Made by a program: the position numbers and the translations under genes. The notes under the pieces were generated by a model. It made no database searches, was not told the DNA's origin, and saw nothing but the letters and a program-made list of their open reading frames with translations. Shown here in pieces: positions 1 through 64,000 of a DNA stretch of 64,000 nt; positions within the stretch are counted from its first letter, which is position 1, and each line of letters starts with the position of its first letter. Location of the stretch: positions 3,169,394 to 3,233,393 of the forward strand of contig OY730443.1 in NCBI GenBank assembly GCA_963422705.1. Reading direction: 5' to 3'. Origin of the DNA: Candidatus Poribacteria bacterium. GTDB taxonomy: Bacteria; Poribacteria; WGA-4E; WGA-3G.

Positions 1-2130
1 GATATTGAGAAACAGGTCGTCGATTTTCAACCTAACTATAAAGACTCGTTGTCCGAACCTACCGTCCTTCCAGGCCTCTTGCCCAATCTGCTAGTCAATG
101 GCACGACAGGCATTGGTGTCGGTTACCTCACCCGGATTCCGCCGCATAACCTGAACGAAGTCGTCGACGCACTCCTTTTCAAACTCGCCAATCCGGATGC
201 GGATGCCGACGCACTTCTGGAATACCTTCCGGGCCCCGATTTCCCAACCGCCGGGAGTATCGTTGGCACGCAGGGCATACAGAATCTGTATCGCACGGGA
301 AAGGGTAGTATTCCGATTAGAGCGAAAGCTATCATTGAGCGTGCCCAGACGGGGCGCAAAACTGAAAAAGAACAAATCGTCATTACCGAAATTCCGTATC
401 AAGTGAAGAAGAACCAACTCTTGGAGCGAATGTATCAACTCGTCGTCAATAAAACCGTGACAGGCATCACGGACATCCGCGATGAATCGGACCAGGATAT
501 TCGCATCGTGGTAGAACTCAAGCGGGGCGAGGTGGCGAAGGTAATTCTCAATCAACTGTTCAAGCATACACAGATGCAAACGAACTTCAGTGCAAGCCTC
601 CTCTGCCTAGTGGAAGGACTGCCAAAAATCCTGACACTTCCCGAAATTCTGCGTAGCTATCTGTCACATCGGCGGGACGTGATTCGGCGGCGCACCCAAT
701 TTGAACTCGCACGTGCCGAACGCCGCGCCCATATTTTGGAAGGTTATCTCCTCGCCTTACAACATCTTGAAGATATCATTGAGCTCGTCCAAACCGCTGA
801 ATCCCCACAAGCCGCCCATCAAGGACTCTGCGGGACTTACGAACTCAGTGAGCAACAAGCTCGTGAAATCCTGACGATGACGCTTCGCCAATTGACAGGG
901 CTGGAACGGCAGCGACTCCGCGATGAGTATACCGGGCTGCTTGAAACGATTGCGGAACTTCGCGCCCTCCTCGACAGTGAAACCCTCATCACGGACATGA
1001 TGCGTACGGAATTGGAAGGACTGAAAGAGAGTTATGGCGATGAACGCCGTACGCTCATTACAGAAGCCGTCAAAGACTTTGACATTGAAGACCTCATTCC
1101 CGACGAAGAGGTGGTTGTCACCCTGTCCCACGCCGGATACCTCAAACGTCTACCGAGTGACACGTACCGCACGCAGCATCGGGGCGGTGTCGGTGTGAAA
1201 GGTGCCGTGACGAAGGACGGTGATTTCTTAGAGCATCTCTTCATCGCCTCCGCGCATCAATACATCTTATTTTTTACCGATAGAGGGAAATGTTACTGGC
1301 TCAAAGTGTTTGAGATGCCGGAGGGTAGCCGCACCGCTGCCGGTAGAGCTGTTGTCAATCTCCTGCGATTGGCGTCCAATGAAAAGATTACCGCCTTCGT
1401 CCCCATCAGCAAATTTAACGAAGAACAATTCCTTTTGATGGCGACTGAAAAAGGAATTGTAAAAAAGACAACGCTCTCTCAATTTCAGAATCCGTTAGCG
1501 AGTGGTATCATCGCCATCAATCTTGATGACGAGGACAGGCTTATAGGCGTCCAACTCACCGACGGAACGGCTGACGTGCTGCTTGTGACTCATCACGGGA
1601 TTGCCATCCGATTCAACGAAAAGGATGTCCGGGCACTAGGGCGTAATACGCGCGGTGTCCGCGGGATTGCACTCGGAAAATCGGATTATGTCGTTCAAAT
1701 GGTTGTCACCGCGGCTGTGTGTTCTGCAAAGGAATCCGCTGTTTCTGAATTAAGCGTGGCGCAACGCCGTAAACATACCGTTGAAGAATTCCTGCCTACC
1801 TCTCCCTCTGACGATACGCTGCTTATCGTCACTGAAAATGGGTACGGCAAACGCACTGGTGTCTCGGAATACCGCGTCCAAAAACGCGGGGGTAAAGGTA
1901 TCCTCGCAATAAAAAAATCGGAGCGTAACGGTGCTGTCGTTGCGGCGAAACGCGTCACCGATGCGGATGAACTGGTCTTCGTCAGTTCAAACGGGTACGT
2001 TACACGCATCGCTACACGCGATATCCGATGCATCGGACGAACGACACAAGGCGTCCGCCTCATGACACTCCAACGTGACGAAACCCTCGTCGATGTTGGG
2101 AAAATCGTAGAATCGGCAGAGAACAGATAA
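1..2130 (+). CDS. gyrA: DNA gyrase subunit A, 5'-truncated at window edge (C-terminal about 710 aa)
   Basis: Frame 1 is open from nt 1 (DIEKQVVDFQPNYKDSLSEPTVLPGLLPNLLVNGTTGIGVGYLTRIPPHNL...). This matches the GyrA breakage-reunion domain and the C-terminal beta-pinwheel repeats. The ORF track only starts at internal Met 49. Confidence 0.9.
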   Translation, partial: DIEKQVVDFQPNYKDSLSEPTVLPGLLPNLLVNGTTGIGVGYLTRIPPHNLNEVVDALLFKLANPDADADALLEYLPGPDFPTAGSIVGTQGIQNLYRTGKGSIPIRAKAIIERAQTGRKTEKEQIVITEIPYQVKKNQLLERMYQLVVNKTVTGITDIRDESDQDIRIVVELKRGEVAKVILNQLFKHTQMQTNFSASLLCLVEGLPKILTLPEILRSYLSHRRDVIRRRTQFELARAERRAHILEGYLLALQHLEDIIELVQTAESPQAAHQGLCGTYELSEQQAREILTMTLRQLTGLERQRLRDEYTGLLETIAELRALLDSETLITDMMRTELEGLKESYGDERRTLITEAVKDFDIEDLIPDEEVVVTLSHAGYLKRLPSDTYRTQHRGGVGVKGAVTKDGDFLEHLFIASAHQYILFFTDRGKCYWLKVFEMPEGSRTAAGRAVVNLLRLASNEKITAFVPISKFNEEQFLLMATEKGIVKKTTLSQFQNPLASGIIAINLDDEDRLIGVQLTDGTADVLLVTHHGIAIRFNEKDVRALGRNTRGVRGIALGKSDYVVQMVVTAAVCSAKESAVSELSVAQRRKHTVEEFLPTSPSDDTLLIVTENGYGKRTGVSEYRVQKRGGKGILAIKKSERNGAVVAAKRVTDADELVFVSSNGYVTRIATRDIRCIGRTTQGVRLMTLQRDETLVDVGKIVESAENR

Positions 2131-2168
2131 GAGCCCTTAACCGTCCTGCCTGAATTGGAGAAATTCTG

Positions 2169-3797
2169 ATGAAGATGAAATTGTCCCAAATTGCGCTCTT
2201 CCTCCTCAGTATTACTTGTTGTTCTGCATTCGCTGACAGCGTTCCGTCCGTCGCTCCCGCGAACTCATTATCGCCGGCGGTTCAACAGGATGCCGCCAAT
2301 TGGGCGTGCTTGATGTGGGCAGTCTATTGCAGCGCGCATCCGAAAAAGATTCGGCAGAGCCGAACCGTTTACGATACGCTCATCGCTGAATTTGAGAAGC
2401 CTTCAGAAAAGATATCTTTTGGAGTACAGGCAAAAAGTTTCATTTGTACACAACGGGCAACCCTACGCCTCAATCATTTACAGGACATCCGCGGTGCGAA
2501 AGCGGATTGTGAATGGGCAGTTGAACTCAATCCGGAAAATGTCCGAGCAACCTGGCTCCTCTCCCGCGTCTTAGAGCAGCTCGCGATTGCCGCGATTCGC
2601 ACCGGGAAACAGACTGAAACCGGTACCGATTTGCAAACGGAGCTGATGACTACCTTAAAACGGGTGATTGAATTAGATGCAGACCATGCTGGCGCGCATG
2701 AAACACTTGCTCGATTTGCCAAGTACTTTGGCGAAACAGAACTCGCCATCACCTCGTTGAAAGCACTCACTCGCATTCTTCCGTTTGAAGCGCAATTTCA
2801 TCTGCAGCTTAGTGAATTATATGAAGACGCAGGGCGGTTACCTGAATCCATTAATAGTTACGAACGGGTTGTCACTATCCAGCCCCGAAATGCTAGTGCC
2901 AAGAACCATCTTGGGCAGCTTTACTTACAGGTCGAGGACTTTGAAAATGCTGTCACCGCCTTTCAAGCCGTTTTGGAATTCGTAGCATCACAAGAAGGGG
3001 GTTCACAGCGCGAGCGAACGCGGCGCAATGAACGCTTGCAACGTCCGAATCGGGTGACGCAAGAAGATACGTCACAGATTGAACTGGATGCACAGTTTGG
3101 TATCGGCATTGCGTATCAAGGTACTGGGGAATTTGTTAAAGCGGAGGGACACTTACTGCAAGCAATCGTACTCACGACTGAAAAGGTGAAAAAGACTCGG
3201 AATCGGGCGGCACGCAACGATTTACAGCACCGACTTCGAGAAGTTCAATACACGCTTGCTCAGGGGTACCTGCGGTTTGAAGAAAAAGCGGGCGCTCAGA
3301 AAGCCTTAACCATCTTTGCGGAGATATTAGCAGCCGCACCGGAACATGTGGGCGCAAACTACGGTAGTGGTATCGCAAATCAAGTGTTAGGAAACACCAC
3401 CGAGGCTGAGGTGTATCTCTCCAAAGCGATTGAGCTCTCTTCAACACCGCTCCCCGATGCCTATAACGCCTTAGGCTATCTCTATGCGCAGCAAGGCATT
3501 AAATTAGACGAAGCCGAATCCCTTGTGGAACAGGCACTTCGCTCTACCCCCACATCGGGGGCATACTTGGATAGTTTAGGATTCATTTATTTTAAACAGG
3601 GCCAGCTAGATGCAGCCATCGAAACGTTAGAAAAAGCCGACAGGCACTTACCCAATACGCCCGACATTCTTTTACACCTTGGCGACGCTTATCTGAGAAA
3701 AAGATGGACAGTGAAGGCACGTCAAGTTTTTCAACGCGCGCTGGAGCTCTCACCGGAGAATACCCAACTCAGACAGAAACTCGATTCCATCGAATAA
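2169..3797 (+). CDS. Secreted tetratricopeptide (TPR) repeat protein
   Basis: N-terminal signal peptide (MKMKLSQIALFLLSITCCSAFA) followed by multiple TPR-like helical repeats. RBS GGAGAAA lies upstream. Confidence 0.6.
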   Translation: MKMKLSQIALFLLSITCCSAFADSVPSVAPANSLSPAVQQDAANWACLMWAVYCSAHPKKIRQSRTVYDTLIAEFEKPSEKISFGVQAKSFICTQRATLRLNHLQDIRGAKADCEWAVELNPENVRATWLLSRVLEQLAIAAIRTGKQTETGTDLQTELMTTLKRVIELDADHAGAHETLARFAKYFGETELAITSLKALTRILPFEAQFHLQLSELYEDAGRLPESINSYERVVTIQPRNASAKNHLGQLYLQVEDFENAVTAFQAVLEFVASQEGGSQRERTRRNERLQRPNRVTQEDTSQIELDAQFGIGIAYQGTGEFVKAEGHLLQAIVLTTEKVKKTRNRAARNDLQHRLREVQYTLAQGYLRFEEKAGAQKALTIFAEILAAAPEHVGANYGSGIANQVLGNTTEAEVYLSKAIELSSTPLPDAYNALGYLYAQQGIKLDEAESLVEQALRSTPTSGAYLDSLGFIYFKQGQLDAAIETLEKADRHLPNTPDILLHLGDAYLRKRWTVKARQVFQRALELSPENTQLRQKLDSIE

Positions 3798-3921
3798 TTC
3801 TTGCCGATGATGCTAAAAATCAGTCGCTATTTCGATGGAAGAATTTCATTCATGATTCTCGCGTTGATTTACAGGCGTACTGTTATTCACAAGTTTTTTG
3901 AGGACGGAGCAACAGGATTAC

Positions 3922-3955
3922 GGAGCCCCGTGACAAGGTGAGGGGCTCCTTTTCC
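3922..3955 (+). terminator. Intrinsic terminator downstream of the TPR gene
   Basis: ggagcccc-gtgacaaggtga-ggggctcc hairpin (8-bp GC stem) followed by a TTTTCC run. Confidence 0.55.
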
Positions 3956-4032
3956 GTCACAACCGCGGTGAATTTTTATGGGCACGGCACCTTTTCAGGC
4001 CAAAACGACTTTCGCACACTTGCAAGGTACCT

Positions 4033-5772
4033 ATGCGAGAAAGCATGATACTCATCATCATCTTAGTAGTCTTGTTCACACCGCAACGTAGTAAGGCTTT
4101 CCGCTGCGGCACTTCCGAATTGATAGAAAATGCAGACGCCATCACCCCGTTGCAGGAACCTGCAGCAACTGCCCCGGCCCCGCTCCTCGCGATTGGCACC
4201 GAACGGACGTTCTTTGCCCCGGATTTTCGCAGCAGGCAATCCTACACTGTGAGGGCAGTTTTGCGAGGTGTCGGTAAATACTGTTATGTTTATGTCGAAG
4301 AGTCTGAATGGGATGCGCGCGTTACGCCTGACACCGTCACGAACATTGTTCGCGCTTTCGATGAGCGCACCCCGACACAATCCCGGGGCATCTATCCGAC
4401 GTTGACACATGTGTTCGGTGCGCCGCCGGATATTGATGCCAATGGGCGCATCATCTTACTCCTCTTAAACATCCGCGATGCGTTCGAAAACAGCGGTACC
4501 TACACCGCCGGCTTTTTCAACCCTGCCGATCAGCAGCGCGGTTTCCTTCGTCACCCCGGCGCGCGTGGACTTTCTATCCGCAGTAACGTCGCTGATATGC
4601 TCTATATTGATACGCGTCCGCTCCCCATTCACTCCCCGCATGCCCATAATGTCATCGCCCATGAGCTGCAACATCTTATCCATTGGCGACACGATGCGCG
4701 CGAAGCCGTTTGGGTGGATGAGGGTTGTTCGGACTACGCCGCTTTTCTCTGCGGTTATTTCTCAGAGGAACACGTCGCCGCTTTTGAAAAAACGCCCACG
4801 GTTTCTCTTACCCACTGGCCAGAAAACCATAACGTTTCACTGGCACATTACGGTGCCGCTTTTCTTTGGATGCTGTACCTCCATGAACACTACGGCGGCC
4901 CAGACACTGTCGCTGCCATCGTGAAGCATCCCTCCACCGATATCGACGGCATTACGGCTGTCCTCCTTGAACTCGGTTTTTTGGATGGAACACAACCCCG
5001 TTTGCCCTGGCATCGCACTGAGACAATCGAATTGGCAAAAAACGAAATTCTGTCAGTCACCGATATTTTCGTCGATTGGCAAGTTGCCAACCTCCTTTCC
5101 GGCTACAAGTTGATACGCCGGCTGACTCTGACTCCTACAGACATGCATCGAGACTATCCATTCTACGGGGAAAGTGTCATTCCGCCCTTCGCTGCTGAGT
5201 TCCTTCACTTCGCGCTTCCCAACCGAAATGAAACGCTCACGCTCCGTTTTTCAGGCGGCAATCCTGCTGTTGCCGACTGGGCAGTGCACCTTGTTGAATG
5301 GCATTCAAACACCCGCATTCACATTCGAGAGATGTCTTTAAAAACGAATAGAGACACCGGCAATTTAAACATTAGCCCTGCCGCCACGGCAGCACTTCTC
5401 ATCCCCAGTTTGCAACCCGAAGCCGCCCGTCTAGCTCCGATAAACAGCGTTCCGTATCAATATAGCGCGACACGGGGTGGAAATGTTACTTTCATCACCA
5501 GCGTCTTGCCAAACCCGGTGCATCCACAGTACTGGGAGATTATCGCGCAAACGAATGAACCTCTCATCGGGTTCACCCCGACGATTACGCTTGAGTACCT
5601 TGAGCGCCAGACTCTTGTTGAAGAGGCGCCCATGCGTCAACTACCGCGCAGCGGAAGCTATCGATATACCGTCCGGCTAGCGCCTGAGCAAGTCCCGGCT
5701 GATGTGACGTGGTATCTCTTTCTTGATGCACGGCGCGTTGAACAAGGGACTTTCAGCGATATTCCAAAGTAG
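4033..5772 (+). CDS. Secreted zincin-like metalloprotease-fold protein (HExxH), function unknown
   Basis: Signal peptide MRESMILIIILVVLFTPQRSKA. HELQH motif with downstream DEGCSDY. No closer family is recognisable by eye. Confidence 0.5.
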   Translation: MRESMILIIILVVLFTPQRSKAFRCGTSELIENADAITPLQEPAATAPAPLLAIGTERTFFAPDFRSRQSYTVRAVLRGVGKYCYVYVEESEWDARVTPDTVTNIVRAFDERTPTQSRGIYPTLTHVFGAPPDIDANGRIILLLLNIRDAFENSGTYTAGFFNPADQQRGFLRHPGARGLSIRSNVADMLYIDTRPLPIHSPHAHNVIAHELQHLIHWRHDAREAVWVDEGCSDYAAFLCGYFSEEHVAAFEKTPTVSLTHWPENHNVSLAHYGAAFLWMLYLHEHYGGPDTVAAIVKHPSTDIDGITAVLLELGFLDGTQPRLPWHRTETIELAKNEILSVTDIFVDWQVANLLSGYKLIRRLTLTPTDMHRDYPFYGESVIPPFAAEFLHFALPNRNETLTLRFSGGNPAVADWAVHLVEWHSNTRIHIREMSLKTNRDTGNLNISPAATAALLIPSLQPEAARLAPINSVPYQYSATRGGNVTFITSVLPNPVHPQYWEIIAQTNEPLIGFTPTITLEYLERQTLVEEAPMRQLPRSGSYRYTVRLAPEQVPADVTWYLFLDARRVEQGTFSDIPK

Positions 5773-5903
5773 GCGGTAACAGCAAAGTGGTTTCACACAT
5801 GGTAGCTTACCACTTCCGACTGGAAGAAATATCCGCGAATTAAAATTGATTTCCTTAACGATTTTTTGTAGAATAAAGGCGAGCACCTGTAAGCAGAGTT
5901 TGA

Positions 5904-5945
5904 TGAAGTTAAGAAGATGAAGTTAAGAAGATGAAGTTAATGAGG
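5904..5945. repeat. 14-bp direct tandem repeat x3 (gatgaagttaagaa) immediately upstream of the RBS of the BNR-repeat gene
   Basis: The motif tgatgaagttaagaa-gatgaagttaagaa-gatgaagttaatga is read directly from the sequence. Confidence 0.6.
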
Positions 5946-5959
5946 AGGATAGATTAGCT

Positions 5960-6925
5960 ATGCAACCGATACTCTATGCAGGAACCATCGGGCAAAGCGT
6001 TTGGCGTAGCAAAGATAGTGGTGAAACATGGGAGCGGGCGAGTAACGGAATTTTTCCCGAAGCAGATGTCCGTGCCCTTGCCGTGAATCCAAACCAGCCG
6101 GAGATGCTGTATGCGGGGACAGAAAATGGGGTATTCCGGACAGAAAATTCTGCCGATGAATGGCACCCACTCCCAAGTCCAATGGATGGACGTGAGGTCT
6201 GGGCACTCGCGGTTGATAATTCATCTCCGGAGACACTCTACGCAGGGACATGCCCCTCCGCCTTTTACAAATCCACAGATGCGGGTACCAGTTGGAAACA
6301 ACTCAATGTCGAATTGGCACAGGAATGTGAAGGGTTACCAATCATTCCACGTGTGACAACTTTCGTTGTTGATGCCGAAGATAGTCAGACGCTCTATGCG
6401 GGCATTGAAATTGATGGCATGCGTCTGAGTACAGATGGGGGTGAGACATGGGAAGAACGCAGTGAAGGGCTCAGCAGTTTAGATATCCATGGGCTCTGTG
6501 TTGTTCCGGGCCACCCAAAAACGATTATTGCTGCAACTAACAACGATGTATGCGTTACGAACAATATGGGTTTACAGTGGACACCTCTCAACGTCGGGGC
6601 GCATTATCCGTGGCCTTATTGTCGTGCTGCTTTTTATCTGAATTCGGATGCGGGGCGTGTCTTTATCGGTGCTGGCAATGGCCCGCCGGGCGACGAGGGT
6701 GGCATTTTCTCTACCCGTGACAATGGAAAAACTTGGACGCGTGCTGATATTGGTGGCGTTGCCAACAGTACAATTTGGTGTTTTGCGCACAACGCCCAGG
6801 TGAAGGATTTCCTTATTGCTTGTAGTGTAAGCGGGCAGCTTTACCGTAGTACGGACGCTGGTGATTCTTGGATGAAGTTGGGACATGAATTCGGTGAAGT
6901 TCGAGCCTTAGCTGTGGCAGGATAG
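5960..6925 (+). CDS. BNR/Asp-box repeat beta-propeller protein (Ycf48/sialidase-like fold)
   Basis: Repeated S-x-D-x-G-x-T-W Asp-box motifs (SKDSGETW, STDAGTSW, STDGGETW, TRDNGKTW, STDAGDSW). Confidence 0.7.
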   Translation: MQPILYAGTIGQSVWRSKDSGETWERASNGIFPEADVRALAVNPNQPEMLYAGTENGVFRTENSADEWHPLPSPMDGREVWALAVDNSSPETLYAGTCPSAFYKSTDAGTSWKQLNVELAQECEGLPIIPRVTTFVVDAEDSQTLYAGIEIDGMRLSTDGGETWEERSEGLSSLDIHGLCVVPGHPKTIIAATNNDVCVTNNMGLQWTPLNVGAHYPWPYCRAAFYLNSDAGRVFIGAGNGPPGDEGGIFSTRDNGKTWTRADIGGVANSTIWCFAHNAQVKDFLIACSVSGQLYRSTDAGDSWMKLGHEFGEVRALAVAG

Positions 6926-7028
6926 GGGTTTTATGGTTCTGAACTTGATTTTTTCTATGATTTGTGATAAGCTTTAGCCATTAAAGCATTTTAATAACGA
7001 AACACTTTATAGGAGGCACGTTTCAGTT

Positions 7029-7799
7029 ATGCGTTTTTTTACGTTTTCCTTAATACCACTTTTCCTCATCACAATCGCCGGTTGTCTCGGTGGGGGAGAA
7101 GTTAACATTACAGAGCCCCCGTTGATTAGTGAGGCGAATACCGTTGTCGTCGTGCCGTTCTTCTCTGATTCCGGTGAGGATGATGTGAATCAGCTTGGGC
7201 GCCGGATTAGCGTCAATTTGGCGAATCGATTAGAACTCATCTTCGAAGAGGCAGAATGGGTATATGACATTTCGAACAAGGTTCAACCGATTGCAGATAA
7301 ACTCGATGAATTGGGGCTTACCGTCAGCCAAATCTACACAGACCCGGCTTTAGCTGCCAAACTTGCAGAGGCATTCAGTGCCGATATGGTGATCATTGGC
7401 ACTGTTGAGAAACCTAAGTTGAATCGGACGGATTATAACCAATTGCTGATGAAGCAAGGACGACAAGGTGGTATTTCGGGTACATCTACATATATCCGGA
7501 CCCGCCTCACCGCGCTGGGAGGGGTGCGCGTCAAAATTGTGGCGCCGACAGGGGCATTGCTCTATAACAACAGAATTCGCTCTTATCTTAAGTATTGGTA
7601 CGCCTACCAGACTCAGCAAAGTCAACAAATAATCTATAAGACGGAAGTCGAGAAGCTCGCCGATCTCGGGAAATACCTGCCACTCAGAATTGCTTATGTC
7701 CTCCACGAAAGCGGGTTCAGGCTGGAACCTGAAGAGCAGATTTTGTTGAAGCCAGACCTTGTGCTTAAAGGGACTGGCGGCATCGTTGAATTTAACTAG
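7029..7799 (+). CDS. Lipoprotein of unknown function
   Basis: Lipobox IAGC after a hydrophobic signal peptide. RBS AGGAGG lies upstream. Confidence 0.55.
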   Translation: MRFFTFSLIPLFLITIAGCLGGGEVNITEPPLISEANTVVVVPFFSDSGEDDVNQLGRRISVNLANRLELIFEEAEWVYDISNKVQPIADKLDELGLTVSQIYTDPALAAKLAEAFSADMVIIGTVEKPKLNRTDYNQLLMKQGRQGGISGTSTYIRTRLTALGGVRVKIVAPTGALLYNNRIRSYLKYWYAYQTQQSQQIIYKTEVEKLADLGKYLPLRIAYVLHESGFRLEPEEQILLKPDLVLKGTGGIVEFN

Positions 7800-7929
7800 C
7801 ATTGGCGCGAATTGTCGTGCAGCATTGGAAGCCCCCGGGGAGTTGATGGCACCGCCATTTTGGAAAACGGTGGTACCTCGGAACAGAATTCCTTAATTCT
7901 GTTCCGACACGCCCGGATTCATGTTCTGC

Positions 7930-8379
7930 TCACTGCCTTCTTTGAAAAAAATGTTCAATCTGCATGATATACGTTTCACTGTGTTTCAAAAGCATCCGCG
8001 AAATATCATACATTTCAGATAATGGTAGTTCCTCATAAGGGTTCGCAATCGTTCTATAATGAGTGAGGGCACTTTCAAAAAAAGATAAAGTCGTTTTGTC
8101 AATTGCCCCGTGTTGATGCATCATCCGAAATCCGTGGTGTTTGTGAAACGAGTTTTTTGGTTCTGAATTGAAGCAAAAAGCGATAATCGCTGTGTTGATG
8201 TCTACGATGCGCTGTGTAATCATAAGAAAGCAGCTTTTGACGTAAGTATGGGTTAACCTGTCTGCACCAACGTATTCTACTTCGGTATCTGGTAGCCCTT
8301 GGTGGAGTTGTTCTAAGCACTCGCGCACGGCTGCAATTTTACCGCTCACTAGGTTTTTTGGGCTGTTTTTTTTTCGCAT
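7930..8379 (-). CDS. Hypothetical protein, possible HEPN/DUF86 (HepT-like) fold
   Basis: 149-aa ORF containing a FRMMHQHGAID segment that resembles the R-x4-6-H HEPN motif. No cognate nucleotidyltransferase is adjacent. The assignment is weak. Confidence 0.3.
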   Translation of the reverse strand: MRKKNSPKNLVSGKIAAVRECLEQLHQGLPDTEVEYVGADRLTHTYVKSCFLMITQRIVDINTAIIAFCFNSEPKNSFHKHHGFRMMHQHGAIDKTTLSFFESALTHYRTIANPYEELPLSEMYDISRMLLKHSETYIMQIEHFFQRRQ

Positions 8380-8552
8380 GACATACTCCTTATCAATTGA
8401 GTCCCTGCAGCGGCACCGTCCAAAACATTCAAACTATTCGACTGACAGGTAAGTGAACTGGAGGCTGCGATAGACAAGAAATCTACTGAGAAATTTTAGG
8501 CAGTCTCTTTTTAGACGCTAAAGACGGTTAAAAGTTTAACAATAGGAGAAGG

Positions 8553-9533
8553 ATGGAAGCTATCATCAGAACCGCCGATGGTGGCCCCGAAGTCTTGGAA
8601 ATTAGGGAGATGCCACCTCTGCAACCAACAGAGACGCAGTTATTGGTGGATGTTTACGCGAGTGCACTCAATCGAGCTGATTTGATTCAACGCCGGGGCG
8701 GATATCCACCACCCCCGGGCGAATCTGAGATACTCGGTTTGGAAATTTCTGGGACAGTCGGACAACTGGGGGCTGCTGTAACAGGCTTTGACGTGGGCGA
8801 CCGGGTTTTCGGCTTAGTCGGCGGGGGTGGCTACGCTCAGCAAGCGGTGATTGATTACCGGATGGCGATGCATATCCCGGACAACTGGCGTTTTGAGGAG
8901 GCCGCCGCGGTACCGGAGGCCTTTTTTACCGCAAACGAAAACATCTTTACCCTCGGAAAATTAGCACCCGGAGAAACAATTCTGATTCATGCGGGGGGTA
9001 GTGGTGTCGGCAGTACCGGTATTCAGATGGCACATCACGTAGGGGCGCGTGTATTTGTCACGGCGGGTTCCACAACAAAAATTAATCGCTGCAAAGCGCT
9101 CGGGGCTGTTGATGGAATCAACTATAAAACCGATGATTTCGTTACGCAAATCCAGGAGTTCACGAACGGGGAAGGGGTTGACGTTGTTTTAGACTTTATT
9201 GGGGCACCTTATTTTTACCGAAACTTGAGTCTTCTCAAAACGCAAGGGAGACTCCTGCAGGTAGGCTTAATGGGCGGGGCAAGCACGGACATTAACCTAG
9301 GTACCTTGATGCGTAACCGGCTTCAGATTATTGGTTCTGTCATGCGCCCTCAATCCCTTCCGGAGAAAATCAGCATCACGGAACGATTTGTTCAAAGGTG
9401 GCTCCCCATTTTGAAGGATGGTACGCTTCAGCCTATTATTGATACCGTTTTTCCGTTGGAACAGGCTCAGCAAGCTCACGAATATATGGAAGCGAACTGC
9501 AATTTTGGTAAAATTCTTTTAAAGGTACGTTAG
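8553..9533 (+). CDS. NADPH:quinone oxidoreductase (MDR superfamily, Qor-like)
   Basis: Glycine-rich HAGGSGVGSTGIQ nucleotide-binding motif. Length and layout are typical of zinc-independent quinone reductases. Confidence 0.8.
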   Translation: MEAIIRTADGGPEVLEIREMPPLQPTETQLLVDVYASALNRADLIQRRGGYPPPPGESEILGLEISGTVGQLGAAVTGFDVGDRVFGLVGGGGYAQQAVIDYRMAMHIPDNWRFEEAAAVPEAFFTANENIFTLGKLAPGETILIHAGGSGVGSTGIQMAHHVGARVFVTAGSTTKINRCKALGAVDGINYKTDDFVTQIQEFTNGEGVDVVLDFIGAPYFYRNLSLLKTQGRLLQVGLMGGASTDINLGTLMRNRLQIIGSVMRPQSLPEKISITERFVQRWLPILKDGTLQPIIDTVFPLEQAQQAHEYMEANCNFGKILLKVR

Positions 9534-9681
9534 TGGTTGCCGCTGTTCTCAAGCCGCTTTCGAAAAAATGTTGAAGAATCTCGGCGGGAAAAAGAACAAT
9601 TACAGATACCAACCTTAGGCTGTGAAAGCGACGCTTTAATCATTTTGAGAACCACTGGACTAAAAAAACGGAAACCTGACG

Positions 9682-12600
9682 ATGTTGAACCTTGTAGAAA
9701 ATCGAAAACGCCTGTCTGTGTCTCTCTGTTTCATCTTTTTCTTCATGAGTTACGTTGTGCCGGTTAAAGCACGCGTCGAGCACGTGACAACTGATGAGGG
9801 GATTACCTTACATTTGAGTTTGCCACAACTTGTGCATGAAGAAGAGGTTTTAGATGGTGTAACATATCACCTTGTTGGTTATGAAACGTGCGGCTATATC
9901 TCCGAACCGGGCATGCCGAAAGTGCCTGTGACGCGTGTCATGCTGGGTGTTCCACCGGGGGTGCGTGTAGAAGTTGCCGACGTTTCTGCGGCCGCGGCGC
10001 AGACGCGTTCTGGTATCCGACTCCCCGTCGTGCCAGTTCCCTTATCGCGGCAGACTTCTCGACAGCGTGGTACTGCATCGCTAGCGCGCATCGTTGCCGA
10101 TGGCTACATCCGGAGTCAACGCGTCGTGCTCGTGGAATTGGCGCCGGTGCAGTATATTGAGCAAGCGCGGCAGTTAAGGACATATGCCTGGCTCACGGTG
10201 AAACTGCGCTTTCAGCAGATGAGAGAAAGTGGCATGCCGCTTGTAAGTGGTTCCGCATCAGAAATCAATCGGTTTCCTGCACAGGGCCGCGCCGTTAAGG
10301 AGCCCCCTGTTTTTGAACAAGCCTTGTCGCGATTATTGTTGAATGCGGAAGCAGCCGCCCCGTTTCGGCAGCCGCCTCGGCCGGCAGCCGCACCTGCAGC
10401 AGTCGGAGTAAAGAAGGGGACAGCGCGGTCGCTGTGCAAAATTTTTGTGGAACATACCGGCGTTCACGCGATGACTGCGGACTCACTACGGCGCGATTTT
10501 GATATAGATTTGGTTGGGGCAGACACGATGGGCTTTCGGATGTGGCATGACGACAGAGAAGTACCCATTTATATCGAGGGGGGAGAAGATGGCCTCTTTG
10601 ATGCACATGATGTTATCTTTTTCCTTGGCTTGAAAACCGATAATCCTTACACCCGGTGGAACATCTATTGGCTCACGCATGATGAGAACAGAAACAGAAC
10701 AGCCGCACGCGTGCCGTACCTTAACGCCGCTCCCGGTGATGCGACGGCGACACAAGTACCGTCTTTTCGCTCCATTGTTACATTTGAAGCAAATCAACTC
10801 ACCAGTAACTTAGAATTTGTGAAGCCTGATAATGTGTCGCCCGGGAATAAACATGGATGGTTTGACGTGCTTGATTTCTGGTACTGGGATGGCATCAAAA
10901 ACGCTGGGGATAGTGGGGAAATGCGCTTGGAAGTTCCGCTCTATGATGTTGCCAAAAGTTTTGAACCGCCGCGGATTCACGTGGAACTGCAAGGGGGAAC
11001 TCCCGTTGAACACGATGTTCTTGTCGCGTTTAATGGGGTGCGAATTGACGTCGCAAATTGGGAACAGCAAGATACGCTTGCGCTTGAGCGGACGTTTCGA
11101 ACGTGGGAAACCCTCAAAGATTTGTCTGCCGGTGAGTATAATGTATTTTCTTTGGCACGCGTCGATAGTACCTTTGAAGAAGATACGACGCGCTATCCGT
11201 ATCATGTCTATGTTAACCGATTTTCAGTCGAGTACACGCGCCTCTTCAAAGCCGTCGCGGACCGGTTGTGGATGCGTTCGCCCTCTCGTTCGGACGTGGA
11301 GTCGCGTGCAAGTCGCAAATTGCAATACAGAATCGACGGGTTCCTCGCACGTAATGTGCATGTCTTTGAGACGGATGGGACGAATCTGACAGCAAAACTG
11401 AGCGGAGTCGTCGTTGAGGACAAACCCGTGGAACCGCTGGAGCGAGATAGGTGGCGGCACCTTATCAAGACGGGCACCCTGGGTGCGGATGCGCGAATTC
11501 CTAACACCGCGTACACGACAACTTTTCAGGTATCCGATGCGCGAAAGACACAGTTTATTGCAATCTCAGAAGCGGCGGTGCTGCAGCCAATCCGCGTCGA
11601 GTTCGTGCCCCCGAGTACGCTTATCGATTCACCGAACGGCGCCGATTACCTGATTATTACACATCCGAAATTCACTCAGGCAGCGGAAACCTTAGCCGGA
11701 TGGCGCGCGACAGCCACTGGCGGTGGATACCGCACCAAGGTTGTCAGTACAGAAGATATTTACAATACATTCGGTAACGGACATGTGCATCCGAGTGCCA
11801 TCAAAACGTTTCTCACCCATGCTTATCACACCTGGCAGCCCCCCGCCCCAACGTATGTCGTGCTTTTTGGCGACGCGACATTCGATTTTCGCGGGATTGA
11901 CGCATCTCTCTACCCCGAACCGCCGGAAATGGACGGCTATATTCCGACACATTACATCCATACGGATTCGTTCGGGCGTACTTCGTCAGATCATTGGTAC
12001 GCCACAGTTTCTGGTTACGATGAGTTTACTGATTTCTATATCGGTAGACTGAGTGTAGAAACGACGAGCGAAGCCACCGCGATTGTCGATAAAATTATTG
12101 CATATGAACAGCGCGCCCGGGGAAATGGCAATCGTCCAAGGGAAGATGAGTGGCGGCGAAGAATCATCTCGGTTGCTGACGATGAAGTGAGTAACTCCGG
12201 CGACTTTATCTTTAAAAAGAGCCTCGATGAAATCGCAAAAAATCACACATTGTTGGGCTATGAAACCGTGCAAGTTTTCCTTGAAGATGTCATTGACGAG
12301 GTGTCGGCGCGGCCGGCGGAATTTCCGGGCCTCTTACCGCAACGCGTCGCAAAAAACCGAATTATAGATGCCCTGAGTGAAGGCGCTGTTATCGCGCAAT
12401 ACGCGGGACACGGTGGCAGAATCGTTTGGGCACACGAAGCAATCTTTGATAACGCATCGGTTGAACTGTTGGAAGAAACACCGAAAATCCCGTTTATGCT
12501 CGTGCTGAGTTGTTACAACGGCTACTTTGACAAGCCGGGTGAGCCGAGCATGGCAGAGAAACTCTTGCGGAAGCCCAGGGGCGGTATCATTGGGATGCTG

Positions 12601-15600
12601 AGTGCAACCCGGCTTACCTATGCCGGGGGCAACGACGCACTCAACCGCATTATTTTTGACATGTTCTTCAAACGCAACGTCACACAACTCGGTCCGATAA
12701 GTTTTGATTCAAAACTTGAGTTGCTGATGACAGAAGGCACGGGGCAAATTGATGTGATGATGGAGTATACACTGTTCGGGGACCCGGCCTTGCAGATTGC
12801 CCTCCCGGAATACGAATTCCGGCCAGAAATTTTGACGAAGACGGTTGCACCCGGCGATATCCTCCGTATCGCTCCCGGGACGGTTCAGAATGTACGCTAT
12901 GATGACAAGACGCAAATCAAACAGTTCACTCGTAACACCGATTTTGTGGGAATGCTGACAGTGACAGCACGCTTCCCGGGTAAAAATGCGATTGGGCAAG
13001 GTGTCACCGGGCCGGTGGAATACTATACCGGCGATGTAATCGTGACAAAAAGTATCCCGGTAACTCAGGGGACGTATCCAGCAGTGAGCATTGAGGTACC
13101 ACGCAACATTGCCCCCGGTGATGCGCATGTTGAATACGCTGCTCAAAGCGACGTCACTGTGGATATCGCTGTTGGCGGGGACTCTTTTACGGTAGATGTT
13201 CCCAAGATACTTGACATCCGACCGGAATTAGTTAGCGACGATACTTTTCTTATTTCTGTTAAGGTGTCCGATGATACGATAGGACAACTTACCACAGTGA
13301 TGCTTGAGTGGCGGAACCCGCAAACGCGGCAGTGGGAAGAAGTAACACTCATACCGAAAGCGTCGGGTACTGATGGGGAGTGGTGGACACTGCCTGAGGC
13401 GCTTCCGGTGCCAAGAGATGGGCGTGTCATCCGATATGAGATTACTGCAACGGATGCCGATGGCAATACCGTGACAAGTGATAACTTGCGCTATTATCCT
13501 TATACCTACCCGAATCTCTCTGTTGTCGAGGTATCCCGTGCTCATGTCATTCGGTATCACTATGATGCTGACAGTAAGCAGTGGAAGCTCTCCGCGGACG
13601 TGGAATGGATAGGCGTCGATGAACAATTTCCTCTGTCTGTTGCCTTCTTTAACGGGAACCCGGATCTTGACGGTGATGGCCGGGTTGATAGCAATGCCAA
13701 TAGAATTGGTATGACACGAATTGTCCCGGGCGACTGGGTGCAGCGCAATCCGTTGAAGAAAGAGGGGTTTTATCCATCAGATCCGCTGAACATAAATCCG
13801 ATTGCAACGGCGACAATTGCACACGAATTGCGCCGCGGCAAGCACGATATCTTTGTCGTCGTTGATGTGTCAGAGGCGATTCGCGAAAATGATGAAGACG
13901 ATAACGTCGGCTACCACAAGATTCACGTTGAGACTGGGGTTGTTGGCCGGCTGCCACGTCAGATTCTGAGTTTAGATGAAAATTGCATCATCACCGCCCC
14001 CGGAAATGTTCTGGATACCGATGCAGTCGTGGCTATTCGCGCCCTTGGAAGTTCAACAGGTTTGGGAGGCACCGGCGTCCCTATCGAAAAAAACTACCCC
14101 TCTATTTTCCGATTTCAGCGGGCACCCTTGCCCGGTGATGTGCTTGCCTATGATATTGCCTTGGATACTGGGGCATCGTCGGGTAGATTAAAGACACCCG
14201 TCACAGTGTCTTTAAATTTGGACACGGCGGGACTGACTCAGCAGTTGCGACAAGAATTGCTAGGTGTTGACGCGACGCATGCCGATGGTGAAGGAGAGGT
14301 AGATGTTGCTGCTACGTTAACGGCGGCGTTGAGCACGCGCGTTCAGGAGACGGGTATCTACCTCTGGAATGTGCATCTTGGCAATTGGACGCGGCTTGAA
14401 TCCCAAAACCGCTTACAAGCTGCTACAACACAAATGAAGGTTACGCGTGTTTCGGCCCAAAATATCGGTGGCGGCTATTTACAAAATGTTCGCCTTCATC
14501 CGGACGGTGCGCGTAGCGGAAAATGGGTGCTGCTTTGGCAGGCAAAACGTTCGTACCGGCTCTTGTTGGCACCCACCGGAACGCCTGACGTTGAAGCGGA
14601 CAATCCGGACGCTCCCGTTACTGATAGTGAGCTTCCATTGGAAACTGTGTATTCAGCACAGCAATTGATACGGTTTAGCCCAGACGCTCCCGTTTTTCGC
14701 GACGGTATCGCGCTTGATATTGCACCCGACGATTCGCTTCCATTCGCATTCGGGGATGTTATCTCTTTCCGTATTACACAAATCCAAGAGCCGCCTACCG
14801 ATGAGGGTATCGCTGGTCCGCGGTGGTACGCTTCCTCCTTCCGAAACAGGAACGAAGGTAACGGTAGCCTGAGTTACATTCACCTAGAACCTGATACGAC
14901 TATACCAGAAGAGCGTTGGGTGCTTCTTTTTGTCACAGCAACGACATTTCAGGTGGAAGGCGAGAAAACGGGTGTTTTGCGCGGGGCAGATGGGATGCCC
15001 TACCGGGGAAAAAGCGGCGTTCCGTTTGAATATGCACCCTACGGTTTAAAGCTTCTGGTGACACAAGGCGAGCGCCCTTTTACTGTAGGTGATAGTTTCA
15101 GGTTTCAAACCGGCCCGGTCCAGACGCTCCGCGCGACAACAGATATCCTGGCCCCTGTGACACTCCTGCACAGTGATGACACTGTTGCGCCTGATATCCA
15201 GTTAACCGTCTCGTCACAACAGCACTTTATCCCGGGCGATGGAGCGGATGCAGAACCTATTATTGGTGCCACGCTCACTGATGATAGCGGGCTCGATACG
15301 ATTACCCGTCCTCTAACGCTGGAGCTCGGTACGCCGGGAAGGGGCTACGAAACTATCGCCCCTGAGGCGTATCAATTAACACAAGTACCGGGTTCTCCTC
15401 AACTCACTTTAACATACGCGTCGCCGAAGTTAGAACCGGGCGAGTACCGCATGCGGCTCAAGGCGAGCGATGTCCACGGCAACACTGCTGAGTCAAACAT
15501 AACATTTCAGGTTTACGGCAACCTGCAACTGGTTTCTTTCCTCAATTATCCGAATCCGTTTACGCGTTCTACTATGCTAACATGTGAGCTCACTGCCCCG

Positions 15601-15816
15601 TCGGATTCGATAGACATTAAAATCTATACGGTGAGTGGGCGACTGATTCGAACATTATCTCTATTACCGACAGCGGGATTTTTGATGGAGGAATGGGATG
15701 GCAAGGATGCGGATGGCGTCGATGTCTCCAACGGTGTCTACTACGCGAAAATTCAGATTCACCGTGAGGGTGAGAAGGAACTCACCGACGTATTGAAAAT
15801 GCTGAAGCTGCGATGA
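9682..15816 (+). CDS. Giant secreted C25 (gingipain-like) cysteine peptidase with Ig-like domains and a T9SS C-terminal sorting domain
   Basis: Catalytic-type motifs YAGHGGRIVWAHE (His) and VLSCYNGYFD (Cys) of the C25 family. The C-terminus (LNYPNPFTRSTMLTCEL...IKIYTVSGRLIRTL) is Por/T9SS CTD-like. 2044 aa. Confidence 0.75.
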   Translation: MLNLVENRKRLSVSLCFIFFFMSYVVPVKARVEHVTTDEGITLHLSLPQLVHEEEVLDGVTYHLVGYETCGYISEPGMPKVPVTRVMLGVPPGVRVEVADVSAAAAQTRSGIRLPVVPVPLSRQTSRQRGTASLARIVADGYIRSQRVVLVELAPVQYIEQARQLRTYAWLTVKLRFQQMRESGMPLVSGSASEINRFPAQGRAVKEPPVFEQALSRLLLNAEAAAPFRQPPRPAAAPAAVGVKKGTARSLCKIFVEHTGVHAMTADSLRRDFDIDLVGADTMGFRMWHDDREVPIYIEGGEDGLFDAHDVIFFLGLKTDNPYTRWNIYWLTHDENRNRTAARVPYLNAAPGDATATQVPSFRSIVTFEANQLTSNLEFVKPDNVSPGNKHGWFDVLDFWYWDGIKNAGDSGEMRLEVPLYDVAKSFEPPRIHVELQGGTPVEHDVLVAFNGVRIDVANWEQQDTLALERTFRTWETLKDLSAGEYNVFSLARVDSTFEEDTTRYPYHVYVNRFSVEYTRLFKAVADRLWMRSPSRSDVESRASRKLQYRIDGFLARNVHVFETDGTNLTAKLSGVVVEDKPVEPLERDRWRHLIKTGTLGADARIPNTAYTTTFQVSDARKTQFIAISEAAVLQPIRVEFVPPSTLIDSPNGADYLIITHPKFTQAAETLAGWRATATGGGYRTKVVSTEDIYNTFGNGHVHPSAIKTFLTHAYHTWQPPAPTYVVLFGDATFDFRGIDASLYPEPPEMDGYIPTHYIHTDSFGRTSSDHWYATVSGYDEFTDFYIGRLSVETTSEATAIVDKIIAYEQRARGNGNRPREDEWRRRIISVADDEVSNSGDFIFKKSLDEIAKNHTLLGYETVQVFLEDVIDEVSARPAEFPGLLPQRVAKNRIIDALSEGAVIAQYAGHGGRIVWAHEAIFDNASVELLEETPKIPFMLVLSCYNGYFDKPGEPSMAEKLLRKPRGGIIGMLSATRLTYAGGNDALNRIIFDMFFKRNVTQLGPISFDSKLELLMTEGTGQIDVMMEYTLFGDPALQIALPEYEFRPEILTKTVAPGDILRIAPGTVQNVRYDDKTQIKQFTRNTDFVGMLTVTARFPGKNAIGQGVTGPVEYYTGDVIVTKSIPVTQGTYPAVSIEVPRNIAPGDAHVEYAAQSDVTVDIAVGGDSFTVDVPKILDIRPELVSDDTFLISVKVSDDTIGQLTTVMLEWRNPQTRQWEEVTLIPKASGTDGEWWTLPEALPVPRDGRVIRYEITATDADGNTVTSDNLRYYPYTYPNLSVVEVSRAHVIRYHYDADSKQWKLSADVEWIGVDEQFPLSVAFFNGNPDLDGDGRVDSNANRIGMTRIVPGDWVQRNPLKKEGFYPSDPLNINPIATATIAHELRRGKHDIFVVVDVSEAIRENDEDDNVGYHKIHVETGVVGRLPRQILSLDENCIITAPGNVLDTDAVVAIRALGSSTGLGGTGVPIEKNYPSIFRFQRAPLPGDVLAYDIALDTGASSGRLKTPVTVSLNLDTAGLTQQLRQELLGVDATHADGEGEVDVAATLTAALSTRVQETGIYLWNVHLGNWTRLESQNRLQAATTQMKVTRVSAQNIGGGYLQNVRLHPDGARSGKWVLLWQAKRSYRLLLAPTGTPDVEADNPDAPVTDSELPLETVYSAQQLIRFSPDAPVFRDGIALDIAPDDSLPFAFGDVISFRITQIQEPPTDEGIAGPRWYASSFRNRNEGNGSLSYIHLEPDTTIPEERWVLLFVTATTFQVEGEKTGVLRGADGMPYRGKSGVPFEYAPYGLKLLVTQGERPFTVGDSFRFQTGPVQTLRATTDILAPVTLLHSDDTVAPDIQLTVSSQQHFIPGDGADAEPIIGATLTDDSGLDTITRPLTLELGTPGRGYETIAPEAYQLTQVPGSPQLTLTYASPKLEPGEYRMRLKASDVHGNTAESNITFQVYGNLQLVSFLNYPNPFTRSTMLTCELTAPSDSIDIKIYTVSGRLIRTLSLLPTAGFLMEEWDGKDADGVDVSNGVYYAKIQIHREGEKELTDVLKMLKLR

Positions 15817-16859
15817 ATTTTAGGGAGGAGTGGACGATACGATGTCGCGTGATGAACATGAAAAATGATAAGTTTTGGGTGGGTATCTGTTGTCTACTCA
15901 TACATCTCATGATGCCGACGGACATCTTTGGGAAGTATACGGCGGACTTTCTGACGTTAGGCATCGGCGCTCGCGCCGTCGCGATGGGTGGCGCGGCGAC
16001 AGCGACTACGGACGATGTGTTTGCGATTTATTGGAATCCTGCCGCGTTGGGGCAGCACGAGCAGCACCAATTCGGTTTGATGCACGCTACGCTCAATGGA
16101 CTTTCTGCTCACAATTTTATCGGGTATAGCCATCCTCTAAAAAAGAGAGGGGCTATCGGTATTGCTTGGCTTCGTGTCGGGGTTGATGATATTCCTATTA
16201 CGGGTATTCCTGTGACTAGCCGTCCCGTTGGGCCGACAAACCGCCCGAAGGTAATTGGCACAACCAGCCACACGGACAATGCAGCTGTCCTCGCCGGCGG
16301 ATGGAAGCTGTTGTCGCACTCGCGATTCTCCTTTCGGCTTGGGGGCGCCCTTAAGCTCCTTTACATTGATAGTTATCAGAGCACGAACGCGATTGGTGGG
16401 GGTGGAGACTTTGGTATTCTTCTGACTGCAGATAAACCCGCTGTTTCCCTCGGTGTTCACATGACTGATATTTTGAGCACGAAACTCTATTGGAATACCC
16501 CGCCAGAGGTGGCCGGCGGTGTTCCACACACGGAGACGCTTGCCCCACGTGTCAAAGTCGGGATTGCTTCAACGCACCGACTCCCGCCAATGGGTAGCCG
16601 GCTGACGCTTGCCTGCGATGTTTTTACGCAACACGGATTGGAACTACATGCAGGTGCTGAGTACATGCTGTTTGATGTAATTGCCTTACGGATGGGCGTT
16701 GAAGGACAGAACGGTATCACCCGATTAAGGCGCTTGACGGTAGGAATTGGCATGCACCTGCGTTTTGTGAACGGGGCGACTGCAGTACTTGACTATGCCT
16801 TCGCGAACCACCCAGAATTGGGCGGCAGCCATCGGATGTCTTTTCAGGTGGGTTTCTAA
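15813..16859 (+). CDS. PorV/PorQ-family outer-membrane beta-barrel (candidate T9SS cargo shuttle)
   Basis: ATGA start/stop overlap with the upstream peptidase gene. N-terminal motif GIGARAVAMGGAATATTDDVFAIYWNPAAL is typical of the PorV/LptO family. Alternating beta-strand pattern ending in an aromatic residue. Confidence 0.6.
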   Translation: MNFREEWTIRCRVMNMKNDKFWVGICCLLIHLMMPTDIFGKYTADFLTLGIGARAVAMGGAATATTDDVFAIYWNPAALGQHEQHQFGLMHATLNGLSAHNFIGYSHPLKKRGAIGIAWLRVGVDDIPITGIPVTSRPVGPTNRPKVIGTTSHTDNAAVLAGGWKLLSHSRFSFRLGGALKLLYIDSYQSTNAIGGGGDFGILLTADKPAVSLGVHMTDILSTKLYWNTPPEVAGGVPHTETLAPRVKVGIASTHRLPPMGSRLTLACDVFTQHGLELHAGAEYMLFDVIALRMGVEGQNGITRLRRLTVGIGMHLRFVNGATAVLDYAFANHPELGGSHRMSFQVGF

Positions 16860-17214
16860 GTAAATCTCAATAACTTCTGGGTTTGCAGCATGATAAAAAT
16901 AAACTTCCTTTTACGGTTTGTTGCGATAGTGTCATCTAACTCTTGCCGAATTTGTTCCCGTTTCACGGCCACTTCCCTGTTTGCAATTCTGTATGCTTCT
17001 TGGGAAACCAGGATATCCGGCGCATCAGGTTTCTGATGGCCCAAAGCTGTTTTTTTTTATGTTGATTTTTCCTCGTTGGATATATATGGAAACGGGGCGG
17101 CTGCACGAAAAAGGGGAATTTATATTTTTTTTGCAAAAAACGGGGCGATTTGAAAGGATGCTTTCAGACGGTTTGTAAAAAAAAAATGTGAGGAGAAGTT
17201 ACCAAGACGCGCAT

Positions 17215-17397
17215 TTATACACGTTTCTCAATGAGTCGTCCGACGAAAAAAATTAAAATCCCTAACGTTAAGAATCCCATCTCAACGCCCATGGCTTTTG
17301 CTTCGCTATATCCGAATGGATTGGCACATCCTAAGTAGAGCCCTGCCCCTAAGCAGGCGATGCCTATTAATTCCAAAGTTTTTCCGATGTAGTACAA
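17215..17397 (-). CDS. Small two-helix membrane protein (60 aa)
   Basis: Two hydrophobic helices. It lies 33 nt downstream of, and co-directional with, the 17430..18143 gene. Confidence 0.3.
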   Translation of the reverse strand: MYYIGKTLELIGIACLGAGLYLGCANPFGYSEAKAMGVEMGFLTLGILIFFVGRLIEKRV

Positions 17398-17429
17398 ATG
17401 TCCTCCAGGACTATGAGAGGGAACTGTTT

Positions 17430-18143
17430 TTAATACAGACTTTTAATTTTGCCCCACTGTATCAACTTTTGTTGTCGGTTCGGTTCAATTTTCGCTGTGA
17501 AGACGAGATCACCGAGCCGAGTGTTCTCTTCGGTATAACCTGTGGGTGCCCAGGCGATTTTATTCTCTAATCTGCCTTCATCCACATCATTGTAGCTAAT
17601 GCCAAACCCGATACTGTTTCCCTTTGCGGCGACGGTATCAAGCCGAAAACTGAGTTCACACGTTTTCCCATCGTTTCCCCATGCCACTCGAGTCAGAGGA
17701 GATTTCATATATTTGATTTTTCGTTGGACGGGAATTTCATATCGGTAGAGTTCATCCTTGTATCCGGTGTGATGCGGGTCCAAATAGAGAATGAGATGGT
17801 CTTCGTGCATGATTTTGGATTGATGTTTTTCCAATCCATCATCTGTTAAATGAATAGCGATATAAAGGAATCCGCTTCTCCAAACGGCTGCGAAGCGCCC
17901 TGTGAAATCACTAGATTCCGCTGGCCATGCGTTGCCGGTTATCACCTCTTGTTGGAGTTTACTGGTGAGAATGTCCTCCCAAGCCGGGTCATCTAAGTAT
18001 CCGTCAACGATAGGTGCAACGGATACAAGTTCTGCGTTATATTGGAAAATTTGAAGTTTTTCGCCTGTAAGATGCGCGAGAGTATAGGGAATCGTTACGA
18101 GTAGAAAGGCCGCTATCAAAAGCATCTGACTTCTAATTCTCAT
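17430..18143 (-). CDS. Secreted carbohydrate-binding (CBM9/DOMON-like) protein
   Basis: Signal peptide MRIRSQMLLIAAFLLVTIPYTLA. Aromatic-rich beta-sandwich-like sequence. Confidence 0.45.
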   Translation of the reverse strand: MRIRSQMLLIAAFLLVTIPYTLAHLTGEKLQIFQYNAELVSVAPIVDGYLDDPAWEDILTSKLQQEVITGNAWPAESSDFTGRFAAVWRSGFLYIAIHLTDDGLEKHQSKIMHEDHLILYLDPHHTGYKDELYRYEIPVQRKIKYMKSPLTRVAWGNDGKTCELSFRLDTVAAKGNSIGFGISYNDVDEGRLENKIAWAPTGYTEENTRLGDLVFTAKIEPNRQQKLIQWGKIKSLY

Positions 18144-18289
18144 AAATATCTCCTTTTGGTTTTTGGGTAGGTTTTACTCACTCTATCAAGTATACCACAA
18201 GGTTAACAATTTTCTCAAGTGAATCTCGGGTATAATTAAGTGGGTGATTTCAAAAAATTACTTAATCTTAACATTTTTTTGAAATTGAT

Positions 18290-18318
18290 TTGAAATTTGT
18301 CAAAAAATTTGTTATACT
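18290..18318 (+). promoter_or_regulatory. Sigma70-like promoter upstream of ftsH
   Basis: TTGAAA, a 17-nt spacer, then TATACT. It lies about 100 nt upstream of the ftsH start in an AT-rich region. Confidence 0.45.
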
Positions 18319-18417
18319 TAATTGGAGAGCAGATAGGTTTTGAAAATCGCACTTAGCGTGCAGCGTGCAAGCCGATATTGCGAATCTGTTCTAAAGCTCA
18401 AATTTTAAGAGAGGCTT

Positions 18418-20343
18418 TTGGTTGTGAATAAGAATACAAGAAACATGTTATTATGGTGGGTATTTTTGGGATGTCTGGTTATCTTTGCCATTTTCCAATT
18501 AATCAACCGTAAAGATAAGGTTTACCCACTGACGACGTCTGATTTTCATAAATATATAAAAGAGGATCCCTCTGTATTTGACGGGGATTTGATCCTGGAT
18601 GAAGAATCGGTTGAAGGAAAGTTTCATGAAAGCGTGATACCGAAAGTTCAACAATATCTTAATCAACGTGCGGCGGTATCGGAAGAAGTGTTAACACCGA
18701 AAGTTCCTGAGAAGTGGAGTGGTGAATTTAAAACGAGTCGTGATAGTGAGAATTTCCGGCTTCAAGAGAAACTCTCGGAACAGGGAATTGCTTATGATGT
18801 AAAGGGCTCTTCTAACTTTACACAGTGGTTATTTGTATTTGGAACAACCGTTGTCCCTTTGCTTATTTTTTTGGGGTTGATGATTTTCTTGTCTCGTCAA
18901 ATGCAAGGGAGTGGGAATCGTGCGTTGTCGTTCGGAAAGAGTCGGGCCCGGCTACATTTAGCGAGTCAAGATAAGGTGACGTTTGATGATGTGGCGGGTG
19001 TTGATGAAGCAAAAGAGGCATTAGAAGAGGTTATTCAATTTCTCAAGGCGCCAAAGAAGTTTGAACGTTTGGGCGGTAGAATTCCAAAAGGTGTGCTGCT
19101 AATGGGGCCACCGGGGACTGGGAAGACGGTGCTTGCCAAAGCGGTTGCTGGAGAAGCGGATGTTCCGTTCTATAGCATTAGTGGTTCCGACTTTGTTGAG
19201 ATGTTTGTCGGGGTGGGTGCCTCCCGGGTACGTGACCTTTTTGAGACGGGCAAGAAAGACGCGCCTTGTATCATTTTTATTGATGAGTTAGATGCGGTTG
19301 GACGGCACCGTGGCGCTGGAATTGGGGGCGGACATGATGAACGCGAGCAAACGTTAAATCAACTGCTTGTTGAAATGCAGGGGTTTGATGTTTCTGAAGG
19401 GGTGATTTTACTTGCAGCGACGAACCGTCCTGATGTACTGGATCCCGCGTTGTTACGCCCCGGACGGTTTGACAGGCAAATTGTCGTTGACCTCCCTGAT
19501 GTTCGTGGCAGAGAGGCTATTCTCAAGGTGCATACTAAAGAGCCATACAAGATTTCGGAGGATGTGAATCTTGAGATTCTAGCCAAGTCCACACCGGGGT
19601 TCTCTGGAGCGGACCTTGAGAATGTTGCCAATGAGGCTGCACTGCTTGCCGCTAGGCAGGATAAAGAGTGGATTGATATGATGTGCTTGGATGAGGCGAG
19701 GGACCGCGTCCTGATGGGGCCAGAACGGCGAAGCCTTGTGATTAGTGAGGCTGAGCGCGAAATTACTGCTTATCATGAGGCAGGACATGCTCTGATGCTA
19801 CACTTTGTGCCTGAAAGTGACCCGAATTATAAGTGTACGATTGTTCCACGCGGCAGAGCACTCGGCGTGACAGCAAAATTACCGCTTGAGGAACGCCATA
19901 ATATGAGCAAAAAAGGACTTCTGGCCCATATTATCTTTGCACTCGGTGGACGTGTCGCCGAAGAAATCATCTTTAGGGAGCAGACAACAGGCGCAGAAAG
20001 CGATTTTGAACAAGCAACAAACCTCGCCCGGAGAATGGTCACGCAGTGGGGTATGAGTCGCCTCGGTCCACTCACATTCGGGAAAAGGGATGAGCAGGTT
20101 TTCCTCGGTAAAGAGCTTGCTGTTCATAAGGATTATAGTGAAAAAACCGCGATTGAAATTGATCGAGCTGTTCAGGAAATTGTCATGGAGTGCTACGAAA
20201 AAGCTCGCTCGATTTTGGAGACTAATATTGATGGATTGAAGCTGCTAGCGGACGCGTTGTTAGAACGGGAAACGCTTGTCACTAAGGAAATTGATGAAAT
20301 CCTTGGACCGCGGCCACAATTACCGGAGCGGACTGTCGCATGA
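18418..20343 (+). CDS. ftsH: ATP-dependent zinc metalloprotease FtsH
   Basis: N-terminal transmembrane helices. AAA Walker A GPPGTGKT, Walker B IIFIDELD, second region of homology, and the HEAGHAL zinc site. Confidence 0.95.
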
Positions 20344-21167
20344 ACTGCCGTGGAAAAGTCATCGCTTTCGGAGAACGCACCTATGTTATGGGGGTTTTGA
20401 ACGTTACACCGGATTCCTTCTCTGATGGCGGGCGATTTCTGGACGTGGAAAGGGCCGTTACGCATGCAAAATCGATGCGTGAAGCCGGGGCAACGCTCAT
20501 TGATGTCGGTGGGGAATCCTCCCGGCCAGGCGCCGAACCTATTTCCGTAGATGAAGAATTGTCACGCGTCTTACCCGTCATTCATCGTCTTGCAGGTGAG
20601 TTGGATGTCATTCTCTCAATTGACACGTATAAAGCGACTGTAGCGCGATGTGCATTGGAAGCGGGAGCGCATATTGTCAATGATATCACGGCACTTCATG
20701 GGGACGCAGATATGGCGCGGGTTGTATCGGAGATGAAAGCTGGTATCATTTTGATGCACATGAAAGGTGTGCCTTCCATGATGCAACAACATCCACACTA
20801 TGTTGATGTTGTGGATGAGATTCGCTTGTGGCTACAGAACTGCGTTCAGATGGCGGTGGGGCAAGGCATCGCGCTTGAACAGGTTATCATCGACGCGGGC
20901 ATCGGCTTTGGTAAGAACACGGAACATAATCTAGAAATTCTAAAACGCCTTGATGAATTCCGTGCACTTAACTGTCCGCTGCTCATTGGCACTTCCCGGA
21001 AGTCCTTTATCGGTAATGTCTTGGCTCTTCCTGTAACGGAGCGACTTGAGGGTACGGCTGCGACGGTATGCTGGGCAATTTCGCGGGGAGTGGATATTGT
21101 TCGGGTTCATGATGTGAAGCCAATTGTACGCGTCGCGCGAATGATGGACGCGCTCTATCGGGAGTGA
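20340..21167 (+). CDS. folP: Dihydropteroate synthase
   Basis: GVLNVTPDSFSDGG pterin-binding motif. 4-nt overlap with ftsH, a common ftsH-folP linkage. Confidence 0.9.
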   Translation: MNCRGKVIAFGERTYVMGVLNVTPDSFSDGGRFLDVERAVTHAKSMREAGATLIDVGGESSRPGAEPISVDEELSRVLPVIHRLAGELDVILSIDTYKATVARCALEAGAHIVNDITALHGDADMARVVSEMKAGIILMHMKGVPSMMQQHPHYVDVVDEIRLWLQNCVQMAVGQGIALEQVIIDAGIGFGKNTEHNLEILKRLDEFRALNCPLLIGTSRKSFIGNVLALPVTERLEGTAATVCWAISRGVDIVRVHDVKPIVRVARMMDALYRE

Positions 21168-21252
21168 CACCGTTCTGAATTTTGCACCGCCACCCCGGTA
21201 TGCTCATCTAGCAAATCGGTAAATAAATGGCTTGGCCCCATCTTGAATATTA

Positions 21253-21645
21253 ATGCACCATCCAGAAATTCACGGAATTGGTATAGACATAGTTGAGGTA
21301 GAGCGTATTCGCGATGCATCCCAGCGATGGGGCGCAAAGTTTGAACAGCGGGTTTATACCGTGCAGGAGCTCGCGTATTGTGGAGTGGCGCCTTCGCGAT
21401 ATTGGCGCCTCGCTGCGCGTTTTGCTGCCAAAGAGGCTGGGCTGAAAGCACTCGGGACTGGATTAACCACCGGTATGAATTGGAAAGATGTCGAAATTCG
21501 GGCGAACGTTGTTGGAAAGCCATTGCTCGTCATGCACGGTGAGGTGCTGCGATATGCTGATACACTCGGTATCAGTACAGCATTCGTTACGATGTCCCAT
21601 ACGAATCTCTATGCCATCGCACAAGTGACGCTAGTCTCACGTTAG
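21253..21645 (+). CDS. acpS: Holo-[acyl-carrier-protein] synthase
   Basis: IHGIGIDIVEVERI N-terminus. Size of about 125 aa. Confidence 0.85.
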   Translation: MHHPEIHGIGIDIVEVERIRDASQRWGAKFEQRVYTVQELAYCGVAPSRYWRLAARFAAKEAGLKALGTGLTTGMNWKDVEIRANVVGKPLLVMHGEVLRYADTLGISTAFVTMSHTNLYAIAQVTLVSR

Positions 21646-21697
21646 CCGCCTTTGAAACCCGCGTTTACCGGATTACACCTACCATGCGATTCCAAAA

Positions 21698-22834
21698 ATG
21701 ATAATGAAAATACGGAAAGAATTGAAATATATGCGAAATTGTGTTGCAATCCTGCTATGCCTTTCATGGTGTTGGAATGTGGTTGATGCCGCTGAGGATG
21801 CAAGCACTATAGCTGAAGCGGATGGATTTCTCAGCCAGTTACTCAGTGCTAAGCATCGTGGAATGGGAGGTACGTTTGCTGGAAGTGCGCGCGGGGCTAC
21901 GGCGCTTGGCAGCAATCCGGCGGGGATGATGAACCCGGCGGAAAATCGACTTGTCATCTACACGTCCCGATTTCCGCGTACTATCGCGGTGATTTCCAAA
22001 CCTAATTTTGATGGGATTTACAAAGATTACAGTCGCTACGAGCAACGGGCTTCGGGAATTCAGACATTAAATTGGACATTACCGATAAGACGGTTTGGCA
22101 CGTTAGGACTCGGTTTTTCGTTTGCACACGAAGGGCGGTTCCGCCGCGTTGACTATGATGGAAAAGCACTCAATAGCTTCCCTGAAACTCATCTCGCTCT
22201 CGGGCTCAGTTACGGTGTCAAACTCTTTGGCAGTTTAGATATTGGCGTTGATACGAAATGGGTGCGTTCTAAAGTTGCCGATGCTACCGGCGTCGAACAC
22301 CTTGGACATGGTTATGCATACAATGTTGGATGTATCCAAGAACTGGGACGTGGAATTCAGGTTGGCATCGTTGTCCGGAATTTGAGCAACGGCTTGTCAT
22401 TTTCTGACCTTTCTATTCCGCGCCGGATGCGGCGCTATATGGTGTCGGGTATTGCGTACCGCCGTAACCTTAGCGATACGACAACCGTCCACGTTGGCTT
22501 AGATGTGAATCTGCCGTCTCCTGATGTTCTGCAGACGAGTTTAGGGGCAGAAGTTTGGTACCGCGAACGGATTGGTTGCCGCATCGGCTATCTCAGAGAC
22601 ATTGAAGAACGTTATGTGCCGGTGTATCTACTGGAAAGTGATACCGTTGAATCGGATGAGCGGCGCTGGAAATTGGAGGGAATGTCCTACGGCATCGCCG
22701 TCCGGTTCGGCGATTTGATGTTAAATGCTGCTTATATGCCAACGTTCAAGCCTGTCGCGGCAGCGGATGAGCGCGTTTATCTTATCCAAGGAGAGGCTGT
22801 TTATACGTTCTCAATCGGTTTTTTCGTATATTGA
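21698..22834 (+). CDS. PorV/PorQ-family outer-membrane beta-barrel (second paralog)
   Basis: Signal peptide. Motif LLSAKHRGMGGTFAGSARGATALGSNPAGMM resembles the PorV/PorQ N-terminal signature. C-terminal aromatic residue (FFVY). Confidence 0.5.
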   Translation: MIMKIRKELKYMRNCVAILLCLSWCWNVVDAAEDASTIAEADGFLSQLLSAKHRGMGGTFAGSARGATALGSNPAGMMNPAENRLVIYTSRFPRTIAVISKPNFDGIYKDYSRYEQRASGIQTLNWTLPIRRFGTLGLGFSFAHEGRFRRVDYDGKALNSFPETHLALGLSYGVKLFGSLDIGVDTKWVRSKVADATGVEHLGHGYAYNVGCIQELGRGIQVGIVVRNLSNGLSFSDLSIPRRMRRYMVSGIAYRRNLSDTTTVHVGLDVNLPSPDVLQTSLGAEVWYRERIGCRIGYLRDIEERYVPVYLLESDTVESDERRWKLEGMSYGIAVRFGDLMLNAAYMPTFKPVAAADERVYLIQGEAVYTFSIGFFVY

Positions 22835-23430
22835 GCATGTCTGATGAATATAGTACTGTCCTAGGGATTGCCTCCGCCAAACACGTCGTCAAAAAGTCTC
22901 GATTCTTCGCTGACGCAACAGAAGTGGCGTGTCAACAGGCAGTTCGGACGTTTCTTAATGATGTGCGAGCTCAACGCCCGCGTGCATCGCACTACTGCTA
23001 TGCCTATAGTATTGGAAGCGGGACGTCGAAGCGGGAGTATGCAACGGATGCAGGGGAACCGCGCAATTCCGCCGGGCCACCAATCTTATCGGTGATTCAG
23101 GCGCAGGGAATTTCTAATGCGGTTTGTGTTGTTACCCGATATTTTGGTGGAATCCATTTGGGGATTGGTGGCTTAATTCGCGCGTATGGACAGTGTGCAA
23201 GAACTTGTCTCCAAAACGCGACGTTGGCGCCACGTATTTTTTACCAACACTTCCGTTGCAAAGTGCCTTATTCATATATTGGTACAGTCGTCACACTTTG
23301 CAAACGCAGTGGCGGTGATGTCACCGGTATGGAATGGACACCACAGCCTATCATTGCCATTCGGATTAGGCAAGGCGCCGTCGAAGCATTCAAGGCACGC
23401 CTCCAAGGTATTGGAATTCTAACGCTGTAG
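22831..23430 (+). CDS. YigZ/IMPACT-family protein (UPF0029)
   Basis: Conserved GEPRNSAGPPIL and VTRYFGGIHLGIGGLIRAY motifs. Confidence 0.75.
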   Translation: MSMSDEYSTVLGIASAKHVVKKSRFFADATEVACQQAVRTFLNDVRAQRPRASHYCYAYSIGSGTSKREYATDAGEPRNSAGPPILSVIQAQGISNAVCVVTRYFGGIHLGIGGLIRAYGQCARTCLQNATLAPRIFYQHFRCKVPYSYIGTVVTLCKRSGGDVTGMEWTPQPIIAIRIRQGAVEAFKARLQGIGILTL

Positions 23431-23491
23431 TGGAGACGGTATTTCTCGATGTTCACTTTACGGTGAAAAAACTGGTTGGAGGAAATAGGCG

Positions 23492-23926
23492 TTGAGCAAT
23501 ATGAAATACACAGTGACTCATGAATGGATTCAGGTTTCTGATGAGGCGGAAGGGACTATTGGTATCACTGAACGCATACAGGAGATGTATAGCAATATTA
23601 TTTTTGTGGAATTGCCACCACTCCGGGATTTTGAACAAGGGGAAATTCTGGGGCGGATTGAAACGGCTGATGGGAAGAATTTTTATATTTATGCCCCTGT
23701 TAGTGGCGAAGTTTATGAAATTAACACCGCGCTTGAAGATGATATTCAACTCCTTAACCGTTTTCCTGAAAGTGATGGCTGGATTTGTAAACTCTATATT
23801 GAAAATCTGAGTGAATTTGACTCTCTACTTAACCTCGTTGAGTACTATAACTACGAAGAGGATGAACCTTGTGCCGAAGAATACATGCCTGAAGTTGACT
23901 TCTATGAAAATGTAGATGATTATTAA
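23492..23926 (+). CDS. Glycine-cleavage H-protein-like lipoyl-domain protein with an acidic C-terminal tail
   Basis: HEW...GITERIQE...IFVELP...YIYAPVSGEV...ALEDD matches the GcvH fold. The candidate lipoyl Lys sits in ETADGK. Confidence 0.6.
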   Translation: MSNMKYTVTHEWIQVSDEAEGTIGITERIQEMYSNIIFVELPPLRDFEQGEILGRIETADGKNFYIYAPVSGEVYEINTALEDDIQLLNRFPESDGWICKLYIENLSEFDSLLNLVEYYNYEEDEPCAEEYMPEVDFYENVDDY

Positions 23927-24152
23927 GTTGGTGGCAAGCGTGATGTTCTTAAAACGAGTGACAGGGCGCGCTGTCCGCTCCGTCTTATCTGAGGTAGCGT
24001 ATAACTAGGTACTTATTTCTGGGACAATCCGACACCATCATAAAAATTTCGGCCAATGGTGTCGTGCAGTGTCCTTTATTTCAATTCTATAAAAATCGCC
24101 ATTTGCAATACCCCGTGGGGTTGTAAAATTTCAATGAGAGAGGAGCCTTCCG

Positions 24153-24989
24153 ATGCCGCAGACTGAGAAGATTCGGATTGGACACAGCCCGGATTCTGAT
24201 GATGCATTTATGTTCTATGCCCTTGCCAAGGGGCTAATTCCAACGAATCCGTTTGAGATTGTCCACGTTATCGAGGATATTGAGCGTTTAAACCAGCGCG
24301 CCCTTGCCGCGGAATTAGAGATTACCGCGATTTCGGTTCACGCGTACGCGTATGTTGCCAATGACTATATCCTCATGCCTTGTGGGGCGAGTATTGGTGA
24401 CAGATACGGACCGGTTGTTGTTTCAAAGGAACCCATGAAAAGCCTAGCTGGTAAGCGCATCGCTATTCCCGGGAAGATGACCACGGCGTATCTGACGATG
24501 CGGCTCTTCCAACCGAATTTTGTGGCGGAGACGCGACGCTTTGATCAGATTTTGGATGCTGTTCAGCAGGGTGAGGTAGACGCCGGGCTCTGCATACATG
24601 AAGGGCAGTTGACTTATGAACGCGAAGGACTGCATAAAATCGTTGACTTGGGAGAGTGGTGGTTTCAGGAAACCGGATTACCCATTCCACTCGGGGCCAA
24701 CGTCATTCGCCGGAACCTCGGCACCGAGAAAATCCGAAACTTAACGACGTTACTAAAGCAGAGCATTCAATATTCGCTATTGCATCGTGAACGTGGACTT
24801 GAATACGCAATGACGTATGCACGGGACATGGAAACCGCGCTCGCCGACAGGTTTGTCGGAATGTATGTCAACGATTATACGATTGATTATGGCGAGAAGG
24901 GAAGAGCCGGCGTGCGCGAATTACTCAAACGCGGGTATAAAGCAGGTATCATTCCGCATGCCCTTGATATCGATTTTGTTACCATTTAA
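24153..24989 (+). CDS. Menaquinone biosynthesis via futalosine, MqnA/MqnD-family protein
   Basis: About 280 aa periplasmic-binding-protein-like fold. The opening RIGHSPDSDDAFMFYAL matches the VitK2-biosynthesis (MqnA/MqnD) family. Confidence 0.65.
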   Translation: MPQTEKIRIGHSPDSDDAFMFYALAKGLIPTNPFEIVHVIEDIERLNQRALAAELEITAISVHAYAYVANDYILMPCGASIGDRYGPVVVSKEPMKSLAGKRIAIPGKMTTAYLTMRLFQPNFVAETRRFDQILDAVQQGEVDAGLCIHEGQLTYEREGLHKIVDLGEWWFQETGLPIPLGANVIRRNLGTEKIRNLTTLLKQSIQYSLLHRERGLEYAMTYARDMETALADRFVGMYVNDYTIDYGEKGRAGVRELLKRGYKAGIIPHALDIDFVTI

Positions 24990-25453
24990 GAATTACGTGT
25001 TGTGCTGAGGTTAACCTTACTGTCAAAATGTAAGGGGTTCTATCTAGGCTATCCCTCTATACTGGAGGGAGTGGGATTCTGTACCACACAAACGGGGAAA
25101 GGAGTATGGACGCGAAACGCCGCAGAGTCTTTCAATTGGAATCCGCAACAGGTGAAAAATTGGCATCGGGGGTTCTGTATGATGAGGGAAATGTACAAGT
25201 TTTATGGCGACTGGACATCGGGTACACCGCAGAACAGTATTCGTCGCTGAATCTGGTTTTGGATTTGATGCCAGGGATTGCGATGCTGCGCTTCACTGAG
25301 GCATTCTCATGATAACTAGCGGAGGCGTGCTTAGCCTTTGTCACGATGCTTAGAAGGAGCAGCCTGTTAAACCTATACATGAATAGAGAAATCATGATTC
25401 GCCTGATTTGCGTTGGATACTGTCTACAATAAACTGACGCATGAACCGCCTGG

Positions 25454-26344
25454 CTAACGCAGACGCCGATCCGCTAACTTGATCACCTGTCCAGTTTCCT
25501 GTGCAATATACATATAGCCGAGCCCATCTAACACAACCCCCTCTTGTTCGTCCCCGGGTAATAAATATTGACTTAGAATTGTACCATCCGGTTTGAGCTC
25601 TATGAGTAGATTCGTTGTGTCGCTAATCAGGACAAGGCATTTCGCACGCTCATCATAGGCGAGCCCAGAGATATCAATGAAGTTCATCTGATGGTAACGG
25701 ATAATCCTCCCTTCTGTTCTATCGGCTTGTGAGGAGCGCAGCGGGACAACTACTTCGCATATAACCGATGGCTCATCTTCCGGCTTCAGACTGAAGGTTT
25801 GATTGCCAACCCAAAAGGTACCGCCCTCCGGATGAGACGCATCCGGAATAAAAACGATTGCCTCGATGCCCATTCCGCCTTTTTTCAAGAGTGTTTTACT
25901 TTCAAACTTCCTATTGATTGCAAATTCTCTCTGAATGATAAGCGTGGCCGGGTCGATTTCCAAAATCGTTTCGTCATCTTCAATAACGGTGTATAGCCAA
26001 CCGGTATCAGGGTTAACGGTAATTCCTTCCAGGTCTCGTTCGTTCAACATTTTTGATTGAACCAGTGTTCCGTCTATTGTCCTGATTTCATGAATACTCC
26101 CAGAATCGTCGGCGACAAACAGGCTGCGCCGCGTCGGGTGATAGGTGATACCGGAGGGTTCAGCAATATTCGCATCCGTGATATTGCCTAGCCAATTATA
26201 GGGGAGCTCAATCGGGCGAGAACCCGTGTGCTTGTTTCTTACGGAGTGTTCTACCTGATTTAGAACATAGACTAAGGAGGCACTGATAGCGATTATTGAA
26301 ATGATTATGAGTGCTCTATTATACGACATTGGGTTACTCTGCAT
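25454..26344 (-). CDS. SdiA-regulated/YjiK-like beta-propeller protein
   Basis: N-terminal TM/signal peptide. IAEPSGITYHP...LFVADDSG and repeated blade-like segments. Confidence 0.5.
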   Translation of the reverse strand: MQSNPMSYNRALIIISIIAISASLVYVLNQVEHSVRNKHTGSRPIELPYNWLGNITDANIAEPSGITYHPTRRSLFVADDSGSIHEIRTIDGTLVQSKMLNERDLEGITVNPDTGWLYTVIEDDETILEIDPATLIIQREFAINRKFESKTLLKKGGMGIEAIVFIPDASHPEGGTFWVGNQTFSLKPEDEPSVICEVVVPLRSSQADRTEGRIIRYHQMNFIDISGLAYDERAKCLVLISDTTNLLIELKPDGTILSQYLLPGDEQEGVVLDGLGYMYIAQETGQVIKLADRRLR

Positions 26345-26549
26345 AGGAGGATTGTTTAAATGCCCCTCAATGTTATTCCTATTTTATCATATTTTATGGA
26401 ATTAACCAAATAGTCTTTGGGCGCGGTTCGGGTTATTTCGGTTTTGGCATTTTTGTATTTGTAGATTTGCCGGAAGTGAGCGCTGGGGTTCCCCCTACCG
26501 GGATGTCTTGTGGGGAAGAGCCCGTTCTTAACGAAGACCCGTTCTTGAC

Positions 26550-26996
26550 GGAGAATTGTAGTAGATGCTGAAAATAAGGGGACATTAGCGTATCAATTTT
26601 GTCGACAGGACGAGCGTCGCCGCAAGGTAACGTATCTGCCTCATCACTTGTTAGGGGGTGATGTACCATGAAAACTTATTCGTATCAATGTAGAGATTCA
26701 TCCAATTGTATTCGGCTTGGCAACTTTCTTGACGATATGTGGCAAGTGGATATGTATTTCCATAAGCGGCAGCGTCAACAGGATAAAGACGGATTATCAT
26801 GCGATGCGCGCACACGTGATTAAGTTGAAGCGGTGCCCCCCGGCATTGGAATGTTTTGCCGAGTCAAGTCCTCTAAGAGGAAATCAAACGTATTTACGCG
26901 GGACATCCGCGTTTTTTCAATAAATCTGGCGGTAACCCCATATCAAACCGCAGTTGCTATGAAACCGAAGCTGACCTTTTAGGGTGTGGCTATCAC
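26550..26996 (+). mobile_element. MITE/PATE-like internal-deletion derivative of the IS200/IS605-like element at 43.7 kb
   Basis: Left part matches that element's left end (LE) and tnpB 5' end (cgtatcaa, then ATGAAAACTTAT...cttgacgatatgtggcaagtg). The junction is at a shared aaacc, followed by a right end (RE) matching accgcagttgctatgaaaccgaagc...ctatcac. Flanked on the left by TTGAC. Confidence 0.6.
26669..26821 (+). pseudogene. tnpB: tnpB 5' fragment (51 codons) inside the MITE-like element
   Basis: MKTYSYQ...LGNFLDDMWQVDMYFHKRQRQQ parallels the N-terminus of TnpB at 43857 (MKTYKYP...IGNQLDDMWQVHVYFHKWQRH). Confidence 0.6.
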
Positions 26997-27050
26997 TTGA
27001 CATATTGCTCCTTAGGTGATATACTAATTCATTAAAGAAGGAGATTCCCT

Positions 27051-28466
27051 ATGTCAAACATGCCGAGGTTAGTGGTTGAAGTCTTTGAACATGTGAATTT
27101 TCAAGGCCGGAAAGTGACGCTGATTGAGTCAATCCCAAATACCGGGGAAATTGGTGCCCAGGATATTATCTCTTCGGTTAAGATTTACAAAGGACCAGGA
27201 TTTAATGCATCACCGAACTATAAAGCGATTTTTCATGAGCATGAGGGCTATAGGGGACGCAGGCTCGTGTTAGCCCCCGGGTTCTATTCAAACATTCACG
27301 AGATTCCATACAACTTCGGGGATGCAATTACTTCTATCAGTTTTAGTCCATCTGCACATCCGACACCCCCGGAGTACGGGGCTGTCCCGGTTATCATTGA
27401 GGTATTTCGCGATGTTGACTACAGTGGGCAGCACAGCGTTATCATGCGGGATGTTAGTTCTATGTTTGACATCGGGATGAACGATACGATTTCATCAATT
27501 CGCATTCAACGTGGCCCGAGTTTTCCGTTTAGTGGATGCCATGTCGTATTCTATGAGCACGTGAATTTTGAAGGGCGTCGGCTGAGTCTCACTTTAAGTT
27601 CACAAGAATTCCGCGTATCGATTCGGAATCTGCGTTCGTTACCCCACTCCCAGTCATTTTCAGATATTATTTCGTCTTTAAAGATTGTCCCATTAGGTGT
27701 TTTCCGGGTTTTAATTGTTGTTGGTGATAGTATGAGCGGGGAGCCTGCAGTGCTCGAGTCGCTAACGACTTTGGAAGGGTTGAAATTCCAATTTGCGACG
27801 GTGCATATTAATGATAATCCTGACAATCGCGGTGATGCGAATAACGCCATTAAGCTCTCAAGCGTGCCGCTTTCCGATTACGATATCATCTGGTTTACGT
27901 GGAATGCGCCGGGGCACGATGGCGAATATTTTATGGAGGATGCCGACTATGCAATTCGGGATTTTGTCCGGAAGGGTGGTATCGTGTGGGCTTCTGCGAT
28001 GGATAATAACATCATCCCGCCTGATGGCGTGCATACAACGGAACCGACTTGGCGCGGGGAATGGCTACCCGTTGACAGGCATCCCATCCGGGTAATCAAT
28101 TCTAATGACGGGAACATCACGGTAACCGGAGACGGCCAGAAAACCGGCCTCTTTACCTGGCCTCATAAAATTAATGTTGATGCACTTGTTACCGACGATA
28201 ATTGGGTGACGGACGACTCGAGTTATCGCAAATTAGCAATCAGAGAGGATAACGAGGATGCTGTCAGCGTTCAGCTACAGTGGGGTGAGGGCTACTACGT
28301 CACCTTTGCTGTGGATACTCGGGATGCTTACCGCACAACCATATCCAAGCCGCTTATTGAAAATGCGCTCTGTTACTTGGCAAACCTCGCTTGGCAGACG
28401 TCGCCCCGTCAACCGCTCAAAGGCCGGTATCGGACACATCATAGCAGCGATACCATCTTTCGTTAA
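27051..28466 (+). CDS. Beta/gamma-crystallin-domain protein with an uncharacterised C-terminal domain
   Basis: Three Greek-key pairs, for example VVEVFEHVNFQGRKV...ISSVKI, IIEVFRDVDYSGQH...ISSIRI, VVFYEHVNFEGRRL. RBS AAGGAG. Confidence 0.6.
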   Translation: MSNMPRLVVEVFEHVNFQGRKVTLIESIPNTGEIGAQDIISSVKIYKGPGFNASPNYKAIFHEHEGYRGRRLVLAPGFYSNIHEIPYNFGDAITSISFSPSAHPTPPEYGAVPVIIEVFRDVDYSGQHSVIMRDVSSMFDIGMNDTISSIRIQRGPSFPFSGCHVVFYEHVNFEGRRLSLTLSSQEFRVSIRNLRSLPHSQSFSDIISSLKIVPLGVFRVLIVVGDSMSGEPAVLESLTTLEGLKFQFATVHINDNPDNRGDANNAIKLSSVPLSDYDIIWFTWNAPGHDGEYFMEDADYAIRDFVRKGGIVWASAMDNNIIPPDGVHTTEPTWRGEWLPVDRHPIRVINSNDGNITVTGDGQKTGLFTWPHKINVDALVTDDNWVTDDSSYRKLAIREDNEDAVSVQLQWGEGYYVTFAVDTRDAYRTTISKPLIENALCYLANLAWQTSPRQPLKGRYRTHHSSDTIFR

Positions 28467-28638
28467 CGCTCATGTGGACTCGCCTCGGCTTCGCAAAAGC
28501 GCGCCTCAAGGTGACGGAGAAAACAATCTTTTGTCTGAATCGTGTTTAAGGGGACTGCATGAAGAAAGATTTTGCCGAACCGCTGCATCCGTTGGGCTTG
28601 CTTACCTTAACCTTAAAGTTACCTGATGGGAGAAATCA

Positions 28639-31467
28639 ATGCGTTTTATTGCTGTTATCGTTTTCTTAATTGGGGTCGCGATTGCGATTGGGTACTTCGC
28701 ATATCAAAATCTGGGCGGCTTTGCGTCCACCAGCCTGGTTCGTTGGCTCATCGTTATTTTTGCGGTATTGTTGGGGAGCCTCATTGCGTTCGCAGCTTCA
28801 GTCATCCGATATCGGATTCCGAAAGCGGATGTTGCGCTTATTAGGACGGGGGGCTCCCGGGAAAAAATTCGTGTCACCGGCGGACTCTGGGTAAACACGA
28901 TTATTCATGAAATCAAAGAAGTTTCTCTCAATACCATGCGCATTGAGGTGGTTCGCGAGGGGCCAGAAGCGCTAATCACCTACGACTTCAACCGTGGAGA
29001 TGTTGAAGTCGTTTTTTACCTTAAGGTCGAGCCTGTAGAGGACGGTATCTTACGCGCAGCACAAGCACTCGGCGATAAATCTATGACGCCAGAAACCGTC
29101 CGTGAACTGATAGAACCTAAGCTTGAGGGGGCACTACGCAGTGTTGCCGCCGAAAGTGACATACAAGAGCTCTTGCAGAAACGACAAGAATTCGCTGATA
29201 AAGTACAAGCCACATGTGGCGAAGACCTGGAAGCACAAAATGGGTTGACACTTGAAACTGTCTCCATTATCCGCGTCGATCAGACACCCGTTGAAACATT
29301 GGATGCCGATAACCGTTTTGACGCCGTCGGTATCCGGGAAATTACTGAAATTACAGCCGAGCAGGAACGCGAAAAAACACGCATTGTTCAAGAGAAAGAT
29401 GTAGCAATCGCTCAAATTGAGATGGATGCACGCGTCCGGAAGCTTGAAATCGAACAGGAACAGTCCTGGGCAGAGTCAGATCAGCAGAAGAATATCTCTA
29501 TTTATGCAGCTGAACGGGAAGCCGAGACACTCAAATTTCAGTTTGAGATGGAGCAAGGCGTCCAAGAACGTGAATATGAGATGAAGCAAGAGGTTGAACG
29601 CGCACGCATCACACAGGAACAAGTCGTCCAAGAACGCGAAATTGAGATGAACCGGGATGTTGAAGTCGCCCGCGTCCAACAAGAACAGATTGTCGCTGAA
29701 CGCGAAATTGAGAAAAACCTTATTGTTGAAACGCAACAGATTGAACAATCCAAAGTTGTTCAACTTGCCGAAATTGAGCAGCATCTTATCGTGCAACTGC
29801 AGAAAATTGAGCAGGAACAGAGCATCGCTGTTCGTGATATAGAGAAGGAGTTATTCGTAGAGAAGGCGCGTATTGCGCAAGAAGAGGGTGTGATGCTGCG
29901 TGATATTGAGCGTGATTTACTTGTTCAGACGGAGCGTTTTAGTCAAGAGCAACAGGTTCAGCAGCGTGAGATAGAAAAGAATCTGGTTGTGGAGACAGCC
30001 CAAATCGAGCAGCTTCGGCAAGTAGAACTAGCCGAGATTGCGAAAATGCTAACGGTAGAGATAACGCGCATTGCGCAGCAACAGCAGGTGGAGACGCGCG
30101 ATATAGAGAAGGAGTTATTCGTAGAGAAGGCGCGTATTGCGCAAGAAGAGGGTGTGATGCTGCGTGATATTGAGCGTGATTTACTTGTTCAGACGGAGCG
30201 TTTTAGTCAAGAGCAACAGGTTCAGCAGCGTGAGATAGAAAAGAATCTTGTCGTGGAGACAGCCCAAATCGAGCAGCTTCGGCAAGTGGAACTGGCCGAG
30301 ATTGCGAAAATGCTAACGGTAGAGATAACGCGCATTGCGCAGCAACAGCAGGTGGAGACGCGCGATATAGAGAAGGAGTTATTCGTAGAGAAGGCGCGTA
30401 TTGCGCAAGAAGAGGGTGTGATGCTGCGTGATATTGAGCGTGATTTACTTGTTCAGACGGAGCGCTTTAGTCAAGAGCAACAGGTTCAGCAGCGTGAGAT
30501 AGAAAAGAATCTTGTCGTGGAGACAGCCCAAATCGAGCAGCTTCGGCAAGTGGAACTGGCCGAGATTGCGAAAATGCTAACGGTAGAGATAACGCGCATT
30601 GCGCAGCAACAGCAGGTGGAGACGCGCGATATAGAGAAGGAGTTATTCGTAGAGAAGGCGCGTATTGCGCAAGAAGAGGGTGTGATGCTGCGTGATATTG
30701 AGCGTGATTTACTTGTTCAGACAGAGCGTTTTAGTCAAGAGCAACAGGTTCAGCAGCGTGAGATAGAAAAGAATCTGGTTGTGGAGACAGCCCAAATCGA
30801 GCAGCTTCGGCAAGTGGAACTAGCCGAGATTGCGAAAATGCTAACAGTAGAGCAATCCCGGATTGGCCAGGAATTGCGCGTGGTGTTGACTGATGAGGAT
30901 AGAAAAATCGATGTTGCCAATAAACAGCAGTTGACAGCCCTGGCCGAAAAAGAGCAGCTGGTTGCAGAGGCTGAACGGATGGGTGCCGAAGTAGAGGTTA
31001 CCGCGACTGAACAGCGTGGAGAGGCAGAATGGCAGCGTGAAGTGGCAATCATCGGAGCGGAAGCGCAGGCACAACCAATTGAACGTCTCGCCGACGCGGT
31101 GCTTGCTGAAGCACGCGCCAAAGCACAGGGAGATATGGCAGATTACGAGGCACGAAACGTTGCTGAGCAGCGGGTTCTCGTACAGGAAGCCATCTTAGAA
31201 CTCATTGACGAACTCCCTGATATTTTTGAAGAAATGATGAAACCTGTTGAGAAAATCGACAGCATTAAGATTTTGGATATGGGGAACAATGATGGGCAAC
31301 GCGGTATCACACGTAGCAATATGGGACGTCTCGCAAATGCCTTGCTTGATACCGGCGCAATTTCACCGATGTTAAAGGAATTGTTCAACTTCGCCGATGT
31401 AGATGCGCAACAAATTACGGATAAGATTGCTGAATATCTCGCCGACTTGGTGAATCGCCCCAGTTAA
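28639..31467 (+). CDS. Flotillin/SPFH (band 7, YqiK-like) membrane protein with an expanded coiled-coil repeat region
   Basis: N-terminal TM helix plus SPFH-like segment (LIRTGGSREKIRVTGGLWVNTIIHEIKEVSLNTMRIEV). Long E/Q/R-rich heptad region containing an 88-aa unit repeated about 4 times. Confidence 0.65.
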   Translation: MRFIAVIVFLIGVAIAIGYFAYQNLGGFASTSLVRWLIVIFAVLLGSLIAFAASVIRYRIPKADVALIRTGGSREKIRVTGGLWVNTIIHEIKEVSLNTMRIEVVREGPEALITYDFNRGDVEVVFYLKVEPVEDGILRAAQALGDKSMTPETVRELIEPKLEGALRSVAAESDIQELLQKRQEFADKVQATCGEDLEAQNGLTLETVSIIRVDQTPVETLDADNRFDAVGIREITEITAEQEREKTRIVQEKDVAIAQIEMDARVRKLEIEQEQSWAESDQQKNISIYAAEREAETLKFQFEMEQGVQEREYEMKQEVERARITQEQVVQEREIEMNRDVEVARVQQEQIVAEREIEKNLIVETQQIEQSKVVQLAEIEQHLIVQLQKIEQEQSIAVRDIEKELFVEKARIAQEEGVMLRDIERDLLVQTERFSQEQQVQQREIEKNLVVETAQIEQLRQVELAEIAKMLTVEITRIAQQQQVETRDIEKELFVEKARIAQEEGVMLRDIERDLLVQTERFSQEQQVQQREIEKNLVVETAQIEQLRQVELAEIAKMLTVEITRIAQQQQVETRDIEKELFVEKARIAQEEGVMLRDIERDLLVQTERFSQEQQVQQREIEKNLVVETAQIEQLRQVELAEIAKMLTVEITRIAQQQQVETRDIEKELFVEKARIAQEEGVMLRDIERDLLVQTERFSQEQQVQQREIEKNLVVETAQIEQLRQVELAEIAKMLTVEQSRIGQELRVVLTDEDRKIDVANKQQLTALAEKEQLVAEAERMGAEVEVTATEQRGEAEWQREVAIIGAEAQAQPIERLADAVLAEARAKAQGDMADYEARNVAEQRVLVQEAILELIDELPDIFEEMMKPVEKIDSIKILDMGNNDGQRGITRSNMGRLANALLDTGAISPMLKELFNFADVDAQQITDKIAEYLADLVNRPS
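29836..30855 (+). repeat. 264-bp near-perfect tandem repeat x about 3.9 inside the flotillin-like gene
   Basis: Unit starts at 29836, 30100, 30364 and 30628 (gatatagagaaggagttattcgtagagaaggcgcg...), with only a few SNPs between copies. Confidence 0.9.
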
Positions 31468-31512
31468 AAAGAGAGATGTCTCACTGTAAAGGGCTAGCGA
31501 AACCGTTAACCG

Positions 31513-32808
31513 ATGCGACATGTAACCCTACGAAAACGCCCCAAACGTCAACGTTGCCGTACCTGTCGTTCCGATAACGGTAAACGTATCTGCCCTGCAC
31601 TCAGCGGCATGTTAATCTGTCCTGAATGCTGTAGAGCGAAACGCGCGAAGATTCCTGGGTGTGATGAGAAGTGCCGGTACTACGCCCCGCTCCTTGTTTC
31701 AAGCAAGGTGCAGAAGATGCCCGATTACCCAATACACCGGTGTCTTGTCAGTCGTTCAAGCGATACCGGGATGTTAATCGTAGTCGGCACGCGAAAACGT
31801 CCAGATGGGAACGTGAAGGCGATGTTTCTGCTTCTTGACCTCTGGAAAAAAGGCATCCGGGACTGCTTTTTTGATGCAAATCTCTCCGAGAAACAGTTTG
31901 AACGTGTTGCCCAAAGCATCGGCAAAAGTTACAATTTAATGGAATATGCCGGGCTCGACGAGCCGGACGAAATCGACGGGGAGGCAGCGCCTGTAGATAT
32001 TCGCCTGCCGAGAAATACGCTGGTTATTGAAGCGGATGCTGCGGTACACGTGGATAAAGGCGTACGTATCATTGAGCATGAAGGGGCATCCGGGGGAAAA
32101 GCGATTGATAGCCTGAGAGGCGCCCGCGCAATACACGAAATTTATATTCCGAAGACCGGGCGATGGTACGTTTGGTTGCGCGTTCTCTTTGACAGTGGCA
32201 GAAAAGACTCTTATTGGGTGGGGATGGATGACGCGAAAGCGCACCCTTGGAATCAAGAAGGCGGCCCCGGGGCAATCAAAATTTATGCGGAACCTGGGGA
32301 CTCCAAAAAATGGAGACGCTGGCTCTGGGATTCCGGCATAGATAACATCCATGGAATCAGTCCGTGTTTTTTTCACGTAAAACAGACAGGGTACTATCAG
32401 CTCTGGTCCAAAGGGAGGGAGCCGGGTTCTTGCTTGGACCAGATTTGTCTGACACGTTCTCGAAATTTTAATCCGGAAATCGCATCGGATGGAAAACCCC
32501 TCCCAGTTATGCGGGCACCGCATCCTTACGAGCCAATTTCCGTTCACGAATCCCAAAAACTCATCCGTCATGCTGTTGACATTGCAACCGCCGTTAACAC
32601 CGAATTGCCTTGGGAATTTCAATATTGGGTTCATGATATGTGGGGCGATATCTCCAAATTTCCTAAAACGGAAGGCTCTCTCTATAAATGCCCGAAGTGT
32701 GGCGAGGAGCTGCCCCGACAAGCAGTTGAACTGATGATACAACACGCGCAGTCGGATGATATTCAATTCTACATCTTATGCCGAAAGTGCGGGGGCGAAT
32801 TTGATTGA
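31513..32808 (+). CDS. Hypothetical Cys-rich protein with a C-terminal zinc-ribbon
   Basis: N-terminal CxxC cluster (CRTCRS...CPECC...CDEKC) and C-terminal CPKCGEEL...CRKCGGEF. The true start is probably internal. An antisense ORF also exists. Confidence 0.4.
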   Translation: MRHVTLRKRPKRQRCRTCRSDNGKRICPALSGMLICPECCRAKRAKIPGCDEKCRYYAPLLVSSKVQKMPDYPIHRCLVSRSSDTGMLIVVGTRKRPDGNVKAMFLLLDLWKKGIRDCFFDANLSEKQFERVAQSIGKSYNLMEYAGLDEPDEIDGEAAPVDIRLPRNTLVIEADAAVHVDKGVRIIEHEGASGGKAIDSLRGARAIHEIYIPKTGRWYVWLRVLFDSGRKDSYWVGMDDAKAHPWNQEGGPGAIKIYAEPGDSKKWRRWLWDSGIDNIHGISPCFFHVKQTGYYQLWSKGREPGSCLDQICLTRSRNFNPEIASDGKPLPVMRAPHPYEPISVHESQKLIRHAVDIATAVNTELPWEFQYWVHDMWGDISKFPKTEGSLYKCPKCGEELPRQAVELMIQHAQSDDIQFYILCRKCGGEFD

Positions 32809-35087
32809 TAAGGAATCAATTCGTGAGCAAATCCACGCCGACTGGCATTCACCGCATTCTGATTGTGACGGGGCATGCACGCATTCACATCGATGGAATG
32901 CGACATGTCGCATCTGTTATTTTTATGAGGTTTTGTATCGGTATGTCTCGCGCCCTACTGATAATAAGTCTTAGCCTCTTTACATCGCTAGCCATCCCCG
33001 CGCCACCGAACCCTTCTTATTACTTTAACGTCGATGTCGTAACAGGTGAATTGCACCCTAAATTTCCACAGAGTGCCCTTAAGTTTATGCAGGCACTGGA
33101 TGGCTGCTGCTTTGCCGCGCCGCAGCGCAATCTGCAGCCTGATGGTGTTGAATATGTGCTCGCCCTCAAGGTGGATTTTGTTGATGTACCCGGACTTAGG
33201 ACTGGTACTGAATTAACGCAATACCTTTTTGATACAGACGGCGTTTCTTTGAAAACCTACTACTGGGAAAATTCTTATGGCCAAATGGATATCCAACCGG
33301 GCCCGCTCGGGGGTGTTGTACCGGCTGGCAATCGCTGGGTACGCGCGAAAAAACCGATGGGTTATTACGGGGAGGGGGGCGGCGTTAACGTTGTTCGCAG
33401 TCAAGAATTGGTGCGCGAGGTGTGTCAAGCCGTCGATGCAAGTATCGATTTTTCGCAGTATGACAGGGACAAGGATGGGCGTGTAGAACATGTTTTTATC
33501 ATTCATTCGGGCAATGACAACGCAACGTCCGGTGTACCCGAGGATATCTGGTCTGCCTTAATCCCGGGCATTGGGCTGACGGTTGATAGCGTATTAATTG
33601 ACACTGCTGTGCTCGTTGCTGAGGAACCGGATTTTGAGTACCCGCATTTGGGCATCTACTTTCACGAATTCTTCCACAATTTCGGTGCGCCAGACATTTA
33701 TGGGCTTAATTTCACCGATGCCCGTGACAATAAATGGTCCCTGATGGGCGCATTTGGGCCTTATCAGGGACCTGATGTACGCGGTTTTGGAAACGGTTTA
33801 GCCCCAAGTCATATCATGGGGTATCTCAAATGGGATTTCGATGGGCGCCCGGAAAATGGGCGCGTTGGGTGGATTGAACCTGTAACTATCACACAAAATG
33901 GAAATTTCTCTATTCCGAGTTTCGCGCTTCCACCGAAAACTGACAAGCTTTTCAAAATTGATATTACCAACCTAGCGAACAGATTTGGTGACTCACTGGG
34001 ACGGAACGTCTCTGAATTCTTCCTGATAGAAAATCGTTACAAAGCCTCTGGAACGAGGTTTGATACCTACTTGCCTGAATCCGGTATTCTGATATGGCAT
34101 ATTGATGAAAGATACGTGCGCCCCGTTGGCAGTTTTGATGCCTCGCAACAGATTTGGCTTGAAGATCCGACAGATCCGGAACACATCGGAATTTCAGAAA
34201 CCGGGACGGGGTTTATAGATATTCAGCGCATTACCAACGGTGCGGCTTACTCCGCTGATGATGGGCAGACATCTTTTACGCCCGGGAGTTTGCCGAATAG
34301 CAATGCCAACGACGGCACTGTAACCGGTATCTCAATTACCAATATCGGGCCTGAAGGGCTAACCGTTCCCATAAGCGTATCCTTTGGAGATACATACGAA
34401 CCCAATGATACGTTCGCTCGGGCATTTCCCATCAGATATGGACAGCTATACGAATCCTTCATTTTTGATGCGACTGATACGCGTGATATCTACCAATTGG
34501 AAGTACTCAAGGGTATCACGATTCGTGTGACGCTTACACATGTTTCGCGCTTACAAAAGTACGCTCTTTTTCTGATGGATGGGAGGAATGAAATCAGAAA
34601 AGAGGCGGATTTGGACATTTCTTCTTCCAATCCCGCTGAGCTTATCACCAATTCTATTCGGCTGCAACTCGTTTATCAGCCTGATGTGACAGGGACGTTC
34701 TACATTATTATAGAGTCAGATGGTGGCTTTAGCAATGTTGATTCTTACAGGCTGCAAGTAGAGCAGTTGGAGGCCGGGGCTTTCGGCATCGCGTCGCTTC
34801 GGATTTATCCGAATCCCCTGCGCCTCGACGATGGGATGATGAATTTTGAATATCAGCTTGCCGCATCGCAAACGGCGGATAGTGTCAAACTTGAGATTTT
34901 TAGCCTCGCTGGTGACATAGTATACAATGACATGCATCGGGAGGTTTTTTCAGGCGGCACGTTCCAATGGCGAGGGGTAACGCGGACTGGCAGTCAAATC
35001 GCACCCGGTATCTATGTTTACCGAATCTCTGCGAGCCAAGCAGATATCAGCACGCAAGAGATTGGTAAGGTGATTCTGCTCAAATAG
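32805..35087 (+). CDS. M6 (immune inhibitor A)-like zinc metallopeptidase with a T9SS-type C-terminal sorting domain
   Basis: HEFFHNFGAPDIYG matches HExxHxxGxPDxY of the M6 family. Signal peptide/TM. C-terminus LRIYPNPLRLDDG...EIFSLAGDIVY resembles Por CTD. Confidence 0.65.
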   Translation: MIRNQFVSKSTPTGIHRILIVTGHARIHIDGMRHVASVIFMRFCIGMSRALLIISLSLFTSLAIPAPPNPSYYFNVDVVTGELHPKFPQSALKFMQALDGCCFAAPQRNLQPDGVEYVLALKVDFVDVPGLRTGTELTQYLFDTDGVSLKTYYWENSYGQMDIQPGPLGGVVPAGNRWVRAKKPMGYYGEGGGVNVVRSQELVREVCQAVDASIDFSQYDRDKDGRVEHVFIIHSGNDNATSGVPEDIWSALIPGIGLTVDSVLIDTAVLVAEEPDFEYPHLGIYFHEFFHNFGAPDIYGLNFTDARDNKWSLMGAFGPYQGPDVRGFGNGLAPSHIMGYLKWDFDGRPENGRVGWIEPVTITQNGNFSIPSFALPPKTDKLFKIDITNLANRFGDSLGRNVSEFFLIENRYKASGTRFDTYLPESGILIWHIDERYVRPVGSFDASQQIWLEDPTDPEHIGISETGTGFIDIQRITNGAAYSADDGQTSFTPGSLPNSNANDGTVTGISITNIGPEGLTVPISVSFGDTYEPNDTFARAFPIRYGQLYESFIFDATDTRDIYQLEVLKGITIRVTLTHVSRLQKYALFLMDGRNEIRKEADLDISSSNPAELITNSIRLQLVYQPDVTGTFYIIIESDGGFSNVDSYRLQVEQLEAGAFGIASLRIYPNPLRLDDGMMNFEYQLAASQTADSVKLEIFSLAGDIVYNDMHREVFSGGTFQWRGVTRTGSQIAPGIYVYRISASQADISTQEIGKVILLK

Positions 35088-35353
35088 GAACACGATGGAA
35101 TCCACCGCATTTTTCTGGACCCGGATGAGTCAGGCTTTTTTCGCTGAATTTGTTTTTTTACAGTCAGATAGTTTTTAACCGGTTATCTTGCTATTGCTTC
35201 CGAATTAAAAAAATTGACGAAAAACTGCAATTATGATAGTTTAAAGAAAAGCCGTTTGGCATAGGCATTAAAAGTCAGGGCGGACAGTGTATGTTGCGCA
35301 ACTTATTTCATATCCGCTCATAGTTAATTGTAAACAAGGAGGCAATATTATCA

Positions 35354-36439
35354 ATGAAATGGTTCAATAAATTGCAATATGGATTCGCGAGCGCTGCCGT
35401 ATCGACATGGCTGAACGTTGCGCTGCTATTTGTGTTCGCGCTTGGCGTTGCAGGGTGTGGTACCTCTCTTAGCAACTTATCCCCGATTCAACCGGCGGAG
35501 AATATAGCGGAGGCGCTGATGTTAAAGAGCCAAAACCCGGAAAATGAGGTGACTGTCCCTAAGGTTCCTGCTGAGGAGCTCGTCACGCCGTTCTTAGCTA
35601 AGCACGGTATGCAGACTGTTGGATTCCGTGTTGGAAAGGCGCGAAATGTGAACATGCAAGCGTTAACCTATCTATTGGCGTTTGAAGAGTACGCGCATTT
35701 GGAAAAAGAGTGGGGAAAATTTCTCAACGAGTGGGACGAAACCAAAACTCAGATTGAAATGGGTAAAGGTGATGATGATAAGAAGATGGTTGATGTCGTC
35801 TTAGTGTCACATTTTCCAACACTTTTTGATGTTCAGGCGAAACAGCCTATTGTCACCAAGAGCTTGGATGGAATTACCGTCTCGATTGTTTATTGGCGGC
35901 GCCCGGATCTGGACCGGAAGTACAACCGTGGAAACGCTTTTTCACCTTTTTACGAAACAGAGGCACTTCACCAAGGTGACAAAACGGATGTATTTTACGT
36001 CAAGATTACCAATAACCGGAGTGAAAACATCCTCTTTGATGTCAAAAACTGCAAAATCATCGACCAGGGTGACAATGAATATTACGGTTTGGATTACGAT
36101 GATTTAGAGGAACGTCTCGTCCTGATTCCGCGTGCGACAGGGCTTTATGTCAAAAATGGGCTTGAAAAAGCGCGACAGATTTTGATTGAAAGACGAATGA
36201 AGATTGTTGAAAAACAGGTGGGGGCCCGGCGGACAGGTGTGCCGCCAGGCGAAAGTGTGGAAGGCTTCGTGGCTTTTTCACAGACGAAGTTGAACGCGAT
36301 AGAAATTAACGTTGTGCTCCCGATTGAAAAAGCACCGCCCCCGGAGGGCGCGCAGCGTTACCAAACGGTGGAATTTGAATTTCCGTTTATCCACGACAGA
36401 GGTATTCGTATTGCACAGCCTTCCCCAAGACGTTATTAG
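35354..36439 (+). CDS. Lipoprotein of unknown function
   Basis: Signal peptide with lipobox-like VAGCGT. Strong RBS AAGGAGG. Confidence 0.5.
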   Translation: MKWFNKLQYGFASAAVSTWLNVALLFVFALGVAGCGTSLSNLSPIQPAENIAEALMLKSQNPENEVTVPKVPAEELVTPFLAKHGMQTVGFRVGKARNVNMQALTYLLAFEEYAHLEKEWGKFLNEWDETKTQIEMGKGDDDKKMVDVVLVSHFPTLFDVQAKQPIVTKSLDGITVSIVYWRRPDLDRKYNRGNAFSPFYETEALHQGDKTDVFYVKITNNRSENILFDVKNCKIIDQGDNEYYGLDYDDLEERLVLIPRATGLYVKNGLEKARQILIERRMKIVEKQVGARRTGVPPGESVEGFVAFSQTKLNAIEINVVLPIEKAPPPEGAQRYQTVEFEFPFIHDRGIRIAQPSPRRY

Positions 36440-36547
36440 CTTTAAGTGATAGCGGAGGTATCTTCCCGTCGGATGTATGTGCGTAATCAGCACCCCGCGT
36501 GGCGATGCGCGTTGTCGAAGTCTTGTTATTTTTCTAAATGCTCGTTG

Positions 36548-36588
36548 TGTTATCTTACAGCGAGCATTTTTTTCGGGTGAATGGTACC
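36548..36588 (+). terminator. Intrinsic terminator between the convergent lipoprotein and helicase genes
   Basis: aatgctcg-ttgtgttatcttacag-cgagcatt hairpin followed by TTTTTTTC. Confidence 0.55.
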
Positions 36589-36669
36589 TTCAGGTTTAAC
36601 GAGAATTGGATATCAGCGCGTTTTGTGAAAAGGGGATACTCCCATAGGTTCGTGTCCGGGGTGGACAAG

Positions 36670-38769
36670 TTAACCTTCCACGATTTCACAATCTGGAAGT
36701 GAATCCAAGAAATGTTTGCTGTAATTCCCCGTTTTAATTCTCGGGTCGAGAATGACGACAATCCCTTTATCGGTTTGTGTGCGGATGAGCCGCCCGAACC
36801 CCTGCTTGAGGCGTAGTATTGCCTCCGGTAAACTGAACTCAAAGAACGTATTTCCGCCGCGCTCTTTAATCTGTTTAACGCGTGCCTCTAACACAGGGTG
36901 CGTTGGTACCTCAAATGGGAGCCGTGTAATAATCACATTGCTAAGGGCCTCCCCACGGATATCCACGCCTTCCCAAAAGGTGGCAGTGCCGAATAAGACG
37001 GAGTTGGTATCCTCACGAAACGCACCAAGCATGTTTGTGCGAGAGAGTTCACCCCCCTGTTTGAAGGCAGCAATCCCTATCTCATCAAGGTAAGGGGCAA
37101 GCGCATCGTAAACCTCATCCATCATTTTATAACTGGTAAACAGAACAAATGCTTTGCCATGTGTCAATTTGAGGTAGTGTTTAATGTGGTGAATTGCTGC
37201 CGGTGTAAACTTAGGACTGTTCGGGTGAGGCATAGAACCTTGAATGTGGATGCGTACCTGTTGCTTAAAGTTGAACGGCGAGTCGACGAGGAGCTCTCGA
37301 CAGCCAGTGACTCCAACCCGCTCTTTAAAGTAATCAAAGGTGTGTTTGGTAGAGAGGGTTGCGCTTGTCATCACCACGCTGTTTTTAGTGTTGAAAAGGA
37401 TATCTTGTAACATCTCGTTGATGTTTGTCGGTGTCGCGTTTAAGTGGATGCGTGAGGTGTGTTCGCGGGTTGTGATTTCAGCCCAATAGACATAATCTGA
37501 ATCGGTTTGACGGATTATCATGTCCAGTTCGTCACGGAGCCGTTTGGAGTGTAGGTAATGTGCCGTAATCTCTTGTTCATCATCATCGGTTTTGGCATCG
37601 TTTCGAAGTCGTTCTAAAGTGTTCTCAATTTCTGCGAGTGGATAATCTAACAGATTTGTGATAAAATTAGCGCGCTCGATGAGTTTGGTGGGCGGCTGGG
37701 AAGCGACTTCTCTATTGCTAAAAGAGACGGCGGGATTCACCGTTGATTCGCCGATTTTATCGATGATTTCCTCAAAAAGGCGCTGTGCCTGTTGACGTGC
37801 TTCCGAGACTTGAACTTTCAGTTGTGATGAATTAAAACGTGCCGCTAACCCGGTTTTCTTCCCTTCGTTGTAGAGCGAATCGAGGAGCCATTTTACCTGA
37901 GTGTTGCTGAATTTAACACTACCATGGTGTGTCGCGGTTGCTTCCAAGTGGTGTGCCTCATCGATGATGAGATAGTCATAGTCAGGCAAAATCGCGGCTG
38001 CTTCATTTTTTTTGCGGAGTACTAAATCGCTTAAAAGCAGAGAGTGGTTGACAATGAGGAGTTCTGCACCTTGCATCTTTCTACGCGCTTCGAAGTAGAA
38101 ACAGGTTTCGTAAGTCGGGCATCTGCGCCCGAGGCAGTTATCCCGCTGGGAGACAACTTTATCCCATATTTTAGGTAGTGGTTCCCGCGGCAAATCTGCC
38201 CTGCTTCCATCCGTTGTGAGGTTCACCCATTCCGTGATGTCCGTGACTTCATCCACCTCCTCTCGTGTATCAAAGAGTCCACGCGGATATTCAAGTAATG
38301 TTTTGAGCCGTCTCCGGGAGAGGTAATTCCCGCGCCCTTTTGCGAGCACTGCAGTGAAATTGCGTGGCAGGATGTCCTCCAGAAACGGAATGTCCTTCAT
38401 AATGAGTTGTTCCTGCAAACTGATGGTGTTTGTTGAGATGACAACCGTTTGCGCTTCCTTGCATGCCAGCGAGATTGCGGGTATCAGATAGGCGAAACTT
38501 TTGCCTACCCCGGTACCCGCCTCCACAATCAGATGTTCTGAGGCGAGGAATGCACGGGCCACTTCATTTGCCATGTGCAGCTGCTCTTCTCGAAATTCAT
38601 AGCTATCGAGTTGTTGTGAGATAAGTCCACCGGGGCTAAAGATTTCTTTCAAGGTAAGCGGTTTTGATGTTTGTGACATTTTTCGGGGACAGAAGTGATA
38701 AGATATATCTGTCGTCGATGAATTTGTATACCCTGGTGGGCAGTTGCTCCTCATGTCGAAATTCGGCAA
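36670..38769 (-). CDS. DinG/Rad3-family ATP-dependent DNA helicase with an Fe-S domain
   Basis: Motif I VEAGTGVGKSFAYLIPA, DEAH box IIDEAHHLE, and the Cys cluster CLGRRCPTYETCFYF. Confidence 0.8.
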   Translation of the reverse strand: MPNFDMRSNCPPGYTNSSTTDISYHFCPRKMSQTSKPLTLKEIFSPGGLISQQLDSYEFREEQLHMANEVARAFLASEHLIVEAGTGVGKSFAYLIPAISLACKEAQTVVISTNTISLQEQLIMKDIPFLEDILPRNFTAVLAKGRGNYLSRRRLKTLLEYPRGLFDTREEVDEVTDITEWVNLTTDGSRADLPREPLPKIWDKVVSQRDNCLGRRCPTYETCFYFEARRKMQGAELLIVNHSLLLSDLVLRKKNEAAAILPDYDYLIIDEAHHLEATATHHGSVKFSNTQVKWLLDSLYNEGKKTGLAARFNSSQLKVQVSEARQQAQRLFEEIIDKIGESTVNPAVSFSNREVASQPPTKLIERANFITNLLDYPLAEIENTLERLRNDAKTDDDEQEITAHYLHSKRLRDELDMIIRQTDSDYVYWAEITTREHTSRIHLNATPTNINEMLQDILFNTKNSVVMTSATLSTKHTFDYFKERVGVTGCRELLVDSPFNFKQQVRIHIQGSMPHPNSPKFTPAAIHHIKHYLKLTHGKAFVLFTSYKMMDEVYDALAPYLDEIGIAAFKQGGELSRTNMLGAFREDTNSVLFGTATFWEGVDIRGEALSNVIITRLPFEVPTHPVLEARVKQIKERGGNTFFEFSLPEAILRLKQGFGRLIRTQTDKGIVVILDPRIKTGNYSKHFLDSLPDCEIVEG

Positions 38770-38779
38770 TAGTGATTCC

Positions 38780-40141
38780 CTATTTTTTCAACAGAAGGGT
38801 TACCTGTTCTGTGCCATGACTGCTTTTTATATCAAGGATGAGCTCCGGCACATTGCGTTGTGCCTGTAGAAACGCGTCGAATGCTCGCACGTCGCGAATT
38901 TTCTTGCCGTTGATTGAAATGATGAGGGTGCCTATCGGAATTCTTGCATTGAACGCCGGCGCATTTGTCTTAATCCGTTCAACGATAACACCTTCGTCCG
39001 TATTGGTGAGGTAGGTGTACCTTTCAAAATCGCGTTTCTCCAGTTTTCGCACCGCGACGCCGATGGTTTTCCATGCGACAGAGTCGCTTTCAAAGGCTTT
39101 TCCTGTGAATTCTACCGGCATTTCTGCGATGATTACGTTGAACGTTCGTTCCTGCCCATTCCGGATTACCGTAATTTTAGACTGTTTCCCGATTTGCGAG
39201 TCGGCAATCCACATTTTGAATTCGTTCTCGTCTTGAACTTTTTGTCCGTTGTATTTAACAATCACGTCGCCTCGTTGTAACCCGAAACGGTGCGCTGGGC
39301 TCCCTTGTCTGACCCGGTTCACGCGAATTCCCCGGGGCATCCTCTGCATTCCAATCCCTAAAAACCCGCGGATGACGCGTCCGTTGGCGACAAGCTGTTT
39401 GCTAACCTTTTTGACGAGGTTGCTTGGAATCGCGAAGCCTGCCCCCGCCCTAACGGCTTTTGGAACCGCTTTATCATTCGACGGGGTGTCAGAACGGCGA
39501 ATTAATGCGTTAATTCCAATCACCTCGCCACGGATATTCAGCAACGGCCCGCCGCTGTTACCGGTATTAATCCATGCATCCGTCTGGATGAAATCTTGAT
39601 ACCGAATAATACCGATGTCCCGGAATATCGTTCTCCCTTTGCCGCTCACGATGCCGCGTGTCACTGTGTGCGCCAATCGAAACGGGTTACCGATAGCGAT
39701 GGCGAATTGCCCAACGCGAACCTGCTCTGAATCTGCCAAGGGGAGAACCGGTAGCTCTACTTCCGCATCAATTTTCAAGACGGCGATATCAGTGTTAAGA
39801 TCTGTTCCTACCAAGTTGGCATCCCATTCAGTTCCATCTAATAGCCGAATCTTGAGTCTGCTTCCACCACGTATCACATGTTCATTGGTTAGAATGTAGC
39901 CGTCTTTTCGGAAGATAAACCCTGAGCCCTCTAAACGTTGATGTTGATTTTCATGGTTCATGTATATGGAACTGACACCGACAATAGCAGGTGTGCTTTT
40001 CGCTGCCACAGTGACAAAAGCGTTATCGAGGGCGGATAGCAGTTCTATATCTGTGGGGTGGCTTGTCCCGGGCCCACAGGAAGCTATTGTACTGATAAGA
40101 AGAATGAATAAAAAATAGTTAACGAAGATATTTTTTTTCAT
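38780..40141 (-). CDS. htrA: Periplasmic serine endoprotease HtrA/DegP family (protease plus two PDZ domains)
   Basis: Signal peptide. Catalytic triad context ILTNEHV, DIAVLKI, GNSGGPLLN. PDZ-like C-terminal domains. Confidence 0.85.
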   Translation of the reverse strand: MKKNIFVNYFLFILLISTIASCGPGTSHPTDIELLSALDNAFVTVAAKSTPAIVGVSSIYMNHENQHQRLEGSGFIFRKDGYILTNEHVIRGGSRLKIRLLDGTEWDANLVGTDLNTDIAVLKIDAEVELPVLPLADSEQVRVGQFAIAIGNPFRLAHTVTRGIVSGKGRTIFRDIGIIRYQDFIQTDAWINTGNSGGPLLNIRGEVIGINALIRRSDTPSNDKAVPKAVRAGAGFAIPSNLVKKVSKQLVANGRVIRGFLGIGMQRMPRGIRVNRVRQGSPAHRFGLQRGDVIVKYNGQKVQDENEFKMWIADSQIGKQSKITVIRNGQERTFNVIIAEMPVEFTGKAFESDSVAWKTIGVAVRKLEKRDFERYTYLTNTDEGVIVERIKTNAPAFNARIPIGTLIISINGKKIRDVRAFDAFLQAQRNVPELILDIKSSHGTEQVTLLLKK

Positions 40142-40928
40142 AGTAAACCTCGTTCTTCCGATTTATCGCCAAGCGCCCCTGCTGAGGGGAGGCGAAATCT
40201 CCGATGGCAAGGTTAGCTGAAGTTACATCCATCAGGATGTTGTGTTGATTCACGGCTTCATCCGAATTGTCGGTGTAGCACCCGGCGCCCGGATACTGTC
40301 GCAGGGCGAGGTTCGCTGTCTGTCATCGTGCCCGCTCAGTAGGTGAGTGTGCGGCGAAATCGCGCGATGCCCTACCTTAATAAGCGCAACACGGCCGCGG
40401 ATTTTATTCAGTTCATCTGCTTGTTGTCAGGCGGATTCCACCCGTTGACCGGAGTGGGATTCAGCATCTTATCGTCAGAGAATATGGCTAATTGGCATAG
40501 GGATAGGCATACAACACCGCAATCCAATCGCTGAACTCATTCTTGGGATGAAATCGGGCCATGTGGCGGTACAAGCGAGCGTCTGTGTTAATTCAGCTAA
40601 CGTTGTCTAATCCTTAAACGCCTGTTTCAGCGCCTCAATTCTTAAGAGCACATCGTCAGGGAATCCTTTACTTCCGTGCCACTCCTTGCCCCTTCCGTTC
40701 TCAATAATATCGTCACGTTCTAAAAAAAACTGTTAAGTACCGGTACGAAATCTATCAGGCTGCACTAGCGTTCCTGCTGTTGTTTATCATATTTTAACAT
40801 CGTTTTTGTTACCTTGTCAAGTGTGTTTCGTGTGCCACGCAGGCCCATTCAGTTATCTGTTAAGAACTAAGAATAGACGCTAAATCACTTAACTTCCTAT
40901 TTTATCAATACCCTTACCGGGACTGGTT

Positions 40929-43613
40929 CTATTCCTTAAGGCTGCTATAATAGAGCGCGTTGAATAACAACTTAAACGTTCCTACGGATTGCCCGCGGTG
41001 TTGGGGCTTGAATCCGAAAAGAATTACCCGTCCTTCCCCGATGCTGGTTTCCAATAGTGCGGCTTTCTGTCGGATACGTTTTTCGCCTTCTAGCCAACCA
41101 CTCATCAGTGGGTTGAACTCGGGATAGGTAGCAAGTTGTTTGGCGGCGCCCTGTCTCCCATCGAAGACGGGGCCGAATTTAAAAAAGATTGCGGTGTCCC
41201 TTTCAAGCCCATAGCCGATAGGGTGTCTCGTATCAATCCGGACGCGCAATAAGGAGCCGGGGCAGAAAAAGGTGTCTTCCTTTGAAGCATTTTTCTGTTC
41301 TACGACATTAACGATACCATTCTCGCTTAGCCCGAAGTATTTCATTGGCAATTCTGTTGCGCGATTTAGGCAGATTAGATTGCCGCCTTCCTCGATAAAC
41401 GTGCGCAAATTCGCGAGTCCCTCTATTCCGATTCCGCCGACATATTCGGGCGGTAATTTCCCGGGCGCGTGTCCATTGAGGATACCGTTTGCATCCATAT
41501 CGGGCAAAATGATGGCATCGTAGCGCGCCGCTAAATTTCCGGCGCGCATCTCGGCATTAGTAATTGTATGATAAGTAAAATTATGTGTTTCTAGCACCCA
41601 TCTCGTCCATCCTTCGTCGATGTTCGCCGTCCACGGTTTGTACAGCCCAAGGCGAGGCGGTAAAAGCTGCGTGAACCTTCGACTAAGGGGCGCATCATCC
41701 AGGGCGGCATAGGCGTACATGTGAATCCCGTATTCTTCGGCGAGTGCTTGCATCTCTTCCACTTGCTGTAAAGGCGGCACTCCTGTCCGAATTAGAATGG
41801 CCCCGGGGAGAAGTTTTTGATTTCCTTGAATCTCTATTTCGCGTTTGGCCCAATAGAGCCGGTAGGCGGGGTTCCCGTCTGCGCGCGTAGTACGCAATAA
41901 CTGGTTGAGTAACATTGTCTCTCTATTTGACCGGTTTTCAAAAAGGTAGCCAGTCGGTTCCGGAACAAGTTTCAGGCTTCCATGAATTGGGGGAAGTGAA
42001 TCGATTTTTGCCAAGTCAGCCTCAAACGGGTGCACCACGGGTACGGTTCTGACACCCATCTGCAAAGGGAGTGTCCAGCCGGCGATGTCGTACGGGCGTT
42101 CTAGCGGCGCATTTGGAGAAGGACGGCGGTCCGGGTATCTCTGAATTTCAAGCAAATCTTTGGCGTGCGCGCGAAAAGGTTGTGCCATCGAGATAACGTA
42201 AGTGCCTTCAGGATATTCCACCCCATCTGCCATAAAGTGTGATTTTGCCTGATGAATTATGACGCCCCCACGCTGAAGAATATTTAGCATCTTACGTGCG
42301 ATGTGTATGTCACGTTGACGCGTCGGTACCAGGAAGGCGCGCGGTGGTTCCTGCTGCCCTTTCTCTATTGCCTGTAGCCCCATTTTGTAAAAGTTAGTTT
42401 TCAGTGTTACTCGATGCTCGGCGGCGAAGGATAGGATTGAATGCGCTGCGGCGAGTTCATAGTTAACAATGTCTCTCAACCGCCACCATCCGCCTGGCCA
42501 CGGTTCAGGAAAGTTGGTGCGCACGGTATATTTATCAAGTCCTCGCCGGTATCCTCTCAGGGTTCCATGGGGTTGAAAAATCGGCGTCGCAATCTCCACG
42601 CGTGCTGCCTCAGTCAAAATGCCAACCATGTTGTGTCGATAGGGGGCTGTGCGAAATCCGCCATGCCACCAAGTATCATAGACGGCACTGGATAATACGC
42701 CCTTGAAGCCTTGTGTGGTTAAATCAAAAGCGAGTTGCGCGCCGATTAAGGACAAGGTTCGCTGCAAGAGCGGCGGGATGTTCGGATTAACCGGGTCAAA
42801 GTAAGGGGGAATTACAAACCGGGGGCCACGATAACTCATCTCATGAACATCGTAGACAATCTCGGGGAACCATTCTTGATATAGGACGCGTGTTAGGAGC
42901 TGCGTCTCAACCTGTGTCAACATAAACCAATCGCGGTTGTTATCATGTCCTGTATATTTCTGGTAGAGCTAAGGCAGCTCTGCGCCTTCATACGGGGTGC
43001 CGACGTTTCGGTTATACCAATCGACAACGATGTTTAACCCGTCCGGATTTGCGGACGGAATTAATAGAATTATGACGTTTTCAAGAATGGACAACATTTC
43101 AGGTGTCTCGGCGATGGCAAATTGATGTGTGAATTCCATCGCCATCTGCGAGGAGGCGAGCTCTGTTGAATGCAAGTTGCAGTTAATCAGCACGACGGTT
43201 TTCCCTTCTTGACTGAGCGCATTAAGTTCGTCTGATTCACCGTGTTTTGGCTTTGCCAATCGCTGCTGTATCGCTTGGTACCCGGCGCGATTTTTCAAGG
43301 TTTCCGGGGCAGAAATCAGCACCATAATAAAATCGTTCCCGTCTGTCGTCTTCCCAAGTTCCTCTACCTCTACCCGGGGTGAGTTGTCAGCAACGTGGCG
43401 CAGATAGGTAGAAACCGTCTGCCATCCTGCAACTTGATAATCCGAACCTACCTTAAAGCCGAGGGCCTCTTCAGGACTCATCAATTGTGCTGTGGCAGGT
43501 GAAATGGATATGCTCAACGAAAGTAGTAGCAAGCTCCACAGTCGCTGGTGTGGGATAGTATGCGTGAGAACCCGCGGCGGATATCTCCAATTCCTGTGGA
43601 TGATATTAAACAT
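40929..43613 (-). CDS. M14-family zinc carboxypeptidase, interrupted by an in-frame TAG at 42969..42971 (two ORFs 42969..43613 and 40929..42923)
   Basis: Signal peptide. Zinc ligands INCNLHSTE (HxxE) and SANPDG. Read-through of the TAG gives the conserved continuation GAELP*LYQKYTGHDNNRDWFMLTQ. Confidence 0.7.
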
Positions 43614-44182
43614 TTCTATGAATGGTTCCTTTATTTTATCTGTTTTCAGGGTTTACGGGCATTCGTTTGTTTTGCCCAATCCTTTAGGTTTGGGATATAA
43701 GCCCGCTAAGGGCCTAATCCTTGTGAAATAAATTTGACTTTTCTGCTAAAAATGTGATATCATATTCGTATCAAGTTGGCAGACATGAACAGCGTTACCA
43801 CTTGGTAGCGTGTCTGCCTACCCACTAGGGGTTTAAGACTTGAAACTTGATAGTCCATGAAAACCTATAAATACCCGCTTGGGAAACAATCTAATACGAT
43901 GCGCATTGGAAATCAGCTTGACGATATGTGGCAGGTGCATGTGTATTTCCATAAGTGGCAGCGTCACCGGTATAAATATGGTTTGCCGTATGCCAACTAC
44001 GCTGCAATGTGTCAACATGCATGCATATTGAAACGAACCACACATCCACATTGGAAGTTGTTGCCAAGCCAAGCCATCCAAGCAGAGCTAGAACGAATTG
44101 ATAATGCGTATCAAAGGTTCTTTAATAAACTGGGAGGTAACCCCCATATCAAACCTCGCCATAAGTTTAAGTCTATCACGCT

Positions 44183-44288
44183 GAAACAAACTGGATTTAA
44201 ACTGACTGATAACCGTATTACACTCACTTTTCGTCGAAACAAACTGGATTTAAACTGACTGATAACCGTATTACACTCACTTTTCGTC
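44183..44288 (+). repeat. 53-bp perfect tandem duplication (gaaacaaactggatttaaactgactgataaccgtattacactcacttttcgtc x2) that frameshifts tnpB
   Basis: Copy 1 is 44183..44235 and copy 2 is 44236..44288. 53 is not a multiple of 3, and a TAA lies just after the junction. Confidence 0.9.
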
Positions 44289-44668
44289 AGTGGGATAAAG
44301 GGAAGTGGCGATTTGATAAAGTGCCAACTACGTTTCATAAGCACCGCCAGTGGCATGGGACTCTCCGTCGTATCACAATCAAATGTGATAATTGTGGCGA
44401 CTATTGGCTTTACATCATAACGGATGACACCGATTTTAAACCGCTGCCGACAACAGGTAAAAGCGTTGGGGCAGACTTCGGAATGAAAGACGCGTACTTG
44501 ACACTTAGCACGGGTGAGAAGATACAACACCCCGAACCTTTGAAACAGTCCTTGAACAAACTTCGGACTCTCAATAAAGCGTTTTCTCGTAAAGTTAAAG
44601 GTTCTGGCAACTGGTGGCGATGTGTCAGGCAACTTGCACGTCTGTATCGGAAAATTAGCAACCACCGC

Positions 44669-44691
44669 GAAACGGCGGTTTCGCCCTACGC
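44669..44691 (+). repeat. 23-nt hairpin mini-repeat gaaacggcggtttcgccctacgc, copy 1, in-frame inside tnpB-1 (encodes ..ETAVSPYA..)
   Basis: Identical 23-mer found four times in the window. Stem gaaac/gtttc with loop ggcgg. Absent from the aligned position of the second TnpB. Confidence 0.85.
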
Positions 44692-44949
44692 TAAAGATTT
44701 TCACTGGCAACTGGCAAGTGAACTTTGTAAAAAGTTTTCTTGCTTTGTCCTTGAGACGTTGAACCTTGACGGCATGAAACGACTGTGGGGGCGTAAAGTC
44801 TCGGACCTCGCCTTCTACCAGTTCGTTGAGATATTGGAATATAAGTGCAGTAAACATAAACGTATGAGGAAACAAATCGGACAATGGACGCCGACAACGA
44901 AGCCGTGTTCAGATTGTGGGTATCACAACAAAGAACTAAGACTTTCAGA

Positions 44950-45171
44950 TAGGCAGTGGACATGCCCCGACTGTGGTCCACACCACGACAGAGACATCAA
45001 CGCTGCGATAAACATTTTGCGGGCAGGGATAGCCGTCACTTGACGATATGCCTGTAGAAAACTACAGGGAAATGCCCGTAGGTGGAGCGACAGTAAGACG
45101 GTGGACACTTTGAGAAAACCGCAGTTGCTATGAAACCGAAGCCCCACGCTTTAGCGTGTGGGTGCTATCAC
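44950..45171 (+). ncRNA. Candidate TnpB-associated reRNA/omegaRNA scaffold (3' end of tnpB plus RE)
   Basis: By analogy with IS200/IS605 TnpB systems, the guide RNA derives from the tnpB 3' end through the RE boundary (…ctatcac at 45171). The 5' boundary is a guess. Confidence 0.3.
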
Positions 45172-45600
45172 GAAAGTATAATATAGAATGTCCGATGTGT
45201 CCAGAATGATTTTGTCCGAATGAGTTATCGTAGGTTTTAAAAGGAGTGATACCGTTCCCAATGAGAACCTTGCAGGCGCGCTTGCCAAGTGCGCAGTTTG
45301 AGACAGCTCCGGTGAAGATAAATGTCGCGGTATTTTTCTACTACACTGTAATTCTCGACTAGAAAGTCAATAACCCCCGACTTCAGTCGGGGGCTTGTGC
45401 GAAGCGTATACCAAACGTTCACTCCACAAGTTAAACGATTTTCTACAGTAAAATATCGCTTTATCTGGGCGTGGTGGCCTAAACAATGTTTCGGATACTC
45501 CCCTCGTCCGATTCACGCTACGATATTGCGCTCTGGAAGGGGCAATATACAACCCGTAAGGGAGATTACAAACGATGTTTGTTCCGGTGACGAGTCAAAC
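45172..45600 (+). ncRNA. Candidate omegaRNA for the downstream IsrB-like gene (about 400-nt ORF-poor structured region)
   Basis: Lies immediately 5' of, and overlapping, the IsrB-like start, as in IscB/IsrB loci. Contains a strong hairpin cccccgac-ttca-gtcggggg (45374..45393). No convincing protein ORF. Confidence 0.35.
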
Positions 45601-46375
45601 AGGTGCCTTGTTGATGCCGACGCGTGCGAACAAGGCGGGCATGCTGATTAAGAAAGGTTTCGCCACGCCCTATTGGTCAAATGGGATATTCTGTATCCGG
45701 CTTAACTATGCTACCGAAGCCGCATACACACAAGATATCGTCGTCGGTGTAGAACCCGGTAGCAAGAAAGAAGGCTTTACCGTCACATCAGCATCTCATA
45801 CCTATTTGAATGTTCAGGCAGACGCTCACGTCGGTGTCGGTAAGAAAGTGGCGAAGCGTCGAGAGTTGCGTAGAAGTCGGCGTTCACGAAAGTGTCCGAA
45901 TCGCAAGAATAGAACCAACCGTCTTGCGAATAGAGCGCGTATCCCCGCAGGCACACGTGCGAGATGGGACTGGAAACTTCGGATATTGGATTGGTTGTCC
46001 AAACTGTATCCGGTTAGCCACGTTTGTGTTGAGGATATTAAGGCACGGACAATAGAACGTGCGAAGAAGTGGAACACCTCCTTTAGTCCGCTTCAAGTTG
46101 GTAAACAGTGGTTCTATCGCGAAATCCGTAAACGGTGGGAACTGTTCACTTTACAAGGGTGGGAGACGAAAGAAATACGAGAGAGGTTAGGTCTCAAGAA
46201 GTCTTCAAAGAAACTATCGGAACCCTTTGATGCGCATTGCGTAGATTCTTGGTGTCTGGCACATCATACCGTAGGCGGTTTGGATATACCCGATAACACG
46301 TCGCTTCCGAAACGGCGGTTTCGCCCTACGCTTGTGTATCTCACCGATACCGATAAAACGCAGAGAGTTGCATAG
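45575..46375 (+). CDS. Compact IsrB-like (HNH-less IscB) OMEGA nuclease, 266 aa
   Basis: N-terminal PLMP-like domain (GALLMPTRANKAGMLIKKGFATPYW). RuvC-I IVVGVEPGSKKEGFTV. Arg-rich bridge helix KRRELRRSRRSRKCPNRKNRTNR. RuvC-II VSHVCVEDIKA. RuvC-III FDAHCVDSWCLAHH. No CxxC/HNH insert between RuvC-II and RuvC-III. Confidence 0.6.
   Translation: MFVPVTSQTGALLMPTRANKAGMLIKKGFATPYWSNGIFCIRLNYATEAAYTQDIVVGVEPGSKKEGFTVTSASHTYLNVQADAHVGVGKKVAKRRELRRSRRSRKCPNRKNRTNRLANRARIPAGTRARWDWKLRILDWLSKLYPVSHVCVEDIKARTIERAKKWNTSFSPLQVGKQWFYREIRKRWELFTLQGWETKEIRERLGLKKSSKKLSEPFDAHCVDSWCLAHHTVGGLDIPDNTSLPKRRFRPTLVYLTDTDKTQRVA
46309..46331 (+). repeat. Same 23-nt hairpin mini-repeat, copy 2, in-frame near the 3' end of the IsrB-like gene (encodes ..KRRFRPTL..)
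   Basis: Exact 23-mer match. Confidence 0.85.
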
Positions 46376-46485
46376 GCAACAGGAAGCGAAAGGCGGTAAA
46401 CGCACACGGGTGGGTGGCACTGTATTAGGGAAAGGCTTAGTCAAAAATACATTGCTTAATCATGTCAAATACGGTTTAACCCGCC

Positions 46486-46508
46486 GAAACGGCGGTTTCG
46501 CCCTACGC
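46486..46508 (+). repeat. Same 23-nt hairpin mini-repeat, copy 3, intergenic downstream of the IsrB-like gene
   Basis: Exact 23-mer match. Confidence 0.85.
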
Positions 46509-46936
46509 TCTTGCTGGCGTTAACGCAAATGGTTTGTTTTCGATATACAGTATGGGAAACAAACGATTAACCACAGGGGCGAAGCGTTCTGATTTTCGCG
46601 TGCTAACACGCCTCAACTTTTACTATAGGAGCGGTGTTTCCTCCCCTGAATGAATTCAGGGGGTTCCACACCGAAGAAAATGATGAATCGAAATCATAAT
46701 ACCTCCCGGTAGGAGGAGTCTTCTCTTTGATTTCCGCGTCGTCCAGATTCCTGCCGTCTCGAGAGCGTCACGACATGTCGAAAACGAAATGGGCTAAACT
46801 ACGCTGTATTAACACTTGACATTTTTGAAATTTTGTAGTATCTTTATTAGGAGTTTTCAACAAACCTGCAAAAAGATGTGCTCGTTCAATCGCATGGGGA
46901 GTGCTCTAATTAGAACATAAGGAGAGGAACGAAACT

Positions 46937-48142
46937 TTGATGAAAAAGGGTGTCATCATTCCATTGGCTTTGCTACTGCTACTAATGACTGGTTTTGGCT
47001 GTGATAGGAAACAGAAAGGGCCGAGCAATCTATCCGTCGGCAAAAGTAAACTGGTTGATAGTGGGCTTACACTAGAAGCTGTTAAACATCTCAAAAAAGC
47101 GGAACAAGAAGAGGAGAATAAATTAGAACCCCGTGTCCTGCTCTTGATTGCGTACTCACAGGGAATCGCTGATAAGAGCGCGATGAACCACGGCGTTGAG
47201 GCAGAATACAAAAATCAGAGGGAACGGCGGATAGCGGAGCTTACCGAAGCTGAAATGAACGCCATCCTTCAAATTCTCAGTACGCCGTCCCGCATTAGGA
47301 AAACAGGGCTGCAAATCTTCGTTGATAAGGGGGCTGAAGTAGTGCCTCTACTCTTGGATAGCCTTGTCAAAGGACAGTATCCTGGATTGCATCCAAATTT
47401 TACAGATATATTGGTAAAAATTGGCAGTGAAGGACTCCCGCAAATTTTAGAGACGGTGCGCGCAGAAATGATACATGCCCCAATTAAGGTTAAACTGGTG
47501 GAAGTCATCGCAGGAATTGGGGACAGGCAGGCCGTCGCGGCGTTAAAATCGATGCAAAAATCAACTTTAGATGCAGCGGTGGCGATGACGATTAACACCA
47601 CACTCTATCAACTTGGAGAAATCTCGTATAAAACAGAAATTCTTTCAGGGTTAAAGCATAGCAATGTTGAAGTCCGACGCGCTTCCGCGAAGGCGATGGT
47701 GAATATCAGTGATGTCCCACCCAAAACCCTTATCACGCGTTTGACAGATAGGGATTCGCAAATGGTAACCGATTTGGTAAAGGCGTTAGCAATTCATAGA
47801 GACGAGACGGCTGTTGCACCGATGGTAGATATCCTAACCGGTGAATTAGACAAAGACGCAAAGCAAGCGGCAATCAATACGCTGGAAATCTATGTTGAGA
47901 ATAAACTCGCCAAAACTTTAGCTCGCCGCGCTACCGAGCTCCTTACGAGTGGAAAGGTAAGCAATGCGAGGAATCGACTCTATCTTGCGCAACTCCTCAA
48001 ACGTGAACCGTTGAGAAATCAAATTGAGGCAATAAAAACCTTTGAAGATCTTGGGTATAAACTCCATGAATACTACTCAATTGAGGAAAGCCAGCTCGTC
48101 AAAACGACGTTGAAGCAGCTACTGGATCTGCTTGGAAATTAA
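46937..48142 (+). CDS. HEAT/PBS-lyase-like repeat lipoprotein (paralog A)
   Basis: Signal peptide plus Cys. Repeated helical hairpins. Co-linear similarity to the 48774 paralog (…EPRVLLLIAYSQG…, …VVPLLLDSLV…). Confidence 0.5.
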   Translation: MMKKGVIIPLALLLLLMTGFGCDRKQKGPSNLSVGKSKLVDSGLTLEAVKHLKKAEQEEENKLEPRVLLLIAYSQGIADKSAMNHGVEAEYKNQRERRIAELTEAEMNAILQILSTPSRIRKTGLQIFVDKGAEVVPLLLDSLVKGQYPGLHPNFTDILVKIGSEGLPQILETVRAEMIHAPIKVKLVEVIAGIGDRQAVAALKSMQKSTLDAAVAMTINTTLYQLGEISYKTEILSGLKHSNVEVRRASAKAMVNISDVPPKTLITRLTDRDSQMVTDLVKALAIHRDETAVAPMVDILTGELDKDAKQAAINTLEIYVENKLAKTLARRATELLTSGKVSNARNRLYLAQLLKREPLRNQIEAIKTFEDLGYKLHEYYSIEESQLVKTTLKQLLDLLGN

Positions 48143-48773
48143 GGGAACCCATGATATAGTAGAATTTGCAATTACTTCGATATTGTGATGCTTCCACAAG
48201 TTTTTGGGTGGAAAGGAGATAAGTCCTACGCCCGGGGCGTGAACGCCAAATACGACTCAGGGATTTGTAGCATTGATTCTGATTCATGCCAGGAACGCAT
48301 GGCATTCCCCGGATTCATAAAGGAATTTCGGGGATTTGCATTTTATGGAGACATGATTCTAAGCGGGTTCACCGAAGATAAAATTAGCGATACGATTCCT
48401 GAAAGCGGTTAAATCGAGCATCATATCGGATTAACGCCGTGGCCGTTTTCGCGCGCGGTATTTTGCTTATCCATGATAAATGAACTGGCCAAAAATCTTA
48501 AATTTTATTTATTGACACAAAAACTTAACTATTTTAGAATACTTATTCATCGTCTGGACGATTTATTCAAAAATATCTTTGTTGTGGCATCATGTGCATA
48601 CATGTTTCTGGCTACCAACTGGCCGAAAATTGTCCAAACCTTACTAAATAGATGTCTAATATTGGCTTGCAAGTTACGGTTCGCATCATTGCTGTCCGGC
48701 AGTAGGCGCATTGTGAACGTGCACGTCCTGAAGTACGCATGAATAATTAAACAGTCTACCAGTCGGGATTCAA

Positions 48774-50000
48774 TTGAGGAGGAAAGTTAAAGGGAACATG
48801 AAAACAGTTTTAACGATACTACTAGTTATAACCGTTATGGTTGTTGGCTGTCAGCAAAAACCGGTTATCACGCAACTTGAAGTTGGGCGAGGTAAATTGC
48901 TGGAGGCGGGGCTCGCCTTAGAAGCGATAGAGCACCTCAAGCGGGCAGAGGAAGAAGAAGTAAACAAGTTTGAACCTCGGGCACTTCTCCTGATTGCTTA
49001 TAGCTATGCGCTTTTAGAAGGCATCGCAGAAGTTCATGATGTAGAGAGTCAGTACCAGGAGGAACGCACTCGTCGGGTTACGCAATTAAGCGAGTTTGAA
49101 ATTAAGGAAATCCTGAAAATTATTAACCAACGGCACCGCGTTCAAAAGGCTGCAATACAGCTCTTGATTGATAAAGGGGAAGATGTCGTTCCACTTCTTG
49201 TGGACAATCTGGTTAGCGGACGTTATCAGAACGTACACCGCGATTTTGCTCAAATCCTCACCGCCATTGGTTCTAAAGGACTTGATGAATTAATGACAGC
49301 TGTCACGGACGCGAATACGCCAATCACTGTTAAGGTTCAATTCGTGCGAATCATAGGCGACATCGGAGATTCGTCTGCCACATCCGGGTTAGAATCTGTT
49401 ATGGAGACAAGCATGAACGCGGGGTTAAAGATGGAACTTAACGCCGCTCTCTATCTCCTTGGGAATACAAAGTATAAGGAAAATATCATTGCCGGACTTA
49501 CTGATAGCAATCTCAACGTTCGACAAGCGGCCGCAAAATCGATGGCAGTCCTCAACGAACCACCTACTGCCGCAATGGTAACAGCACTTAAGGATTCTGA
49601 TGATACTGTGCGCAGAGACATCGCTAAAGCTCTTCAGAAACATCCGCATCCCAGCGCTATTGACAATCTCATCGAATTGCTCACCAGCAATGCAAGTCCC
49701 AATACAAAGCTAATCGGGGTTAATACGTTGAATCTTTACGCAGAGAATGGCATTGCAAACGGGTTAGCCGGACGTTTAATCGCCTTGTTAACTAACCCTG
49801 ATGTCGTTAATCACGAAGACAGGATTCGCATTGTCCAACTTCTTAAAAAGCCACCCTTGCTCAAGCAAATTGAAGAGGCGGATAAGTACGACAATCTGCC
49901 CTCTCAGGTTTATGATTACTATGCTAACAAGGAAACCAATGGTATGGTAAAAGAGGTGCTGAATGAATTGCTGCTCTTAATACCCGAGTTACCAGAGTAG
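48774..50000 (+). CDS. HEAT/PBS-lyase-like repeat lipoprotein (paralog B)
   Basis: Lipobox VVGC. Same architecture as paralog A (…EPRALLLIAYSYA…, …VVPLLVDNLV…). Confidence 0.5.
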   Translation: MRRKVKGNMKTVLTILLVITVMVVGCQQKPVITQLEVGRGKLLEAGLALEAIEHLKRAEEEEVNKFEPRALLLIAYSYALLEGIAEVHDVESQYQEERTRRVTQLSEFEIKEILKIINQRHRVQKAAIQLLIDKGEDVVPLLVDNLVSGRYQNVHRDFAQILTAIGSKGLDELMTAVTDANTPITVKVQFVRIIGDIGDSSATSGLESVMETSMNAGLKMELNAALYLLGNTKYKENIIAGLTDSNLNVRQAAAKSMAVLNEPPTAAMVTALKDSDDTVRRDIAKALQKHPHPSAIDNLIELLTSNASPNTKLIGVNTLNLYAENGIANGLAGRLIALLTNPDVVNHEDRIRIVQLLKKPPLLKQIEEADKYDNLPSQVYDYYANKETNGMVKEVLNELLLLIPELPE

Positions 50001-50038
50001 CTAAACTATACCATTATCGACTTAAAAGTTTTGGAAAA

Positions 50039-51241
50039 ATGACTGCTAATTCGGTTTTTTCAAAAGGGGCATCCATGCTGAACTATCCTACAAACATCAA
50101 GATTACCCAAATTGAGCAGGTAACTGTGGAAATTGAACAGCCCGCAATTGGATGTAACTCCGGTGCACGGGAGATACAACAGCCTGAACCTAATGGGAAA
50201 TGGAAAGAACGAATCATCCGTATTTATACCGACGATGGCACCGTGGGGTGGGGCGCTGCGGGGTGGGGCGCGACGACAGCAGATGATGTTCAAGGTGCAC
50301 TCAACCAAAACCCGTTCCATCTGCTGAATCCAGCAGATGGCATATTAGAAGAGTTTCGCGGACTTGAAAATGCGTTGTGGGATACCATCGGACGTATCCT
50401 CGGCAAGCCTGCCTATCAACTCATCGGAACCGATGTTTCTGCCAATGGGTTACCCGCTTATGACAGTACCATTTACTTCAATGACCTGCTTTACGAAACG
50501 AAGGTAGAAGGGCTCAAACGAATTGAAAATGATGTCAAAAGCAGTCTTGCCAACGGGTTTCTCGCTTGTAAAATGAAAATCGGGCGCGGGAACCATCTCA
50601 TGGAACGGAAGGCAGGGCTCCATCGTGATATCGAACTCGTCCGGCTGGCACGTAGCACCGCAGGCGAAGGGTTCAATATCCTTGTTGATGCAAACAATGC
50701 TTATACTTACGACGACGTCATAACCTTTTTGAACGAAACAAGCGATTGCAATGTCTTTTGGATTGAGGAGATGTTTGACGAAGACGTTGAATTGTATCGC
50801 AACCTCAAAAAATGGATTCAGGAAAAAGGGGGGAAGACGCTTATCGCTGACGGGGAAACCCGAACACGCGAACCGCTTGAATTTTATGAGCCCTTCTTTG
50901 AGGCAGGCGTGATTGATGTAATCCAGCACGATATGAAAGGACTCGGGGTTACCGGGTGGAGAAAATTGGCTGCCATGGCAGCGGATGCGGATGTGCTCTG
51001 TGCACCGCATAATTGGGGCTCACTGCTCGGATTTTTCCTCAGCCTCCAATTCGGGAAAACAATTCCGCATTTTCTTTATGGCGAAGTTGCCACGCTTAAT
51101 AGCGATGTCATTGACACTTCCGGCTATCGCTTAAACGGTGGCAGGTTTACGGTACCAGATTCGCCCGGACTCGGTTTGGAACTCGATGAAAAGGTTTATG
51201 AGCAACGTTACGCCGGCAGAGAAGAGTGGCGGGTGAATTGA
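50039..51241 (+). CDS. Enolase-superfamily enzyme (mandelate racemase/muconate-lactonizing/dipeptide-epimerase-like)
   Basis: KMKIGRG…, VDANNAYT…, IEEMF… metal-binding/catalytic segment pattern. The more likely start is ATG 50075, preceded by AAAGGGG. Confidence 0.6.
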   Translation: MTANSVFSKGASMLNYPTNIKITQIEQVTVEIEQPAIGCNSGAREIQQPEPNGKWKERIIRIYTDDGTVGWGAAGWGATTADDVQGALNQNPFHLLNPADGILEEFRGLENALWDTIGRILGKPAYQLIGTDVSANGLPAYDSTIYFNDLLYETKVEGLKRIENDVKSSLANGFLACKMKIGRGNHLMERKAGLHRDIELVRLARSTAGEGFNILVDANNAYTYDDVITFLNETSDCNVFWIEEMFDEDVELYRNLKKWIQEKGGKTLIADGETRTREPLEFYEPFFEAGVIDVIQHDMKGLGVTGWRKLAAMAADADVLCAPHNWGSLLGFFLSLQFGKTIPHFLYGEVATLNSDVIDTSGYRLNGGRFTVPDSPGLGLELDEKVYEQRYAGREEWRVN

Positions 51242-51276
51242 TTCTATACCGATTAGTCGTATAAGTTTAAGATGGA

Positions 51277-52416
51277 ATGGGCACTATGACAGCTTACGAA
51301 CGAAACGCGAACGGACAAACTACCCTTGTAAAGCCCCACGTGAAAAAAGTTCTTGTCGCAATGAGTGGGGGCGTAGATAGTTCTGTCACCGCCGCTATGA
51401 TGGTGGCAGCAGGGCACGATGTTATCGGCATCACCATGCGCCTCGGTACACCCGATACAATTGAGGTGGAACCAGAACGCCCTAATTGCTGCTCGCTTGA
51501 AGGAATTGAGGACGCTCGCCGCGTCGCGACGCAATTGGGGATTCCCTTCTACGGCGTTAACTACGAGGATGTTTTTCGTGAACAGATTATTGACTACTTC
51601 GTCCAAGAGTATCTCGCCGCGCGGACTCCGAGTCCCTGCATGGTGTGTAATCGCAAACTGAAGTTCGGTAAACTCCTCAATCTGGCGGATTCATTAGCAT
51701 GTGACTTTATCGCCACTGGGCACTATGCGCGGATTGAACGCCACCCGGAAACCGGGCATGCTATGTTGCGAAAAGCCCGTGACGGGAGTAAGGACCAGTC
51801 CTATTTCCTCGCTGCACTCACGCAGGAACAACTCTCGCGTGCATTAATGCCTCTCGGCGAATACACGAAAAACGAAGTCCGCGCACTCGCCCAAAAGTAT
51901 CAATTGCGAACCGCTGATAAAATTGAGAGTCAAGAACTCTGCTTCGTTGCCGATAACAACTATCGACGTTTCCTACAAGATAGAGTGTCTGATAAAATTG
52001 AGGGTGGGGATATTGTGGATAAGGACGGTAACGTCCTTGGAAAGCATCAAGGGGTACCGTTTTATACCGTTGGGCAACGGCGTGGCTTGGGCATCGCCGC
52101 CGCAAAACCGCTCTACGTTACGCAACTCGACGCTACAGAGAATCTGCTCATCGTCGGTGAATCAGATGAGCTCTTGGAGGATACGATGCACGTTGAACGC
52201 CTCAATTTAATCTCTATGGAGAAATTGATGGTGCCTATTCGGGCGAACGTCAAAATCCGTTCGCGTGATGACGGGGGGCTCGCGACGATACACCCGCTCA
52301 GCGAGACGGAAGCCGAGGTAAAGTTTGACGCGCCTCGCCGAGCAATTACACCCGGGCAAGCAACCGTGTTTTACAATGGCGAATATGTCATCGGTGGCGG
52401 CTGGATTAAAGCGTAA
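51277..52416 (+). CDS. mnmA: tRNA-specific 2-thiouridylase MnmA
   Basis: PP-loop VLVAMSGGVDSSV. Catalytic Cys context (CCSLEG…, ELCFV). Confidence 0.9.
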   Translation: MGTMTAYERNANGQTTLVKPHVKKVLVAMSGGVDSSVTAAMMVAAGHDVIGITMRLGTPDTIEVEPERPNCCSLEGIEDARRVATQLGIPFYGVNYEDVFREQIIDYFVQEYLAARTPSPCMVCNRKLKFGKLLNLADSLACDFIATGHYARIERHPETGHAMLRKARDGSKDQSYFLAALTQEQLSRALMPLGEYTKNEVRALAQKYQLRTADKIESQELCFVADNNYRRFLQDRVSDKIEGGDIVDKDGNVLGKHQGVPFYTVGQRRGLGIAAAKPLYVTQLDATENLLIVGESDELLEDTMHVERLNLISMEKLMVPIRANVKIRSRDDGGLATIHPLSETEAEVKFDAPRRAITPGQATVFYNGEYVIGGGWIKA

Positions 52417-52535
52417 GGACAAAGCTGCAGAAATCCCGGAGCCCTTTACCCCAGAAAGCTTTAAAGCTCCCCCGTCAAATCCCCATGCTTTAGCTTTCGG
52501 GATGTAGACGGCGAAGTTCCTGATAGAACATATAG

Positions 52536-52564
52536 TTGACAATCTAATCATAATGTGGTATAAT
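52536..52564 (+). promoter_or_regulatory. Consensus sigma70 promoter for tnpA formed at the IS left junction
   Basis: TTGACA (52536..52541), exactly 17 nt, then TATAAT (52559..52564). The TTGAC is the candidate target pentamer that also flanks the other IS LE. Confidence 0.55.
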
Positions 52565-52672
52565 ATACGATACACGATAATAGAAAGGTAAGATATTATA
52601 CCTCTCAAAATCGCGAATAAGAAACGTAATGACAAAACAAGCAACAAGACACTCTCTAGTTGTCAATATCAC

Positions 52673-53041
52673 GTGATTTGGTGTACCAAGTATCGTCGTA
52701 AGGTTTTGGATACACAGATACAAGGACGCCTGAAACACCTCATACGAGAAAAACAGGACGCGTCTGAATATCAAATCTGTGAGGGTGAAACTCACCCTGA
52801 ACCTGTCCATTTGCTAATAGAAATACCGCCAATACATGCTATTGATAAAATCGTTGGCAAAATCAAAGGTTATACCGCGGCAAGCATGTTGCTTGCTACC
52901 TTTAAAGTTTTGCGAGAAGAATATCCGTGCCTGAAAAGTCGTTTGCCGTCTTTATGGACACGTTCAAAGTTTGTCAGTTCCTGTGGTGGCGTAACGCTCC
53001 AAGTCATCAAGGACTATATTGAAGCTCAAAGTGGACAATGA
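52673..53041 (+). CDS. tnpA: IS200/IS605 HUH (Y1) transposase TnpA
   Basis: HVIWCTKYRRKVL…HLLIEIPP… motif pattern of IS200 TnpA. Homology continues upstream to about 52625 (NDKTSNKTLSSCQYHV) with no in-frame ATG, and the ATG at 52629 is in the +1 frame. Confidence 0.8.
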   Translation: MIWCTKYRRKVLDTQIQGRLKHLIREKQDASEYQICEGETHPEPVHLLIEIPPIHAIDKIVGKIKGYTAASMLLATFKVLREEYPCLKSRLPSLWTRSKFVSSCGGVTLQVIKDYIEAQSGQ

Positions 53042-54268
53042 GAAAAGCCAGCAAGTTCAAACTTCAAAATCAATCGAACATCGTCAAAATCGGCAATATG
53101 CTTGACGATATGTGGCAGATACACCAGCAATTCATGCTTTTACAGCGTAGGTTTTAAGGTGATGATAAGTTGCATGAGAAATCTCCGACGAGATTATTAA
53201 GGGATTGTCAAAAACAGCAGAAGCTCAACCGACTAAGCACGACGAAAAATCGCATGTTCGGCTTTCAACCTGCCCGCATCTCGCATCAACAAACATATTG
53301 TGAAACTCAAGAAGCGCACAAAACCACATTGGGCAGACTTGCCGAGTCAAGTTGTGCAAGACGTTGTTCTGCGATATGGCAAATCACAAGACGCATTTTT
53401 CCAAAACATAGAAGAACGCAAAGCCGGTAAGACAAGACGTAAAGTCGGTAAACCGAAAATCAAACCGAGACACAAATACACCTCTATGACTTTCACACAA
53501 AGCGTAGGGCGAAACCGCCGTTTCGCGGGCTACACACTTGAAAAAAATCGTATCAAAATCAACGGTATAGATACGTGGTTCTCCTTCCACAAACACCGTG
53601 AAATCAACGGGACAATCAAGACGATAACACTCAAACGGGACAGGTGCGGTGATTATTGGATATGCTTTTCGTGCGCGAATGTTGACGATTCCGAACCGAA
53701 ACTCAAGACGGGTAAGAGCGCAGGGTTTGATTACGGAAACAAAACATTCCTTACAAGCGACGAAGGCAACAAGATAGAATCTCCGCAGTTTTTCAAACAC
53801 TCCCTGAAAACGTTGCGATGCCTGAGCAAAGCCCTGAGTCGTAAAGTCAAAGGTTCTAACAACTATTATCGTGCGTGTCGTGCTTTGGCGAGGCACCACA
53901 GAAAAGTCGCGCGCCAAAGAGAAGAGTGGCAGTGGAAACTTGCCACCGAACTTTGCACGGCGTTTGATATACTCTGTTTTGAAACACTGAATCTTGACGG
54001 TATGAAACGCCTTTGGGGACGCAAAGTCTCTGAACACGCAGAGGATCAGTTCATACAGATATTGGAACAGAAGTGTGCAAAGCATGGTAAAAAACTTGAG
54101 CGAATCAGTCAGTGGACACCTACAACAAAACCATGCAGTGATTGCGGATACCATAATCAAGAACTCTCTCTTTCTGATAGACAGTGGACTTGTCCCGACT
54201 GTGGTTCTCATCACGATAGAGACGTCAACGCTGCTATCAATATCAAACGGGCAGGCTTGGCTGCCTAA
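53038..54268 (+). pseudogene. tnpB: TnpB gene interrupted near codon 40 by a foreign about 130-nt segment (N-terminal fragment 53038..53160, remainder 53300..54268)
   Basis: N-terminal fragment MRKASKFKLQNQSNIVKIGNMLDDMWQIHQQ… then a stop. The remainder resumes at the equivalent of about residue 65 (KLKKRTKPHW…) and runs to CSDCGYHNQELSLSDRQWTCPDCGSHHDRDVNAAINI. Confidence 0.75.
53502..53524 (-). repeat. Same 23-nt hairpin mini-repeat, copy 4 (reverse orientation), in-frame inside tnpB-2 (encodes ..GRNRRFAG..)
   Basis: Exact reverse-complement 23-mer match. Absent from the aligned position of TnpB-1. Confidence 0.85.
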
Positions 54269-54488
54269 AGTGGAGCGACAATGAGACGGGGTTTCTCTCA
54301 GAGAAAAGCGCCGTCGCTACGAAGCACAAGCCCCTACCTTCAGGGAGTGGGTACCTATGCTGCTATCAATATCAAACGGGCAGGCTTGGCTGCCTAAAGT
54401 GGAGCGACAATGAGACGGGGTTTCTCTCAGAGAAAAGCGCCGTCGCTACGAAGCACAAGCCCCTACCTTCAGGGAGTGGGTACCTATG
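54231..54488 (+). repeat. 129-bp perfect tandem duplication spanning the last 12 codons of tnpB-2 plus the RE
   Basis: Copy 1 is 54231..54359 and copy 2 is 54360..54488. Each begins ctgctatcaatatcaaacgggcaggcttggctgcctaaagtggagcgacaatgagacgg… and ends …gggtacctatg. Confidence 0.9.
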
Positions 54489-54726
54489 ACAGCGACGTTT
54501 AAAGCCTATTTTGTGAAATTCGGCCTCGCCTATCGCATTCGGATGGATACGATGATTGCCCTGTTTATTTTTTTATGGCAATTTACCGATTGATAGCGGC
54601 GCAAGCGCGACGGCTCTGGCTGCACTGCGCGACGGGTGTCTTAAAGTTCGACGAACGGGATTTGGCCAGTACCTCATTTATTCTCCGGTAGTAAATCAGT
54701 CATGTTTAAAATCGACTACCCTCTCT

Positions 54727-55659
54727 ATGAAACCGAAACTCATCTGCCTCCTTGGCCCAACAGCCGTCGGAAAAACGGAAATAGCCATTGAATTGGCTAA
54801 TCACCTCAATGCCGAGATTGTGTCTGTCGATTCTCGGCAAATCTATCGGCACCTAGACATCGGCACAGCGAAACCGACACACGAGCAACAGAACGCAGTC
54901 CCACACCACCTCATCGATTGTGTCGATATCGCGGAGCCGTTTTCCGCCGCTGACTATCAGAGGTTGGCTGATACAGCAATTGTGGATATTCAAAAGAGAG
55001 GTAAGATATCTCTGCTGGTGGGCGGTGCGGGACTCTATTTTCGTGCGATTGTGGATGGGTTGTTTCAAGGACCGGGGGCAGATACCGCAATTCGGGAACG
55101 ACTTCAACGCGAAGCGGCGCATGCCGGGCCCGAATTGCTCCATAACCGGCTCTGCAGTTGTGACGCGGATGCTGCAGCACGTATTCACCCGAACAACGTA
55201 GTGCGAGTCATCCGGGCTCTAGAAATCTACGAACTCACCGGTACTCCGATTTCCCAACTGCAGCAACAGTGGAATCATCAGCAAATTGACAAACCGCCGC
55301 GATACCCGTTTACTGCTTTTTGCCTCAGCATGTCACGAGCTTACCTCTACCAGCGCATTGAACAGCGCGTTGATTTGATGATGACGAACGGACTCATCGA
55401 AGAAGTTAAGGGGGTACTGACGCGCGGATATCCGAGGGATTCTATCGCGCTGCAGAGTTTCGGATACAGAGAACTGATTGCCTATCTTGAACAGGAATGC
55501 CCGTTAAACGAAGCGATTGTAAAGGTGAAGCAGAACACTCGACGCTTTGCGAAACGCCAATTGACATGGTTCCGCAAAGATTCGCGCCTCGAATGGGTAG
55601 AGCGTGGAACGATTACAGAGGTTGTCGCTCACCTATTAGCGCGGGCTGAGCATATCTAA
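54727..55659 (+). CDS. miaA: tRNA dimethylallyltransferase MiaA
   Basis: P-loop LLGPTAVGKTEIAIELA and VSVDSRQIYRHLDIGTAKP. The ORF is open from 54556, but the Met at 54727 (MKPKLICLLGP) fits MiaA N-termini. Confidence 0.85.
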   Translation: MKPKLICLLGPTAVGKTEIAIELANHLNAEIVSVDSRQIYRHLDIGTAKPTHEQQNAVPHHLIDCVDIAEPFSAADYQRLADTAIVDIQKRGKISLLVGGAGLYFRAIVDGLFQGPGADTAIRERLQREAAHAGPELLHNRLCSCDADAAARIHPNNVVRVIRALEIYELTGTPISQLQQQWNHQQIDKPPRYPFTAFCLSMSRAYLYQRIEQRVDLMMTNGLIEEVKGVLTRGYPRDSIALQSFGYRELIAYLEQECPLNEAIVKVKQNTRRFAKRQLTWFRKDSRLEWVERGTITEVVAHLLARAEHI

Positions 55660-55760
55660 TTCTCCATTCATCTGATGCGGTACATACAACTTCATGAGGA
55701 GATTCAGCGCATCACACGCACCGCAGGAAACCGCGCTAAGCGAACAGCGTGTTTCTTTGT

Positions 55761-58700
55761 TCACGCTTCCGTCAACTCAGACGGTAACCCCTCAATAATT
55801 TCAGTCGACGCAACGCTCACATAAACCAGGCGTTTTATCACGGTAATAAGTTCATCCGGTTCTGCAAACCACTCATTTGCGTCATTGATGATGCCACTCT
55901 CCTTGTCCCGCGTCACCTTGTACCTATCAATTAACCACTCCAGGGGCGTCCGTCCGTTAACCACATACCGATGCGCCTCCGAAGGGATACCCGATACGCG
56001 CGTCTCCTCATTGATGATAAGCGTCTCTTTGCTCACCTTATCCGAAAAACGCATCGACTTCGAACTCAACTGAAAATTCCCCGTCGGGGCATCCACGGAA
56101 AGGGGGTACGCCTCACACGTCTCATAATTCAGGTGTAGGCGCGCTAGCGCCGCACCCGCATCCGAAAACGCGCTGAAATCAGGCGCAAACGGAATGCGCG
56201 GCAACATCTTGGTGACATCATTCGCGAACTTTTCACGATACACCGACGAATGCAATACGCCGTAAACATAATCGAAAATCGCATCCTTCGTGATGCCGTC
56301 ATCCCGGTAATGCGCACGGAACGCCGCCAGCGCCGTATCCGATATGTTGTCAAGACGCCGGCCACTGATTGGGTATTCCCACCGCGGAAAGCATTGGCAC
56401 CCATTGTTTAAACCGCATTCCGGCATCGTATCCGTGATAAGCGCGGAAAACGGCTTTTTGGAACCGATACCCGGCACACATATCACCCGGTTTTCACTCG
56501 ACAAGGGAGGAAACATCCTGTCCATCCAGTGTTTACTCTGTGCGAGCGTATAATCCGCGTAATAATTCGTGGGCACAAACGGGCGATAGCTCACCTTTCG
56601 AAGGTATTCTGCTTTAAAGTCAACCCTTTTCTTTTGTTCGAGTCTCTTTTTCAGCGCTGCTCCCCACTTAATATTCTGTCTTGCGTTGTGCCGGTGTACC
56701 ACCTCATCCACAGTGAGTTCAGGATTTGCCTCAAGTTCAGCAATTGCTGCGCGGTACTCTTTCGTCATGCGGCGGGCGTTGTCGAGGCATGCGTGTCGTG
56801 AGAAGTTGTGGAGGTAGGCGTCCCTACCCGTTGCATACCCGCGTGAATATAACTTAAATATCGCATCGTCCGCCTTGCCCACCTTTGTCTCCTTGGTGCC
56901 CATCGGGTAAAACCGTGCAAACGCATCGCTCCGCTGGTTAACCCAATCGTGATGAGCATTCGGCGTAATTGTCTGCCAATCGCGAACCCCTTTGATGGAG
57001 CCAGCATCCCGCAACGCCGTTAGCTTCTCCTCGCGCGTGAGGTAATCCCCGATATCGCGGTATCGGATTTCACACCTTTTCGTCGTTTTCAGTGCGCTAA
57101 ACTTCTGCTGTTTTTGGCAATCCGTTGATAATCTCGTCGGAGATGCTTTCGTCGTGCTTAGTCGGTTAAGCTTCTGCTGTTTTTGGCAATCCGTTGATAA
57201 TCTCGTCGGAGATGCTTTCGTCGTGCTTAGTCGGTTAAGCTTCTGCTGTTTTTGGCAATCCGTTGATAATCTCGTCGGAGATGCTTTCGTCGTGCTTAGT
57301 CGGTTAAGCTTCTGCTGTTTTTGGCAATCCGTTGATAATCTCGTCGGAGATTTCTCATGTTTTTGTCGTGCTAAGCGATGGGGGTTTTTTACCAAGATGG
57401 TGATGGCAACCGGGGCGCGGGAACCGCTGCCGAAAGCATTTCCACCTTCCGCACGTCGCCGTTCTCCAGAGGTCTCGCATCCCCTCGAAGGTGTAGCACG
57501 TAGATAGAACTGAATTCGGAGGCGAGACATGCCCGGAGCCCCGCATCGGCGTTCCCATCAACCCACGAACCGTTGGTAACGAAGGCGATAACCCCCTCTT
57601 CGCCAATTCTGTCGCTTGCCCACCGGAGTGCCAGTTTGTAGGTATCGTAGAGACTATTCTTATTGGTTACTGTCGATGCCGCGGCATAGGTGTCCCGGAT
57701 GCGTTTTTCAAGCGCCGGATAGTGCACGTTAGGGTTGTCATTGGCAGCACTCTTCTGCCCCACGGACCACGGTGGGTTACCGACGATGACACGGATACGC
57801 CGTTCCTGTTGATTCTCGGTGCGTTCGTTGTTATCCATCAGCCAGAGCAGGGGTTCTGTCTCTCTGTCCGGAATTGGTGTTGTGTTGAGCGTGAAAGTAT
57901 CGGTGAGGGCGATGCCGTTGAACGGTTGTTTCTCAAGTCCCGTCTGCGCACCCATGGACGCAGCCCCTTCAGGGCGCCGGCTGCGGAAGGCTTCGGCGAT
58001 ATTGATGGCGGCGATGTAATAAGCGAGGAGTACGATTTCGTTGGCGTGTAGTTCCTCCCGATATTTCCGTTCCACGTCCGCGGGCGCGATGAGTTCAGAT
58101 TGCAGCAGGCGCGCCAGAAAGGTGCCAACGCCGGCGAACGGTTCTAGGACATGAACACCTTCATCGGAGAGGCTTCGTCCGAATTCATCGGTGAGCACGT
58201 CGTCGGCGCTTTTCAAAATGAAGTCGACGATGTCCACCGGCGTGTAGACGATACCGAGTCGTTCCGCCTCTTGTTTCAGCGCCGTGGCGAAAAATTTCTC
58301 GTAGAGTTCCAACAGCACGCGCTGTTTCCCCGCGCTGTTATCGATGCCGCGGGCGCGCATGCGGACGCTGTCGTAAAAGCCTTCCAAGTCCCGCGTCTCA
58401 TCTAAGAGTCCGAATTCGGCGAAATCGGCCCGGAGCGTGTCCAGCGCTATCGCCACCGGGTTGCTAGAGGCGAATACGTCATTCTCAAAGAGTGCGTCGA
58501 AAACGGGATTTGTGATGATATGCTGTGCCATCATATCGATGGCGTCGCCGCGAGTGATAGCGTCGTTTATCGCGCTTTTGAGTTCGGCATGGAATGCGTC
58601 AAACCATTCTTGCAGCGCCGTGTTTGCTGGATGTCGCAGTAATCCCTCAATGCGTGCGACGACGCGCAAGAAAATATCGGCGACGTCCTTCGCCCAGCTC

Positions 58701-60829
58701 TCCCAATATTTCCTATCGCCGCACTGTTCCACGATTTGCGCGAAGATAGCGTCCGCGGGGATATCCAGCGGCAACGTCAGCTGTGAGGAAAACGCCGCAT
58801 CGCCGTTAAACTCGCCCTTAAATTCGCCCTCAAAGATGATGCGCTGGGTGGGCGTCGTGTTGATATCGATGCTGTTGATTTCCGCGTTGAGTCTATCGTC
58901 GTGTGAACGGAGCGCGCGGAGCACATTCCACACAGATTTGAAGCGTTCGGTGTCATTGAGGATTTTGCCCGGTTCGGCGCCCTCCGGTATCGCGACAGGC
59001 AGGATAATGTACCCATAAGTCTTCCCCGGCGATTTGCGCATCACGCGTCCTACCGCCTGCACGATATCGACGTATGAGTTCCGCGGCGTCATGAAAAGCA
59101 CCGCGTCGAGGGCAGGGACGTCGATACCTTCGGAGAGACACCGGGCGTTGGAGAGGATGCGGCAGACGTCATCGCCACCACCTTTCAACCATTCAATCCG
59201 TTTTTTTCGTAAGAGCGCATTATCTTTCCCGTCAACGTGTTCGGTTTGGCACTCAAACCGCGCTATGCTTTGCGTGTCGGACAGCTGCTGTCGTGCGGTG
59301 TCGATAACACCGTTCCAATGTTTGACAAGGCTTTTCGACGCGGCGATGGTATTGGAGAAAGCGATGGCACGCGTCAACGGCTGCCTATCGGTATCCGCTT
59401 TTCTTTCAGGGTTTTGGAGCGCCCGCCAGCACCCCACAATTTTTGTCGCGTCGTTAATGTTAATCTCCCCGCCACCCGCGGCGATGTATTTCTGCAGTAC
59501 GGGGCCCACCCCTTGCTCCGACATCGCGAGCACAACTACCTTGTAGTCAGAGAGTAAGTCCTGCTCAACCGCGCGCGAGAAGGGCAGCCGGTGAAATTCT
59601 GCCCCGTAGGTAGCCGCATCGTCCATCGAATAAACGTCTCTCTCATGTCGCGCGGCCTTCGCTTTGGCCCCGGCGGTATAGAGGCGGGATGTCGCCGTCA
59701 TGTAGAGGCGTCTCTTCGCGTGAATGCGCGCCGCATCGTGGATGAGCACGAACGGCGAGGTGGTATCGTCCGGGGCTTCGACACCCGTGGTGCGGTGCGC
59801 TTCATCACAAAGCACGATATCAAACGGCGGCGCCCCCTCTTTTTGCGCGGTTTCCACAATCGGCAGCGACTGATACGTGCAGAAAACCACCCGCATATTA
59901 TCGGCATCCGGTTTCTGTAGTGCCGCGGAGATGTCGCCCACAGCTGTCGTCACAGGGAGTTCGAGTTCGAGGAGGGATGCATCTTCAGCGGTTTTGCCCG
60001 CCTTTGTATCAGAGCAGATACCGATGTATCGGTGCGGTATCGCCTGCTGCTCCGCCCATTCGCGCATCGCTTGCGAAAAGAGCCCAATAGACGGCACAAG
60101 ATAGAGCACGCGCCCGCCGACACCGGCGAGATGTTCGGCGATGCGGAGTGCCGTGAAGGTTTTCCCCGTGCCGCACGCCATCAGCAGTTTACCACGCGCA
60201 GCGGTTTTGAACCCGTGAACCACATCGTCAAACGCCTCCCGCTGATGCGTCCGGAGGCGGAACGTCTCGTGTCGATACGCGAGCTGTTCAGGCGCTTGCC
60301 GACTGAGTTCCGGCCAGGTTACCGGGCGGCTGGCGAGTTCCGCGGCGCTGATGCGTTGGCATGCCGGGCGCAGCCCATCCAGTGTTTTACGCACATTCGC
60401 GCTCCAGGTATCGCTCGTATCCACGAAGATACGCGCGGTAAAAGGCTCCCGCGCCGACGCGGCGATAAAGGTGTCGACAACAGCCTTCGTGATACGCGTA
60501 TTTTCCGCATAACATTTGCATTGGATGGCGCAGTAGCCACCGGCGCGCTCTTCGGCGACAATATCGATACCGGTATCAACCGCGTCAAACTCCGGACGGC
60601 GTTCCGCCCATTCCCCCCACAGATAGACAGCGGCGAAGCGTTTTTTGTAGAAAGCGTCTTCGCGAAGATAGCTTTGTATCAACCGCTCAAACAGTCTCCC
60701 CTTTTCGTATTCGCTATCCGCATGCTCACGAATGTAAGTGAGCGCCCTGTCGAACCCGTTATCCGTTTCCGCCGTTTCGGTTCCCAATTCGAGATAAGCT
60801 TGTGTCACTTCTGACATATCGGTTTCCAA
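55761..60829 (-). CDS. Type ISP restriction-modification enzyme (LlaGI/LlaBIII-like), apparently frameshifted at about 57472 and carrying a 4 x 23-aa repeat insertion
   Basis: Mrr-like PD-(D/E)xK FDAVDTGIDIVAEE…IQCKCY. SF2 ATPase CGTGKT and DEAH. gamma-class N6-adenine MTase IVGNPPW. A 1-nt correction restores the conserved LRGDARTSGERRRAEGGNAFGSGSRAPVAITILVKNP…IRYRDIGDYLTREEKL and the C-terminal TRD. Confidence 0.8.
57081..57365 (-). repeat. 69-bp perfect tandem repeat x about 4 (in-frame, encodes ASPTRLSTDCQKQQKLNRLSTTK x4) inside the Type ISP gene
   Basis: Unit starts at 57102, 57171, 57240 and 57309 (cttctgctgtttttggcaatccgttgataatctcgtcggagatgctttcgtcgtgcttagtcggttaag). A about 78-nt module about 92% identical is present once at 53170..53250 inside tnpB-2. 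Confidence 0.9.
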
Positions 60830-61213
60830 TTCAGATTTGTTTTAGTGTGTTCGTATTGTAACGTTATCATTGATTTTTCTACCCATTTTCTTACAGTTCA
60901 TCGGTAGTTTTCTTGGCTATGCTGCCTATTCTATAATGATAATTGTATACTCAATTTTTGTCAAGTAAAAAAATATCGTCATGTAGTTCCTATTTCCATT
61001 TCACATGAGAAATTTACCCATTCATCTCTGTGCCCGAATTCTGTTCCGAGGGCATCGGATGACACTATCAGTGAAATATTGTTTGTAATTTTGTCTAAAA
61101 TTTGGTATACTTTTAGCGTACGGTTATGAATTTTTTGAGCAGAATCGTGTGAAAAATAAACAGTAGAAAATAAAAGGGATTGAGTTATTTGGTGGTTCCT
61201 GTGGGAGGCAATC

Positions 61214-64000
61214 GTGAATCATAGAGAAGGGTACGCGGAATTACAGTCCAAAATTTTAGATGCGCGCCGTGTTTGGAAACGGAGTCTTTTCTGGACGGGT
61301 GCTGCCATCGTTTTAACAGGGATATTGGCAATAGTAGTGGGTGAATCAATCGTCGATTGGCTGATGCCGCTGTCAAGCCCGGTAAGAATTGCACTGCTTG
61401 GCGTCGTCTTGGTTGCGACAGGCTATCTACTTTATAGATACCTCATTCAACCGTTGCGTGTTTCCCTCACGCTTCGTGATGTTGCTCTGAATATAGAACG
61501 GCAATACCCGAACCTTGAAGATAGATTGGTGAGTGCTATGCAATTTGGCGCTCGCGATACCACGGATGCGATAGAAGCACACATGCTGCAACGGCTGCTT
61601 ACGGATACAACAGAACGAATAAAAGGGATAGATTTTAAAGCGACAATCGACTACAGCCGGACGCGTAAGCACGTCGGGATTGCTTTTTTGTGCTTGATGG
61701 CATGTGGTATTCTTGCCCTGCTTTTTCCGACGGAAATCCATACGAGCCTTCTACGGGTATTCGTACCTTGGGTGAAAACGCATCCAATTTTGATGACGAG
61801 GCTCGCCGTGGCGCCAGGCAATTCCCGCATATTAAGTGGAAAAAGCCTGCCAATTCAGGTTACCGTCACGGGTAAATCTGCGGAAAAGGTTGTCTTAGTT
61901 TATGAAAAAAAAGATGCTGGGGCTTCCGGAGCAAGTGGAGCGGAACAAGAGATTAACCTCGTCCGGACCCCGGAGGATAAACGCGACTTTGGTTATGAAA
62001 TTTTCAACATTACCGCAGATATGGAATACTATGTTAAAGCCAATGAGGCAATATCGGAACGTTACACCGTTGAAGTCTTTGAAATGCCGAGAGTTAGCGA
62101 CGTTTCTGTCGCTTATACTTATCCAGCCTATACTGAGCTCACCCCTGTTGTGCAACAAGGGCTCGGTGATATCCGAGCAGTGGTAGGTACGCAAGCTGAA
62201 ATTAAACTGATAACGAATAAAGCCATCCAAGCTGCAACATTCGTAGTTCACGACACGACACTTACGGAAGAGAAAGAGCTATCTGCACCGGCACCGAAAA
62301 CAATCGAAATGAATATCTTTGACGGTAAGACGCTTACCACAACGTTGGATATTCAGGCGGATGGACGTTATGAGGTAAAACTGCTCTGTATTGATGGTTT
62401 TAATAATGAAATTCCGATTGCATATAGGATTAAAGCGATTCCGGATAATGCCCCGGAAGTTGTCATCAAAGCGCCTGGACGTGATGTGAAAGTGACAAAA
62501 CTTGAAGAAGTGCGCGTCGTTGCCGAAGCAAAAGATGACTATGGGGTTGCGCAGTTATCCTTGATGTATAGCGTCGGCTCTGGGCAGTTGCAGGAATTGC
62601 GGATGGAAACCGCGGATATCGCAGAAAAGAATCTCCGAAAAGGTACTTATACCTTTTACCTTGAAGAGTTTGATGTGGAACCGGGCGAAGTCATATCATA
62701 CTATGCCCAAGCTACTGATAATAACACGCTCACAGGCCCGGGGAAAGCCAGCAGCGATATCTATTTCATTGAGGTACGCCCGTTTAATGAACGGTTTCAA
62801 GAAGCAGAAGGAGAGCCCAGCCCACCTGAACCGAACCCATTTCGAGAAATACTTGCATCCCAGAAACAGATTATTCGTGAAACGTGGCGGCATATCAACG
62901 CGCAATCTTCGGATACTTCAGAAGAATATAGATTTGCTGTTAAGAAAACCGGTGAAAAGCAATCGGAACTGAAGGGAAAAACACAGCGATTAGTAGATGA
63001 AATTAGCATGGCGATGCAGACAGCCGCGGTGGCACCTGAAATTTTGATGAACTTAGAAGAAGCTGTTGGAAAGATGGGTGAAGCAAGCGATAGCCTTGAT
63101 GCCATCCAGCCAGACGCGGCAATGCCACCGGAACAAGATGCACTTGAATTGTTACTCAAAGTGAGCCTTGAAATGCCTAAGGTTTTGACCCGGATGCGTA
63201 ATAACAACCCGCAACTCGCAGAAAATCTTGAGCTCGAATTAGAGGAATTGCAAAGCGAAATTGAGCAAGGGCAAGATGAACTCGAACAGGAAATGCAAGA
63301 GAAGACACAAGCAATGTTAGAGCAGGCAAGCCAGATGTTGGAAGAACAGCAACAGTTGAATCAACAGAACCAACAGTTGGGACGTGAAAATGAACCTTCA
63401 CCTAGCGAAATGCAACAGAATCGCGAGCAACAAGGAGAACTCTCTCAACAAGCTGGTAATATGGCACATCAGCTGAATCAGATGCAACAGAATAGCCACG
63501 GTAGTGGGGGAACGCGTGCCGACAGATATGGGCAAGCCCAGCAGGCGATGCAACAGGCGCAACAACAGATGCGACAAGCAGCAGAAGGGATGCAACAGCA
63601 GCAACCGCAGTTGAGTGCCGCTAAAGGGGAACAAGCCGCTGCACAGCTTGAGGAGGCGATTGAACAGTTGGAGAACGTCTCCGCAGAATTCACTGAGGAT
63701 ACACTGGAAATAGCAACGCAAGAAATGCAGCAGTTGATGGCAGAGCAAGACGACGTTCAGCAGCAGACACAGCAACTCCGAAATCAATCTGAGCATTCTG
63801 AGATGCAAGTGGAAGATTTTCAGCAAGCATCCGAATTGGCAAATCAACAGCGCGGACTTCAGCGAGAACTAGAATCTCTTCAAAGCACACTTCAAACCTT
63901 GCAGGAACAGCTCAGTGAGACGCATCCTGACGCGGCGAGAAACGTTGCAGATGCAACCCGAAGATTCTTAGAGGAAAGCACCGCGCAAGATATGGAAACG
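61214..64000 (+). CDS. Large membrane-anchored Gln-rich coiled-coil protein (DUF4175-like), 3'-truncated by the window end; not in the supplied ORF track
   Basis: GGGAGG RBS 5 nt before GTG 61214. Two N-terminal TM helices. RDVALNIERQYPNLEDRLVSAMQFG segment. The frame is open with no stop to nt 64000 (more than 925 codons). The C-terminal part is Q/E-rich. Confidence 0.6.
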   Translation, partial: MNHREGYAELQSKILDARRVWKRSLFWTGAAIVLTGILAIVVGESIVDWLMPLSSPVRIALLGVVLVATGYLLYRYLIQPLRVSLTLRDVALNIERQYPNLEDRLVSAMQFGARDTTDAIEAHMLQRLLTDTTERIKGIDFKATIDYSRTRKHVGIAFLCLMACGILALLFPTEIHTSLLRVFVPWVKTHPILMTRLAVAPGNSRILSGKSLPIQVTVTGKSAEKVVLVYEKKDAGASGASGAEQEINLVRTPEDKRDFGYEIFNITADMEYYVKANEAISERYTVEVFEMPRVSDVSVAYTYPAYTELTPVVQQGLGDIRAVVGTQAEIKLITNKAIQAATFVVHDTTLTEEKELSAPAPKTIEMNIFDGKTLTTTLDIQADGRYEVKLLCIDGFNNEIPIAYRIKAIPDNAPEVVIKAPGRDVKVTKLEEVRVVAEAKDDYGVAQLSLMYSVGSGQLQELRMETADIAEKNLRKGTYTFYLEEFDVEPGEVISYYAQATDNNTLTGPGKASSDIYFIEVRPFNERFQEAEGEPSPPEPNPFREILASQKQIIRETWRHINAQSSDTSEEYRFAVKKTGEKQSELKGKTQRLVDEISMAMQTAAVAPEILMNLEEAVGKMGEASDSLDAIQPDAAMPPEQDALELLLKVSLEMPKVLTRMRNNNPQLAENLELELEELQSEIEQGQDELEQEMQEKTQAMLEQASQMLEEQQQLNQQNQQLGRENEPSPSEMQQNREQQGELSQQAGNMAHQLNQMQQNSHGSGGTRADRYGQAQQAMQQAQQQMRQAAEGMQQQQPQLSAAKGEQAAAQLEEAIEQLENVSAEFTEDTLEIATQEMQQLMAEQDDVQQQTQQLRNQSEHSEMQVEDFQQASELANQQRGLQRELESLQSTLQTLQEQLSETHPDAARNVADATRRFLEESTAQDMET

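Follow-up and report, generated by a model that had tools for sequence, protein, structure and literature searches.

A probable fossil of a TnpB transposon in a Candidatus Poribacteria genome, and the Poribacteria lineage to which it belongs

The stretch of about 430 bp analyzed here is best read as what an IS200/IS605-type TnpB transposon has left behind in a Poribacteria genome: a dead remnant with an internal deletion. It would then be an ordinary transposon fossil, neither a working miniature element nor a guide-RNA gene; we give this reading a probability of roughly 0.85. The relic lies in a window of 64,000 nucleotides (the whole stretch of DNA that was analyzed), within a spacer of 706 nt that is flanked by an SdiA-regulated/phytase-like gene on the minus strand (25454-26344) and a beta/gamma-crystallin-like gene on the plus strand (27051-28466). 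The reading is carried by what can be seen in the relic itself: its homology to a TnpB element elsewhere in the window, a deletion junction, the right end (RE) boundary, missing strands of the RNA scaffold, degenerate hairpins, and the lesions of a pseudogene. Its features, and those of the full-length copy that serves as reference, are as follows.

Relic and flank
26440-26583, plus strand: possible very degenerate outer left end (LE), or host intergenic DNA; no significant similarity to the family LE hairpin or border
26545-26549, plus strand: TTGAC earlier taken as the target site; a chance pentamer 11 nt upstream of the -35-homologous position
26556-26585, plus strand: apparent position of the lost LE-internal promoter, by positional alignment to the full copy and the family
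26584-26667, plus strand: inner LE remnant (5' leader, from the LE promoter to the tnpB start codon), degenerate; nhmmer LE profile
26668-26949, plus strand: tnpB pseudogene remnant, codons 1 to ~101; TBLASTN (E 7e-20) and three-frame translation
26945-26949, plus strand: AAACC microhomology at the deletion junction, where tnpB codon ~101 runs into the final 52 nt of the RE
26945-26996, plus strand: terminal 52 nt of the RE, with core, degenerate hairpin, and end motif CTATCAC; BLASTN, CM, and fold
26997-27025, plus strand: host promoter TTGACA-17-TATACT of the beta/gamma-crystallin-like gene (27051-28466); promoter scan, 11/12

Full-length copy
43653-43656: TTAC flank
43657-45171, plus strand: full-length tnpB-only (IS1341-like) copy, 1515 bp, the reference element
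43675-43694: LE hairpin
43734-43763: promoter TTGACT-18-TATCAT
43857-45043: tnpB, broken only by a perfect 53-bp tandem duplication (44183-44288)
45017-45171: omega RNA scaffold

Origin of the relic and its deletion junction

BLASTN of positions 26401-27100 against the window returned four collinear matches, all to one other place, the TnpB element at 43657-45171: 26589-26641 with 43767-43819 (74% identity), 26728-26795 with 43917-43984 (85%, E 8e-17), 26844-26949 with 44049-44155 (68%), and 26945-26996 with 45116-45171 (84%, E 9e-10). As a whole, 26584-26996 is collinear with that element over the inner LE leader, tnpB codons 1 to ~101, and the last 52 nt of the RE, and TBLASTN with TnpB matches the relic over residues 1-101 only (E 7e-20). 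The homology lies far beyond chance. The derivation from a TnpB element proposed in the first-pass annotation is upheld by these matches and by a profile HMM match to the LE (E 1.5e-14).

The protein of the reference copy is a bona fide TnpB: with one repeat of the duplication removed it has 377 aa, carries the Pfam domains OrfB_IS605 and Cas12f1-like_TNB, and matches the ISDra2 TnpB structures 8BF8/8EXA/8H1J over residues 35-374 (E 9e-35). Since the 53-bp duplication is the only lesion in an otherwise intact tnpB, the inactivation of this copy is very recent. At a distance of about 400 bp on its downstream side lies a plus-strand ORF of 266 aa (45575-46375) with an RRXRR domain (Pfam, E 7e-27). 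RRXRR is the N-terminal, RuvC-I-containing part of IscB-like proteins; as the ORF is too short for IscB or IsrB, it is probably a fragment.

The window also holds a third IS200/IS605 element, of IS605 type (52460-54490, plus strand), with a family-type LE hairpin at 52470-52491 and a promoter, TTGACA-17-TATAAT, at 52536-52564. Its tnpB has a broken N-terminus, and a 322-aa ORF (53300-54268) retains both TnpB domains. A perfect tandem duplication of 129 bp (54230-54488; 2.0 copies, 100% identical) covers the 3' end of this tnpB and the RE/omega RNA, so that the RE is present twice, head to tail; either a recent duplication or an assembly artefact could account for this. Taken together, the 53-bp and 129-bp duplications suggest either frequent slippage in the source genome or a problem of long-read assembly.

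In the full copy, the pentamer AAACC stands at 44151-44155 (tnpB codon ~100) and again at 45116-45120 (52 nt before the RE end). The relic joins these two sites, which points to one deletion between 5-nt repeats, just as had been proposed from the shared microhomology. Measured against the full copy, the deletion spans ~965 bp, or ~912 bp when the 53-bp duplication of that copy is discounted. The junction reads ...CCCCATATCAAACC joined to GCAGTTGCTATGAAACCGAAGC (also written ATATCAAACC joined to GCAGTTGC), and the 30-mer that crosses it is CCCCATATCAAACCGCAGTTGCTATGAAAC.

Upstream of the junction, tnpB survives only as a pseudogene. Codons 1-43 stand in one frame, at 60% aa identity to the full copy; codons 52-96 follow in a second frame, with three in-frame stops; and the last five codons (PHIKP) lie in a third. 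The earlier estimate that the first ~50 codons of tnpB were kept understates what is left, namely ~100 degenerate codons, of which only the first 51 form an open frame; at least two frameshifts and at least three stops come after them. The 51-aa remnant ORF is on record nowhere else by exact look-up. The relic encodes no domain, and its small ORFs on both strands are without a Pfam match. With nothing but a 5' pseudogene fragment of tnpB, it lacks functional coding capacity, as a PATE or MITE does, and it is no longer able to make TnpB.

An exact 20-mer from the shared RE core, searched through 185,579 species-representative genomes, retrieved 45 loci, all of them in Candidatus Poribacteria MAGs (sponge symbionts). 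The count of miniature versus full-length copies that had been recommended as a check could be made for the family, in a set that excludes the source genome, and none of the 45 loci carries the relic junction. A scan of JGI metagenomes likewise gave no match to the junction, nor to the right flank of the relic. Exact look-up of the flanking gene led to an identical contig only (L001), with no variant.

The order of events, the mechanism of the deletion, and the loss of mobility we infer from the present sequence. A full-length element of ~1.46 kb would have landed immediately before the -35 box that serves the crystallin-like gene. Between the AAACC pentamers, one deletion of ~0.9 kb, by replication slippage or microhomology-mediated repair, would then have removed tnpB from codon ~102 to its end, and the same event would have taken the 5' two-thirds of the omega RNA scaffold. 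Later decay presumably brought the frameshifts and stops into tnpB, destroyed the LE promoter boxes, and weakened the RE hairpin; the outer LE with its TnpA-binding hairpin would have been deleted or have become unrecognizable.

Ends, promoter, and RNA scaffold

At the RE, the relic retains a 27-nt core (AAACCGCAGTTGCTATGAAACCGAAGC) identical to that of the full copy. The terminal hairpin, CTGACC-TTTTA-GGGTGTGG, is degenerate: as DNA it forms ~4 pairs at -2.5 kcal/mol (z -0.5), where family copies give -5.3 to -7.5. The relic does have the end motif CTATCAC. All 45 family copies are conserved up to ...GGT(G/A)(C/G)(T/C)ATCAC and diverge directly after it; upstream of the RE end, all continue GTGGAGCGACAGTNAGACGG...GAGAAAACCG. 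In the relic, CTATCAC is followed immediately by TTGACA (26996/26997), and the RE terminus at CTATCAC was thus correctly placed in the first-pass annotation, as was the position, directly after ...ATCAC, at which a guide would start. In its location, then—at the RE, with any guide running from the first base outside the element at the 26996 boundary—the relic agrees with an omega RNA. The perfect core in an otherwise diverged relic could hint at constraint; the probability that 27 nt remain unchanged by chance is ~0.06 at ~10% decay of family-invariant positions, which is not significant.

The omega RNA of the family was modeled from the last ~155-180 nt of 41 copies, which yielded a consensus of 157 positions with 32 base pairs in six helices. 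The closing stem, CGGGCA...TGCCCG, and the terminal hairpin, CCCCNNCC-TTTA-GGNNGTGGG, each show five covarying pairs, and the core pairings GGT/ACC, AGCGAC/GTTGCT, and GACGG/CCGC are invariant. Paired cells make up 98.5% of the alignment, as against 30-52% with slid partners; 13 pairs have compensatory changes, and the observed values were reached by none of 500 shuffles. Rfam 15 holds no counterpart to this RNA: the family omega RNA matches no Rfam family, and the window has no match at gathering score, nor does 26350-27060 at E<=1.

Scored against this model, the full copy reaches 162 bits (162.2; 45017-45171) and the diverged omega RNA of the third element 67 bits (54339-54490). The relic reaches 23 bits (23.3; 26894-26996), with only model positions ~103-157 genuinely aligned. 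Four of the six helices have at least one strand in the deleted part: helix 1 is wholly gone, and helices 2-4 have lost their 5' strands (GGTGGAGCGAC...GACGG) and kept their 3' strands. In ISDra2, the functional scaffold of 116 nt is built from four stems plus a pseudoknot between -5..-3 and -103..-105; only trims of the 5' extension and of stem 3b are tolerated, and the smallest active scaffold retains stems 1, 2, 3a, and 4 plus the pseudoknot (PMC10097598). On this analogy, and on the family's own structure, the 52-nt remnant would be unable to serve as a TnpB guide scaffold, and the relic is predicted to fold no TnpB-binding guide RNA and hence to have lost its RNA function. The first-pass view that the 3' scaffold was kept and would encode a guide is not supported, as only the 3' third is left (23 vs 162 bits). 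As to the supply of such an RNA or its partner, the LE promoter boxes of the relic appear destroyed, and both tnpB genes in the window are disrupted.

The LE alignment was built from the regions upstream of tnpB in 21 full copies and the window copies. The family LE measures ~200 nt and reads, in order, border motif, ~20 nt, a hairpin (CCCCATGC-TTTA-GCTTGCGGG) that resembles the RE hairpin, ~35 nt, promoter, structured leader, and ATG. Its left border, where homology between copies starts, is TTAC or TTANC in 21/21 listed copies. The full copy has this hairpin at 43675-43694 and the third element has it at 52470-52491; profile HMM, pairwise alignment, and folding did not find it upstream of 26584. 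With nhmmer, the LE profile HMM scores 175 bits on the full copy and 83 bits on the third element (outer LE). On the relic it scores 47 bits (26584-26678, E 1.5e-14; envelope from 26564) over HMM positions 130-239 only. For the ~130 nt of outer LE that should lie upstream of 26584, with subterminal hairpin and promoter, there was no nhmmer match at E<=1000; shuffle-controlled pairwise alignment gave z <=1.4, except for one 19-nt promoter-spacer match to the family copy L035 (z 3.5). A by-eye alignment of 26446-26583 to the LE was dropped, as neither the HMM nor the shuffled-control alignments were significant. The statement that the relic keeps its LE is accordingly right for the inner leader next to the ATG and, at these thresholds, unsupported for the outer ~130 nt.

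One family tnpB (L011) is interrupted at ~codon 100 by a ~1.07-kb insertion (context ~226-1300 upstream of its RE) and was considered as a natural empty site that might reveal the TAM of the family. It was rejected because what interrupts the gene is an unrelated IS of the DDE-transposase kind, which brings terminal inverted repeats of its own (CTTGTGCTAATTAG / CTAATTAGCACAAG) and a 342-aa DDE-type transposase-like ORF.

In 22 aligned left ends, a TATAAT-like box follows TTGAC(A/T) at a distance of 17-18 nt, and TTGAC(A/T) itself lies ~77 nt into the LE; because of this placement, TTGAC in the family is the -35 box of an element-internal promoter, and no target site. In the relic, the -35 position reads TTGTAG (26556-26561) in place of TTGACA/T and the -10 position GGACAT (26580-26585) in place of TATAAT/TATCAT, and a promoter scan of 26556-26585 found none. 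Both promoter boxes thus appear destroyed, if the spacing relative to GTATCAA places them correctly. The pentamers that had been thought to border both elements on the left do exist (TTGAC at 26545-26549 and 43734-43738), but no element border lies at either site. The target specificity for TTGAC drawn from them can be set aside: the true border is TTAC/TTANC, the TTGAC of the relic sits at a non-homologous position, and the window contains the pentamer 147 times where chance predicts 148. With no more than two copies to compare, a -35 box conserved within the LE can pass for a target motif.

Between promoter and start codon, the tnpB leaders of the family and of the full copy (43764-43856) show apparent covariation of GTATCAAGT, which closely follows the -10 box, with ACTTGATAC, which closely precedes the ATG (CACGT/GCGTG, CATGT/GCATG, and CAGGT/GCCTG in L003, L004, and L018). 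This pairing encloses a long hairpin, CAGACA...TGTCTG, and may be a translational control structure, as in IS200. In the leader of the relic, the conserved long-range pairing has lost its 3' partner (AGACTTGATAC), and two mismatches interrupt the CAGACA/TGTCTG stem.

Alternative readings of the locus

The host promoter at 26997-27025 directly abuts the RE end and is the only promoter-like site in the region. What was called a guide is this promoter flank, which lies outside the element, and the adjacent TTGACA that such a guide would have been directed against is the -35 box of the crystallin-like gene (11/12 promoter match). Orthologous SdiA-regulated/crystallin loci, fetched through homologues at 80-85% aa identity, carry the same box: in three other Poribacteria (L047, L049, L050), cTTGACAaa stands upstream of the same crystallin-like gene. 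Synteny is conserved at these loci and the intergenic DNA is too diverged, so that no clean empty site was obtained from them.

This arrangement raises the possibility that the relic has been exapted, either as promoter context or, through a terminator-like hairpin, as an insulator against read-through into the crystallin-like gene. The RE does stop right where the -35 hexamer of a promoter with an 11/12 consensus match begins, and the tnpB remnant contains a terminator-like hairpin, ACGCGGGACATCCGCGT followed by the T-run TTTTTCAATA (26896-26912, plus strand), that is absent at the homologous place in the full copy. However, three terminator-like matches in 800 nt against 0.7 expected are a weak signal, and the orthologous promoters work without the insert while sharing the cTTGACAaa box. 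One ortholog, L047, from a related species (85% aa identity in the flanking gene), has an RE-hairpin-like relic in the same intergenic region, yet at a different position, downstream of the cTTGACAaa box. We consider exaptation very unlikely.

That ortholog relic is a solo RE-hairpin-like sequence, CGAACCCCTATGCCTTAGTATATGGGTGATACCAC (L047 3951-3985, and L048 1794-1828; CM 18.8 bits), 16 nt upstream of the ATG of the crystallin gene. As the positions of the L047 relic and the window relic differ, they suggest independent insertions into the same spacer.

A second alternative, and the one favored by the first-pass annotation, is an active MITE/PATE-like element that is mobilized in trans by TnpA and expresses a guide RNA against the adjacent TTGACATATTGCTCC. 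The layout of the relic—part of an LE, a short interior, an RE end—is like that of a miniature element, the motif ATCAC at the end of the RE is intact, as is the 27-nt core, and other Poribacteria genomes do hold genuine PATE-like minis of this family. Full tnpB is present in about two-thirds of the family copies with enough context (46-83% aa identity to the window protein), and 11/45 loci, of ~450-540 bp each, lack tnpB altogether (L009, L010, L016, L023, L024, L030, L033, L038, L041, L043, and L045; in L010, for example, ~3880-4406). These minis combine a complete LE (border, hairpin, promoter) and a complete 157-nt scaffold and RE with a middle of ~200 nt that is conserved, mini-specific, and apparently structured, with a covarying stem GGTAGCG...CGCTACC; this middle has no match in full-length copies and none in Rfam. 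Between species, the minis are 70-95% identical, and their flanks differ. To judge from their sequence, they resemble mobile guide-RNA genes that stand alone and are driven by a promoter.

PATE-like derivatives of the Poribacteria TnpB lineage are thus a reality, and the window relic is not among them, because it keeps a 5' fragment of tnpB that the minis lack and is without the complete ends that they keep. Set against the active element is the fact that the relic has neither the complete LE nor the complete 157-nt scaffold of the true minis. Its ends are not intact, with the outer LE undetectable, the RE hairpin degenerate, and the promoter boxes apparently lost. Nor is it multi-copy within the reach of the search: the junction has no second copy in the 45 family loci or the JGI metagenomes, a search set to which the source genome does not belong. 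The relic contains no Y1 tnpA, and among the 45 loci there is only a tnpA fragment, in L025. The sole tnpA of the window, that of the third element (52673-53041; Pfam Y1_Tnp, E 1.5e-27), has its N-terminus out of frame and reads P-V-H at the HUH site. Scrambling either end abolishes excision by TnpA, which is also dependent on the LE-adjacent motif (PMC10055086). Mobilization in trans is not supported, given the weak RE hairpin, the undetectable LE hairpin, the want of a second junction copy, and a window tnpA that looks defective; judged on its ends, the relic almost certainly cannot be excised by Y1 TnpA transposase. We regard an active element as very unlikely.

More improbable still, to the point of being hardly credible, is that the relic is alive in a reduced form, with a diverged LE (~26440-26583) and a 52-nt RE that suffice for TnpA, the RE serving as an ultra-minimal guide-RNA scaffold or a TnpB decoy; such a scaffold would be far smaller than any omega RNA known to work. 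IStron/group I intron and TldR-type readings were rejected on finding no intron model match, an LE of only ~200 nt, and no nuclease-dead TnpB. Finally, although each matching segment is short and only 68-85% identical, a chance resemblance confined to short motifs, or an assembly artefact, can be dismissed in view of four collinear segments with E down to 8e-17 (DNA) and 7e-20 (protein), the profile HMM match at 1.5e-14, and an independently assembled Logan contig (ERR11641160) that is 100% identical over the 6.6 kb spanning the region.

The Poribacteria lineage among known elements

Read as an ordinary fossil, the relic itself matters little for the window, to which it adds one more decaying insertion-sequence remnant, and it should be annotated as a tnpB pseudogene fragment with a solo RE end, not as a guide-RNA locus. 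What the comparison newly defines is a Poribacteria-restricted IS200/IS605 lineage with its ends, an internal sigma-70-type promoter, a TTAC/TTANC border, and a covariation-supported omega RNA of 157 nt. The promoter-equipped, tnpB-less omega-RNA minis of other Poribacteria genomes are a more interesting lead than the relic.

The parent family agrees with the IS200/IS605 elements (IS605/IS608/ISDra2, IS1341) in most respects. Its TnpB, with RuvC and zinc-ribbon domains, is homologous to ISDra2 TnpB; subterminal imperfect hairpins stand at both ends, with no terminal inverted repeats; the omega RNA lies at the tnpB 3' end and RE, with the guide running from the RE boundary; and one related window copy carries a Y1 tnpA. 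The TTAC/TTANC motif that abuts the LE resembles the TTAC of IS608 and the TTTAT of the Geobacillus elements (PMC10055086). The lineage differs in that, as far as sampled, it is confined to Candidatus Poribacteria (45/45 matches), and in having an omega RNA outside Rfam. The relic, for its part, departs from IS200/IS605 elements: the tnpB codons beyond 101 are gone, as are two-thirds of the omega RNA, the LE has lost both hairpin and promoter, and the RE hairpin is no longer stable.

A similar division applies to the omega RNA of ISDra2. The family RNA is alike in position, at the tnpB 3' end and RE with the guide just outside the RE; in size, at 157 nt against a functional core of 116 nt; and in its multi-helix architecture with long-range pairing. 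The relic differs, with ~52 nt kept that represent the 3' strands of helices.

PATE-like, tnpB-less IS200/IS605 minis have been described from Haloquadratum and Geobacillus stearothermophilus (PMC3119063, PMC10055086). The relic is like PATEs in being short, non-coding, and derived from IS200/IS605, but PATEs keep both functional ends and are multi-copy, whereas the ends of the relic are degenerate or missing and it is single-copy as far as searchable. From the PATE-like minis of Poribacteria it differs also in retaining a tnpB 5' pseudogene fragment. The closest likeness in kind is to generic, internally deleted IS remnants, with one deletion between 5-nt direct repeats followed by what would be neutral decay through frameshifts, stops, and loss of promoter boxes; from such microhomology-deleted remnants the relic shows no notable difference.

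Follow-up and report, generated by a model that had tools for sequence, protein, structure and literature searches.

In the 64,000-nt stretch of DNA analysed here (the window), which derives from a sponge-associated Poribacteria genome, a flotillin-type scaffold gene carries four near-identical 88-aa modules. The reading that we favour, with moderate confidence and by analogy with solved flotillin cages, is that these modules lengthen the wall helix of a flotillin cage and that module number sets wall length. It draws on the repeat anatomy and family membership of the protein, on array lengths that are quantised and have changed recurrently and independently among relatives, on purifying selection on the module copies and on a wall-like hydrophobic periodicity. 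From the same analogy, cage formation, its topology and a cage height that scales with module number might be expected.

The gene (28639..31467, + strand) encodes a protein of 942 aa. Pfam profiles identified an SPFH (Band_7) domain at aa 60–244 (28816..29370, +; PF01145, E = 6.3e-16; 59.4 bits, cut-off 23.6) and a flotillin C-terminal (Flot) domain at aa 807–917 (31057..31389, +; PF15975, E = 5.4e-19; 68.9 bits, cut-off 27). The SPFH domain aligned with flotillin-1 from residue 21 onward, and residues 780–884 aligned with flotillin-1 residues 284–386, with LPDIFEEM corresponding to LPQVAEEI and IKILDMG to ITLVSSG. Within the C-terminal domain, one segment resembles the cap helix and another a beta-strand (SIKILDMG). 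Sequence searches recovered no solved relatives other than flotillin-1/2 (PDB 9bq2, 9l3g), with weak similarity (E about 1e-3). These matches agree with the SPFH/flotillin identity proposed in the preliminary description and assign the protein to the SPFH superfamily and the flotillin family. It is not a FloT orthologue: it scored 35.4 bits against the NCBIfam FloT equivalog NF058507, far under the 700-bit cut-off. Poribacterial orthologues are annotated as SPFH domain-containing or YqiK (Candidatus Poribacteria). The protein is also as unusually long as had been described: the median was 572 aa among the best 150 family representatives, just two of which exceeded 766 aa. Matches of the repeats to Rv2175c_wHTH, IMP2_C, phosphomevalonate kinase and sigma-factor models were rejected as spurious low-complexity hits, each with zero significant stretches.

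An N-terminal membrane anchor was predicted from two hydrophobic stretches (about aa 3–22 and 35–56), followed by RYRIPK (28645..28806, +). An AF2 monomer model was built on a 25-sequence alignment of close homologues; its mean pLDDT was 53 and its SPFH domain was not folded, and only the helix/non-helix assignment was used from it, as low-confidence information. This model placed the anchor helices at residues 2–24 and 32–59. According to the positive-inside rule, the remainder of the protein beyond the anchor would lie on the cytoplasmic side, and the product is probably a membrane-anchored, cytoplasm-facing scaffold of the flotillin family.

The module array occupies 29836..30891 (+; 4 × 264 nt). 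TRF reported a repeat of period 264 at 29836–30852 (3.9 copies, 98% matches, score 1964), and an independent repeat search recovered four copies at 264-nt spacing, in frame within 28639–31467 (+), in agreement with the four-unit tandem array initially described. Near-identity over 29836–30852 corresponds to about 3.85 copies, and the final 39 nt of unit 4, at the junction with the unique downstream sequence, have diverged, with nine aa changes. Pairwise differences among units 1–3 amounted to 1–5 nt (units 2 and 3, 1 nt in 264). Within the first 225 nt of each unit, DNA identity between units was 97.3%–99.6%, and the seven variable sites among the four units were all synonymous third positions that leave the peptide identical; with about 21% of sites synonymous, seven of seven would arise by chance with P about 2e-5. 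The four units represent four distinct haplotypes. Downstream of the array lies a non-repetitive segment (aa 752–806; 30892..31056, +), which served as the C-terminal anchor for array measurement across the orthologues.

The degenerate copies reported 5′ of the array were recovered as five clear, older 22-aa units at aa 290–399 (29506..29835, +), part of which TRF detected with period 66 and 77% matches (29550–29713). This degenerate stretch was conserved and of fixed length across all orthologues. Each module had been described as an internal 2 × 44-aa repeat. However, 22-aa sub-units were equally similar at lags of 22 (8–11/22), 44 (9–11/22) and 66 residues (11/22). Therefore, the base unit is 22 aa (2 × 11), with four such units per 88-aa module.

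The region between the SPFH and C-terminal domains is proline-free over aa 223–800 and contains a single Gly per module. The AF2 model, at low confidence, assigned a helix to aa 223–780, about 560 residues, which ends at aa 780 and breaks ahead of the cap region (DSSP helix 599–780). Hydrophobic residues are conserved at columns 2, 6, 8, 13 and 19 of the 22-aa unit and form two roughly opposite faces (columns 2/6/13 versus 8/19). The hydrophobic spectrum of the repeat region had peaks at 5.5, 2.75 and 2.2 residues; the power at 5.5 and 2.75 was reached by 0 of 2000 shuffles and that at 2.2 by about 1 in 2000. The corresponding peaks of the human flotillin-1 wall segment were at 2.21, 2.73 and 5.57. 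Heptad periodicity was absent, with a power at period 3.5 of 1.9, whereas shuffles averaged 12.2 (86% of them were higher). Thus, the repeat region, which the preliminary description had called a coiled coil, is not a classical heptad coiled coil, and it resembles instead the wall helix of flotillin, a heptad-free segment of 186 aa arranged side by side in a right-handed barrel (PMC11260169). Several findings count against the cage-wall reading. The significance on the flotillin-1 side was modest (P about 0.02–0.1 at precisely 2.75 and 5.5 residues), and the AF2 model, poor overall, had low-confidence kinks at or beside the conserved glycine of the EEG motif in modules 1 and 3; confidence was also low around the EEG glycine of module 4. 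The FloT equivalog score, far under its cut-off, and the missing NfeD-type partner gene weigh in the same direction. Helical hairpins, or a spectrin-like bundle per 88-aa unit, were rejected in view of the 22-aa junctions without helix breakers and the one Gly per module.

In the cage-wall reading, the long helix between the SPFH domain and the C-terminal cap domain, made of 22-residue (2 × 11) units, would pack side by side with its neighbours into a single-layer, right-handed barrel, as in the solved flotillin cages. Each module would contribute eight hendecads, 24 turns and about 13 nm of helix contour. Length changes in multiples of 11 residues would preserve the register of the cap and of both lateral packing seams, and module number would set wall length and, through it, how high or how large the compartment enclosed next to the membrane becomes. 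Wall length or cage height would be a likelier effect of the modules than the microdomain scaffold spacing suggested previously. The cone of the flotillin cage tapers from 32 to 19 nm over 186 aa. With a wall about three times that of flotillin, such a cone cannot simply continue, and either the geometry or the subunit number must differ. We regard as a tentative possibility that these bacteria build cages or tubes of great height on the cytoplasmic side of the membrane, stepped by about 13 nm per module, with walls 3 to > 5 times as long as any solved SPFH wall and roughly 45–120 nm in contour. If true, the wall would be an evolvable molecular ruler of natural origin for a membrane compartment, to which lineages repeatedly add and from which they remove modules.

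The same long helix could alternatively serve as a fibrous stalk or tether, a few-stranded rod in which module number acts as a spacer ruler between the C-terminal domain and the membrane. A helix of about 560 residues, roughly 80 nm in contour, is hard to square with a tapering cone, and a distance-setting role is conceivable given that the narrow end of flotillin cages sometimes touches a second membrane (PMC11260169). However, there is no signal at period 3.5, the two roughly opposite hydrophobic faces are what lateral packing against a neighbour on either side would predict, the spectral peaks agree with the flotillin-1 wall, and the flotillin cap and beta-strand closure elements are conserved. 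A stalk is thus an unlikely function of the repeats.

The number of modules was compared in a sample of about 90 Candidatus Poribacteria genomes, in which the array could be measured between fixed anchors in 76 complete orthologues. The commonest array length was 176 aa (57/76), and lengths of 88 aa (4/76), 264 aa (6/76) and 352 aa (four genomes and the window) were also present. A further four of the 76, all in one clade, had arrays of 165 aa owing to an exact 11-aa deletion. Proteins of more distant relatives reached 1184 aa, with one on a gapped scaffold measuring at least 1386 aa; the array of L085 comprised 6.3 copies, and those of L085 and L011 ranged from about 6 to > 8 units that differ by 5%–20% at the DNA level. 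Across relatives, the series runs through 1, 2, 3, 4, about 7 and at least 9 modules. All length changes seen were multiples of 11 residues, and the series shows an 11-residue quantum in the packing code of the wall. Comparison with orthologues showed that the length variation is biological, since arrays of 1, 2, 3 and 4 units occurred in Mb-scale or chromosome-level assemblies.

Length changes were mapped by Fitch parsimony on an NJ tree built from the sequence outside the repeats. This required no fewer than 14 changes, and copy number changed independently at least 13 times; the four-copy state arose at least four times and the one-copy state four times. The sister genome of the window (L006) has three copies. 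The nearest neighbour of a unit in a two-copy genome was at the same position in another two-copy genome in 81 of 82 cases, and the ancestral state appears to be two diverged modules. The closest match was a sister unit within the same genome for 22 of the 114 units, indicating homogenisation. Whole modules would most likely be gained and lost when the 264-bp direct repeats recombine unequally or when replication slips between them.

Such changes might be a neutral by-product of a recombination-prone repeat, without functional consequence for the scaffold. The distribution of copy number, scattered over the tree without an obvious clade pattern and with two copies by far the commonest, would fit this explanation. 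Nevertheless, every copy is under strong purifying selection at the sequence level, with pN/pS between copies of 0.16 across genomes and 0.06 in L085. In the latter, divergence between units was mostly synonymous: the first five units share 87%–95% DNA identity (80%–87% to the sixth), yet differ by only 0–2 aa. The long arrays of L085 and L011 have persisted to considerable DNA divergence without decay, and the restriction to 11-residue steps is likewise at odds with neutrality. We consider a neutral origin quite improbable. These facts show constraint on structure and do not imply an adaptive value of copy number itself. A contingency locus or phase variation was rejected, as none of the changes shifts the frame and a cytoplasmic location is predicted for the protein.

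In the window, pS between copies was 0.02–0.125, compared with 0.44 to the nearest genome sampled (L006). The four modules therefore reflect a recent expansion or homogenisation, consistent with the recency initially ascribed to the array, which was the most homogeneous among those seen. The preliminary description had foreseen an assembly hazard at the array, and this is supported: three short-read MAG loci (L011, L065 and L076) contained N gaps within it, and no fewer than two further contigs (L044 and L082) ended inside it. The window's count of four is that of the assembly and is provisional. It might be an artefact in which a shorter array was over-expanded or units of co-existing strains were threaded together. 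The single difference between units 2 and 3 puts their order beyond short reads, the gaps and contig ends above fall inside the array, and an exact look-up of the 942-aa protein returned no other record. On the other hand, the four distinct haplotypes imply that at least four unit sequences were present in the reads, and neither the reading frame nor the 88-aa quantum is disturbed. Moreover, four-copy arrays occurred independently in four Mb-scale or chromosome-level assemblies (L001–L004, on contigs or chromosomes of 1.4–6.7 Mb), and the longer arrays of L085 and L011 consist of units divergent enough to be resolvable. An artefact is hence distinctly improbable. An exact 32-nt unit-start pattern had zero matches in metagenome contigs. 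In practice, short-read assemblies break or mis-count at this locus, and annotated protein lengths should be treated with care.

The upstream neighbour of the gene encodes a 471-aa protein with two beta/gamma-crystallin domains (27051..28466, +; Pfam Crystall), and a crystallin-domain neighbour was found upstream in 80/80 poribacterial loci. Downstream are genes for an uncharacterised Cys-rich protein of 431 aa (31513–32808, +; kept in 76/80 loci) and an M6-family peptidase whose C-terminal domain is of the T9SS type (32805–35087, +; kept in 70/80). Because a gap of only 45 nt is followed by a 4-nt overlap, the flotillin gene and these two genes are probably co-transcribed. A promoter and terminator scan of 28.3–31.7 kb yielded sites no more numerous than in shuffles, and the three "terminators" in this interval represent one repeat-borne hairpin on the minus strand. 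No NfeD domain was detected in ORFs of at least 150 aa between 20.3 and 40.1 kb, nor within about 8 kb of the gene.

In the literature searched, no description was found of an 88-aa super-unit or a copy-number series in FloT/YqiK-type proteins, no work on Poribacteria with flotillin or on SPFH proteins with hendecads, and nothing relevant on flotillin tandem-repeat copy number. A paper on compartmentation in Poribacteria does not mention SPFH proteins, and thus no link is drawn to the intracellular structures reported there.

The protein shares Band_7 and Flot domains and an N-terminal membrane anchor with FloT of Bacillus subtilis and YqiK of Escherichia coli, and some sources call its poribacterial orthologues "uncharacterized membrane protein YqiK". 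In the family (best 128 representatives), self-similarity at lags of 11 and 22 exceeded that at lags of 7, 14 and 21. Poribacterial proteins, however, measure 678 to at least 1184 aa, whereas about 570 aa is typical of the family, and the adjacent NfeD-type gene of bacterial flotillin–NfeD operons, common but not defining, was not found here. SPFH proteins have been known from cryo-EM since 2022 to form closed cages. The plan of HflK/HflC, prohibitin, stomatin and erlin cages, with an SPFH ring on the membrane, a parallel-helix wall and a cap, would apply to the poribacterial protein as well, but their walls, 44 to about 189 aa long, lack tandem near-identical modules. Several of these cages enclose or regulate proteases, whereas no protease partner was found adjoining the flotillin gene. 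Eukaryotic flotillin-1/flotillin-2 is closest in layout, with the SPFH domain followed by a long heptad-free helix, a cap helix, a beta-strand and the C-terminal domain, and with hydrophobic peaks near 2.2, 2.75 and 5.5 residues. It differs in its 186-aa helix, compared with about 560 aa and a 4 × 88-aa near-identical array here, in lipidation instead of two predicted TM helices, and in its 22 + 22 hetero-oligomer, the poribacterial assembly being presumably homo-oligomeric. In SPFH proteins, the wall helix spans 44 to 189 aa, and a 2024 study of flotillin proposed that this length determines the size of the complex and its subunit number (PMC11260169), an idea compared so far only across distantly related family members. 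Poribacterial flotillins offer an isogenic-like natural series, in which the SPFH domain and cap are the same and the wall varies by exact 88-aa modules; together with the lineage carrying the 11-aa deletion, this series makes the relationship between helix length and cage size directly testable.

The array lies within a single long ORF (28639-31467, + strand) encoding 942 aa. Tandem Repeats Finder placed 3.9 copies of a 264-nt repeat at 29836-30852, with 98% matches and without indels (score 1964), together with an underlying 66-nt period, and an independent repeat search recovered four copies at exact 264-nt spacing. Together with an alignment of units delimited at 29836 + 264k, these results confirmed the coordinates, unit length and copy number given in the preliminary description. 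Units 1-3 differed from each other by 1-5 nt, and unit 4 diverged in its final 39 nt, at the junction with unique sequence. The differences had been described as partly synonymous; the seven sites that vary within the first 225 nt of the unit were indeed all synonymous third positions (P ~2e-5 by chance, given a synonymous share of sites of ~21%), and the four unit peptides are therefore identical over 75 residues. When the protein was printed in 22-residue rows, ~21 consecutive 22-aa units were apparent at aa 290-751, with the pattern [DE]-I-E-[KR]-x-L-x-V-E-x-x-R-I-x-Q-E-Q-x-V-x-x-R. The proposed internal 2 x 44-aa structure was not upheld: sub-units within the 88-aa module were equally similar at lags of 22, 44 and 66 (8-11/22 identities), and the base unit is thus 22 aa. 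A consensus scan also returned terminator-like hairpins on the - strand (30065-30077, 30329-30341 and 30593-30605), representing one short GC hairpin per repeat unit, antisense to the gene; since their count did not exceed that in shuffled sequences, they are probably without meaning.

The assignment of the protein to the flotillin/SPFH group was supported by Pfam matches well over the curated cut-offs, namely an SPFH/Band_7 domain (aa 60-244, E = 6e-16) and a Flotillin C-terminal domain (aa 807-917, E = 5e-19). The only solved structures matched by sequence were flotillin-1 and flotillin-2 (9bq2, 9l3g; E ~1e-3), in an alignment covering the cap and the beta-strand closure (LPDIFEEM...IKILDMG vs LPQVAEEI...ITLVSSG). 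The N-terminus comprises two hydrophobic helices followed by RYRIPK, and the positive-inside rule would place most of the protein in the cytoplasm. The NCBIfam FloT equivalog model scored 35 bits, far short of its 700-bit cut-off, and no NfeD gene was found within ~8 kb of the flotillin gene. All features assessable from sequence thus place the protein in the flotillin family, but not as a FloT orthologue. Its length is unusual, as had been suggested: the 150 best family representatives in a search of 1.84 billion protein clusters had a median length of 572 aa, and only two were longer than 766 aa.

An orthologue search covering 5.8 billion proteins matched Candidatus Poribacteria proteins with 72%-88% identity in the best local alignment and 78%-91% over the full length. 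Most of the 120 matches were 766 aa long (100/120), and the others were 764-765 aa (11), 854-856 aa (8) or 787 aa (1). A scan of GTDB species representatives yielded 80 poribacterial loci. In the 76 genes that were complete, the array was delimited by a fixed, conserved anchor on either side. Its length was 176 aa in 57 genomes, 264 aa in 6, 88 aa in 4, and 352 aa in 4 others as well as in the window. A further length, 165 aa, was restricted to one clade of four genomes (L062, L068, L071 and L073) and reflects an exact 11-residue deletion within the last of the four 22-aa units of module 1 (array aa ~399-564), which offsets the 22-aa register by half a repeat. This was the sole length change that was not a multiple of 88 aa, although it still removed a whole hendecad. 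Longer arrays were also found. The 70-kb metagenome contig Ga0194125_10000426 (L085) carries an intact gene (2001-5555) of 1184 aa with 6.3 tandem 264-nt units and 59% identity to the window protein. In CAZOAL010000043.1 (L011, 5911-10071), 7.7 units are followed by a 100-N scaffold gap within the array and then by about one further unit, for an apparent flotillin length of 1386 aa or more and a tentative count of at least 9 copies.

In two-copy genes, module-module DNA identity was 71%-98.7% (median 84.9%). The nearest relative of a unit in another two-copy genome occupied the same position in 81/82 cases, and for 22/114 units the nearest unit was the sister in the same genome; two diverged modules with sporadic homogenisation are therefore indicated as the ancestral state. 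Neighbour joining on the non-repeat parts combined with Fitch parsimony required at least 14 length changes among the 76 taxa, including at least four origins of the four-copy state and four of the one-copy state. The closest relative of the window, L006, has three copies and 90.3% amino acid identity outside the array, where the other four-copy genes are only ~87% identical. The window array was the most homogeneous seen (97.3%-99.6%). Because pS between its copies (0.02-0.125) is far below that between the window and L006 (0.44, 399 N-terminal codons), the expansion was justifiably called recent. Judging from the repeat anatomy, the 264-bp direct repeats most likely change in copy number through unequal homologous recombination or slippage.

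The pooled pN/pS between copies within genomes was 0.16, showing that the copies are under purifying selection. Units 1-5 of L085 shared 87%-95% DNA identity (80%-87% to the sixth) with only 0-2 amino acid differences (pN/pS 0.06), marking this as an old, strongly constrained long array. Long arrays can thus be old and maintained rather than merely transient or artefactual. Copy number may be selectively neutral, as a less favoured alternative; the sequence and the 11-residue quantum are clearly constrained, which would not by itself make the number of copies adaptive.

The locus had also been flagged as a hotspot for assembly errors, and this was borne out: N gaps interrupted the array in three loci (L011, L065 and L076) and contigs ended within it in two (L044 and L082), so that short-read assemblies often fail here. 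In the short-read MAG L005, the SPFH-coding part of the flotillin gene (6256-6916) was interrupted by three 20-N gaps and also carried 2.8 tandem copies of a 53-nt repeat (GGACACCGTAGCGCGGGGGCCTGTCCCCCGCG...), reflecting either mis-assembly or an inserted repeat element. Since units 2 and 3 of the window differ by a single nucleotide, its four copies could be an assembly artefact, but the probability of this is lowered by the distinct haplotype of each of the four units and by the four-copy arrays found independently in the four other genes, whose contigs or chromosomes measure 1.4 to 6.7 Mb.

In the published flotillin structure, the cage wall consists of 44 helices packed side by side in a right-handed single-layer barrel, each helix being 186 aa long and free of heptad repeats; wall helices across SPFH proteins measure 44 to 189 aa, and this length has been proposed to influence complex size (PMC11260169). 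Conserved hydrophobic columns in the window 22-mer occurred at positions 2, 6, 8, 13 and 19. In a non-redundant 198-aa stretch (five degenerate units and one module), the power at periods of 5.5 and 2.75 residues was reached in none of 2000 shuffles and that at 2.2 in ~1/2000. At a period of 3.5, power fell under the mean of the shuffles, and the region previously termed a coiled coil thus showed no heptad signal. A hydrophobic spacing of 5.5 produces two roughly opposite helix faces, each repeating every 11 residues (three turns), as a helix requires for contact with a neighbour on each side. The geometry implied is that of right-handed hendecads, not that of a left-handed heptad coiled coil. 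The human flotillin-1 wall segment, rebuilt from the alignment, gave top peaks at 2.21, 2.73 and 5.57, with modest significance at the exact test periods, and across 128 family representatives self-identity was higher at lags 11 and 22 than at 7, 14 and 21. No proline occurs in aa 223-800 of the window protein. AF2 predicted a helix over aa 223-780 at low confidence (pLDDT 53), and placed short kinks in modules 1 and 3, at their conserved EEG glycine or adjacent to it. The lack of a heptad period, the hydrophobic residues on two faces and the retention of the closure elements disfavour the alternative of a stalk or tether of a few strands. We therefore read the array as a probable extension of the cage wall. 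Each module would add eight hendecads, or 24 turns and ~13 nm of helix contour, and module number would scale cage height, with cage formation and orientation likewise presumed. As every observed array-length change was a multiple of 11 residues, both lateral seams and the cap would stay in register. A wall three times as long as that of flotillin cannot simply continue the flotillin taper, and the geometry or subunit number must therefore differ.

The upstream neighbour (27051-28466, + strand), conserved at 80/80 related loci, encodes two beta/gamma-crystallin domains, both N-terminal; its C-terminal half (250 aa) had no match in Pfam or NCBIfam. Downstream, a gene starting 45 nt past the flotillin stop (31513-32808, + strand; 76/80 loci) encodes a 431-aa protein with Cys-rich motifs at both termini and no family match. 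It overlaps by 4 nt the gene for an M6 (InhA-like) peptidase with a T9SS-type C-terminal domain (32805-35087, + strand; 70/80 loci). Several SPFH proteins act together with proteases. In two of the four-copy genomes, L001 (8835-12193) and L002 (8835-14224), ~3.3 kb and ~5.4 kb of extra DNA, respectively, separate the flotillin gene from the usually adjacent downstream gene.

Our literature search found no paper that relates flotillin to Poribacteria, and none on hendecad periodicity in SPFH proteins. Length variation in a helical repeat protein would not surprise specialists, but with such a cleanly quantised natural series the hypothesis that wall length sets cage size can be tested directly. 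Whereas the longest described SPFH walls measure 186-189 aa, the window helix spans ~560 aa and those of its relatives up to ~800 aa or more. This length, together with an 88-aa super-module whose copy number in close relatives ranges between 1 and at least 7-9, is unusual within the flotillin family.

Follow-up and report, generated by a model that had tools for sequence, protein, structure and literature searches.

Short tagged hairpins inserted in OMEGA transposon genes of a sponge-symbiont Poribacteria genome are candidate miniature mobile elements

Introduction

Repetitive extragenic palindromes of the GTAG type (GTAG REPs) are found as tens to thousands of dispersed units, mainly extragenic and often clustered or paired in inverted orientation (BIME/REPIN). 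It is the inverted doublet, the REPIN, that is generally taken as the mobile unit, and a cognate RAYT gene flanked by its repeats is known as a REPtron. To our knowledge, transposition of the REP singlet is still unproven for REPs. Among other short elements, MITEs possess terminal inverted repeats and a target-site duplication and are usually longer than 50 bp, and the Rickettsia palindromic elements (RPEs), 100-150 bp in length, carry a CGTC tag and reside in housekeeping genes of Rickettsia. Excision of IS608 and ISDra2, of the IS200/IS605 family, is normally seamless. Stems of 5-13 bp have been published for GTAG REPs, of which intragenic copies, including in-frame ones, are also known (PMC3733652). 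The group-3 REPs, such as those of Stenotrophomonas maltophilia, are 23-nt units with short perfect palindromes; a Y1 HUH transposase is presumed to act on REPs as folded single strands, RAYTs cut a CT/CA dinucleotide on the GTAG strand, and the spread of REP-type hairpins has been described as poorly understood (PMC8266576).

Here we analyze a stretch of 64,000 nucleotides, referred to as the window, from a sponge-symbiont Poribacteria genome. Two short hairpins, named E1 and E2, are unrelated in sequence but share the plan of a GTAG-tagged hairpin, and were found inserted in the genes of OMEGA transposons.

Results

The 23-mer GAAACGGCGGTTTCGCCCTACGC occurs in four exact copies in the window (44669, 46309 and 46486 on the plus strand and 53502 on the minus strand), whereas dinucleotide shuffles produced 0 matches, i.e., 0 copies expected against 4 observed; the statement of an earlier note on this DNA that four exact, hairpin-forming copies exist was thus borne out. 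Degenerate copies were absent from the window at ≤3 mismatches or ≤5 edits, the exact 23-mer had 0 matches in GTDB representative genomes, JGI metagenomes and IMG/VR, and Rfam and tRNA scans of the window returned nothing relevant. In tnpB-1 and tnpB-2 the inserted unit, E1, is the 24-nt sequence GAAACGGCGGTTTCGCCCTACGCT, which adds 8 amino acids and keeps the frame; in the IsrB gene it is 25 nt long (an extra 5' C plus the 24-mer), and each of the two copies there breaks the frame. Copy 1 (44669..44692, plus strand) lies in frame in tnpB-1 between a 5' flank of CACCGC and a 3' flank of AAAG and encodes ETAVSPYA; the insertion itself had been recognized, but as nine residues, TAVSPYAKD, rather than these eight from 24 nt. 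Copy 2 (46308..46332, plus strand; site IsrB-a), with the 5' flank GCTTC, imposes a +1 frameshift, and copy 3 (46485..46509, plus strand), with the 5' flank CCCGC, imposes a second +1 frameshift in the 3' half of the same gene. Contrary to what had been claimed, therefore, the copy at 46486, third by position, is not intergenic but falls within the 3' part of the IsrB coding sequence, and the genic copies are not all in-frame multiples of 3 in three genes. Copy 4 (53501..53524, minus strand), preceded by CCCGC in element orientation, lies in frame in tnpB-2, where its reverse orientation and length of about 8 amino acids had been given correctly, the residues being SVGRNRRF instead of VGRNRRFA. 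The copies are irregularly spaced (1640, 177 and ~7000 nt), all are intragenic and one of them is inverted, by which a CRISPR repeat was rejected.

The genes that host E1 are themselves recognizable members of the OMEGA group. Both TnpB genes contain the Pfam domains OrfB_IS605 and Cas12f1-like_TNB. The first, tnpB-1 (43857..45043, plus strand), belongs to an IS at ~43657-45171 with the left flank TTTAC; a 53-nt tandem duplication (44183-44288) puts it out of frame. The second, tnpB-2 (53038..54268, plus strand), belongs to an IS at 52469-54359/54488 with the left flank AAGCT, and it is further disrupted by a frameshift of 1 nt and by a 93-nt insert (53156-53248). The hosts are therefore largely decaying copies. 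The IsrB gene (45575..46653, plus strand), host of copies 2 and 3, runs through three successive frames, contains an RRXRR domain, and has IsrB (8DMB, E 7e-30) as its best solved-structure match; a conserved omega-RNA region lies upstream of it at ~45356-45574. Perfect tandem duplications of 53 nt and 129 nt are found in the same IS copies, and the 93-nt insert of tnpB-2 is related to a tandem array 4 kb away. Since several perfect tandem duplications in one region are possible assembly errors, we considered whether the hairpins could likewise be an artefact of assembly or sequencing. This is extremely improbable: an identical 24-mer is present in L002, an independent ENA assembly, even though the surrounding gene is 9% different, the insert recurs in several paralogs that were annotated separately in the 4.0-Mb genome, and its boundaries are clean. 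We know of no sequencing adapter that E1 resembles, and the adapter and intron readings were both rejected on the variable frame effect and the presence in independent assemblies.

Comparison with more than 350 homologous proteins, and with the DNA of uninserted relatives, indicated that each E1 copy is a lineage-specific insertion. The six translations of E1 are encoded by none of ~360 homologs from other genomes. Copy 1 is absent from more than 100 tnpB-1 homologs, and P0125 and P0127, two paralogs in the same genome, lack it too. Copy 4 is absent from 120 homologs, among them the paralogs P0251 and P0252 of the same genome; this tnpB-2 insert is missing even in 92%-identical paralogs. When both 25-nt inserts were deleted from IsrB, a protein of 342 amino acids was obtained that is colinear with homologs of exactly that length. 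Alignment to uninserted orthologs, to which the earlier note had pointed, thus defined the boundaries, revealed no target-site duplication, and established that the insertions are not conserved in homologs. Judging from these alignments, one short sequence was genuinely, and recently, inserted at four sites that are unrelated to each other. Among the ~360 Poribacteria OMEGA homologs, short internal inserts are rare in general. The only other one examined, a 42-nt hairpin insert in a TnpB gene of another lineage (L011/L012), contains partial copies of its own flanks, has no GTAG tag, and looks flank-templated.

Instead of being mobile, E1 could be a functional recognition site held by selection in OMEGA genes, be it a target of guide RNAs, a site bound by a protein or a hairpin with a regulatory role. 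Such a role would agree with the 100% conservation of E1 across copies whose host genes differ by 9-50%, and with the octapeptide that is unchanged in all seven sequenced E1-bearing TnpB-1 copies, the window's own included. It is, however, very improbable, as E1 is missing from hundreds of homologs as well as from same-genome paralogs, takes a different position in each gene, and destroys the IsrB frame with two copies. The guide-RNA recognition suggested previously also failed on direct comparison: in the window, in L002 and in L006, the local guide position downstream of the TnpB omega-RNA end bears no resemblance to E1.

As DNA, E1 is predicted to fold at -5 to -7 kcal/mol into a perfect stem of 6-7 bp with a 4-nt loop. 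The stem counts 6 bp in IsrB, whereas in the two tnpB genes the neighbouring GC lengthens it to 7 bp. Its reverse complement reads AGC-GTAG-G-GCGAAAC-CGCC-GTTTC(GC), in which an unpaired GTAG stands beside the stem. A sister element, E2 (GGCAAGCATGTTGCTTGCTACCTT; 52879..52902, plus strand), was found in tnpA, where its 24 nt are inserted in frame after the 5' flank ACCGC and encode ASMLLATF. Its sequence is unrelated to that of E1, yet it too consists of a 7-bp hairpin followed by CTAC, with the reverse complement AAG-GTAG-CAAGCA-ACA-TGCTTGC-C. The two elements thus share one plan, namely a perfect hairpin and then a 6-8-nt tail that holds CTAC (GTAG on the complementary strand), the GTAG tag lying 0-1 nt off a 7-bp perfect stem with a 3-4-nt loop. 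This plan agrees with the published descriptions of GTAG REPs and of group-3 REPs, and it is also that of the right ends of IS200/IS605 elements, which Y1 HUH transposases use as single-strand substrates. E2 is missing in L006, L007, L008 and the paralog P0376, and is present in five of six same-genome TnpA paralogs. Genome scans with the E2 core yielded only one orthologous non-coding spot in Stutzerimonas/Pseudomonas, which was near chance and had no Rfam match, and the JGI metagenomes gave no match to E2. In related Poribacteria contigs, GTAG-tagged hairpins are enriched (3 against 0.08 expected in L006, and 2 against 0.03 in L012), and L012 contains an intergenic inverted doublet, GTAG-CGCAAAC...GTTTGCG / CACAATC...GATTGTG-CTAC.

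The junctions of these insertions were then compared. CCGC stands immediately 5' at four of the five E1 and E2 sites (chance P = 2.8e-9) and is native in the uninserted alleles; site IsrB-a has CTTC in its place. The right boundary, ...CGCT|, is the same at all four E1 sites, and neither a target duplication nor direct repeats were found at the E1 and E2 junctions. The left junction is 0-2 nt off the hairpin foot, far closer than in IS608-type left ends, and the orientation of four of the five copies matches the IS top strands. Read on the GTAG strand, the junctions are N|AGC and GTTTC|GCGG or GTTTCG|G, as deduced from the sequence only, and the CT/CA dinucleotide at which RAYTs cut that strand was not found at them. 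Were CCGC the target, it would be the CTAC strand that is active, the opposite of RAYT substrates.

These junctions bear directly on the possibility that breaks or stalled forks in the IS genes received 24-25-mers copied from an ectopic template, through template switching or end joining with small-fragment capture, and without a dedicated transposase. Replication and repair errors of this sort would fit the 53-nt and 129-nt tandem duplications and the array-related 93-nt insert of the same IS copies, the 42-nt hairpin insert with its partial flank copies in the TnpB gene of another lineage, and the difference of one base in length (24 or 25 nt). Nonetheless, CCGC at four of five sites (P about 3e-9) signifies site selection and not random breakage, the right boundary of E1 is invariant, the E2 junctions offer no usable microhomology, and E1 and E2, although different in sequence, have length, architecture and GTAG tag in common. 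An origin by repair is consequently quite improbable.

The anatomy of the hairpins also recalls the ends of IS200/IS605 elements, and they could be scars rather than self-moving units, i.e., the terminal 24-25 nt (footprints or solo ends) left behind when a larger, CCGC-targeting IS200/IS605-like element excised, after its insertion, from an internal pseudo-cleavage site. A hairpin with a 6-8-nt tail up to the junction is indeed the right-end layout of this family, as in the window ends ...GGGAGTGGG-TACCTATG| and ...GCGTGTGGG-TGCTATCAC|; moreover, E1 terminates in ACGCT, which is also the sequence directly preceding the tnpA-tnpB-2 IS in L006, where the window has AAGCT. The one-base size variation between sites (24 or 25 nt) could be accommodated as well. 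However, neither the window nor L001-L012 contains a longer element that has E1 or E2 at its start or end, excision in the IS200/IS605 family is normally seamless, two unrelated sequences would each have to leave scars of exactly 24 nt, and the two scars located 177 nt apart in one gene would require two separate visits. On balance, we consider such scars an unlikely origin.

Regarding the enzyme, the window encodes a single Y1 gene, the classical IS200-type tnpA that hosts E2 (Y1 HUH, NCBIfam equivalog; 52598..53041, plus strand), which begins with ATA and not ATG, and the HUH motif of which lacks the first His. Neither the hairpins at its ends (CCCCAYGC-TTTA-GC..GGG) nor the target it uses (A[A/C]GCT) match those of E1. 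The targets of the resident IS are TTTAC for the tnpB-1 type and AAGCT/ACGCT for the tnpA-tnpB-2 type, and none is CCGC. Within the window, no candidate mobilizing enzyme, RAYT or REPtron for E1 was found. Derivation of the E1 and E2 tails from IS end hairpins (GCCCTACGCT versus GCCCCACGCT at 45141) was dismissed as chance, one-mismatch 10-mers being common throughout the window.

For a view of copy number, paralogs of the source 4.0-Mb contig were taken from protein clusters. E1 is present in at least six same-genome or same-strain TnpB-1 copies and missing from two, and the distances among the TnpB-1 paralogs fit a star tree. Both E1 and E2 are amplified passively inside the transposing IS, and most copies arise in this manner. 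In the window together with the 18-kb locus L002, which is from the same or a close strain (82 kb in all), there are five copies of E1, all of them singletons inside OMEGA genes, and no extragenic E1 was found.

Discussion

We propose, with a probability of roughly 55%, that E1 and E2 are miniature non-autonomous mobile elements of the REP or IS200/IS605-end type. A tiny mobile element, as entertained in the earlier note, is indeed the best reading of E1, which all homologs in other genomes lack, as do some same-genome paralogs. The link to an HUH transposase, also suggested there, is made plausible by the anatomy, namely a hairpin with a GTAG/CTAC tag, insertion 3' of CCGC, and the lack of a duplication. 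Rather than a designed in-frame module, E1 most likely represents a REP-like element of very small size that a single-strand (HUH) transposase moves. We infer the enzyme, the single-strand mechanism and the active strand of this movement as follows. The element would be cut and pasted as single-stranded DNA, and joined directly 3' of CCGC without target duplication, by a RAYT-like or IS200-type (TnpA) Y1 HUH transposase whose gene lies elsewhere in the genome; the 25-nt variant would result when the left-end cut falls one base too far into the ...C flank. Since the 24-nt unit never shifts the frame, it can persist in genes that tolerate 8 extra residues, as in tnpB-1, tnpB-2 and tnpA, whereas the 25-nt variant destroys the gene that it enters, as in IsrB.

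The earlier note envisaged that the repeat specifically colonises nuclease genes, yet the sister element resides in tnpA and most copies arose by IS amplification. The confinement to transposon genes in the window is best explained by tolerance, local hopping within the island and hitch-hiking, without any need for dedicated targeting of nuclease genes; tolerance and local hopping can account for the pattern because nearly all selectively neutral DNA of the island is IS DNA. A more ambitious version, which we regard as doubtful, is that E1 and E2 are minimal 24-nt hairpin transposons and hyperparasites of the IS200/IS605-family (OMEGA) transposons, which would integrate preferentially at CCGC while the host IS is single-stranded during TnpA-driven transposition and would then spread by riding on it. 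If true, no smaller mobile DNA would have its empty and filled sites defined, and they would be a direct example of single-hairpin (REP singlet) transposition; a mechanistic bias toward OMEGA transposons would further make them a parasite of a parasite.

Several implications stand apart from that version. The five filled sites, each with an empty allele, define a single 24-nt hairpin unit, its boundaries, its CCGC target and the absence of a duplication, and they supply concrete oligonucleotide substrates for tests of Y1 HUH enzymes. They also document that TnpB and TnpA reading frames, intact in other respects, bear 8-residue inserts at defined positions, and that OMEGA transposons can amplify tiny passengers.

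When compared with known systems, E1 and E2 do not match the MITEs, a class that was rejected for a unit of 24-25 nt that has no duplication and has an asymmetric tail outside the palindrome. They resemble the RPEs in being short palindromic repeats in coding sequence that add a peptide and keep the frame (in the tnpB and tnpA copies), but differ in the unit of 24 nt, the GTAG tag, the location in selfish genes, and the existence of a frame-breaking 25-nt variant. With the IS200/IS605 elements (IS608, ISDra2) and their non-autonomous derivatives, the PATEs, they have in common the insertion directly 3' of a fixed tetranucleotide without target duplication, and a hairpin from which a short tail runs to the right cleavage point; they also reside in an island of three IS200/IS605-type elements. 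In contrast to the distinct left and right ends of these elements and PATEs, which total at least 100 nt, E1 and E2 consist of one hairpin in 24 nt, and their left junction abuts the hairpin foot, as it does not in IS608-type ends. Moreover, none of the three IS types present in the window has an LE or RE hairpin like that of E1, and the targets of the resident IS, TTTAC and A[A/C]GCT, differ from CCGC.

E1 and E2 resemble the GTAG REPs, in particular those of group 3, in the unit itself, which is 23-25 nt long with a perfect 6-7-bp stem, a 3-4-nt loop and GTAG at 0-1 nt from the hairpin foot, and likewise in the existence of several sequence families in one phylum. Unlike these REPs, the observed copies of E1 and E2 are all singletons in transposon genes, with none intergenic across 82 kb, and the copy number of E1 seems low and largely due to IS amplification. 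The E1 junctions also lack CT/CA, and the conserved CCGC flank would imply that the CTAC strand is active, whereas RAYTs use the GTAG strand. Nor is the BIME/REPIN arrangement met, as the E1 copies are single and the pair in IsrB forms direct repeats 177 nt apart. Overall, the hairpins belong to the same class as those of the REPINs, but the units that appear to have moved here are single hairpins with defined empty sites, and not doublets.

Hairpin inserts in TnpB and IsrB genes

E1, a 24-25-nt insert built around the 23-mer GAAACGGCGGTTTCGCCCTACGC, is most likely a tiny hairpin element of REP-like, HUH type, found in an IS island of Poribacteria and matched by empty sites. As an earlier note had stated, the 23-mer indeed occurs four times in the window by exact match (44669, 46309 and 46486 on the plus strand, 53502 on the minus strand), and dinucleotide shuffles of the window gave no match; near-copies in the window were absent at up to 3 mismatches and up to 5 edits. 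A 25-nt core is common to all four copies, extending to 28 nt in the tnpB pair and 26 nt in the middle pair. When folded as single-stranded DNA, the tnpB copies form a hairpin (stem GCGAAAC/GTTTCGC, loop GGCG), and the stem is one pair shorter in the IsrB copies.

Domain annotation placed the hosts in two TnpB genes of different families, of which tnpB-2 is adjoined by an IS200-type Y1 tnpA, and in an IsrB gene with an RRXRR domain, whose top solved-structure match was IsrB 8DMB. In tnpB-1, the eight residues ETAVSPYA, located between N(Q/H)R and KDFHWQL, are missing from more than 100 homologs and from a distant solved TnpB, and the DNA of an uninserted relative has a 24-nt gap at this site. 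In tnpB-2, SVGRNRRF is absent in 120/120 homologs, including two same-genome paralogs of 92% identity, and the 93%-identical IS copies of other assemblies (L006-L008) have a 24-nt gap; the extra 24 nt read as the reverse complement of the E1 24-mer, GAAACGGCGGTTTCGCCCTACGCT. The IsrB gene is read in three successive frames, changing at each of its E1 copies (46308-46332, IsrB-a, and 46485-46509, IsrB-b), both of which are frameshifting 25-mers in which the 24-mer is preceded by one more C. Removal of 25 nt at each site yielded a 342-aa protein; about 100 homologs of equal length are colinear with it and reach up to 89% identity, and the relatives' DNA shows two 25-nt gaps. Thus, the copy at 46486, previously called intergenic, lies inside IsrB. 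The observation in the earlier note is real but partly misdescribed: insertion is in-frame in both tnpB genes (24 nt) but not in IsrB, and the eight residues added to tnpB-2 stand, whereas tnpB-1 gained eight rather than nine. No homolog from another genome, of about 360 compared, encodes any of the six translations of E1.

A sister element and the junctions

Alignment with L006-L008 revealed a different 24-nt insert, E2 (GGCAAGCATGTTGCTTGCTACCTT), at 52879-52902 in the tnpA beside tnpB-2. It is single-copy in the window and folds into a 7-bp hairpin followed by CTAC. Both elements consist of a 5' hairpin and then a 6-8-nt tail with CTAC, or, on the other strand, 3 nt, GTAG and the hairpin; they thus have length and architecture in common. 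A 23-nt stretch comprising the core of the E2 hairpin and three flanking bases recurs in Pseudomonas lopnurensis and Stutzerimonas stutzeri, in both at the same orthologous non-coding position (L009 2118-2140; L010 5144-5166); the hit is near chance expectation and has no Rfam match.

Read in element orientation, the sequences on the 5' side are CACCGC (tnpB-1), CCCGC (tnpB-2 and IsrB-b), ACCGC (tnpA) and GCTTC (IsrB-a, which lacks CCGC). The CCGC is already native in uninserted alleles, and its presence at four of five sites has a chance probability of 2.8e-9 (window CCGC frequency 0.0049). Alignment to uninserted orthologs, as the earlier note had proposed, defined boundaries of 24 or 25 nt without target-site duplication, none being seen in the 3' flanks of the five sites (AAAG, TTGT, TAAAG, CTTG and TGTG). 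Elements that land 3' of a fixed tetranucleotide and leave no duplication bear the established mark of transposition by Y1 (IS200/IS605) and related HUH enzymes (summarised in PMC8266576).

By this CCGC rule, the active strand should be the one with CTAC. In the proposed mechanism, a Y1 HUH enzyme whose gene lies elsewhere would bind the folded single strand of E1 or E2, cut on the left after CCGC and on the right after ...CGCT (E1) or ...CCTT (E2), and attach the 24-mer to the 3' side of a further CCGC wherever single-stranded DNA is exposed. The 25-nt variant, as twice in IsrB, would result if the left cut fell one base upstream in a ...C flank. The CTAC strand is on the plus strand in 4/5 copies; the plus strand shows positive GC skew and is also that of the IS top strands, in weak agreement with lagging-strand-template insertion.

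Alternatively, E1 and E2 could be scars of a larger CCGC-targeting IS, selected recognition sites, assembly artefacts, or repair-templated insertions, the last favored by other rearrangements of the island, namely perfect 53-nt and 129-nt tandem duplications and a 93-nt insert that resembles a 69-nt array in the Type ISP gene. Evidence against these four as a group comes from the CCGC rule, from the right boundary being identical, from the existence of E2 and from the independent assemblies.

Spread, tolerance and local rearrangements

Among the other TnpB-1-family copies of this genome or strain, E1 is present in at least six and absent from two, and E2 is present in 5/6 TnpA paralogs; most copies thus derive from IS amplification. 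Distances between the TnpB-1 paralogs fit a star tree, which gives no order of gain and loss. L002, an independently assembled 18-kb locus of the same or a close strain, has the identical E1 24-mer in a host gene that differs by 9%. The sole exact match to window sequence was a 2.2-kb Logan contig, and a protein annotated on a 4,001,648-bp NCBI/ENA contig has exactly the sequence of one window ORF.

The only known locus-specific insertions are the one in tnpB-2 and the two in IsrB. In the 11-kb island, roughly 5.7 kb lies outside host coding sequence, and about 4.9 kb of this is IS DNA. It is therefore unremarkable that all three local events fell in IS DNA (a probability of about 0.6 by our own arithmetic, or about 0.06 when all presumably neutral window DNA is considered). 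The former value, together with IS amplification and the location of E2 in tnpA, means that the specific colonisation of nuclease genes suggested earlier need not be invoked; tolerance, local hopping and hitch-hiking suffice.

Several other rearrangements were noted. The 53-nt duplication (44183-44288) frameshifts tnpB-1; its start is 7 nt upstream of where the tnpB-2 E1 site maps by homology. The 129-nt duplication (54230-54488) covers the tnpB-2 3' end and omega-RNA/right end; beyond the first of the two right ends, where a guide would lie, comes 3' coding sequence of tnpB-2 itself, so that the guide would be self-matching. The 93-nt insert (53156-53248), which brings a stop codon into the tnpB-2 N-terminus and recurs in the same-genome paralog P0251, is a second family of mini-inserts; it has about 92% identity to the 69-nt unit of a 3.7-copy array (57098-57351) in a Type ISP restriction-modification gene 4 kb away. 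That gene (55761-60829, minus strand) is split into two overlapping ORFs, seemingly by a 1-nt deletion at about 57470-57480. A third, relic tnpB-1-type element (26728-26971) has N-terminal fragments fused to an omega-RNA fragment, and a flotillin/SPFH-like gene (29836-30852) contains a 264-nt unit 3.9 times at 98% identity. In another lineage, TnpB-1-family genes (L011/L012, 3001-4155) have a 42-nt in-frame insert, NVIQGMNLIYSQIK, at about 3590-3640, with an 11-bp hairpin using flanking bases, partial flank copies and no GTAG tag.

Comparison with REPs and IS200/IS605 ends

The resident tnpA (52598-53041) is an IS200 equivalog; its end hairpins and target differ from those of E1 and E2, the resident IS being preceded by TTTAC (tnpB-1 type) or A[A/C]GCT (tnpA-tnpB-2 type). 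The gene starts with ATA (ATG in relatives), and a Pro replaces the first His of the HUH motif (PEPVHLL) in 6/6 same-genome TnpA paralogs (HVH in L006), so the transposase may be impaired, despite which its IS exists in several copies.

GTAG/CTAC-tagged hairpins of other sequences are enriched in related Poribacteria (3 sites in L006 against 0.08 expected, 2 in L012 against 0.03), showing that such elements are present in the phylum. Tagged perfect hairpins of several sequences lie at L006 929-951, 5314-5332, 5420-5440 and 12635-12659 and at L012 2641-2696; they include a 23-nt unit (8-bp stem, 3-nt loop) within a MetH-like gene and an intergenic inverted doublet with an E1-like stem, CGCAAAC/GTTTGCG, and look like bona fide REP/REPIN-type repeats of this phylum. 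For two of the tagged hairpins, an IS left end is no more than about 150 nt away.

GTAG-tagged REPs are 20-40-nt units with 5-13-bp stems, short loops and a terminal GTAG, in families of tens to thousands of copies, occasionally in-frame within genes (PMC3733652); group-3 REPs are short perfect palindromes, e.g., of 23 nt, which TnpA-REP cuts at CT/CA dinucleotides with GTAG as guide (PMC8266576). E1 and E2 have the structural features of GTAG-tagged REPs. Unlike textbook REPs, however, their copies are all singletons, with none extragenic in the 82 kb examined (window plus L002) and neither a RAYT nor a REPtron in the window; the CT/CA cleavage dinucleotide is missing on the GTAG strand of their junctions, and an active CTAC strand is a misfit. 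Since their layout, a hairpin plus a short tail that runs to the right junction, is just as much like the right end of an IS200/IS605 element, we file E1 and E2 as Y1-substrate-type mini-elements that would work like REPs or IS200/IS605 ends, assigned to neither family.

Follow-up and report, generated by a model that had tools for sequence, protein, structure and literature searches.

A probably decaying copy of an IsrB-encoding IS200/IS605-family transposon in Candidatus Poribacteria

The locus and its IsrB gene

The window, the whole stretch of 64,000 nt that was analysed, comes from Candidatus Poribacteria, a sponge symbiont. The features around the IsrB gene, and two related ones further downstream, are as follows.

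43857..45043, + strand: TnpB pseudogene (TnpB#2), ORFs 43857..44258 and 44321..45043, with matches to Pfam OrfB_IS605 and a Cas12f1-like TNB domain
44669..44692, + strand: 24-nt hairpin mini-insert (GAAACGGCGGTTTCGCCCTACGCT) in TnpB#2, in frame, adding ETAVSPYA
45044..45170, + strand: 3' end of the TnpB#2 element, with hairpin GCCCCACGC-ttta-GCGTGTGGG, placed by the limits of similarity
45171..45345, no strand: non-element spacer between two IS elements, unmatched in 80 related loci
45346..45365, + strand: putative omegaRNA guide segment, the flank directly 5' of the scaffold, with the 20-nt length taken from DtIsrB (PMC9581776)
45366..45574, + strand: omegaRNA scaffold, 209 nt, also the omegaRNA-proximal transposon end, defined by conservation and covariation
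45575..46307, + strand: IsrB coding segment 1, aa 1-244, with PLMP, RuvC-I (D60E), bridge helix, RuvC-II (E153) and RuvC-III (H221, D224)
46308..46332, + strand: 25-nt hairpin insert 1 (CGAAACGGCGGTTTCGCCCTACGCT), frameshifting
46333..46484, + strand: IsrB coding segment 2, aa 245-295, in the +1 frame of the window
46485..46509, + strand: 25-nt hairpin insert 2, identical to insert 1, frameshifting, net +25 nt against intact copies
46510..46653, + strand: IsrB coding segment 3, aa 296-342 plus stop, in the +2 frame, with a putative C-terminal, beta-rich TI-like region
46640..46686, + strand: ORF-distal transposon end, with hairpin CCCCTGAAT-g-AATTCAGGGG, conserved CCGAAGA... and TGATGA, from the downstream alignment
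52673..53041, + strand: IS200-type Y1 transposase TnpA (Pfam, NCBIfam), candidate trans-mobiliser of the IS200/IS605 elements of the window
53501..53524, - strand: fourth 24-nt hairpin copy, in a third TnpB gene, in frame, adding SVGRNRRF

The TnpB#2 pseudogene, 52-57% identical to an intact TnpB in locus L063, regains a 369-aa ORF when one copy of a 53-nt tandem duplication (44183-44288) and the 24-nt insert are dropped. Similarity to other TnpB element ends, also in an alignment with two other copies in the window, stops at about 45163-45175, and 45044..45170 would be the region of TnpB#2's own omegaRNA. The initial annotation described TnpB and IsrB as abutting head-to-tail. A TnpB does lie just upstream in the same orientation, but about 195 nt separate the end of its element (~45170) from the start of the IsrB element (45366).

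The 266-aa ORF first reported at 45575..46375 was recovered. A profile search supports its membership in the IsrB family, with a significant match to Pfam RRXRR (PF14239, E=7e-27, aa 3-156, above cut-off). The best solved structure is IsrB 8DMB (E=6.9e-30 with the single sequence and 1.5e-39 with a profile, aa 3-293), while IscB structures match the N-terminal ~120-170 residues only (~155 for most). The IsrB architecture originally proposed is borne out: an RRXRR/PLMP N-terminus, in which the PLMP motif reads LLMPT, an Arg-rich bridge helix that reads KRRELRRSRRSRK, and RuvC I, II and III with no HNH domain. The last point also holds on closer inspection, as no Pfam HNH family matches the ORF at E<=0.01, and the short gap of ~68 aa between E153 and H221 aligns to the short HNH linker of 8DMB. 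Identity as an IscB was rejected. The NCBIfam guided_IscB profile (NF040563) is matched over positions 3-157 of 314 only, its first half, and the 79.9 bits fall short of the cut-off of 175; there is no HNH match in Pfam.

The omegaRNA and the ends of the element

An omegaRNA had been suspected across 45172..45600. A conserved structured RNA is indeed present, but at 45366-45574 only; the part at 45172-45365 is unrelated flank that has no match in 80 related loci and folds no better than shuffles (z=+0.68). Homology with all loci starts at 45361-45366, and the flanks of 62 loci remain unrelated until the conserved GTCA with which the scaffold starts. The RNA fold of 45366-45574 has z=-2.54. In the alignment of 66 loci, 37 pairs in 7 helices (those of RNAalifold and three added by hand) are 94.9% paired, compared to 34-46% when the structure is slid, and compensatory changes occur at 22 pairs, a result matched by 0 of 500 shuffles. 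The RNA structure expected upstream of the gene is thus conserved and covarying. In the proposed pseudoknot (helix 3) the changes are all one-sided, and an all-against-all covariation scan of this alignment was too noisy for pseudoknots to be defined. No Rfam family matches the window at gathering thresholds. A permissive scan aligns HEARO (RF02033), over its full length, to 45366..45550 with a non-significant 12.1 bits (E=6.9) against a gathering score of 83, which leaves the scaffold outside the HEARO/IscB omegaRNA family as that threshold defines it. The structured omegaRNA lies directly upstream of the gene, on the same strand and with a variable 5' flank, the arrangement that marks an IsrB locus. 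From its position, the segment 45346..45365 may be the guide.

At the opposite end, conservation in an alignment of 46 downstream regions stops directly after (T)GATGA. The ATGA at this distal junction (46683-46686) is probably a TAM-like motif. Subterminal hairpins are found at 45374-45393 and 46643-46662, and the element measures ~1.27 kb once the inserts are subtracted. With sharp ends, subterminal hairpins, a conserved motif, many copies and no target duplication, the element has the features of a non-autonomous IS200/IS605 element. The family is multi-copy, with 308 related loci in species-representative genomes, with unrelated flanks, and up to about 9-10 copies per genome among the 80 loci retrieved. 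A Y1_Tnp gene lies 6 kb off, inside another element, and its product (Pfam Y1_Tnp E=1.5e-27; NCBIfam transpos_IS200 E=2.8e-28, above cut-off) is a candidate for mobilising the IsrB element in trans. A literature search on Poribacteria plus IS200 found nothing.

Judging from the family, Y1 TnpA would move intact copies in trans. The 209-nt scaffold would be transcribed together with ~20 nt of upstream flank acting as the guide, and the 342-aa IsrB would load this omegaRNA and nick the empty donor site beside an ATGA-type TAM, putatively by guide-dependent cleavage of the non-target strand.

In the window copy the scaffold is nearly intact (34 of 37 consensus pairs kept, equal to the family mean of 34.6) and would at most be usable in trans by intact paralogues. 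It is possible, though unlikely, that the protein gene is dead and the locus functions as a stand-alone omegaRNA, guiding putative intact IsrB paralogues to its own empty site and being retained as a result. The presence of several family members per genome favors this proposal, as do stand-alone omegaRNAs that serve IscB in trans, which have been noted with reference to earlier work (PMC9581776). However, the three broken pairs are all in helix 4, one of them at a position where 64 of the 65 other sequences have A, and a search of the + strand upstream of the RNA yielded no sigma-70-like promoter.

Hairpin inserts and decay of the gene

The length of 266 aa is an artefact, because two identical 25-nt insertions each shift the reading frame. 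Excising exactly 46308-46332 and 46485-46509 yields a single 342-aa ORF (45575..46653 minus 50 nt), and both junctions are then gap-free in protein and DNA alignments with homologues; at the site of insert 1, the DNA of intact copies reads ...ACGCTTC followed directly by TGTGTATC..., with no intervening letters. The restored protein aligns over 100% of its length with many Candidatus Poribacteria proteins of 342 aa, at 89% identity, and a homologue search with it gave 2480 matches, with a median length of 342 aa in the best 120. The suspicion that the C-terminus was artificially short has therefore proved right, and the accompanying view that the protein is shorter than a typical IsrB has not, the real gene encoding 342 aa. 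Likewise, a repeat near the end of the ORF and a +1-frame continuation had been recognized correctly, but the repeat, taken for an in-frame one, is 25 nt long, occurs twice and shifts the frame.

The truncated product lacks everything past residue 244, which, by the offset between the query and DtIsrB, comprises the phosphate-lock, WED and TI regions. After excision this part is collinear with the homologues, yet in the window it is out of one frame, with breaks after aa 244 and 295. Homology to DtIsrB ends at aa 293 in the 8DMB profile alignment; the C-terminal ~50 aa beyond, which align end to end with the 342-aa homologues, may form a TI-like region. An AlphaFold2 model from an 18-sequence alignment (pLDDT 44, pTM 0.26) was too poor for a fold search.

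The inserts belong to the assembly as deposited, since the exact 266-aa product is also encoded, as a called gene, on a public 4,001,648-nt contig. It is very improbable that the frameshifts are assembly or sequencing artefacts in an intact gene. Several perfect tandem duplications in the window (53 nt, 129 nt) could cast doubt on the assembly, but the inserts are one specific 24/25-nt sequence at four unrelated sites, sequencing errors do not produce identical 25-mers, and the insert's in-frame translation occurs in several TnpB paralogues of full length, encoded by this 4.0-Mb contig or by a second one, while other paralogues lack it. An artefactual insert is contradicted by these public protein records and was dropped from consideration. 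A bypass of the 25-nt inserts at the RNA or translational level is conceivable; their removal from the RNA by an intron-like process or recoding was set aside, with no supporting feature.

The initial reading of a naturally compact 266-aa IsrB-like effector without a C-terminal TI domain, and thus a new miniature RNA-guided nuclease, has almost no chance of being right: the ORF is a called gene in a public assembly and retains the PLMP, bridge helix and RuvC II/III residues, but its last 22 residues consist of the insert plus out-of-frame sequence, the +1 and then the +2 frame continue the homologue sequence gap-free once the two 25-mers are excised, the shortest of the best 120 of 2480 homologues has at least 329 aa, the D60E change is peculiar to this copy, and deletion of the TI beta7 strand abolishes the nicking activity of DtIsrB (PMC9581776).

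The RuvC-I motif of the window copy reads GVEPG, with Glu in place of the catalytic Asp, as reported at the outset. In 118 of the best 120 of the 2480 homologues the motif reads G[VI]DPGS, and none of the 120 has Glu; among the sequences compared, D60E is private to the window copy. E153, H221 and D224 are kept, which leaves the RuvC catalytic set, complete in the family, incomplete at RuvC-I. Of 152 otherwise invariant columns, the window copy departs from 3 and its four closest relatives from none. Glu at RuvC-I might retain some activity. In the course of decay that we envisage, two 25-nt hairpin mini-elements would have inserted and broken the frame after residues 244 and 295, the RuvC-I Asp would have changed to Glu, and the protein is probably dead.

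D60E and the frameshifts mark a decaying gene copy, not a new miniature genome-editing enzyme. The recommendation to characterize the ORF as a miniature nuclease falls with the frameshifts, the private loss of the Asp and the abundance of intact 342-aa relatives, which are already annotated as RRXRR-domain proteins. We consider it likely, with a probability of roughly 85%, that the locus from 45366 to ~46686 is a decaying copy of a non-autonomous transposon of the IS200/IS605 family, consisting of an omegaRNA and then an IsrB gene. Overall, it is an unremarkable and decayed example of a familiar kind of element.

The repeat itself, (C)GAAACGGCGGTTTCGCCCTACGCT, occurs in four exact copies in the window compared to 0 expected, all within TnpB or IsrB genes. 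It has a stem of 6-7 bp and a GGCG loop (-4.6 to -7.1 kcal/mol as DNA), and its junctions are clean relative to intact homologues, with no target duplication; at the TnpB#2 insert, an intact TnpB homologue shows an 8-aa gap. The 8 aa encoded there are also present in the paralogues P0136, P0138, P0142 and P0144 (4,001,648-nt source contig) and P0139 (another contig), and absent from P0141 and P0143 (source contig) and P0140. The insert-bearing TnpB paralogues are non-monophyletic (grouped in 0 of 300 bootstraps). Their distribution would fit precise loss or repeated gain, and also recombination between copies. The 24-mer has no match in the JGI metagenome_contigs in exact and loop-degenerate scans, no exact match in all 84 other Poribacteria loci, and none with <=5 mismatches in the first 80 of these (990 kb). 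The four window copies have the properties of a small mobile hairpin repeat, being dispersed and identical, within 21-27 nt, hairpin-forming and free of target duplication. On a speculative and rather doubtful view, the repeat could be a new ultra-small mobile element of Poribacteria that inserts and excises seamlessly without target duplication and prefers the OMEGA genes of IS200/IS605 elements (TnpB, IsrB), perhaps through the single-strand chemistry of Y1 TnpA. If so, it would be a parasite of a parasite that inactivates RNA-guided nuclease genes. The insert is the sole part of the locus that may be instructive, as to how tiny repeats move and whether transposon genes are targeted.

These results remove a false lead, as the locus has no IsrB of less than 300 aa, and place it in a large, already annotated RRXRR/IsrB family of Poribacteria. 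Candidate new IsrB orthologues are available among the intact 342-aa relatives, whose scaffold is 209 nt long (262 nt in DtIsrB) and whose TAM is apparently ATGA. Before a short ORF in an OMEGA locus is labelled compact, it should be screened for mini-insertions.

Comparison with known systems

The cyanobacterial small dispersed repeats (SDR) of 21-27 nt, reportedly described by Elhai and colleagues in 2008 (cited in PMC3116915), are said to form hairpins and to occur as identical dispersed copies, without target duplication, within mobile elements and ORFs. The 24/25-nt insert resembles these repeats and those of REP/RAYT systems in being a tiny hairpin with dispersed identical copies, inserted with no target duplication and found within ORFs and other mobile elements. 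Its reverse complement begins AGC-GTAG-G, which we take to be reminiscent of the GTAG head of REPs. REPs are typically extragenic. The insert, of which four copies were examined, differs from SDR and REP sequences in sequence and in phylum, and no RAYT gene was seen for it.

The closest characterized protein is DtIsrB from Desulfovirgula thermocuniculi (PDB 8DMB; Hirano et al. 2022), for which a domain map, a 20-nt guide and an NTGA TAM are available, along with a loss of activity when either the PLMP domain or TI beta7 is deleted (PMC9581776). The two share the domain order of PLMP, RuvC-I, bridge helix, short REC linker, RuvC-II, short HNH linker, RuvC-III and C-terminal region, and a similar size (342 vs about 353 aa). 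In both, the gene is directly preceded by that of the omegaRNA, which carries the guide, putative here, at its 5' end, and the xTGA end of the element matches the NTGA TAM of DtIsrB. However, the protein is clearly divergent, the scaffold is shorter, and the window copy is twice frameshifted and carries D60E.

IscB proteins with a HEARO omegaRNA (OgeuIscB, 7XHT/7UTN; RF02033; NF040563) are similar in the N-terminal PLMP, RuvC-I and bridge-helix part (~115 aa, E 1e-6 to 1e-10), and the HEARO model gives a weak full-length alignment exactly on the scaffold. In contrast to IscB, the window protein is HNH-less and scores below the NF040563 cut-off, and the HEARO score is far under the gathering threshold.

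In organization, the locus resembles the ISGst5-type, IscB-encoding non-autonomous elements of the IS200/IS605 family described by Meers et al. (PMC10055086), in which the transposon RE delimits the omegaRNA that precedes iscB, TnpA shares the TAM, and linkage of iscB to tnpA is rare. It differs from them in that IsrB replaces IscB, in phylum, and in being known from sequence alone. As in these elements, a transposon end bounds the upstream omegaRNA region, there is no internal tnpA, a TnpA and PATE-like derivatives being located at other places in the genome, and a conserved TAM is located at the opposite end, ATGA here compared to ATGAA, the reverse complement of the GstIscB TAM TTCAT (PMC10055086).

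Family assignment and true length of the IsrB gene

The 266-aa ORF at 45575..46375 matches Pfam RRXRR (PF14239; E=7e-27, aa 3–156) and no other Pfam family significantly. Among all solved structures, the closest to the IsrB-like protein is the IsrB of Desulfovirgula thermocuniculi (DtIsrB, PDB 8DMB; E=6.9e-30, aa 3–281), a match that rises to E=1.5e-39 (aa 3–293) in a family-profile search. IscB structures align only with its N-terminal ~120–170 residues (~155 for most), the NCBIfam IscB model covers the first half only (profile 3–157 of 314; 79.9 bits vs a cut-off of 175), and no HNH family was found in the protein using Pfam and NCBIfam. The profile searches thus bear out the initial annotation, which had proposed an IsrB, an HNH-less relative of IscB; with RRXRR present, 8DMB as best match, the IscB model matched in part and HNH absent, the family assignment is therefore correct.

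Features of the IsrB locus and of neighbouring elements
45575..46375, + strand: IsrB-like ORF, 266 aa
46308-46332, + strand: insert (C)GAAACGGCGGTTTCGCCCTACGCT, IsrB copy 1; 25 nt, frameshifting
46485-46509, + strand: insert (C)GAAACGGCGGTTTCGCCCTACGCT, IsrB copy 2; 25 nt, frameshifting
3' of the isrB stop codon: distal-end hairpin CCCCTGAAT-g-AATTCAGGGG, from an alignment of 46 loci
44183-44288: perfect 53-nt tandem duplication inside TnpB#2, the split TnpB gene upstream of isrB; frameshift splitting the ORF
44669-44692, + strand: insert (C)GAAACGGCGGTTTCGCCCTACGCT, TnpB#2 copy; 24 nt, in frame
53501-53524, - strand: insert (C)GAAACGGCGGTTTCGCCCTACGCT, copy in the third TnpB; 24 nt, in frame
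52673..53041: Y1 TnpA gene, 6 kb from the IsrB element; Pfam E=1.5e-27, NCBIfam above cut-off

The short length, read initially as compactness, is due to two insertions. The 25-nt sequence CGAAACGGCGGTTTCGCCCTACGCT occurs in four exact copies in the window (0 expected), located at 44668, 46308 and 46485 (+ strand) and at 53501 (− strand), and two of the four lie in the IsrB gene. In a three-frame translation, homologue-like sequence moves to the +1 frame past the first insert and to the +2 frame past the second, and exact removal of 46308–46332 and 46485–46509 gives one 342-aa ORF ending at 46653. Many Candidatus Poribacteria proteins of 342 aa share 89% identity with the repaired protein at 100% coverage. 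Its matches number 2480 in total, some labelled 'RRXRR domain-containing protein'; in the best 120 of these, the median length is 342 aa and the shortest has 329 aa. The protein alignment has a gap at neither excision junction, and the DNA of intact copies is uninterrupted at both sites (...ACGCTTC running into TGTGTATC... at insert 1; ...CCCG(A) running into CTTGCTGG... at insert 2). Therefore, the IsrB inserts are each 25 nt long, without target duplication, and both shift the frame, contrary to the in-frame mini-repeat described before. The final 22 residues of the 266-aa product are insert and out-of-frame sequence, and everything past residue 244 is missing, which by the DtIsrB offset comprises the phosphate-lock loop, the WED-like region and the TI domain. 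Removal of the last TI strand alone abolishes nicking by DtIsrB (PMC9581776). Since the exact 266-aa sequence is present in public records, on a 4,001,648-nt contig, and the repaired 342-aa sequence is absent from them, the inserts belong to the deposited assembly.

RuvC-II (CVEDI, E153) and RuvC-III (HCVDS, H221/D224) are kept. RuvC-I reads GVEPG, confirming the Glu noted earlier in place of the RuvC-I Asp; among the best 120 of the 2480 homologues, 118 have G[VI]DPGS at this position and none has Glu. The window IsrB deviates at three of 152 columns invariant in 17 relatives (D60E, T148S and E174Q), with 0 of the 152 changed in its four closest relatives. Combined with the frameshifts, these residue changes, D60E included, give isrB what is, at the sequence level, a pseudogene signature. 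The IsrB locus is a decayed copy from a family that is both known and abundant and, its length being reduced by frameshifts and its RuvC-I Asp replaced by Glu, it is not the good candidate for a miniature nuclease that it was taken to be.

Upstream RNA and element architecture

In blastn comparisons with 80 related Poribacteria loci, similarity begins abruptly at 45361–45366 and stops at 46687–46694. The sequence directly 5' of a conserved GTCA differs between copies without kinship (62 loci), which is what a flank-derived guide would be expected to look like. Window 45366–45589 was aligned with 65 distinct loci, and RNAalifold helices plus three added helices gave a model of 37 pairs in 7 helices. 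In this model, 94.9% of cells are paired, vs 34–46% with partners slid by 1–3 columns, and two-sided changes, present at 22 pairs, amount to 218 cells vs 29–63 when slid; none of 500 shuffles matched these values. Structure prediction thus supports conserved helices with covariation upstream of isrB. The window RNA makes 34 of the 37 pairs, all three failures being in helix 4. Compared with shuffles, the 209-nt scaffold has the better fold (z=−2.54), whereas 45172–45365 folds no better than they do (z=+0.68) and has no match in the 80 loci; of the ~400-nt structured RNA proposed initially, the scaffold stands and 45172–45365 falls outside. Rfam gave no significant match for the upstream RNA. 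A weak but full-length alignment to HEARO, exactly on 45366..45550 (12.1 bits, E=6.9), is compatible with an omegaRNA and on its own is no evidence for one. No sigma-70-like promoter was found on the + strand.

The distal hairpin is followed by a conserved tail, ...CCGAAGA..(T)GATGA, beyond which the 46 aligned loci part ways, and therefore ATGA lies at the distal junction. Given these ends, the RNA, isrB and the distal ATGA, the locus is a non-autonomous IS200/IS605 element arranged as putative guide flank, omegaRNA, isrB, distal end and putative TAM. The NTGA TAM of DtIsrB (PMC9581776) agrees with this ATGA. A Geobacillus IscB element has TTCAT as its TAM (PMC10055086), and the core of that motif, TCAT, is the reverse complement of ATGA. 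By analogy with the systems described in PMC9581776 and PMC10055086, intact copies would direct nicking of the empty donor site with their guide and would be mobilised by Y1 TnpA.

Among loci L001–L079 from Poribacteria genomes, Shine-Dalgarno-like GGAG, GAGG or AGGA is present in 23 of 60 distinct IsrB-element flanks, within positions −18 to −4 relative to the element start (~5775–5790 in most loci), vs 8.6% of random 15-mers (p=3e-10). As ATGA follows the element, many copies seem to lie between the ribosome-binding site and the ATG of a host gene.

Neighbouring elements and the hairpin insert

The TnpB#2 element ends at ~45170, and ~195 nt of unrelated DNA precede the IsrB element, so that the two, initially described as abutting, are close and co-oriented but separate. 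TnpB#2 is a broken gene, in which removal of one 53-nt repeat copy and of the 24-nt insert yields a 369-aa ORF. The third TnpB (~53040–54268) changes frame near its N-terminus; with the Y1 tnpA (52673..53041) it forms a second IS200/IS605 element at 52673–54487, whose 3' end is a perfect 129-nt tandem duplication (54230–54358 and 54359–54487). A TnpB-derived mini-element at 26665–27000 has an internal deletion but retains the 5' end with the initial ~40 codons as well as the 3' end, in which 27 nt are the same as 45116–45142, and resembles a PATE-like non-autonomous derivative. Elsewhere in the window, near-perfect, apparently coding tandem repeats occur at 29833–30924 (four units of ~264 nt, 86–98% identical) and 57078–57351 (three 69-nt units, 95% identical), and two adjacent paralogous genes (46937–48142, 401 aa; 48774–50000, 408 aa) have translations that look similar throughout, both with a hydrophobic, signal-like N-terminus.

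The 24/25-nt insert folds as a hairpin of 6–7 bp with a GGCG loop. All four window copies lie inside OMEGA nuclease genes (TnpB/IsrB), without target duplication; OMEGA elements make up, by our estimate, roughly 8% of the window. Both window TnpBs have exactly eight residues more than the intact TnpB of the related locus L063, ETAVSPYA and SVGRNRRF, which are the 24-nt core GAAACGGCGGTTTCGCCCTACGCT read in its two orientations, and the 25-nt IsrB unit is this core with one C at its 5' side. The insert was found neither in 84 other Poribacteria loci nor in the JGI metagenome collection. ETAVSPYA occupies the same site in the TnpB paralogues P0136, P0138, P0142 and P0144 of the source contig and in P0139 of another contig, and is missing from P0141 and P0143 (source contig) and P0140 (another contig). 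A neighbour-joining tree nests P0141 and P0143, both lacking the insert, among copies that bear it, and the monophyly of the insert-bearing copies was recovered in 0 of 300 bootstraps. Judged from these protein sequences, a distribution that departs from the TnpB phylogeny fits precise loss, or repeated gain at a single site, i.e. mobility; recombination between TnpB paralogues would give the same pattern.

Different palindromic mini-inserts are present in the omegaRNA region of IsrB elements at two other Poribacteria loci (25 nt, GCGAATGC..GCATTCGC, at L032:5852–5879; 41 nt at L061:5942–5981), and at L035:4757–6004 an isrB gene is broken by ~1.25 kb. The 24/25-nt hairpin insert gives the window locus a modest extra interest. 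Its nearest known analogues are the small dispersed repeats of cyanobacteria (Elhai et al. 2008, cited in PMC3116915) and REP elements.

Follow-up and report, generated by a model that had tools for sequence, protein, structure and literature searches.

An IS200/IS605 element between mnmA and miaA

The window analysed here, a stretch of 64,000 nucleotides, comes from the genome of a member of the Poribacteria, a sponge symbiont, which is represented by a single contig of 4,001,648 bp. Between the genes mnmA (51277–52416) and miaA (54727–55659) lies an insertion sequence (IS) of the IS200/IS605 family, spanning positions 52466–54490. Since the spacer between these two genes measures only 101 bp in the nearest available relative, the IS has entered an intergenic stretch that is normally short. 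The closest MiaA among 5.8 billion proteins is only 75% identical to that encoded here, so that there is no sister strain for comparison, and a search of metagenome contigs with the exact flanks as patterns found the same locus in no other assembly.

Both genes of the element, which belongs to the tnpA- and tnpB-bearing IS605 group of this family, are recognisable. An open reading frame (ORF) at 52673–53041 scores 98.7 bits against the NCBIfam model NF033573 (cut-off 55), which describes the Y1 HUH transposase TnpA, and a remnant of 322 residues encoded at 53300–54268 scores 220.8 bits against NF040570 (cut-off 100), which describes the RNA-guided, RuvC-type TnpB. No record of this 322-residue reading frame was found. 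The element shares with IS200/IS605 members of the IS608 and ISDra2 type the combination of a Y1 HUH TnpA and a RuvC-type TnpB whose genes overlap (ATGA), the hairpins at both ends and the insertion 3′ of a TTAAC-like pentanucleotide, and it has, as a putative counterpart of their reRNAs, a conserved structured region that runs across the tnpB 3′ end and the right end (RE) and is followed by variable flanking sequence. It differs from them in being pseudogenised and in carrying the scaffold/RE module twice, the latter being seen in none of 91 related loci. The features of the locus, all on the + strand, are as follows; L024 and L055 denote two intact relatives of the element.

52461–52465 (+): TTAAA in the left flank, target motif and TAM-like sequence, from the alignment of about 45 related copies
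52466–52535 (+): left end (LE), subterminal imperfect hairpin CCCCATGC TTTA GCTTTCGGG, conserved in related Poribacteria copies
52536–52564 (+): predicted sigma-70-type consensus promoter 5′ of tnpA (TTGACA, 17-nt spacer, TG-TATAAT)
52598–53041 (+): tnpA pseudogene (Y1 HUH transposase, NF033573), compared with the intact genes of L024 and L055
53038–54268 (+): tnpB pseudogene (NF040570), aligned to the intact 370-residue TnpB genes of L024 and L055
54230–54358 (+): tandem copy 1, containing the last 39 nt of tnpB, the guide-RNA scaffold and the RE hairpin (54330–54352)
54359–54487 (+): tandem copy 2, identical to copy 1, with the RE hairpin at 54459–54481, running into the authentic RE terminus
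54488–54490 (+): authentic RE terminus GAC; close relatives all end in CCTATGAC and then diverge
54491–54506 (+): host flank, the would-be 16-nt guide of the downstream scaffold copy, placed by its position after the end of the RE

Delimitation of the element ends

Alignment of some 45–60 copies shows imperfect hairpins lying subterminally at the LE and the RE, with homology stopping sharply at both ends. On the left, one of the pentanucleotides TTAAC, TTAGC, TTGAC, TTATC or TTAAA stands directly 5′ of the conserved LE in all of the approximately 45 copies compared, and this pentanucleotide is evidently the insertion target, doubling as a putative TAM. The conserved LE itself starts with A or G followed by CTC and then by CCCCGTCAAA or a close variant such as TTCCGTCAAA. 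On the right, the RE sequences of about 45 close copies all end in ...GGGTACCTATGAC and are fully divergent beyond this point, while in sister subfamilies the RE ending is CCTTGAC or TATCAC. From this alignment, the RE of the element ends at position 54490 and the guide-encoding flank begins at 54491.

Two k=31 Logan contigs assembled from run ERR11641160 carry mnmA and miaA, the products of which are 100% identical to those encoded in the window. The first of these contigs (L001) stops at position 52495, its final 30-mer being 52466–52495, and the second (L002) begins at 54462, its first 30-mer ending at 54491. Breaks of this kind are what repeated element ends give in a de Bruijn graph, and they lend independent support to both ends of the element. 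The promoter predicted 5′ of tnpA matches the consensus hexamers at 12 of 12 positions, has an extended −10 element and is conserved in L055 and L024; it could still transcribe the element.

A perfect tandem duplication at the 3′ end of the element

Tandem Repeats Finder identifies a single array at 54230–54488, with a period of 129, 2.0 copies, 100% matches and no indels. A pattern search of the 64-kb window recovered exactly two copies of the 129-bp unit, at 54230–54358 and 54359–54487, with no mismatches, and no further copy when up to three mismatches were allowed; the same search of a shuffled sequence, which served as control, gave no matches. An independent scan for exact runs returned a match of 130 bases at period 129. 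The extra base, G54488, is the first base of the unit repeated, and this single nucleotide is the only microhomology at the junction. The perfect 129-bp tandem duplication reported in the first-pass annotation is real, and the coordinates given for it there, 54231–54488, differ from ours only by a one-base rotation of the array.

The unit starts 39 nt 5′ of the tnpB stop (TAA, 54266–54268) and extends through the RE hairpin. With the RE terminus at 54490, the duplication ends 2–3 nt inside the RE, and the upstream copy is without the terminal AC: it ends ...CCTAT, followed by G and CT, giving CCTATG-CT against the CCTATG-AC of the family. The unit had been described as the tnpB 3′ end plus the right end of the element. 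The assignment to the tnpB 3′ end and to the RE with its hairpin stands, but the true RE terminus is not reached. That the upstream copy runs on into tnpB 3′ sequence instead of host DNA can be read directly from the sequence, and the earlier structural reading of the duplicated module is right. Judged by position, it is only the downstream copy that retains the authentic RE terminus together with a would-be guide derived from the host.

Decay of the element

Lesions in the element were read against L024, which encodes a TnpA of 139 residues and a TnpB of 370 residues, and L055. The start codon of tnpA is lost through a change of ATG to ATA (52598–52600), proline stands in place of the first HUH histidine to give PVH (52802–52804), and the gene carries a 24-bp palindromic insertion at 52879–52902. 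In tnpB, an insertion of 93 bp at about 53156–53248 brings an in-frame stop and is followed directly by a frameshift of 1 nt, and a 24-bp palindromic, REP-like insertion is found at 53501–53524. The host IS copy is evidently a fossil in which tnpA and tnpB are both disrupted. The scaffold too is affected, three of its 30 consensus pairs being broken in the window sequence only.

The element is at least 12% different from its nearest database relatives, whereas the two copies of the unit differ at no position. From this comparison, we infer that the duplication is recent and much later than the decay.

The putative guide-RNA scaffold and miniature derivatives of the family

An alignment of 37 sequences yielded a consensus scaffold structure of 30 base pairs, seven of which show compensatory changes. 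Its parts are a hairpin just past the tnpB stop, nested long-range stems around an invariant GTGGAGCGACA...GTCGC, and the RE hairpin; the latter is backed by compensatory changes and followed by a single-stranded tail of 9 nt. In the RE alignment of close copies, the flank is variable directly past GAC. When sequences are folded singly, L024 reproduces the family structure and the unit from the window departs from it. A scan of positions 52300–54800 against Rfam at E ≤ 1 returned only two chance, snoRNA-like matches, and the scaffold is thus covered by no curated Rfam family. In ISDra2, the reRNA is about 150 nt long, of which about 16 nt are guide, and the guide derives from the flank beyond the RE (PMC8612924). 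The 129-bp unit is near to this reRNA in size.

Poribacteria genomes also contain many loci in which an LE and a scaffold/RE are present without tnpB (L023, L037, L057, L025, L040, L070, L019, L029, L035 and L046), the scaffold and RE being kept downstream of unrelated sequence. To judge from their sequences, these derivatives are presumably non-autonomous elements with guides of their own. Homology in these tnpB-less loci begins about 12 nt inside the duplicated unit. Since they retain the same segment, the 129-bp unit corresponds to the whole of the conserved scaffold/RE module except for the final two nucleotides, that is, to the module that PATE- or MITE-like derivatives of IS200/IS605 elements retain. 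Such derivatives have an LE, however, and the array in the window has none between its copies, which makes it a head-to-tail internal repeat.

The duplication is specific to this copy

Related loci were collected with a 20-nt scaffold motif, GTGGAGCGACARTRAGACGG, as the query, which gave 70 loci from species-representative genomes and 21 from metagenome contigs. The genome loci are nearly all from Poribacteria MAGs, and one chromosome of 5.4 Mb alone has about 27 copies. The motif occurs twice in none of the 91 loci. When the whole element was compared with the related loci by BLAST, every relative proved to be colinear with it and to carry the module once, the second copy in the window re-aligning to the same segment of the subject. 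The question raised by the first-pass annotation, whether other copies of the IS carry the doubled structure, is thereby answered: none of the 91 loci does, the duplication is copy-specific, and the tandem arrangement is not intrinsic to the IS. Further copies exist in the source genome itself, as two TnpB clusters (P0121 and P0122), 92% identical, come from the same 4.0-Mb contig. A full-text search of the literature found no paper on tandem duplication of a TnpB guide-RNA/RE module and nothing on TnpB in Poribacteria.

The element in the window adds a degenerate member to a known IS family and bears what looks like an ordinary, copy-specific mutational scar. In this Poribacteria IS family, a tandem scaffold is not built in, nor is it conserved; the duplication amounts to a further lesion in an IS200/IS605 copy in decay and, as it stands, matters little. 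More useful are the by-products of the analysis, namely the exact ends, the TAM-like motif and the covariation-supported scaffold of an abundant Poribacteria TnpB family, together with its miniatures.

Origin of the duplication

We consider it probable that the array arose as a recent, copy-specific tandem duplication, through illegitimate recombination or template switching, in an already dead IS200/IS605 copy. The IS would have inserted 3′ of TTAAA in the short mnmA–miaA spacer, and would then have lost the function of tnpA and tnpB and gathered small insertions. Most recently, the segment that begins 39 nt 5′ of the tnpB stop and ends 2–3 nt short of the RE terminus would have been copied head to tail, with 1 nt of homology at the junction. 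Replication slippage, or unequal sister exchange or template switching, is the mutational mechanism that we infer for this step, and the duplication would have persisted because the DNA was, presumably, neutral.

This explanation is favoured by the occurrence of similar perfect duplications elsewhere in the window and at other Poribacteria loci. A second perfect two-copy duplication, of 53 bp and with no homology at its junction, is found at 44183–44288, in another dead tnpB 10 kb away. It frameshifts that tnpB copy (43857–45043), the scaffold/RE of which ends in ...GGGTGCTATCAC at about 45171. The window also holds a perfect array of 3.6 copies of a 69-bp repeat, and perfect duplications of 51 bp and 79 bp are present at other Poribacteria loci, outside IS copies. 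Duplications of this kind would be eliminated from functional genes but could remain in dead elements. The array resembles the spontaneous short-homology duplications of bacteria in being a perfect head-to-tail pair with 0–1 nt of homology at the junction, situated in unconstrained DNA. It differs from them in that one boundary adjoins a transposase cleavage site, perhaps by coincidence. By a rough, post hoc estimate, the chance that a randomly placed duplication has its right boundary no more than 3 nt from the RE terminus is about 1%. This proximity hints at a link to the element end, either through a nick made by TnpA or through the boundary between repeat and unique sequence in the assembly graph. 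It also counts against a plain duplication that both of the perfect two-copy duplications in the window sit in IS copies, an observation that an assembly error could accommodate.

Two other origins were considered and rejected. Slippage on CTATCA and CTATGA, a pair of imperfect direct repeats, does not fit, as their spacing before the duplication would have been 121 nt rather than 129 nt, and insertion of a miniature LE+RE element is contradicted by the lack of an LE between the copies.

The first of the two links to the element end would be an aborted TnpA reaction, an origin that we regard as unlikely. TnpA acting in trans would nick the top strand at the RE, after ...TGAC (54490); the 3′ end, trimmed by 2–3 nt, would re-anneal on the sister or template strand by means of the 1 nt of homology and re-prime synthesis 129 nt upstream. 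The right boundary of the duplication indeed lies 2–3 nt from the RE terminus as set by the approximately 45 aligned copies, and the foot of the hairpin is 9 nt from the end, a distance that is about 10 nt for the cleavage site of IS608 (PMC3201880). The same genome has related, possibly active copies of the element, and the breaks in the Logan contigs indicate that the sample contains more copies with identical end sequences. Nevertheless, an RE-anchored duplication is found in none of the 91 related loci, and the trimming step is ad hoc. Moreover, the 53-bp duplication in the second tnpB lies far from any element end, from which it follows that this genome makes such duplications without TnpA. 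Were the array a footprint of TnpA after all, it would mean that Y1 transposases occasionally make end-anchored duplications of their own guide-RNA module, possibly a route to multi-scaffold or miniature derivatives.

A route catalysed by TnpA throughout can be rejected. A precise mini-circle, formed between a pseudo-left TCAAC at 54225–54229 and the RE and put back at that site, predicts a unit of 132 bp and the junction TATGAC/GCTGC, whereas the observed junction is TATG/CTGC and the unit, at 129 bp, is 3 nt shorter. Y1 transposase chemistry is precise, and a shortfall of 3 nt at the junction is incompatible with it.

The second link would be an artefact of assembly, in which a node of 129–130 bp, situated where repeated IS sequence gives way to the unique flank, has been traversed twice and the organism has a single copy. 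This too seems to us improbable. The copies are perfectly identical, as such an error would have them, and the right boundary of the array adjoins the boundary between the repeated IS and its unique flank. The IS is, in addition, multi-copy in the sample, the k=31 Logan contigs of ERR11641160 breaking exactly at both element ends. These contigs are uninformative on the k-mers of the junction itself because the unitig spanning the junction would be only about 60 nt long. The source, however, is a single contig of 4.0 Mb in which a 264-bp array of 3.9 copies (98% identity) and a perfect 69-bp array of 3.6 copies have been resolved, and lengths of 129 and 53 bp are unlike the k-mer sizes in common use. 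The 53-bp case, furthermore, lies in the middle of a gene and not at a repeat boundary. Finally, no such duplication is present in some 60 copies of this family in other Poribacteria assemblies of a comparable, chromosome-level kind, which speaks against a systematic assembly error at IS ends.

Neutral duplication in a dead copy is thus the origin that we prefer. The array would be informative on how single-strand transposases remodel their own ends only if it were confirmed by reads and if end-anchored duplications were recurrent in the family.

Consequences for end recognition and guide RNA

In IS608, the four terminal nucleotides of the element make up the right cleavage site, which lies about 10 nt 3′ of the foot of the hairpin; recognition is by base pairing with a guide sequence, and mutation of the site abolishes robust complex formation (PMC3201880). 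The spacing from hairpin to terminus is 9 nt at the RE in the window, as against about 10 nt in IS608 (PMC3201880). At the position that matches the IS608 cleavage site CR, the upstream copy has TGCT where the family has TGAC. By this analogy the upstream copy is probably a poor right end, and a TnpA acting in trans would still have its functional terminus in the downstream copy.

In the normal register, the would-be guide of the upstream copy is GCTATCAATATCAAAC. Its only matches are at 54233 and 54362, preceded by ACGCT and ATGCT, respectively, as compared with TTAAC, TTAGC or TTAAA in the family. Cleavage by TnpB requires a TAM (PMC8612924), and self-targeting by the upstream guide is rejected because neither matching site has a TTAAC-like TAM. 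The proposal that the upstream copy might give rise to a self-targeting reRNA is accordingly not borne out, the guide matching nothing but the element and no site flanked by a TAM. The companion suggestions, altered recognition of the transposon end by TnpA and a decoy reRNA, find no support in a copy that falls 2–3 nt short of the RE terminus within an element whose genes and scaffold are damaged; the promoter makes a non-functional or decoy RNA conceivable, but nothing points to a decoy RNA from the upstream copy. As far as can be judged from sequence, the scaffold/RE in this copy is cut short and has neither a TAM-flanked target nor a demonstrated role.

More generally, the truncated RE, the lack of a TAM-flanked target, the disruption of tnpA and tnpB and the three broken scaffold pairs leave a functional reading of the array unsupported. 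A functional tandem module, in which both scaffolds are transcribed and loaded on TnpB made elsewhere so as to act as a decoy or regulator, or in which the use of ends by TnpA is altered, strikes us as very improbable: the unit does hold the whole scaffold retained by the tnpB-less miniatures, the consensus promoter is still directed into the element, and the 92%-identical tnpB relatives in the same genome make loading in trans conceivable, but the doubled arrangement is conserved in none of 91 relatives, the upstream copy is without the terminal AC and so incomplete as a scaffold, its extra guide has no TAM-flanked target, three consensus pairs are broken and the predicted fold is unlike the family structure, and the element's own genes are dead.

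Other repeats and mobile elements in the window

A palindrome of 24–28 bp with a GTAG head (AGCGTAGGGCGAAACCGCCGTTTCGCGG) is present in four copies in the window, where none is expected by chance:

53501–53524 (+): GTAG-headed palindrome
44661–44688 (−): GTAG-headed palindrome
46305–46326 (−): GTAG-headed palindrome
46482–46503 (−): GTAG-headed palindrome

Three of the four lie inside genes of mobile nucleases (two in tnpB and one in an IscB/IsrB-like ORF), and the fourth is situated just past that ORF, which places all four within or next to OMEGA-type genes; those in the two tnpB copies are in-frame insertions of 24 bp. The palindrome is absent from 72 loci of other Poribacteria. GTAG-tagged REP elements are known (PMC3733652), and the palindromes in the window resemble them. 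The insertion in tnpA at 52879–52902 is a different 24-bp palindrome (GGCAAGCATGTTGCTTGCTACCTT), which occurs once in the window and whose reverse complement reads as GTAG followed by a hairpin.

The 93-bp insertion in tnpB (53156–53248) has a core of 69 bp that is also found at 57102–57351, as a tandem array of 3.6 copies with 100% identity. This array lies within the 5′ part of an ORF of 589 residues at 55761–57530 (−) and encodes repeated ...SPTRLSTDCQKQQKLNRLSTTK... units. The same 93-bp insertion is present at the same position in P0121, another tnpB of this genome, which means either that the interrupted IS was copied or that the insertion is site-specific.

Two further remnants of mobile elements were noted. 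At 26668–26995 there is an internally deleted tnpB element, which passes directly from about 280 bp of 5′ tnpB sequence to the final 50 bp or so of a right end (...AACCGCAGTTGCTATGAAACCGAAG...GGCTATCAC). At 45575–46375, an ORF of 266 residues matches the N-terminal half of an IscB model (residues 5–156) with 81 bits, which is below the cut-off of 175 bits. It appears to be truncated or IsrB-like, and carries REP-like insertions. Finally, the 264-bp tandem repeat of 3.9 copies mentioned above (29836–30852, 98% identity) lies inside an ORF of 942 residues (28639–31467) that is highly repetitive and rich in glutamine and glutamate (Q/E-rich).
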